A stretch of DNA of 20,000 nt from an uncultured virus (IMG/VR IMGVR_UViG_3300047554_000629) (lineage: Duplodnaviria; Heunggongvirae; Uroviricota; Caudoviricetes): positions 51,779-71,778 of the IMG/VR virus record IMGVR_UViG_3300047554_000629; one strand, given 5' to 3'. The position numbers were made by a program, and so were the translations under genes. The notes below the pieces were generated by a model. It worked only from the letters and a program-made list of their open reading frames with translations, was not told where the DNA came from and ran no database searches. Of the stretch, positions 1 through 20,000 are shown in pieces; within the stretch, counting starts at the first letter, position 1; each line of letters opens with the position of its first letter.

Positions 1-1695
1 AACTTCCCTTGGGCCGCATACCGATACGATCCAATCGGCTATGCGTACAACGTCCTTGGCCTCACGTTCCTTTCCGACGATCAGAAGATTGCACTGCGAG
101 CGGCTGTAACGCCTCCGTACCGAGTGCAAATTGACGCCGGAAACGCTGTTGGCAAAAGCCTAACCTGCGCCGTCTTGGCCTCATGGTTCTACGACTCATA
201 TGACCCAGGCTGCGTTTTCACTACGGCCCCGACGCACGATCACGTTGTCCGCGTGCTCTGGGCGCAAATACGCTCGCTTAGGTCCAATGCCAAGATGAAG
301 CTACCGATGGACTTCATCGGGCCAGCTGCACCTGAGATGCGATCATCGGAATATCACTTTGCAAAAGGCCTGACCGCCTCGAAAGGAGAGGCGCTCAAAG
401 GTTCTCACTTGCAGAATATGTGCTTCATATTCGACGAGTCTGAAGCATTGCCGGTGATGTACTGGGAATCTGTTCGCACGATGTTTAAGCCGCAGCCGGG
501 TATGCTGTGGCTATCCGTGGGCAACCCGACAACCACCAGCAGCGCTGCATTCCTTGAGTCCACTCGCACGGATGAGAACAAGAAGCCGTTCTGGCGCAAC
601 CTGCGCATGAGTGTGCTCAATCACCCAAACATCATAGCTGGTCTCCAAGGGCTTCCGCCGCCAATCCCAAACGCCGTCGATGTCGGCATGGTGGATGACT
701 GGGTGCGACGACTATGCACGCCTCTCGATGAAAAAGAAGAAAAAAAAGCCACTGACTTCCAGTGGCGAGGAAGATGGTATCGGCCAAGCGGTGAAGCCGA
801 GACGGTCATTCTCGGCTGTCGCCCGTCAACAGGAGCATCCGGCGTTTGGTCAGACTCGCTCTGGGAAGCCTGTTGCCATCTCGATTTGCCGTTCCCAATC
901 GATCAACCACCCGAACTTGGCTGTGACGTGGCCAGAGTCCTTGGTGGCGATGATTGCGACATTCACGCACAATGGGGCGGCAACTCTCTCGCCCATGACT
1001 CTGCCAATGGCCGCTCTATACCAGCTACCATCGCTCGTCTCAAAGAGATGGCCGAAGAAGTATGCGAGTTTGCCAACGCCAAGAGAAAGGAACTTGTGGC
1101 CACTGGCAAATACTCACCCGAAGAACTCTCCAGGGCTCAAATCCACAAGCCGTGGGTTCCCAAAGAAATACCTGTCAAGATCGACGATTGCGGCATCGGC
1201 AACGTCATCACCGACTTTGCAGACGGCTGGAACTTCATCCCAGTCAACCCAGGCTGGGCTGCAAAGCAAGACCTACGTTATCCCAACGTCCGAAGCGAGC
1301 TGTGGTTTGAGACCCAGGAGAAGGCCATACTGTTCGGCCTCAGCATGAAGCACCTGTCTGAAGATGATCAGCAGATGCTGCGTATCCAATCCTTTGCGCC
1401 AAAGTGGGAGTTGGATGCTAGACGCCGACGAGTTGTTGAGAGCAAAGAGGACACAAAGAAACGACTTGGCCGCTCGCCAGACGGCATGGACGCATTCAAT
1501 CTTGCCCACTTCCATGCCAACTTTGGCGTGGCCTCATTGGCAGGCATCGAAACCGGAGTATCACGAACAGACCAGACGATGGGCGCACGAATCGGCATCG
1601 GCGGCAGGGGACAGAGGGGCTCGCCTGCGAGTGTTCCAGACGAGCCGCCTAGAAGAGACGAGAACAAAGTTACTCTGTGGGGGAGGCGGAAATAG
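1..1695 (+). CDS. terL: Phage terminase large subunit, 5'-truncated (frame open from base 1)
   Basis: Frame open from position 1 (NFPWAAYRYDPIGYAYNVLG...). Walker A-like AGNAVGKS, TAPT motif, Walker B FIFDESE, coupling motif VGNPT, RNase H-like nuclease LGCDVAR...DCD and C-terminal ESKEDTKKRLGRSPDGMDA. Confidence 0.93.
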   Translation, partial: NFPWAAYRYDPIGYAYNVLGLTFLSDDQKIALRAAVTPPYRVQIDAGNAVGKSLTCAVLASWFYDSYDPGCVFTTAPTHDHVVRVLWAQIRSLRSNAKMKLPMDFIGPAAPEMRSSEYHFAKGLTASKGEALKGSHLQNMCFIFDESEALPVMYWESVRTMFKPQPGMLWLSVGNPTTTSSAAFLESTRTDENKKPFWRNLRMSVLNHPNIIAGLQGLPPPIPNAVDVGMVDDWVRRLCTPLDEKEEKKATDFQWRGRWYRPSGEAETVILGCRPSTGASGVWSDSLWEACCHLDLPFPIDQPPELGCDVARVLGGDDCDIHAQWGGNSLAHDSANGRSIPATIARLKEMAEEVCEFANAKRKELVATGKYSPEELSRAQIHKPWVPKEIPVKIDDCGIGNVITDFADGWNFIPVNPGWAAKQDLRYPNVRSELWFETQEKAILFGLSMKHLSEDDQQMLRIQSFAPKWELDARRRRVVESKEDTKKRLGRSPDGMDAFNLAHFHANFGVASLAGIETGVSRTDQTMGARIGIGGRGQRGSPASVPDEPPRRDENKVTLWGRRK

Positions 1696-2344
1696 GCGCG
1701 AGTTGCGCCGATTTCTTCTTATCAAGCATCTCAGTCAAATGCTTCCGAATGGCCGAATTTTGGTCATCGCATTGCTTATTGTAATCGAACAAGTCTTCGG
1801 GACTGTTGAAGAACATCCTGCCTACCAGTCGTTGGTCTTCTACGCGGAATCTGTCGTCTTTGTCAATGAAGCAGAACTCTTTCTCTGATGAAGCCACCAG
1901 CCTGAACTGGTTCCCATCGCTATCAAACACCGTCATGTTCACGCCAAACACGCAACCAGGATGCTCAGGGTCAGGAAACTTTTCACGAGCGTCTCGAATG
2001 TCTTTTGCCGACAGGCAGACCTCGGTATTGTGATAAACAAGCACAATCGTCTTCAGTTTGCCCCAGTCCAAGACGGCCTTGTACCGTATCGATTCATAGT
2101 CTTCGCCGAAGCCCGTGTACGTAAAGCCATAAGCGGCCCCGACGCAGTTGTCGTCATAGAAGACAATCTCGCCGGAGAACGGAACCTGATCGCCGTCAAG
2201 CGACAGGCCACGCTCCATTTCAATCCAATATGTCTCAAGATGGCAACCAAGGCTCTTCGTCTGGTACTGATGGCGCGCATCCTTGATGAAGTTCGCCTTC
2301 TTCGGCAGCGGCGCAGTGCAGATGATCGTGTCATACATTCCCAT
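1670..2344 (-). CDS. Conserved phage hypothetical protein (MGMYDxI..PLP..QTK type)
   Basis: RBS CAGGAGG before ATG 2344. The N-terminal pattern is recalled from phage hypothetical proteins. Overlaps the terL 3' end by 26 bp. Confidence 0.7.
   Translation of the reverse strand: MGMYDTIICTAPLPKKANFIKDARHQYQTKSLGCHLETYWIEMERGLSLDGDQVPFSGEIVFYDDNCVGAAYGFTYTGFGEDYESIRYKAVLDWGKLKTIVLVYHNTEVCLSAKDIRDAREKFPDPEHPGCVFGVNMTVFDSDGNQFRLVASSEKEFCFIDKDDRFRVEDQRLVGRMFFNSPEDLFDYNKQCDDQNSAIRKHLTEMLDKKKSAQLAPISASPTE
1691..1713. repeat. 23-bp imperfect palindrome AATAGGCGC-GAGTT-GCGCCGATT (copy 1, contains the terL stop codon)
   Basis: 1687-1715 is identical over 29 bp to 15331-15359. Confidence 0.85.
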
Positions 2345-2666
2345 TCTTGGCCTCCTGTTCTTCAATCAAAGCCACAGCTTTCTTCAGGCAGTCAAGGCAA
2401 ATGTCTGGTATTGTGTTGGTGGGGTCCATTGCTTCGCCAATTTCGACTGCGTACAACGGCGTGCATCCGCACTCATCGCATAAAACCTCAGTCCATGCTT
2501 TGTTCCCGATAACACAGTCAATCGCATCGGGATCAAGATTGTCTCCTACTGGCTTGAGCGATTCCAGTTTTTGCAATTTATCCTGGAAATGCGAGGCTGA
2601 GCGGAATTGATTGCGCCATCTTTGGGCAGCAGTGTTTGCCAGAATTTGCCGCGTAATCAGTCTCAT
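2331..2666 (-). CDS. Hypothetical protein with CxxC...CxxC zinc finger
   Basis: RBS GAGG before ATG 2666. CDEC and CLDC motifs. Overlaps the next gene. Confidence 0.7.
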   Translation of the reverse strand: MRLITRQILANTAAQRWRNQFRSASHFQDKLQKLESLKPVGDNLDPDAIDCVIGNKAWTEVLCDECGCTPLYAVEIGEAMDPTNTIPDICLDCLKKAVALIEEQEAKNGNV

Positions 2667-2667
2667 G

Positions 2668-3207
2668 TCATTTCCTCTCGTTTTGCTCTTGAGCGTAGTT
2701 GTCGTCCTGGCCCTGTCGTTGTTCCAGTGCCGCCACGCGGTCCTGAAGCTGCTGGACAAGCATCTTCACTTTACGGATGCTGCCTGGTCCTCCGTCTGAG
2801 TATGTGCCTTCGACGGTCAACGGTATTGCAGCAGCAATCCCATTAACGGAATTAACCGGCATCCAGTTCGCACTGAAGTCTTCAAGCCCCATGAAGCTCA
2901 GTTCTCCCGTCCTGTCAATCACATACTCGACTTCTTTGAAAATCTTTTTGACTGTTGCCAATGTGGCCAAAGGGCCGTACCTGTTGACGTACCGCCCGCC
3001 GACGACAACCTCGTCCGGTTCTGGCGGCGCGTCGGACTTGAGGGTCATCTCTTTGATTGTTTTTACGCTGAATGGCACTAGGCTTCCGCCGTGTCCAATT
3101 GTTTTCATCACCGCAACCGGCGTGCCATCTTCATAGCTATCGAGATGGACGACAAGCCGATCAACTCGGCTATCCGACCACACTTGCCCTACTTTCACTT
3201 CGGTCAT
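2668..3207 (-). CDS. Hypothetical protein
   Basis: RBS AAGGAG before ATG 3207, ATGA overlap with the upstream gene, C-terminal coiled coil. Confidence 0.65.
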   Translation of the reverse strand: MTEVKVGQVWSDSRVDRLVVHLDSYEDGTPVAVMKTIGHGGSLVPFSVKTIKEMTLKSDAPPEPDEVVVGGRYVNRYGPLATLATVKKIFKEVEYVIDRTGELSFMGLEDFSANWMPVNSVNGIAAAIPLTVEGTYSDGGPGSIRKVKMLVQQLQDRVAALEQRQGQDDNYAQEQNERK

Positions 3208-3449
3208 GGCTCGCTCCTTTTTTCGTCTGCGCAAATTGAAACCGCCATTACAGCCGACCCAAACAAAATCGCAAAAAGCAGTATCCCAGCTACAATGCCC
3301 ATTATCGACCAGGGATTCCCTGTTGTGTTTCCGCCTCCAATTCTAACCCACTCTGGCCCGTTTATATGCACATACTGGCACACCAGAACAACAGACACAG
3401 ACGCCAAAGCCCAGGCGATGATGGTGAACACTAAACGAAGCGTCTTCAT
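3204..3449 (-). CDS. Small membrane protein with two hydrophobic segments
   Basis: Two long hydrophobic stretches. Start and stop are coupled to neighbouring genes. Confidence 0.6.
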   Translation of the reverse strand: MKTLRLVFTIIAWALASVSVVLVCQYVHINGPEWVRIGGGNTTGNPWSIMGIVAGILLFAILFGSAVMAVSICADEKRSEP

Positions 3450-3553
3450 GACTGCCCGCCTTTCAGTTCTTGGAGGGCCACTTCGAGCCAGATGATCATG
3501 ATTTTCCGTAGGTCATCCCAGGTAATTGCCGACAAGCGATCTCTGTCGATCAT
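3446..3553 (-). CDS. 35-aa hypothetical protein (MIDRDRLSAITWDDLRKIMIIWLEVALQELKGGQS)
   Basis: Read by hand. Fills the gap in the operon and ends in an ATGA overlap with the 3449 start. Confidence 0.4.
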   Translation of the reverse strand: MIDRDRLSAITWDDLRKIMIIWLEVALQELKGGQS

Positions 3554-3559
3554 TGATCT

Positions 3560-3748
3560 CTACAGAGTATCGTTATACCTGTCATGCATTTGCTTGAATA
3601 CTGATCTTGCTTTCAAAAAATCACCTGTCAAAATCATGCTTGCAAAAATCTGCATGTCCTTGCAGCACTTCATGACATCATCTTGTGAAACTAAATTAGG
3701 AACCTCTGGCTTCTTCATGTTGGCCAACGACGGAACAGACGCAACCAT
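3560..3748 (-). CDS. Hypothetical protein
   Basis: RBS CAGGAG, then ATG 3748 immediately after the DUF1064 stop. Confidence 0.55.
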   Translation of the reverse strand: MVASVPSLANMKKPEVPNLVSQDDVMKCCKDMQIFASMILTGDFLKARSVFKQMHDRYNDTL

Positions 3749-3749
3749 G

Positions 3750-4133
3750 TTAAATCTCCTGGATGTCAATACCGAACACAGCACGCATCAACTTGTACTT
3801 GATCCGGTAAGCACGGTTCTTCCTGGTGATCGCCGACTTCACATCCTCAACGACTTCACGGCCGTCTACTGTGCGCTTATATCTGAAGTCTGCGATGAAA
3901 TCGCAGACATGGACGCCGTTGACCTCGATACGGTACTTCACCTGCCGATCAAGTTCGTAAATAGCCCCGGCTGCAAGCATATTTTGCAACTGCTGCCAGC
4001 GGGCAAATTCCTTCTTGCTGTCGAAGCCGTTGGTTTTCACGTTGCCGTACTTCGGCCTCTTCTTTTTGCCGCCGCTTTCGGTCAGTCGGCCTTCACGGCG
4101 AGCACGCTCAAGACCTGCACGAAGAGATGCCAC
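3750..4133 (-). CDS. DUF1064-family protein (PD-(D/E)xK nuclease fold)
   Basis: KYGNVK..FDSKKE..R..QL, IADFRY, VVEDVKS and YRIKYKLM motifs. GTG start at 4133 after RBS GGAGG. Confidence 0.88.
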   Translation of the reverse strand: MASLRAGLERARREGRLTESGGKKKRPKYGNVKTNGFDSKKEFARWQQLQNMLAAGAIYELDRQVKYRIEVNGVHVCDFIADFRYKRTVDGREVVEDVKSAITRKNRAYRIKYKLMRAVFGIDIQEI

Positions 4134-4135
4134 GG

Positions 4136-4726
4136 CTATTCCTCCAGGGCTTTGTACAGACCAGCGATCCACTTGTTGGCACTGGTAACTGACTCAATGT
4201 GCTTGTCCCTTGATTCTTTGGCCGACGCAACATCCTTCTCAAGTCTCGCTATTTCGGCCTGCTTCCATTCTTCGGCAGGCACAACGCTTGGCACGTCCAT
4301 CTTGAAACAATAGCAATCGAAATCGATGGACTCCTTTAGCTGCTTGATCATGAACTCCTTCAGACCCTTGTATTCATCGGGGCAAGGCCACATCATAACC
4401 TTCCCAAGCATGGCAGAATACCGACCATACTCAAGACGCTTCCTTAGTATGTATTCTTGGTTTTTGGCAATGAGCGATGCAATCTCTCTCTGCTGAGCAT
4501 CGAGGATGTCCTTCTCACTCATAGCCTTGGCCGCTGCAAGTTCTGACTCGTCTTCTTCCACGATCTTTTGGTAGTAATCGCTCGGTTCTCGCTCCTTCGG
4601 CGGCTGGTCAAAAGAGTCGTCCCGCTGATGCATACACGCGCCCATCCCTCTTGCGCACTGCAACGCAAACTCCCTGAGAGTCGTCACCTTGCCTTCTTGA
4701 ACCTTGCAAGTGTATCCTGTCGGCAT
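4136..4726 (-). CDS. Conserved phage hypothetical protein (MPTGYT type)
   Basis: MPTGYT...FALQCARGMGAC..RD N-terminus and LKEFMIKQL..SIDFDC motif. RBS AAGGAGA. Confidence 0.8.
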   Translation of the reverse strand: MPTGYTCKVQEGKVTTLREFALQCARGMGACMHQRDDSFDQPPKEREPSDYYQKIVEEDESELAAAKAMSEKDILDAQQREIASLIAKNQEYILRKRLEYGRYSAMLGKVMMWPCPDEYKGLKEFMIKQLKESIDFDCYCFKMDVPSVVPAEEWKQAEIARLEKDVASAKESRDKHIESVTSANKWIAGLYKALEE

Positions 4727-4763
4727 AGCAAGTCTCCTTGGGTGTGATGAATCGTGTTATGCC

Positions 4764-4791
4764 ATTGTACTACATCGCCAGAACTTGGCAA
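4764..4791 (-). promoter_or_regulatory. Sigma70-type promoter TTGCCA-N16-TACAAT for the 4726-1670 operon
   Basis: Near-consensus hexamers just upstream of the RBS and ATG at 4726. Confidence 0.6.
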
Positions 4792-4809
4792 CAAGATTCC
4801 AGAATCCAT

Positions 4810-4832
4810 AATCGGCGCATTTCGCGCCTATT
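4810..4832. repeat. 23-bp imperfect palindrome, copy 2 (inverted): AATCGGCGC-ATTTC-GCGCCTATT
   Basis: The arms are the exact reverse complement of the copy 1 arms. It sits 18 bp upstream of the -35 box at 4786-4791. Confidence 0.8.
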
Positions 4833-5442
4833 AGTTAGGAGAGCCTAATGGCCAAAAGCGGTCGTCAGATGATTGGTAGATGGACCGTGTGCTTTATTCC
4901 TGCAAGGTAGCCGAAGCACCTTGAGAGAAGCGGTCAACAGACACTCAGGATTCCACGCAAAGGCCATTCAAAAAACAATCATGGTTTCAGAATTACTGAA
5001 CTTGCAGTCCCAGGTTGTCAGCATTGGACAGGGCCTGGAAATTGGTTGATTGGTTTTGAATGTGAACCGCCGACCCCACGGAAGGTCGGGTTCCTGCTGG
5101 TGGATACGCACAGCGGCTTGTGAGCCGTTGTGCTGCAACCGATTTGCCGCTCGTTTGGTTTGATTGGCTGAATTGGCTGCACACGCCGCCGATATGGGCG
5201 GCTCGCTGGGCCGATGGACCCCGGCTTTCGGAGAACCACTCCAGACCGCTCCTGGGCTTCAGTCACCCTGGGCAGCGATGGGATTAGATTAAAGTGGCTG
5301 CTTTTTTCGGCCCAAGAATCCTTCATGTCGCCTTCTGGCAAACGAGCTTTTTCCCACTAGACAGAAATGCTGAACGTGCTACACTAACACTGTCAGCTTT
5401 GGTAGTGGCCACCGGGTGCTCGTAAAACAACCCGGTGGCCAC
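4833..5442 (-). ncRNA. Candidate structured non-coding RNA or regulatory tract A
   Basis: No convincing ORF. Serial hairpins (e.g. GCACAGCGGCT-TGTG-AGCCGTTGTGC, GCCGCC-GATATG-GGCGGC, CGACC-N8-GGTCG). Preceded on the minus strand by TTGACA-N16-TAAAAA. Confidence 0.4.
5358..5385 (+). promoter_or_regulatory. Promoter TAGACA-N16-TACACT with extended -10 TG, antisense to the leftward block
   Basis: Hexamers seen directly. Followed by a 13-bp hairpin and a T run. Confidence 0.5.
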
Positions 5443-5450
5443 GTCTTTTT
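5405..5450 (+). terminator. Perfect 13-bp hairpin GTGGCCACCGGGT-N12-ACCCGGTGGCCAC followed by GTCTTTTT
   Basis: Inverted repeat 5405-5417/5430-5442 with a downstream T tract. Confidence 0.55.
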
Positions 5451-5473
5451 ACCACATCCGCCAAGCATGTCAA
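5446..5473 (-). promoter_or_regulatory. Promoter TTGACA-N16-TAAAAA with extended -10 TG
   Basis: Perfect -35 box. The -10 box lacks the last T. Located just after the stop codon at 5481. Confidence 0.5.
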
Positions 5474-5480
5474 CGCAAAA

Positions 5481-5681
5481 TCATCTTGGCTTTTTGGATT
5501 TGTTCTTCTTGGTTGCCAGCATCAGCGACTTGCGAGCTGCACGAAATTCCCGTTTGTCTCGGCATTGCTGCTGGTACAGGCCTTCAGGATCGTGGACATG
5601 GCAGAACCATTTGCCGTTTCGAACTCGGTCTGCGTGGATAGGGCAATCCAGGCCCTTTGTTGTGGTCGCTGAGCATTGCAT
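5481..5681 (-). CDS. Small basic CCCH-type zinc-finger protein
   Basis: QCSATTTKGLDC...WFCHVH motif and K/R-rich tail. RBS CAGGAG. Confidence 0.7.
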   Translation of the reverse strand: MQCSATTTKGLDCPIHADRVRNGKWFCHVHDPEGLYQQQCRDKREFRAARKSLMLATKKNKSKKPR

Positions 5682-5683
5682 AA

Positions 5684-5992
5684 TCATCTCCTGTACTTCG
5701 CTGCTCGCCGTCTTGATGCTCCTCTGCCGTTTCTTCCAAGGATGCACTTGTTGAAAGTGCATCTATTCCCGTACCTGTCATCCTTCTTGATCGGCCAGCC
5801 TTCCTCAAGGAACCTTGTCAGCACCATAAACTCCCAGCCGTGTTTAGTTACAATGCTGTAGTTCGGCTTGTGAATCGAAACCTCGCACCGCGAAACCTCA
5901 GAGTCCATTGTTGCGCGATGCTCTTTCCACTTCGTTTCGCCAGCACGGCGAACGAACCCAGGAGTTCCAGCATTGATCTTTAGGCCACGCAT
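5684..5992 (-). CDS. Hypothetical basic protein
   Basis: 102-aa ORF coupled to the next gene. Confidence 0.5.
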   Translation of the reverse strand: MRGLKINAGTPGFVRRAGETKWKEHRATMDSEVSRCEVSIHKPNYSIVTKHGWEFMVLTRFLEEGWPIKKDDRYGNRCTFNKCILGRNGRGASRRRAAKYRR

Positions 5993-6061
5993 ATTTTCAG
6001 GGTAGTGTATTCTTACACACCATTCAAGACATATCTAAAGAATATGATAAGCCTACAGGAA

Positions 6062-6645
6062 CGGGAAGCGCGCAAGAACCCCTGGTTATTGGGGGTTCCT
6101 GCGCTTTCGCAAGCCGTACAGTATACGGTATAGCGGCGTAGCACAAGCAACTTCAATCATAGACGAGCTATGACGCCGGACCAATCCGGTTGAGGACGTG
6201 CTTGATTAACCTCATCCTCGGAGGTTTAGTGTTTAGCCACCTCCCGTTGCCTCTGCGTTGGCCAGAGGGCTTAATTCCCTATCGAGATTCAGGCGGATGC
6301 CCGCCAAAGTCGTCGCATACTGGCCTTGTGGCCAAGCCCTGGGCAAAGACAAACCACCCAGGACGGGCAGATCGGTTCCCACGTTTCCTGTGGGACTGGC
6401 TTCGTGAACCAAGGGCGGTATAAGCCCTCACCGTCTGGTCGCTGCACTTCCTGACTACGGCAGCAAAATCGTATTCCCAATTGTCCCCGCAGGGCGGCTA
6501 GGGAGCCGAATTTTCTCATTCAGGGAGTTTTCAATCGTTTTAGGGGTTGCCACCGAGACGTGCATCTGTTAAGGTGCATTTGTCTCACAGCAGCCGCGTT
6601 GCTTGTGAACCAGTGCCCCGGAGTGTTAAGCTCGCGGGGCACAAT
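6062..6645 (-). ncRNA. Candidate structured non-coding RNA tract B (about 15 serial hairpins)
   Basis: No convincing ORF. Dense array of short inverted repeats directly downstream of the promoter at 6656-6683. Confidence 0.45.
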
Positions 6646-6655
6646 TCATTTACAC

Positions 6656-6683
6656 AGCATAACACACTTCCAAGCCATTGCAA
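6656..6683 (-). promoter_or_regulatory. Promoter TTGCAA-N16-TATGCT with extended -10 TG
   Basis: Hexamers seen directly, just downstream of the sigma gene stop at 6712. Confidence 0.55.
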
Positions 6684-6711
6684 CACAATTCAACGGAATT
6701 CTTCCCCATCG

Positions 6712-7458
6712 TCAACAAACAATCCTGCCAATGTTCCGAAACAGCCGATCATCGGCCTTGCGTTCGCGCTCTACGACTCTGTACAGGTGATCCACAAGCG
6801 GCTTGAACTCACGCATCTTGGCCAATGACTTGGCCTCGATCTGCCGGACCCGCTCTTTGCTGATCCCAAGGTCATTGCCGATGTCCTCAAGGGTTTCTCC
6901 ACCAACGAATCGCCGGACGATGATGCTGTAATACCGCTTGTCGAGGCAGAACGACATGAGGGCCTTGGTCTCTGGCGCAAGGTCTTCTGGAACTTCCTCA
7001 TACTCTGGCCGATCAACAAAATCAAGCTGGTTGGCATCCCTGAACCTGGAGGATGCTTTGATCTGATTTTCGACCACTGACATTGGCAGTACGTGGATTC
7101 TCTTGATCCACTCGTGTTCTTTTGTTGCCCCGATTCTGGTTGTTGCTTTACCAGCGGCCTTATGGATGCAGTTCTTGATCCAGTGGAACGAATATGTTCC
7201 CTTTGAGGCTCCGTGAGACGGATCGTACCGGACAAGGGCCTCGCACATGCCCAAGACACCGGCCTGAATGAAGTCATCGAGCCAGTTGAGGTACAGTTGG
7301 CCTTGTTCGTGGATGTTTGTCATTGCGGCCAGGATGTAGGCGCACCTTCGGGCCTCCTTGTAGACAAGTTGCATGTTGGCCATCACCCATTCCTGATCTT
7401 CTTTGTCAAGCCTTGACTTTGGCTCTTTGGATTGGACAATTCCTTCTGCCGATAACAT
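6712..7458 (-). CDS. Phage-encoded sigma-70 family RNA polymerase sigma factor
   Basis: Region 2 (NMQLVYKEAR...DDFIQAGVLGMCEALVRYDPSHGASKGTYSFHWIK) and region 4 HTH (ETLEDIGNDLGISKERVRQIEAKSLAKMR). RBS AGGAG. Confidence 0.92.
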   Translation of the reverse strand: MLSAEGIVQSKEPKSRLDKEDQEWVMANMQLVYKEARRCAYILAAMTNIHEQGQLYLNWLDDFIQAGVLGMCEALVRYDPSHGASKGTYSFHWIKNCIHKAAGKATTRIGATKEHEWIKRIHVLPMSVVENQIKASSRFRDANQLDFVDRPEYEEVPEDLAPETKALMSFCLDKRYYSIIVRRFVGGETLEDIGNDLGISKERVRQIEAKSLAKMREFKPLVDHLYRVVERERKADDRLFRNIGRIVC

Positions 7459-7545
7459 GGTGATCTCCTAGTCGTGCTCTGTGAAGTCGGCCAAGGGCGG
7501 GCGGATTTGTGACCGCGCCGCCCATTTTCTTTTCCGCCGCCGAGT

Positions 7546-7701
7546 CTAACCTTTCTCTTGTGGCATTTCAAGCAATTTCTGATGGCTAATCAGGTCTTTG
7601 GTGATCATCAATGCCAACCTGACGATTTTGTTCACTTTGAACCGCACAACGCCATCGATATTAACTATCAATGGCTGCATCGGGTGTTTTGCTGTGCTCA
7701 T
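7546..7701 (-). CDS. 51-aa phage protein (KHPMQPL...GVVRFKxNKIVR), possibly truncated
   Basis: Read by hand. ATGA overlap with the 7698 stop. The N-terminal motif is recalled from a longer phage family. Confidence 0.5.
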   Translation of the reverse strand: MSTAKHPMQPLIVNIDGVVRFKVNKIVRLALMITKDLISHQKLLEMPQEKG

Positions 7702-8024
7702 GGCTTCAGGTGCTCCCTTACATCATACGGCAGCGGAACGTACTCGACTTTGAGTATCCAAACTTCATACGGCTTGCCAGCAGGTTGCACCGTCCCCGTT
7801 GGGCCTTTCTCAAGACTGACGAACTTGGCAAACATCCACGGGCAGTCATGATGGGATCGCGGGATTCTCAGTCCGCCGACACCGAAAAACTCAGGCGGGA
7901 CTGGCGTAGGCGACAAAAACGTGTCGGGCTTCACATCACCTAGTATGCTCCGCACATGATTCCACGGCATCACACCGTCGTAAGACAGCATAGATATGCT
8001 GTCTTTTAAGACTGACCCTCTCAC
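7698..8024 (-). CDS. Hypothetical protein
   Basis: GTG start overlapping the upstream stop, RBS GGAGG. Confidence 0.55.
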   Translation of the reverse strand: MRGSVLKDSISMLSYDGVMPWNHVRSILGDVKPDTFLSPTPVPPEFFGVGGLRIPRSHHDCPWMFAKFVSLEKGPTGTVQPAGKPYEVWILKVEYVPLPYDVREHLKP

Positions 8025-8407
8025 GGCTTCGCCTCCATAGGAAACATTTCATCCAATTCCTTTTGGAACTCCTCATCGGACTGCTCAGGAAACGTCCGAT
8101 GAGCCGGGTTGAGTATCTGGTTCTCGATTGCCGTCTTCTCGGCCTCGGTCTTGTTTCCAATGCCAATCAGCATGTCAACCGCGTACATGGCCGAACACGC
8201 CATTGAGAGAATGTCACCGAACTGCGGATTCGTCTGATCGAACTTGGCATGGAAGTCGTCGCCTTCTCGACCGGCGCAGAACTCGACAGACTCAATCGTT
8301 TCACGGCTCGCATAGCAGCTGGTCTTTGGCCGCTTCCAATTCAGCCTAACCCACAACGACCGGCGGCCGTCAGTGAGGCCAATCTGTGTCCACGAATCGT
8401 CAGGCAT
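8021..8407 (-). CDS. Hypothetical protein
   Basis: 128-aa ORF in the operon with an acidic C-terminus. Confidence 0.6.
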   Translation of the reverse strand: MPDDSWTQIGLTDGRRSLWVRLNWKRPKTSCYASRETIESVEFCAGREGDDFHAKFDQTNPQFGDILSMACSAMYAVDMLIGIGNKTEAEKTAIENQILNPAHRTFPEQSDEEFQKELDEMFPMEAKP

Positions 8408-8414
8408 GGGCCAC

Positions 8415-8876
8415 CTAGTCGATGAGGAACAGCTTCACGTTGACCGTGGAGCCAGAGTAGTTGCCTATGGCTATACTATCGACTGCCTCCATCGTTGGTT
8501 CACTTCCGCCCGTAATTAGGGTTGTGTTCGCTGCCGGAAGTATCGAGCCATACCCACAGAGCCAGAATGGGAAGTACGGCCTGATCTTGTGCGTCACGTT
8601 CCCGGTCTGCCCGATCAACTGAAGGTAGATGATCTGGTCGGCCCAGCAGTACAGGTAGTCGAAGTCCACCGGGTAGTTGGAATCCTCGTCCCACAGAGTC
8701 CGCACCGTGGCCGTTGGCACTTGGCCAACGAACGGGTAGACGAGTCCGGTGACGGTCGGGCTCTCAGAGAACGAGTACAGTTCATCAGGCGAACTGTCGG
8801 ATTCGCCCTGGTTGGCGGCGAAGGTTGTGCCGTTGATCTCGATCTCGAATCGAGAGACGATGCCTAAGTTTGCCAT
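8415..8876 (-). CDS. Probable virion structural or decoration-like beta-rich protein
   Basis: MA start, T/S/G-rich, acidic, alternating hydrophobic pattern, C-terminal NYSGSTVNVKLFLID. Function is inferred from composition only. Confidence 0.5.
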   Translation of the reverse strand: MANLGIVSRFEIEINGTTFAANQGESDSSPDELYSFSESPTVTGLVYPFVGQVPTATVRTLWDEDSNYPVDFDYLYCWADQIIYLQLIGQTGNVTHKIRPYFPFWLCGYGSILPAANTTLITGGSEPTMEAVDSIAIGNYSGSTVNVKLFLID

Positions 8877-9058
8877 GAGACTTTGCCTTTCTGATCAAGC
8901 CTGTGAAACAATGCAAGACACGCCAACCCGACCACTTCAGGAGCACCATGCTTCTTGTAGTTGGCCACAGTGTTCCTATGCAGGCCAAGCAATGAAGCTG
9001 CCTCACCGTCGCCTATGCCCATCGAGAGCATCCACTTTACAAAGTCTTCGGCACTCAT
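8864..9058 (-). CDS. Small helix-turn-helix DNA-binding protein
   Basis: MSAEDFVKW..MG...EAASLLGLHRNTVANY..GAP..VGLACLAL pattern. Confidence 0.75.
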   Translation of the reverse strand: MSAEDFVKWMLSMGIGDGEAASLLGLHRNTVANYKKHGAPEVVGLACLALFHRLDQKGKVSWQT

Positions 9059-9059
9059 T

Positions 9060-9109
9060 TGCACAATTTTAGTGCATTTTGCGGCGGTGGACATCACAAA
9101 TTTTGTGCA
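9060..9109. promoter_or_regulatory. Two related palindromic operators, TGCACAATTTTAGTGCA (9060-9076) and TCACAAATTTTGTGCA (9094-9109)
   Basis: Imperfect palindromes immediately upstream of the HTH ATG. The first overlaps a TAAAAT -10 box on the minus strand. Confidence 0.6.
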
Positions 9110-9114
9110 TTCGG

Positions 9115-9390
9115 CTAGTTGCGGTCGTCATGGTCTGTTTCGCCTCTGAAGTGCTCTCCAAGTCCGGCAGACGACGCTTGGCCATGAACGGCATGGATTT
9201 CCTCGAATTTCTGGTAAAAACTCCCTGGTTGCCCAGGCAGGTTGCTGCCGGTGCAGGCATAATCGTGGTCGCTCGCATGTGGGCAACGCTTGTTGCCGCA
9301 CGTCGGACACCTTGGCATTTGCCGCTCAAGCAGGTTCGGCGTTCTCTCATGAACACACCGGACACACATGCAATCAAGAAGGTCAGACAT
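9115..9390 (-). CDS. Cys-rich phage protein (CPxCGNKRCPHAxDH...CTGSNxPGQPGS domain, as in Ead/Eaa-like proteins)
   Basis: Motif CPTCGNKRCPHASDHDYACTGSNLPGQPGS. Confidence 0.75.
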   Translation of the reverse strand: MSDLLDCMCVRCVHERTPNLLERQMPRCPTCGNKRCPHASDHDYACTGSNLPGQPGSFYQKFEEIHAVHGQASSAGLGEHFRGETDHDDRN

Positions 9391-10069
9391 GGCCATTGCT
9401 CCCGTTCGTAGATAGCCCGTGTGCAACACCATTTAGCGTAGGACGCACGATCTCGGCTTCAGGTAGCGGAATAGCGACTCTGGACTTAATATCGGCCAGT
9501 AGGGCCAATAGACCGGCTTTGTGGGTGTCTACTTCGGCGAGTGACAAGCCGCCAGAGGTCAGGTCGATTTTCTGGGCCGGACGTTGGTTGTCTGGCATGA
9601 TGGCATACTTGTCCTCGATGGCCGACAGATGGGGGTGCGGATCACGGAGTTTGTAAGTGACTTCGCCGTCTTTGGTTATGGTGATACCGGCGATCATACG
9701 CCGGGCTTCTCGTGGTATCTCGTGTATGGGTTTGGACTTGCCGTTTTCGTCGAATAGATCGGCTGGGTCTTGGTACGCTATTTGTTGCCGGATTTTCCTT
9801 GTGCGCTTGTATTCTATGGCCATTTGGGCGGCTTCGTGGTCCTTGACGTGCTGCTGGACTTCTTTGAGGTACGCGGCCACATCTGGACGTTTGAGTAGTG
9901 AGTAGGCTCGCTGTTGCGCTTGCTTGTCGGTTTGGGCGGTGAAGCCAGCTTGCTTGTAGGCGCGGGCTCTGTTGCCGGTGGCGATGTAGATGTGGACGAA
10001 GTTGGCGTATCGCCCCCTGAGAGTGTTGAACTTCTTGGGCTTGATCGGGTTTGGTTCTCGTTCAGACAT
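9383..10069 (-). CDS. terS: Phage terminase small subunit (Terminase_2-like)
   Basis: N-terminal FVHIYIATGNRARAYKQAGF...AYSLLKRPDVAAYL, then IAYQDPADLFDENG..KPIHEIP...RRMIAGI...YKLRD and KIDLTSGG. Confidence 0.85.
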   Translation of the reverse strand: MSEREPNPIKPKKFNTLRGRYANFVHIYIATGNRARAYKQAGFTAQTDKQAQQRAYSLLKRPDVAAYLKEVQQHVKDHEAAQMAIEYKRTRKIRQQIAYQDPADLFDENGKSKPIHEIPREARRMIAGITITKDGEVTYKLRDPHPHLSAIEDKYAIMPDNQRPAQKIDLTSGGLSLAEVDTHKAGLLALLADIKSRVAIPLPEAEIVRPTLNGVAHGLSTNGSNGHV

Positions 10070-10078
10070 GGTGATGAC

Positions 10079-11584
10079 CTACTGTTTGGCCTCTTGGGTG
10101 TTCACTTGAACATGCGGCTTGGCCTGCTCGATGATTTGGCAGACATCGGCTTCATAGAATTGGGCAGACATCTCGACACTGGCCGTGACAACGCTCGGCT
10201 TGGCCATGTCACAGATGATGGAGAGCTTGGTTACGCCTTTGGGGTTGATGCCGAGTGTTTTACAGAGCATTTGTCCGAATACGGATGATACGTTGAATTT
10301 CGCCTTGGGCTCATTTTTTGCTGGAGTCGCAAACGGGTCTTTGATCATGATAGGACTGCCGCAGCCATCCTCAAAAGAAATAAAAGAGTGCTCGCTTTTT
10401 AAAACAACGACTTTCACCCCGTAAACAAAGTCTGTTAGGCCATACTTGGCGTTTGTACTTTCAAAGAACTTCTCTCCCCAGTAGTTCCTTACATAGTCTC
10501 TGATCTCGTGCGTCCTTGACAGATCGAGCGCTGTCATCTCGCCGCCTATTATCATCAATATGCCTTCACTTGTTGGCCTTCTGAAATGCCTTGCAACATA
10601 TCCAAGAGAGTTGTTTATTGCCATGAATCCAGGCGATCTAGGGTCAGCGCTGGCATGTGGCCAACCACTTACCATCCTTAGAAAATCTCCGTGTAAAATT
10701 TCAGTTGACTCTTCTTTCTGACTGAGCGAGCGGAATGGGTCTTTGATTACGGCATTTTTGACATCGCCGTTAGTCATTTTGGCACAAATCAAAATGCCGT
10801 CCACCTTCCCTTTATCTTTTTTGATAATTATCTCTAATCCGTACAAGAAGTGCGGTAGCCCCCATGCGGAGTTTGGCCAGACGTATTTGGCACCGTTGAC
10901 CCGTGGCTGGTCTCCGACATACGTGGTGCGAATGTGTTCTCTCACTTCGTCTGTTTTTGAAAGAAGGCCAGCAGTTCTCTGGTCAATCTTCATAGAGACC
11001 TGCACAGGCGTCTCGCCGTTTGTAATAGAGGCGATGGCAATGTGAAGCGTTCTTTTGATTTCCAAGTAGTGCGGCGAATTAGGATCAGCATTTGCCTGCG
11101 TCCAGTCAAATGATAGTTCTGGAGTTTCATCGAATGCTTTTACTTGTCCAAGCATCCTCAAGATTTCCTTGCGAATAATATCGGCGCTCAGCCCCTCTGC
11201 TTGCAGAGCCTCAGAAGCAAGACCTTCTGGCTCACGGATAAGGCCAAGCAATAAGTGCTCAGTCCCCACATAGTTGTGATTGAGGCTTCTGGCTTCCTCA
11301 ATCGAGCATTCGATCACTTTTTTCACAAGAGGAGTATGCGAAAGTCTCCCCATCATCGCCGTCTCCAACTTTGGGCCGGTTTGGGCAATTGCTTCCACTC
11401 TCGTTTCGATCTTTCGGAGATCGATGTCGAGGTTTTTCAAGACATTGGCAGCTACTCCTGATCCTTCCTTGACCAGCCCCAGCAAAATGTGCTCGGTGCC
11501 GATGTACTCGTGGCTTAGACGTTGGGCCTCTTGGTTGGCCAGCTGCATCACCTTGCGAACCCTGTCGGTAAATCGTTCATACAT
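10079..11584 (-). CDS. ClpC N-terminal (double Clp-R) domain fused to a tandem duplicated ~115-125 aa domain and a short C-terminal domain; no AAA+ module
   Basis: aa 1-146 is MYERFTDRVRKVMQLANQEAQRLSHEYIGTEHILLGL...NHNYVGTEHLLLGL. aa 159-284 and 306-418 align with each other (W..A.ADP.SP...I...L; LS.T.E.R; N..(W/Y)GL..F.YG; IKDPF). No Walker A motif. Confidence 0.9.
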   Translation of the reverse strand: MYERFTDRVRKVMQLANQEAQRLSHEYIGTEHILLGLVKEGSGVAANVLKNLDIDLRKIETRVEAIAQTGPKLETAMMGRLSHTPLVKKVIECSIEEARSLNHNYVGTEHLLLGLIREPEGLASEALQAEGLSADIIRKEILRMLGQVKAFDETPELSFDWTQANADPNSPHYLEIKRTLHIAIASITNGETPVQVSMKIDQRTAGLLSKTDEVREHIRTTYVGDQPRVNGAKYVWPNSAWGLPHFLYGLEIIIKKDKGKVDGILICAKMTNGDVKNAVIKDPFRSLSQKEESTEILHGDFLRMVSGWPHASADPRSPGFMAINNSLGYVARHFRRPTSEGILMIIGGEMTALDLSRTHEIRDYVRNYWGEKFFESTNAKYGLTDFVYGVKVVVLKSEHSFISFEDGCGSPIMIKDPFATPAKNEPKAKFNVSSVFGQMLCKTLGINPKGVTKLSIICDMAKPSVVTASVEMSAQFYEADVCQIIEQAKPHVQVNTQEAKQ

Positions 11585-11619
11585 GATTTCCTAGTCCTTT
11601 CGTTGCAAAGAGGTCTATC

Positions 11620-11847
11620 TCATGGCTTGTCCGCTTCTTGCTTGTTGTCATCATTCTTGATGCCAAGCCGACGTTCGGCCCAGCGCAACAATGCGTATAC
11701 CACGCCTGCCACTGGAACGCCCAGAGACTTTACCACTTCGTCCTGGTCGATCTTGCTGGCGAGAATCCAGAGCGGCGCAACACATATGACGCCGACAACG
11801 CCTATCTGAACCGTGGGCCAGAAGTGTTTATGTTGGTAGAATTTAAT
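11620..11847 (-). CDS. 75-aa two-TM membrane protein (holin-like) with an apparent ATT start, or a start-codon pseudogene
   Basis: Read by hand: GAGGT-N8-ATT AAA TTC... gives IKFYQHKHFWPTVQIGVVGVICVAPLWILASKIDQDEVVKSLGVPVAGVVYALLRWAERRLGIKNDDNKQEADKP. In-frame TAA just upstream. Confidence 0.5.
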   Translation of the reverse strand: MKFYQHKHFWPTVQIGVVGVICVAPLWILASKIDQDEVVKSLGVPVAGVVYALLRWAERRLGIKNDDNKQEADKP

Positions 11848-11864
11848 AGTGGCTTACCTCAGTG

Positions 11865-12130
11865 TTGATAGCCGATGCGTTTCATCGAGCCTGCTTCCGT
11901 TTCCAGAAGTCTTACTGGCTCTCCGCGCCCGCGCCTAAAAGCACGGCCACGAACTATCATAGCCGCAGCAACATCCCGGTTACAGGATAATCCGCACCAT
12001 TTGCACGAGTTCCGATCACCTAGTTCGGTGTGGCGGTCCAGATTGCGACTATTCCGCCATGCCAACGCAAGGTAAAGGAGGCGGTCCATGTTGGACCTGA
12101 GAAGAGCCGCTTATTGACAACGGCTGTCTC
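11865..12130 (-). mobile_element. Decayed IS200/IS605-family remnant (tnpB 3' end)
   Basis: LGDRNSCKWCGLSCNRDVAAAMIV resembles the TnpB C-terminal CxxCG...RDxNAAxNI motif. Followed by a hairpin CGATG-AAACG-CATCG ending in TCAA. Another hairpin at ~12098-12130. Confidence 0.55.
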
Positions 12131-12181
12131 TGTTTTCGCCCGGCCAGTGTTAGCGCACCGACCGGGCTATTGAAGCGGCAA

Positions 12182-12253
12182 GCCCACGTAGCCTAATGGA
12201 AAGGCACCCTGTTCGTACCGGGAGCTATGTGGGTTCAAATCCTGCCGTGGGCA
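12182..12253 (+). tRNA. tRNA-Thr(CGT), CCA not encoded
   Basis: Acceptor GCCCACG/CGTGGGC, D arm GCCT/AGGC, anticodon loop TTCGTAC, T arm GTGGG-TTCAAAT-CCTGC. Confidence 0.85.
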
Positions 12254-12318
12254 GTTTTCAAACCGTGCGCAGACCGTGCGCGCTTCACTACATAGCATAA
12301 GGACGCGAAGCGGTGCAT

Positions 12319-12459
12319 TCAACTCAAAAACGCTACTGTCTTGCCCCGATCTTCCAATTCTTCCCGCGCGGACCGCCGTAGCCGATCTCGCATCCACTCG
12401 GATAGCTTCTTGCCGTCTTGCTCCGCAGCATCGACAAACGCCTGTTTTTCGGCGATACC
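12319..12459 (-). pseudogene. 5'-truncated ribbon-helix-helix-like gene (AEKQAFVDAAEQDGKKLSEWMRDRLRRSAREELE)
   Basis: Read by hand. The EK..F..AA...G..LS.W.R..L pattern is typical of RHH/CopG-like proteins. The N-terminal beta-strand is missing. Confidence 0.55.
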
Positions 12460-12561
12460 GACGCCGCCGATTGCCCGCAACTTCCGGCACTTGTCGCCAA
12501 GACGGCAGATAACTTCAAGATAGGTGAAGTGTCAGCAGACAAGGCTTACCTGTCGGTCGAA
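12460..12561 (+). pseudogene. Internal fragment of a DDE transposase (IS5/IS4-like, DDE_Tnp_1)
   Basis: DAADCPQLPALVAKTADNFKIGEVSADKAYLSVE contains the ADKAY catalytic-Asp motif. No start codon and no continuation. Confidence 0.7.
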
Positions 12562-12606
12562 AAAAGGCACACGTGGCGATCTCCCACGGTGCAATGAGCG
12601 CCTTGG

Positions 12607-12849
12607 CTAGTCTTCGAGGCGTTCAAGCCATCCGGGTCGGCATATTGCTGTAACGCAAGTACCGGCCCCGGCTTCTTCCCCGTTTCGGTCGAAGATGATT
12701 TCGCGGTTCCCAAATGGCAAATCACCGTATACGCGAAAACGTAACATCCCGTTCGGGTCAACTTCAAATTGAAAAGCTAAACCTGATGCCTGGTCTTCAA
12801 CTATCTGTTCTTTGATCGTCCATGATTTGGCGTCGGTTTTCAACGACAT
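12607..12849 (-). CDS. Hypothetical protein
   Basis: RBS GGAGG, 80-aa ORF with protein-like composition. Confidence 0.6.
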   Translation of the reverse strand: MSLKTDAKSWTIKEQIVEDQASGLAFQFEVDPNGMLRFRVYGDLPFGNREIIFDRNGEEAGAGTCVTAICRPGWLERLED

Positions 12850-13022
12850 GATATTCCTCCGATTGCGGCCAATAATCTGAATTCGCAGTTCTTCAGGCTG
12901 TCAACGTACAGCATCACGCGGCACATCTGGCGGCGCATGCTATCCGGCATCGTCGGCATTCCTTTTGCGCACCTGACAATCTCTTCCCACCACAGTTCAA
13001 ACACGCAATCGCCTGATTTCAT
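12840..13022 (-). CDS. Hypothetical protein
   Basis: 60-aa ORF in the operon. Confidence 0.45.
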   Translation of the reverse strand: MKSGDCVFELWWEEIVRCAKGMPTMPDSMRRQMCRVMLYVDSLKNCEFRLLAAIGGISCR

Positions 13023-13027
13023 TTATT

Positions 13028-13450
13028 TCACCGGAAGATGAACACGATGTCTTTCCGCCCGCCCTCGCCCGGCTCGCACTCCGGGAACCGATACACCGGG
13101 ATCGCCAGCGGCATCTGGCCGCGATAGTACGAACGCGGCCCCAACGCCCATCGAAACTCGACTAGCTTGCGCTCGAATGCTTCCCATGTCGTTGGCGGCA
13201 GCACGTTTGGTTTACCGTGGCTGAGCTTCCAGCGCCATTCCTGCAACGTCGCCAGTTCGCGCCATAGGTACGCTCGATAGCAAGCATCGCATTCCCACTC
13301 GCAGTCATGCCGATGAACCGGATGCTCTTTGAGCCAGCCTACATGCTGTTCGGCTGCGGTTGCGCATCGTTGGGCATGTCCAAGGTTCGGCAGGAATACA
13401 AGATCATCTGGATGGACGGGCAGGCACAGCATTGCCACGACTTCCATCAT
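13028..13450 (-). CDS. Hypothetical protein (LGPRSYYRGQMPLAIPVYRF motif)
   Basis: ATGA overlap with the upstream stop at 13447. Confidence 0.6.
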   Translation of the reverse strand: MMEVVAMLCLPVHPDDLVFLPNLGHAQRCATAAEQHVGWLKEHPVHRHDCEWECDACYRAYLWRELATLQEWRWKLSHGKPNVLPPTTWEAFERKLVEFRWALGPRSYYRGQMPLAIPVYRFPECEPGEGGRKDIVFIFR

Positions 13451-13863
13451 GCCTCGATCCCCATTGCCTTGACGCATTCGGCCATTTCGTCGAATGCCTT
13501 TGTGCCGATCACTCGCCGCAGGCTTGTGGCCTCTGCCCGGCCCCTGGTATTAGCATACCGCAAAGCGTCCACGATGTCTTTGCCGATCTTCTCTTCGTCG
13601 TCTATGACAGCCGGGCTCAAGTAGTCGCAAAGAATATCGTACAATAGCCAGCTGATCGATGGAGTTGCATATGGATGATCAGAGAAGCACTGCTTGGTCC
13701 AGATTCGGCCACGGCATACAACCCTGGCAATGTGCTTGAACTTAAATGAGTTTGCCCATGCCGGAATCTTGTCAAAGTGCTTGGCCTCCCGATAGAGAAG
13801 AGAAACCCTGTGCCGCATGGCAATAATGCTCAGATCGGCAAGGCACAAGTCGAATTCATCCAT
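13447..13863 (-). CDS. Hypothetical protein
   Basis: RBS AAGGAGG before ATG 13863. Confidence 0.6.
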   Translation of the reverse strand: MDEFDLCLADLSIIAMRHRVSLLYREAKHFDKIPAWANSFKFKHIARVVCRGRIWTKQCFSDHPYATPSISWLLYDILCDYLSPAVIDDEEKIGKDIVDALRYANTRGRAEATSLRRVIGTKAFDEMAECVKAMGIEA

Positions 13864-13876
13864 GACAGCCTCCTTG

Positions 13877-14038
13877 TTATCCGTCTTCTGGAATAGTAAC
13901 CCCAGCTTCGATGTCCTTGAGTTTGCCGCCTTCTCCAAATGTACAAGCCAACTCGACTTCGCAATCGTCACCGTAGGAGTTGGCGACCCACTCCTTGATG
14001 ATTTTTTCTATATCGGCATTATCTAGTATGATCTTCAC
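13877..14038 (-). CDS. Small acidic hypothetical protein
   Basis: GTGA overlap with the upstream gene, MKIILDNADIEKIIKEWV. Confidence 0.55.
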   Translation of the reverse strand: MKIILDNADIEKIIKEWVANSYGDDCEVELACTFGEGGKLKDIEAGVTIPEDG

Positions 14039-14226
14039 TTTTTCTCCATCAAAACCTGAGTCTCGCACTGTGGGCAAATCACATGAGGGGACGACGATTT
14101 CACACCATTAACCACGCCGCCCCAATGCAACTCATTCGGCTCGCACGCCAACTCAGCCTCGCAGTTCGGGCACTTGCCGACGTATTTGATGCGTTGCTCG
14201 ATAACCTTCCCAAGTTTCACTTGCAT
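14035..14226 (-). CDS. Zinc-ribbon protein
   Basis: CPNC...CPQC motifs, RBS GGAG. Confidence 0.7.
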   Translation of the reverse strand: MQVKLGKVIEQRIKYVGKCPNCEAELACEPNELHWGGVVNGVKSSSPHVICPQCETQVLMEKK

Positions 14227-14237
14227 TTTGGCTCCAG

Positions 14238-14981
14238 TTAGTCAATGAAAATACGGCGTTTCAAAGGCGTCTCAGGAGAAACCGGCTTCGGCCTCTCCTC
14301 GTGAATCTTCATGCCTTCGGCCTTGAGGATCGCCTGCACAAGAATCCGAAGAACATCGCGCTTCTGCTTGCAAGCGTACAGGTCTTTGTAATTGATGACG
14401 GCCACTTTCTGAACGCCGTTCCGCTTCCACTTGATCTTGATCTTTTTGTCGGACTCAAGGTTGTGGAAGTCGAAGTCAACGCCCTGGAATTCGCCCGGCA
14501 AAACTGAGTAGATCAAATCGGCGTCAACGCCGAAGAATGACTTCTTCTTGGACTCTTCGGCAAGACGCGCCGCTTTGGCCTCTTGCTGTTTGATCATCAT
14601 TTCCCTGATGTACTCAGATTGGTTCCTCCCCAATGTAAAACTGCCTATCCATTCTGGCATGGCAACGATTGGCCCATACACGATTGACTTGAAATCGTCT
14701 TTGGGAGTGGCTGTAGTCGTTGACCACTGTTTCCCTATCTCTTCAGATGCCATATCCACGCCCTCCAAAGCGGCCTGCTTCTCCATGAACTCAGCCCGCA
14801 TCGCCAAAGCCTCTCTGTATGCCCAACTGTATGAGTCATCTGCTTTCAAGATCGACGGAGGCACGCCTAGTCCAGAGTCCAATCCGGCCATCGCTTCCTT
14901 AAAAGCATCACTGGCGATGCTTGTTGCGTCAATTGGCTCATAACCCCATTTCGGATTCTTGATCTCCACATATGCCATCAC
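14238..14981 (-). CDS. Hypothetical protein
   Basis: 247-aa ORF coupled to the upstream stop. Confidence 0.65.
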   Translation of the reverse strand: MMAYVEIKNPKWGYEPIDATSIASDAFKEAMAGLDSGLGVPPSILKADDSYSWAYREALAMRAEFMEKQAALEGVDMASEEIGKQWSTTTATPKDDFKSIVYGPIVAMPEWIGSFTLGRNQSEYIREMMIKQQEAKAARLAEESKKKSFFGVDADLIYSVLPGEFQGVDFDFHNLESDKKIKIKWKRNGVQKVAVINYKDLYACKQKRDVLRILVQAILKAEGMKIHEERPKPVSPETPLKRRIFID

Positions 14982-15412
14982 TTGACCTCCACAGAGACTC
15001 CATACGGCAGAATGAAATACGGACTCGGCGGCGTCTGAACCAACTGTTTCTTGATGTCCTTGATGACTTCGTTCAGATCAATGCCGGGCTCTGCCGTGAA
15101 CTCGAAAATCCTCTTGTCCTGCCCAAGCATGATCGCTTTTTGCTTGACGAGCGGCTTCGGCTCGTCAAGCTGAATATCGGCGCATTTTGCGACGATTTCG
15201 GTAATAGGCGCGACTCGCGCCGATTTATCGCCTGTGTTTTCCAGTGTTTTCTCGTGGGTGTCTGAAATCGACTTTGGCTCAGACTTCTTTTCCGCGTCTG
15301 TCGGATGAGCCTTCTTGGGATCAGGCTTTTCGGAAATAGGCGCGAGTTGCGCCGATTTCGAGTCCGGCTTTGCCTCTGTCTTAACTGGGGCTTTTTCAAC
15401 TTCCGTTGCCAC
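14978..15412 (-). CDS. Low-complexity K/E/P-rich protein carrying three palindrome copies
   Basis: RBS AGGAG then GTG 15412. The repeats translate as KSAQLAPIS and KSARVAPIT. Confidence 0.6.
   Translation of the reverse strand: MATEVEKAPVKTEAKPDSKSAQLAPISEKPDPKKAHPTDAEKKSEPKSISDTHEKTLENTGDKSARVAPITEIVAKCADIQLDEPKPLVKQKAIMLGQDKRIFEFTAEPGIDLNEVIKDIKKQLVQTPPSPYFILPYGVSVEVK
15175..15357. repeat. Cluster of three palindrome copies: 15175-15197 (degenerate, inverted), 15203-15225 and 15335-15357
   Basis: TATCGGCGC-ATTTT-GCGACGATT, AATAGGCGC-GACTC-GCGCCGATT and AATAGGCGC-GAGTT-GCGCCGATT, all inside the 14978-15412 CDS. Confidence 0.8.
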
Positions 15413-15419
15413 GGTTCTC

Positions 15420-16172
15420 CTATCCGGCCAATGCTTGTTTGGCCTCTTGGACATACTGCTGGACAAGTTCGACGCTTGCTGAGTTACCGAGAAACTTTTG
15501 AATCTCTTCCGGCTTCTTTGCCGACCTTCCATGAAGCCCTGTCAGCCATTCTATGACAAACCGACCTGGGCCGCGCATAGAGTGAAACTTTTCCGCCATT
15601 GTCTTCGGCTCTTCGTCGGGATTAACAGAAGACAACGTGTTGAGCAAAAAAGAGCTGTAGGCATCATTGACGCAGAAGACTCCGGCCTTCACTAATTCCT
15701 TGCGTTTCCTTGCGAAAGACCGGCGAAACGCCAGCTTGACTCCGCCGTAAGAGTATGACTTCCACGACAGCTTCTTGCCTATTTTGTTTGGCTTCCAATA
15801 CCGAGCGGCATTGATTATGGCATCATGGGCTATGGTGAGAAGGTCTTCTTCGGATAAGATGCCATTGGCAAGTTTCTTGGCGAGCTGTTGGGCCACTGGA
15901 TATGCTTCGGCCACAAGTTCTGACTGCGACTGCGTTAGCTTTGGGGCGCTCTTCTTTTTCCTGAACTCGCTTACGGCTATCAAGTGGACGCCGTTCGCAC
16001 ACGGCCTCTCCACCTTGTCCATGATGATGCCGTATTCCTGGCGAATCTTGCGGACGGTATCCCTTCCTATGCCGAGAAGCCTTCCGGCCCTGGCATGTCC
16101 CTTATGCTTCAGATCGTCTGTTCTCAAGGCAGAAGCAAACGAATCAGTCTGTTCCCTGGTAAATCCGGCCAC
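15420..16172 (-). CDS. Divergent sigma-70-like protein with an extra N-terminal HTH
   Basis: N-terminal ARAGRLLGIGRDTVRKIR. Region-2-like LVAEAYPVAQQLAKK...EEDLLTIAHDAIINAARYWKP...SWKSY. Degenerate region 4 GLHGRSAKKPEEIQKFLG...VELVQQYVQEA. Confidence 0.65.
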   Translation of the reverse strand: MAGFTREQTDSFASALRTDDLKHKGHARAGRLLGIGRDTVRKIRQEYGIIMDKVERPCANGVHLIAVSEFRKKKSAPKLTQSQSELVAEAYPVAQQLAKKLANGILSEEDLLTIAHDAIINAARYWKPNKIGKKLSWKSYSYGGVKLAFRRSFARKRKELVKAGVFCVNDAYSSFLLNTLSSVNPDEEPKTMAEKFHSMRGPGRFVIEWLTGLHGRSAKKPEEIQKFLGNSASVELVQQYVQEAKQALAG

Positions 16173-16389
16173 GCAAACTCCATGCGGCTATGGTAAGTTC
16201 CTTGGCTTTTTCAAACGCTTTGCTTACATCCTTGGCCCCGTAATGCCAATGCCGGTATGCTGCGGCCCTCATGAACTCGTCCACTGACAATTCCAAAGCG
16301 GCAATGTATTTGTCGTTTTCGGCACGAACTTCGTGCAGCTTATGCCGCAAGGCCACGCACTCCGCGCATGGTTCACCGGGTCGAATCAT
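16144..16389 (-). CDS. Hypothetical protein
   Basis: First ORF of the leftward block. CxxC motif and coiled coil. Start uncertain. Confidence 0.45.
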   Translation of the reverse strand: MIRPGEPCAECVALRHKLHEVRAENDKYIAALELSVDEFMRAAAYRHWHYGAKDVSKAFEKAKELTIAAWSLRGRIYQGTD

Positions 16390-16444
16390 AATGCGGAGTC
16401 TATCGCACTCTACCCGTCGTGTCCAGAGAATTTTGAAATACACC

Positions 16445-16472
16445 TAGACGCGGTTCCGAAAAGTGATATGCT
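16445..16472 (+). promoter_or_regulatory. Promoter TAGACG-N16-TATGCT with extended -10 TG for the rightward operon
   Basis: Lies at the strand switch, upstream of RBS CAGGAGAGG and ATG 16537. Confidence 0.55.
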
Positions 16473-16536
16473 ATCGAATAACACTAGCCGCGAAGATCGG
16501 GCAGTTGATTACGATGATTTAACACAGGAGAGGCAC

Positions 16537-17124
16537 ATGGAATGCAGCATTTGCAAAGAGCGAGAACTGAAAGCTGCCGATGAAAAGGCATCCGGCGTTT
16601 GCGGGTTTTGCTCAAGGGAGCAGAAATTCAAGGAGTTTGCGTTGTCTTGTGGGCTAACGCGGTTCCCTGATACACGCGGCGAGCGATATGTCTATTACAC
16701 GAGCGGCAGGATCGCAGGCAAAAAGAGCGAAGAAGTCAGTTTGATCGATGAACTTTGGAACGCTCTGGTGCGATCAAAGGGTGCTTCTAAGGAATTGATG
16801 GTTCCAGTCAAGCGAATGAAGGCGTACTACGTGCGATATGGTGAATTCGTGGAGTGCGAGGTTACGTCAATTGCAGCCCCAGGTCGGTGGGGAAGAGGAC
16901 GAGATTTCTGGGCTGTTGTGAACGGCAATCGAGAAAAGGTCCATGATTACGATTTGAAAGAATTCACCGACAAGAACACGGAGAAGGCCAACAAAATCAA
17001 AGCTCTTGAAAAAGAGTCGGAGAAAATCAGCAATGAAATCGACAAACTAAAAGAGGCCATGACCCCATTCGTCATTCCCAAAGATGTGGAGCGACGCCGA
17101 CATACCTCCAAGAAGCCCGGCTGA
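16537..17124 (+). CDS. Hypothetical protein with N-terminal CxxC...CxxC and C-terminal coiled coil
   Basis: Strong RBS before ATG 16537. The ORF-track start at 16333 is too far upstream. Confidence 0.7.
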   Translation: MECSICKERELKAADEKASGVCGFCSREQKFKEFALSCGLTRFPDTRGERYVYYTSGRIAGKKSEEVSLIDELWNALVRSKGASKELMVPVKRMKAYYVRYGEFVECEVTSIAAPGRWGRGRDFWAVVNGNREKVHDYDLKEFTDKNTEKANKIKALEKESEKISNEIDKLKEAMTPFVIPKDVERRRHTSKKPG

Positions 17125-17181
17125 CGCTGACCGGGATTAGAAACCAGCGCACCGCAGCCGCGTGCGGATAGACGCGGCCTT

Positions 17182-17256
17182 GGGATCGGGCGGGCACGGT
17201 GACACGCGAAAGCATCTGCAGTGCTTTACAACCCGGTTCGACTCCGGGCGATCCAT
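17182..17256 (+). tRNA. Degenerate tRNA-like element (Cys GCA-like, or Ala TGC)
   Basis: Perfect T arm CCCGG-TTCGACT-CCGGG, acceptor GGATCG/CGATCC with a 1-72 mismatch, anticodon arm AAGCA-TCTGCAG-TGCTT, poor D arm. Confidence 0.55.
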
Positions 17257-17292
17257 CTTCCGGCTCACTACTGGACTACAGGAGACAACACT

Positions 17293-17700
17293 ATGACGAT
17301 TTCAAGAGACCAATGGGAATGGTTCGGAGTGAGTGGCCACCATATATGCGGACAATGGTGCAGATTTCATCTTTGTACGTTGGTCGTCAAGTATTTGGTT
17401 TCTTCTGTTGGCGAATACGTACATCCTCGCCACAGCAAAGGGAACGAAAGAAAAGAATCTGAATGGTTGAAAGAAAACTGGCCCGGTGAAGATATTGGAT
17501 GTGACCGAAAATATGAAACGATGGTCTTCATCGCTGGGCCACGATGCGTCAGTAAAGAATGTATGTGCGGAATGCCTTCACTGGAAAGCCCGGTTATCGA
17601 GATTGATTCAGTTGGCTGCAATACGCGCGGCCAAGCATCTAAAAACCATTTGAGCATGTGCGAAAAATGGTCAAAACAAAACAACGCTCCGACACAATGA
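17293..17700 (+). CDS. Conserved phage hypothetical protein
   Basis: RBS CAGGAG. W.WFG..GH.ICG..CRFHLCT...YLVS.VGE and IG..R.YETMVF motifs. Confidence 0.75.
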   Translation: MTISRDQWEWFGVSGHHICGQWCRFHLCTLVVKYLVSSVGEYVHPRHSKGNERKESEWLKENWPGEDIGCDRKYETMVFIAGPRCVSKECMCGMPSLESPVIEIDSVGCNTRGQASKNHLSMCEKWSKQNNAPTQ

Positions 17701-17751
17701 TCAAACTTGAGAATCGTCTAGCCAGTAGCTTTGCGTGCAGGAGATAACGCC

Positions 17752-17949
17752 ATGACATTCGATGAGTGGTTTTGGAGAACACCAGCATATACCGCACGTG
17801 ATTACGAGCCTTGCAAAGCCGCATGGCTCGCATCACGGGAGCAACTTGTCGGCACTGTGTCGCCGACCGGACTAACGCTTGACGGGCATGAGATTGTGCG
17901 GCTAACGCCGGTCCAACCGGACGTGTACCAGATGGAGAAACCGAGATGA
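17752..17949 (+). CDS. Hypothetical protein
   Basis: RBS CAGGAG, MTFDEWF...KAAWLA. Confidence 0.6.
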   Translation: MTFDEWFWRTPAYTARDYEPCKAAWLASREQLVGTVSPTGLTLDGHEIVRLTPVQPDVYQMEKPR

Positions 17950-18224
17950 GTGATGAGTACCGCGTGACAATCTCCACAAAAGACGGCAGCGAGTCAACGA
18001 CACGAAGCGGCGAGTCTGTCGGAGATGCGTTTGCGAGCGCTATGATAGACGCTAAAATTTCGCGCGTGTTTTACGAGCTTGCAATGGCAATCAACAGCGT
18101 TACACGTTGGACTACTGATTGTGATTACGTCTTCCCGCCGCATGAAGCAAAACTGGTAGACGCGGCACACAGTTTGATTCACGAATACAACAAACTTGAA
18201 ACTGGCAAGGGGGAACCGAGATGA
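17946..18224 (+). CDS. Hypothetical protein
   Basis: ATGA-coupled at both ends. Confidence 0.6.
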   Translation: MSDEYRVTISTKDGSESTTRSGESVGDAFASAMIDAKISRVFYELAMAINSVTRWTTDCDYVFPPHEAKLVDAAHSLIHEYNKLETGKGEPR

Positions 18225-18580
18225 ACTTTGGACGATATACAGCATCGGCAGTAGACATGCTCGACTTCTTTGAGCGACAGCAAGAGTGGTCCTACGAGAC
18301 CTTCGGGCCTCCAAGTGTTCGCGGACCCATCGGGCCACTGAAGCACCTTGAGAAAGAGGCCAGAGAAGCATACACCGAAGAAGACCCAGAGAAACGCAAG
18401 GAAGAGATAGCCGACTGTCTCTTCCTTGTCTTCGACGCGGCCCATCGGGCAGGCATGAGCTACGCCGAGCTCTCCATGGTAGCGATGGCCAAGCTGAAGA
18501 AGAACAAGGCCAGGACGTGGCCAGACTGGCGTAACGCTGACCCAAACTCGGCAGTAGAACACGAAAGGGGCAAAGAATGA
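18221..18580 (+). CDS. DUF550 / MazG-like dATP-dGTP pyrophosphohydrolase domain protein
   Basis: WSYETFG...GPIGPLKHLEKEARE...EEIADCLFLVFDAAHRAG...KLKKNKARTWPDW...AVEH. Confidence 0.88.
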   Translation: MNFGRYTASAVDMLDFFERQQEWSYETFGPPSVRGPIGPLKHLEKEAREAYTEEDPEKRKEEIADCLFLVFDAAHRAGMSYAELSMVAMAKLKKNKARTWPDWRNADPNSAVEHERGKE

Positions 18581-18897
18581 ACACGGCAAAGAAGCCTTGG
18601 CCATCGGATGCGGTCATGATCGTGTGTGCCATTCCTGAAAAGGCAAATAAGGCCGCTATGGATTCGGTAAACCAAGGAACATGCAGAGAATGCCTGTGTG
18701 ATGTCCTGTACGATGGCTTCTCTTTCGATAGGGCGTCAAGGATCGCCGACTTGCATAATCGGCCAGTGCGGTTCTTCTGCGAAGAGTGCCACAAGAAATT
18801 CGATATCATGCAATGCGACCTTGTGGAAGATCACACTAGGCACAAAGACGGAATTGTTCTACAGTCAGGAAACTTTGTAAAGGAAGGCAAAGAATGA
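18577..18897 (+). CDS. Zinc-finger hypothetical protein
   Basis: CREC and CEEC motifs, ATGA-coupled. Confidence 0.65.
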   Translation: MNTAKKPWPSDAVMIVCAIPEKANKAAMDSVNQGTCRECLCDVLYDGFSFDRASRIADLHNRPVRFFCEECHKKFDIMQCDLVEDHTRHKDGIVLQSGNFVKEGKE

Positions 18898-19490
18898 ACA
18901 TCAACGAGGCCTATCAGAAAGTCATGGACGCTGTGCTTGAACTAAAGAACATGGGCGTCGAAGTCGCCATCCGGCCATCGCGGAGCAAAAGCAATGCGTC
19001 AGAGAAGTATGTCGGCGAAGAGTTCCTCTCCGTGGACAAGTGGGTCCATGTCGAGTTCCGGCCAAAGAACCAGACCGAGTACGCCTTCGTGTCGGACTAC
19101 AAGAAGCATCTCAACTGGGCTGGAATCACGTTCGACTCAGGCGGCATGGGCAATTGCCGTGACTGGGAAATCGACTGGTCGCTTAGGGCCAATGACGGAC
19201 CGGACGGAGAGGCGCAAGATCGGCAAGAAGCAGTCGAAGAGATCATGAGGCAAGCGTCTGCCGTCAGCTGCGAGTCGACCATAGGCGAAGACCCAGGATC
19301 AAAAATCATCAGATCGGCTTTTGAGGTTCTCAAGTCGGCCATGTCTGAATACCCAGACTACGCCAGGGGATGGCACGATAACATCGCCGTCTGCGCACAA
19401 GACGCCGGACTCGAATACAATGCCTCTCAGAAAGCAGCGGCGGCATTTATGAAGCTCTGCTTCGGTGTTGACACGGCCAAGAAGTCCTAG
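18894..19490 (+). CDS. Hypothetical two-domain protein
   Basis: N-terminal GITFDSG...RDWEIDWS and C-terminal DYARGWHDNIA...AAAAFMKLCFGVDT segments. Confidence 0.7.
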   Translation: MNINEAYQKVMDAVLELKNMGVEVAIRPSRSKSNASEKYVGEEFLSVDKWVHVEFRPKNQTEYAFVSDYKKHLNWAGITFDSGGMGNCRDWEIDWSLRANDGPDGEAQDRQEAVEEIMRQASAVSCESTIGEDPGSKIIRSAFEVLKSAMSEYPDYARGWHDNIAVCAQDAGLEYNASQKAAAAFMKLCFGVDTAKKS

Positions 19491-19498
19491 TCCATACA

Positions 19499-19711
19499 AT
19501 GAGGATCATTGTGAAAACCGAAATTCTGATCCAGGAAGAACTCACGACACTGCTGGCCAATACACTATACGAAGCACTCGGCCCAACGTGCGAATGCCAG
19601 TCTCGAAACGGCCAAACATCGGCCTCATTCGATTGCCTCAACTACGAACAAAAACAAGCGGCCATCGAATACCTCGGCCGACTCGGCATCACCGCAAAGG
19701 AGAAGAAGTAG
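19499..19711 (+). CDS. Hypothetical protein
   Basis: 70-aa ORF whose stop overlaps the next start. Confidence 0.5.
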   Translation: MRIIVKTEILIQEELTTLLANTLYEALGPTCECQSRNGQTSASFDCLNYEQKQAAIEYLGRLGITAKEKK

Positions 19712-19926
19712 TGCCCAGCAAAGACTCGTTCGCCAAACGGCTCCGCAAAGCCATCAAACAACGCGGCATCAGCCAACGTAAACTCGCGCGAGACTCCGGC
19801 CTCGGCCACGCCGACGTGAACCAGTACGCCCAAGGCAAAAAACTACCGTCCGTCCCTTCGCTCTTGCGGCTGGCCAAAACCCTAGAACTACTCCCAGGCG
19901 ATCTTCTGAATGGTCTTGTGGCGTGA
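19711..19926 (+). CDS. XRE/Cro-C1 family HTH transcriptional regulator
   Basis: RBS AAGGAG then GTG 19711. FAKRLRKAIKQRGISQRKLARDSGL...VNQYAQGKKLPSVPSLLRLAKTL. Confidence 0.88.
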   Translation: MPSKDSFAKRLRKAIKQRGISQRKLARDSGLGHADVNQYAQGKKLPSVPSLLRLAKTLELLPGDLLNGLVA

Positions 19927-20000
19927 AAATGGCTACCCCTGGGCTACCCCACCTACTCCCCTGGGCTGAAAACACCCCCGTTTTCGACCCCCTGCCACCC

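Follow-up and report, generated by a model that had tools for sequence, protein, structure and literature searches.

What is the product of a phage gene that appears to join the N-terminal domain of ClpC to pieces of a capsid protein, and what might it do for the phage that carries it? The gene lies within a window of 20,000 nucleotides (the whole stretch of DNA analysed, positions 51,779 to 71,778 of IMG/VR record IMGVR_UViG_3300047554_000629, an uncultured virus of the Caudoviricetes), where it occupies positions 10079..11584 on the minus strand, as given in a preliminary description of this DNA, and encodes 501 amino acids from an ATG start to a TAG stop. We conclude with very high confidence that an uncultivated tailed phage from freshwater, which probably infects a planctomycete of the Gemmataceae type, carries this intact gene as an accessory gene, and that the gene product consists of a full ClpC N-domain devoid of ATPase rings, a diverged tandem pair of A-domain cores of the phage's own major capsid protein family, and a tail of 83 residues.

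Integrity of the reading frame comes first, since the preliminary description had allowed that the junction between the Clp_N domain and the repeats might fail in the reads. The opposite was found: contigs of two runs, each assembled independently by Logan, show 0 differences over the junction, with word depths of 31.6 and 21.5 (both runs derive from one freshwater sample, possibly the one from which this DNA came, and are independent assemblies rather than an independent sample). Another IMG/VR record, 104,736 bp long, likewise shows 100% identity over 9,503 bp. A ribosome-binding-like AGGA stands 7-10 nt upstream of the ATG; scans for promoters and terminators scored no better than shuffled sequence. 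The GC content of the gene (0.483) and of its repeats (0.45-0.47) is slightly lower than that of the ORFs of the genome (0.532 +/- 0.026).

The gene was said to lie directly upstream of terS, and this holds: 9 nt separate its stop from the start of terS (9383..10069, minus strand; Pfam Terminase_2 E 5.4e-14, phrog_51), so that the two genes are probably co-transcribed. It is part of a variable segment (10070..13446) that also contains a tRNA-Thr gene, small ORFs and an ORF at 13028..13477, the homologue of which sits elsewhere in the only syntenic relative found (L098). In that relative the gene order is collinear with the window on both sides of the variable segment, only 92 nt lie between the end of the ORF 13447..13971 homologue and terS, and the fusion gene is absent, so that assembly in this lineage can proceed without it.

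The amino-terminal part of the protein is a complete ClpC-type N-domain (aa 1-146; 11147..11584, minus strand), made up of two Clp_N repeats with a GTEH motif in each. Pfam Clp_N (PF02861) matches aa 1-146 in two stretches (E 7.1e-32; 109.8 bits, cut-off 20.7), and the phrog_35667 profile matches the same residues at E 7.5e-39 over its positions 11-153 of 235, the remainder being unmatched. PDB sequences of ClpC1/ClpC N-domains (3WDD, 6CN8, 5HBN and 2Y1R as examples) match at E 2e-40 to 1e-37, in agreement with the earlier view of a well-preserved domain. Residues T6, E31, E109 and K88 align with T6, E31, E106 and K85 of ClpC1, so that the residues of both phospho-arginine pockets and the regulatory lysine are there; the RFT and KK motifs are conserved, as are the two GTEH motifs. 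In the available text of PMC12583610, T7, E32, E106 and K85 of Staphylococcus aureus are given as residues of the phospho-arginine (pArg) pocket or of regulation, the mapping of these numbers onto ClpC1 and the phage protein having been made in this analysis. The domain is followed by a linker (aa 147-158; 11111..11146, minus strand) that neither the Pfam match nor the alignments of the repeats reach. The AAA+ rings had been described as replaced, and indeed no Pfam match to AAA, AAA_2, UVR or ClpB_D2-small is present anywhere in the fusion protein, while all four are detected in planctomycete ClpC controls. Lacking AAA+ rings, an M-domain and a ClpP-binding part, the fusion protein could not itself unfold substrates or deliver them.

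Relatives of the N-domain occur in 587 of 602 genome stretches, and the best 80 are nearly all from Planctomycetota, the closest among them being ClpC proteins of Gemmata (Gemmataceae) with 74-75% identity. The arginine kinase family of McsB type (PF00217) was found in four of five planctomycete genomes, and MecA in none of the five. In one Gemmataceae metagenome-assembled genome, a full-length clpC follows the gene for this kinase at a distance of 2.2 kb.

Downstream of the linker, two divergent copies of one domain had been proposed, and the comparison of the two halves agrees: repeat 1 (aa 159-284; 10733..11110) and repeat 2 (aa 306-418; 10331..10669), both on the minus strand and each with IKDPF at its end, are separated by an inter-repeat linker (aa 285-305; 10670..10732, minus strand) that is modelled as a helix with a low-confidence end. 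When aa 151-295 and aa 296-501 are compared by BLASTP, residues 161-291 pair with 308-425 (33/131 identical, 25%; 47 bits, E 8e-12), and the Smith-Waterman score of 115 compares with 26.2 +/- 4.2 for 500 shuffles, none of which scored as high (z 21.1). The four motifs noted earlier, W..A.ADP.SP, LS.T.E(V/I)R, N..(W/Y)GL..F.YG and IKDPF, are common to both repeats in the BLASTP alignment. IKDPF is encoded by a 14-nt direct repeat with a spacing of 402 nt, or 134 codons. The C-terminal tail (aa 419-501, 83 aa; 10082..10330, minus strand) is without detectable relatives: neither the capsid protein nor the repeats resemble it (shuffle z -0.3, -0.9 and 1.1), and its library matches are only repetitive proteins, judged spurious. 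A MAFFT pairing of the tail with the C-terminal strands of the capsid protein was dropped as statistically unsupported; the hhalign local alignment ends at aa 395.

The origin of the repeats is bound up with a 365-aa protein (P0002), the gene for which lies in this phage's genome (genome position 28902-29999, minus strand) at a distance of about 32 kb, between a cement/scaffold-like gene and a head-tail adaptor of the Mu gp36 type. A capsid protein with 87% identity (P0003/P0074) occurs on other contigs. Sequence searches with P0002 gave no Pfam family, one PHROG at E 0.06 and only unrelated proteins in the PDB (E >= 0.045), and just one of 41 members of its family matches Phage_capsid_4 (E 0.0058); its identity as a capsid protein thus rests on its model and its gene position. 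P0002 models as a major capsid protein of the HK97 fold: the AlphaFold model (pLDDT 84.4) has 378 matches among PDB structures at E <= 1e-3, with HK97-fold capsids at the top of the list. Searches for similar loci returned the same virus only for P0002 in viral contigs, and nothing for P0004 in genome contigs.

Both repeats are homologous to an internal segment of this capsid family. A whole-genome search linked the repeat region to P0002 at E 1.4e-6, and BLASTP placed repeat 1 (E 4e-9) and repeat 2 (E 6e-8) on its residues 158-257/272; against the profile of the P0002 family, hhalign gave a probability of 97.8% (E 1.3e-12) for repeat 1 and 97.5% (E 6.2e-12) for repeat 2, and the shuffle z for capsid homology was 17.6 and 12.6, respectively. 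The segment matched, about positions 157-257 of the 360 in the profile, is the core of the axial (A) domain, which corresponds to aa 160-255 (10820-11107) in repeat 1 and aa 307-395 (10400-10666) in repeat 2. The likeness to an internal part of major capsid proteins that the preliminary description had proposed is therefore real, the pattern it gave being essentially the consensus of the P0002 family, and of the A- or P-domain similarity that it had advised looking for, the A-domain core is what was matched. The two repeats are only 25% identical to each other, yet both match the capsid profile at E ~1e-12, which argues for long constraint.

The check by AlphaFold and Foldseek proposed at the outset gave a divided answer: the AF2 model of repeat 1 (pLDDT 85.8), compared by VIA-align with 48,161 chains, gave a highest Z of 9.0, and almost all of the 50 best entries were HK97-fold shells matched over the A-domain half of lambda gpE, HK97 gp5 and others; Foldseek of the isolated model against the PDB returned nothing at E <= 1e-3, capsids appearing only at ranks 17, 40, 47 and 50. 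The alignment from which repeat 1 was modelled consists mostly of capsid proteins, so the modelled fold depends on the sequence homology. When aa 151-501 were aligned globally with capsid proteins by MAFFT, repeat 1 was pushed onto the N-terminal half of the capsid; this alignment was kept out of the modelling lest it impose a spurious complete capsid fold. The ESM Atlas gave nothing usable (own model pLDDT 0.52, feature matches <0.9, structure TM <0.3).

The repeats correspond to the A-domain of the HK97 fold, that of P0002 included, in homologous positions (157-257) and in the order of helices and strands, and differ from a capsid protein in that they lack the N-arm, E-loop, spine helix and P-domain sheet, are duplicated in tandem and are fused to a host-derived domain. 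A complete HK97 fold is absent from the protein, as homology covers profile positions 160-257 of 360 and the N-domain and tail are without capsid similarity. Compared with 42 capsid proteins, the repeats keep 9 of 18 and 11 of 18 core columns that are at least 80% conserved; the conserved blocks beyond the core are lost and several family-invariant residues are gone, so that surfaces of capsomer contact may not be retained. Their identity is 28-30% to P0002, up to 40% (86 columns) to P0021 and 34% to P0071. In a tree of A-domain cores the repeats have branch lengths of 1.97 and 1.46 and are sisters with weak support (63/54), and the test of a grouping with the capsid protein of this phage speaks neither for nor against it (p-AU 0.149); the donor was either the phage's own capsid gene or another member of the P0002 family. 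Together, the N-domain matches, P0002, hhalign and VIA-align uphold the earlier proposal of a host protease-recognition module joined to duplicated capsid fragments.

This architecture is an orphan, seen in one virus from one sample and in none of the other sequences searched. With aa 151-501 as query, HMMER was run exhaustively over 1.84 billion representatives and found no second example of the fusion; its 4 matches at E <= 1e-3 are the query, P0071 (a short capsid-like protein of 242 aa, E 1.1e-6) and two giant proteins (one of helical repeats, one WD40/LRR), rejected as spurious for their many weak repeated stretches (best pairwise E 8e-4). A word-index search with aa 150-501 retrieved the query alone among 1,314 candidates, and 255 pattern matches to the C-terminal region in metagenome contigs contained 0 relatives. 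Viral contigs searched with the whole protein yielded the same virus and nine relatives with the N-domain only. The survey for Clp_N plus repeat architectures suggested in the preliminary description thus ends, for the viral contigs and the 1.84 billion representatives, with the same virus alone, and one virus from one sample offers no comparison from which selection could be read. Of 8,000 scored candidates for short Clp_N proteins, 7,809 matched at E <= 1e-10, which is not a census of stand-alone proteins; many of these matches (71-75% identity, some running into an AAA domain) probably come from full ClpC genes cut off on short contigs.

Among known systems, the head of the fusion is nearest to that of ClpC/ClpC1, with which it shares the full two-repeat domain and, for planctomycete ClpC, 74-75% identity; the AAA+ rings, M-domain and ClpP-binding part of ClpC are what it lacks. 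Actinobacterial ClpC2 (PDB 8AD9, 9P2P), described in the available text of PMC13345244 and PMC10030653 as a separate protein homologous to the ClpC1 N-domain and able to bind pArg and the ligands of ClpC1, is likewise motor-less with a ClpC-head-like domain. However, that domain is C-terminal in ClpC2, a transcriptional repressor as far as the available part of PMC13345244 describes it, whereas the phage head is N-terminal and followed by capsid-derived domains; with ClpC1 at E 2e-40 and ClpC2 sequences far weaker, at E 5e-13 to 3e-15, the fusion protein is not of the ClpC2 type. The stand-alone Clp_N proteins of phages (phrog_35667; L007-L015) also have a phage-encoded head (49-64% identity) and a non-ATPase tail, but these nine are 186-282 aa long, with short, mutually unrelated and mostly helical-looking tails without capsid-like repeats. 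No terS was detected near the nine by tblastn or Pfam in the scanned 1.5-7.5 kb of locus, and the P0002 capsid family was not found in the five records searched (5/5).

On the viral side there are two points of comparison. SaPIbov5 Ccm retains the whole HK97 fold and co-assembles into shells. It resembles the fusion as a capsid homologue reused as an accessory protein (PDB 7RWZ; VIA-align Z 6.5 with repeat 1) and differs from it in that the fusion repeats retain the A-domain core alone. SPO1 Gp53, compared by description, is likewise phage-encoded and targets the ClpC system of the infected cell: the available text of PMC6873191 has it modulating Bacillus subtilis ClpCP by binding ClpC and stimulating it in an adaptor-like manner. 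Unlike Gp53, the fusion carries a copy of ClpC's own head, so that competition for ligands is expected.

We hypothesize, tentatively, that the fusion is a decoy for phospho-arginine and other ClpC ligands that is addressed to capsid protein and shields it from McsB-ClpCP. The motor-less head would bind the ligands of the host's ClpC head, in these hosts most plausibly phospho-arginine marks of the McsB type and unfolded segments, the latter in the hydrophobic groove, and in doing so would compete with ClpC rather than feed ClpP. The capsid-derived repeats would act as the address, docking through A-domain/A-domain contacts like those at capsomer centres onto newly made, unassembled capsid protein or capsomers. 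Produced together with terS while heads are assembled and packaged, the fusion would protect capsid protein, or other phage proteins that carry the mark, from degradation by the host's McsB-ClpCP. In favour of this reading are the ClpC-type head with its aligned pArg-pocket residues, the kinase in candidate hosts, the homology of the repeats to the capsid protein, the 9-nt gap to terS, the place in a variable segment, and the precedents of Gp53 and ClpC2. The incomplete retention of the conserved core columns, the lack of a Foldseek match at E <= 1e-3, a repeat model that depends on the capsid alignment, the absence of the gene from L098 and its restriction to a single virus speak against it. 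N-domains contact M-domains in resting ClpC, according to the available text of PMC12583610; a free N-domain could hence act on ClpC itself, which is a different mechanism.

The main rival to the capsid-addressed ClpC-ligand decoy, in itself unlikely, is an immune decoy or inhibitor against sensors of the A-domain: soluble tandem A-domains would imitate the sensed capsid surface and occupy or mis-assemble the sensors, and the head would block oligomerisation by its bulk or tie the sensor to the Clp network. Accessory and counter-defence genes are typically found in variable inserts next to a tRNA gene, as here, a fragment unable to form shells suits a decoy, and several Avs sensors are reported to bind the A-domain surface of capsids. 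But capsid protein normally activates such sensors, so that a plain mimic would harm the phage; moreover, the positions conserved between repeats and capsids look like fold-core motifs, with no sign of a retained sensed surface, and the well-preserved ClpC head is left without a specific role. A factor in morphogenesis is less probable again, with tandem A-domains at capsomer centres or vertices as plug, external scaffold, size determinant or decoration, and the head recruiting or excluding host factors at the procapsid. Such a role is consistent with a position directly upstream of terS in the same orientation and with homology to the domain at the capsomer centre, and capsid-derived helpers are known (the structural matches of repeat 1 include satellite capsids and a SaPIbov5 procapsid entry whose title names the size-redirecting Ccm). 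The gene is nevertheless about 32 kb from the head module and absent from the sole syntenic relative, nothing comparable in size class exists among 68 capsid-family relatives or in the library search, and the protein has no N-arm, E-loop or P-domain. These elements make most of the contacts within a capsomer.

The two remaining explanations are fainter. As a weapon against competing phages, a dominant-negative capsid fragment would poison the capsomers of co-infecting phages of the same family, and the repeats are indeed no closer to the phage's own capsid (28-30%) than to other members (P0021, P0071); however, the phage's own capsid would be equally likely to be poisoned, nothing indicates that self is spared, and the ClpC head is unexplained. 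We consider this very unlikely. Most improbable of all is a non-functional chimera or an assembly artefact: an orphan from a single virus with a GC content slightly below that of the genome's ORFs would fit it, but the frame is intact across 501 codons, a ribosome-binding-like AGGA precedes the start, and the sequence is the same at every base in two IMG/VR records and in two runs assembled independently.

It is also conceivable, if doubtful, that the protein is a soluble bait, in which the doubled A-domain, the capsomer-forming part exposed to sensors, is joined to a stolen ClpC head. The bait would capture host proteins that recognise A-domains (such as Avs-type sensors or McsB/ClpC), and the head would neutralise them or re-route them within the Clp network. 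Were that so, no earlier natural example would exist of a domain from a structural protein exapted as a decoy inside the cell and coupled to a module for protease targeting; it would also be a viral counterpart of the engineered BacPROTAC logic. If the functional proposals hold, a capsid domain would be reusable as a soluble targeting or decoy module, and a self-folding capsid A-domain fused to a pArg reader would be a natural reagent for probing intracellular recognition of A-domains. For the present, the value of the fusion gene is that of a well-defined, testable oddity of one virus rather than a general principle. Planctomycete phages would, if the proposals are true, fight or exploit degradation by arginine phosphorylation and ClpCP.

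The virus record is a 71,778-bp IMG/VR entry of linear class and 83% estimated completeness, and the window forms its final 20 kb. The fusion gene (10079..11584, minus strand) encodes 501 aa, in which Clp_N, at aa 1-146, is the only Pfam family (E 7.1e-32, in two stretches); both the ClpC N-domain and the loss of the AAA+ rings claimed in the preliminary description are thereby borne out. The same residues match phrog_35667, a family of no assigned function in PHROGs (E 7.5e-39, covering 11-153 of the 235 profile positions); an 'ATP-dependent protease' family of that database matches less strongly. The two repeats claimed at 10733-11110 and 10331-10669 (aa 159-284 and aa 306-418) also stand: in a BLASTP comparison of one half with the other, aa 161-291 pair with aa 308-425 (33/131 identical, 47 bits, E 8e-12), and the Smith-Waterman score between repeats is 115, against 26.2 +/- 4.2 for 500 shuffles, none of which scores as high. 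The repeats are 25% identical at the protein level, and a direct repeat of 14 nt, which encodes IKDPF, occurs twice at a spacing of 402 nt, a period of 134 codons. IKDPF closes each repeat, with 13 of the 14 nucleotides kept between window positions 10332-10345 and 10734-10747 despite the low protein identity. A similar I-K-x-D is found after a variable insert in the capsid family, so each 134-aa unit may be the counterpart of capsid residues 157-290. GC content is 0.507 in the N-domain, near the phage's 0.528, and lower in the repeats (0.45-0.47). AGGA lies 7-10 nt ahead of the ATG, and the small terminase gene terS (Pfam Terminase_2, E 5.4e-14) begins 9 nt beyond the stop codon, directly downstream as had been described.

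Searched against its own phage genome, the fusion protein matches, besides its own gene, genome position 29229-29528 (E 1.4e-6, 33% identity with aa 161-255), within the open frame of a 365-aa protein, P0002, found by this search. A 129-aa gene (Phage_cement, phrog_673) immediately precedes the P0002 gene, and beyond P0002 come, in this order, a 188-aa gene that matches no family and a Mu gp36-type head-tail adaptor gene; the head-tail module also has a Mu-type portal (1,479 aa), a tape-measure-like protein and tail proteins. Searches of Pfam, PHROG and PDB sequences gave no match for P0002, and its 68 relatives in the protein collection are every one unnamed or 'hypothetical'. Its AlphaFold model, from 41 relatives (pLDDT 84.4, pTM 0.82), has at least 500 Foldseek matches in the PDB, 378 of them at E <= 1e-3, with HK97-fold shells at the top of the list: HFTV1 (1.6e-11), P-SCSP1u, PhiTE, Sf14, lambda and HK97 itself (7.9e-9). 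Judged from these matches of its model and from its gene position, P0002 is the major capsid protein.

The capsid likeness of the repeats, as inferred in the preliminary description, is upheld by alignment to P0002: aa 161-255 aligns to residues 158-257 (30% identity, E 4e-9) and aa 308-412 to residues 158-272 (28%, E 6e-8), and hhalign places both repeat 1 (aa 160-255; probability 97.8%, E 1.3e-12) and repeat 2 (aa 307-395; 97.5%, E 6.2e-12) on positions 160-257 of the capsid family profile. Shuffle z values against the capsid protein are 17.6 and 12.6 for repeats 1 and 2, and the tail (aa 419-501) and N-domain, as controls, score at chance level. In the P0002 model the matched segment comes after the long spine helix (111-136) and comprises helices and strands that we take to be those of the axial (A) domain, a naming that rests on the general layout of the HK97 fold and on the structural matches of modelled repeat 1. 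The repeat 1 model (aa 151-300, alignment A3; pLDDT 85.8) has its elements in the same order as P0002. The structural check was mixed: Foldseek against the PDB gave nothing significant, with capsids just at ranks 17, 40, 47 and 50, whereas with VIA-align against 48,161 representative chains nearly all of the best 50 entries are HK97-fold capsids or encapsulins, with Z of 9.0 (8g1r_A), 8.9 (PhiTE), 8.2 (lambda gpE 156-341) and 6.0 (HK97 gp5 residues 238-383), values that are middling by the tool's own scale. The weight of the match rests on the uniformity of this list and on the sequence statistics more than on the Z values, and the model is not independent of sequence homology, because its alignment is chiefly capsid proteins.

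In a tree on 101 core columns the repeats form long branches (1.97 and 1.46) and are sisters with weak support (63/54), not grouped with the phage's own capsid protein; constraining them to join it costs 10.4 log-likelihood units and is not rejected (p-AU 0.149). Across 42 capsid proteins, 18 core columns are conserved at 80% or more; the repeats retain 9 and 11 of them, agreement at other columns being about 30%, and neither has the conserved capsid blocks beyond the core. What can most safely be said is that the repeats descend from P0002's capsid family, diverging long ago or fast, with no donor within the family singled out.

The junction between N-domain and repeats appears in a second IMG/VR record (104,736 bp; 100% match across 9,503 bp around the fusion gene) and in Logan contigs from two public runs (18,294 and 41,512 bp; word depth 31.6 and 21.5), which span window 9800-11900 with no mismatches, indels or joints. 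Both runs are of one freshwater sample, possibly the source of this DNA, and the contigs support the assembly without bearing on independent occurrence. A word-index search with aa 150-501 returned the query itself only, and a metagenome scan found no relatives among 255 candidates. HMMER against 1.84 billion cluster representatives gave one real relative of the repeat region, P0071 (E 1.1e-6); two giant matches were rejected as repetitive proteins. P0071, a shortened capsid-like protein of 242 aa without Pfam matches, is encoded on a Logan contig no longer than 26 kb; it retains the A-domain core and C-terminal strands and lacks most of the capsid family's N-terminal half as well as its 258-283 insert. 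The IMG/VR survey found nine other loci that encode relatives of just the N-domain (49-64% identity, 186-282 aa, short unrelated tails) and none with capsid-like repeats; no terS was recognised near them by tblastn or Pfam (1.5-7.5 kb per locus), and P0002's capsid family is absent from the five of their records searched, all fragments. One of these viral relatives has two tandem Clp_N genes (L010:4001-4414 and 4602-5024), and in another a ClpP-family protease gene (L007:6920-7543) and the Clp_N gene are about 2.3 kb apart. We found no published account of such a fusion in open-access full text or bioRxiv.

One syntenic relative, L098, was reached through terS (43% identity) and has collinear gene order on both sides; its homologue of ORF 13447..13971 stops 92 nt ahead of terS, and nothing in the 74-kb record of L098 (67% complete) matches the fusion protein. 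Since L098 is collinear yet without the intervening segment, window 10070-13446 is a variable insert. Inside it, about 600 bp from the fusion-gene start and on the opposite strand, is a tRNA-Thr(CGT) (12182-12253, plus; ARAGORN and Rfam) overlapping a spurious 107-aa ORF; a tRNA-Ala(TGC) at 17182-17257 (plus) was called by ARAGORN only, without Rfam confirmation. A 149-aa ORF upstream of the insert (13028-13477, minus) has its homologue (L098:5283-5654, 33% identity) downstream of terS, which shows that genes near terS have been shuffled.

Against PDB sequences the N-domain matches ClpC1/ClpC N-domains at E 2e-40 to 1e-37 and ClpC2-type proteins much more weakly (5e-13 to 3e-15), and ClpC2 orthology is rejected on this comparison. 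Among genome contigs, 587 of 602 pattern matches encode N-domain relatives, and the best 80 of the 587 are almost all from Planctomycetota (a few are MAGs otherwise labelled), led by Gemmata (74-75%), then Limnoglobus, Urbifossiella and other Gemmataceae. With 49-64% to phage relatives, the head is thus nearer to host ClpC than to other phage copies. Passages of PMC12583610 describe in the ClpC N-domain two pArg pockets (S. aureus mutants T7D, E32A, E106A), a hydrophobic groove that takes unfolded substrate, the regulatory residue K85 and, in the resting state, contact with M-domains; in alignment to ClpC1, T6, E31, E109 and K88 stand opposite T6, E31, E106 and K85. In five planctomycete genomes reached through N-domain loci, a McsB-type ATP:guanido phosphotransferase is present in four (E about 1e-70) and MecA in none. 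The aligned pocket residues and this distribution make phospho-arginine the most plausible ligand class of the head. In L026, a Gemmataceae MAG locus, a McsB-type arginine kinase gene (3-839, plus) lies 2.2 kb upstream of full-length clpC (3001-5550, plus) with a DUF362 gene in the interval; the kinase gene and clpC of Limnoglobus roseus are megabases apart.

Lacking AAA+ parts, the fusion protein is not a ClpC unfoldase, and with homology to the A-domain core only it is not a capsid protein either. It is best filed beside the phage stand-alone Clp_N proteins, whose phage-encoded Clp_N head it shares and from which it differs in having exchanged the tail for duplicated capsid domains. Function we infer wholly from this architecture and these homologies. 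We tentatively propose that a motor-less ClpC head would compete for ClpC ligands, that homotypic A-domain contacts would steer this competitor to capsid protein, and that it would be produced together with the packaging genes. SPO1 Gp53, which acts on ClpCP (PMC6873191), and ClpC2, a motor-less pArg-binding homologue (PMC13345244), offer precedents. The main rival, a decoy or inhibitor of host sensors that recognise the A-domain, seems unlikely; its difficulty is that binding normally activates sensors of this kind. A role in morphogenesis is quite doubtful, interference between phages very improbable, and a dead chimera the least credible reading.

Elsewhere in this phage, the portal (L005:2340-6776, minus) has its Mu-type domain at aa 73-447 and then about 1,000 more residues, and a single 234-aa gene lies between the portal gene and that of a 1,480-aa protein (L004:15164-19603, minus); both are outside the window. 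The only match of the 1,480-aa protein, a weak one, is to a tail-associated lysin. Among the 60 ORFs scanned, neither a large terminase nor a prohead protease was recognised. A 937-aa TnpB/Cas12f-like protein (L005:10510-13320, plus; genome 46510-49323, outside the window) is extended at its N-terminus by about 540 aa without family match, ahead of HTH_OrfB_IS605, OrfB_IS605 and Cas12f1-like TNB domains (together aa 548-902). Within the window, a sigma-70 family factor (6712-7458, minus; phrog_351) has regions 2 and 4.
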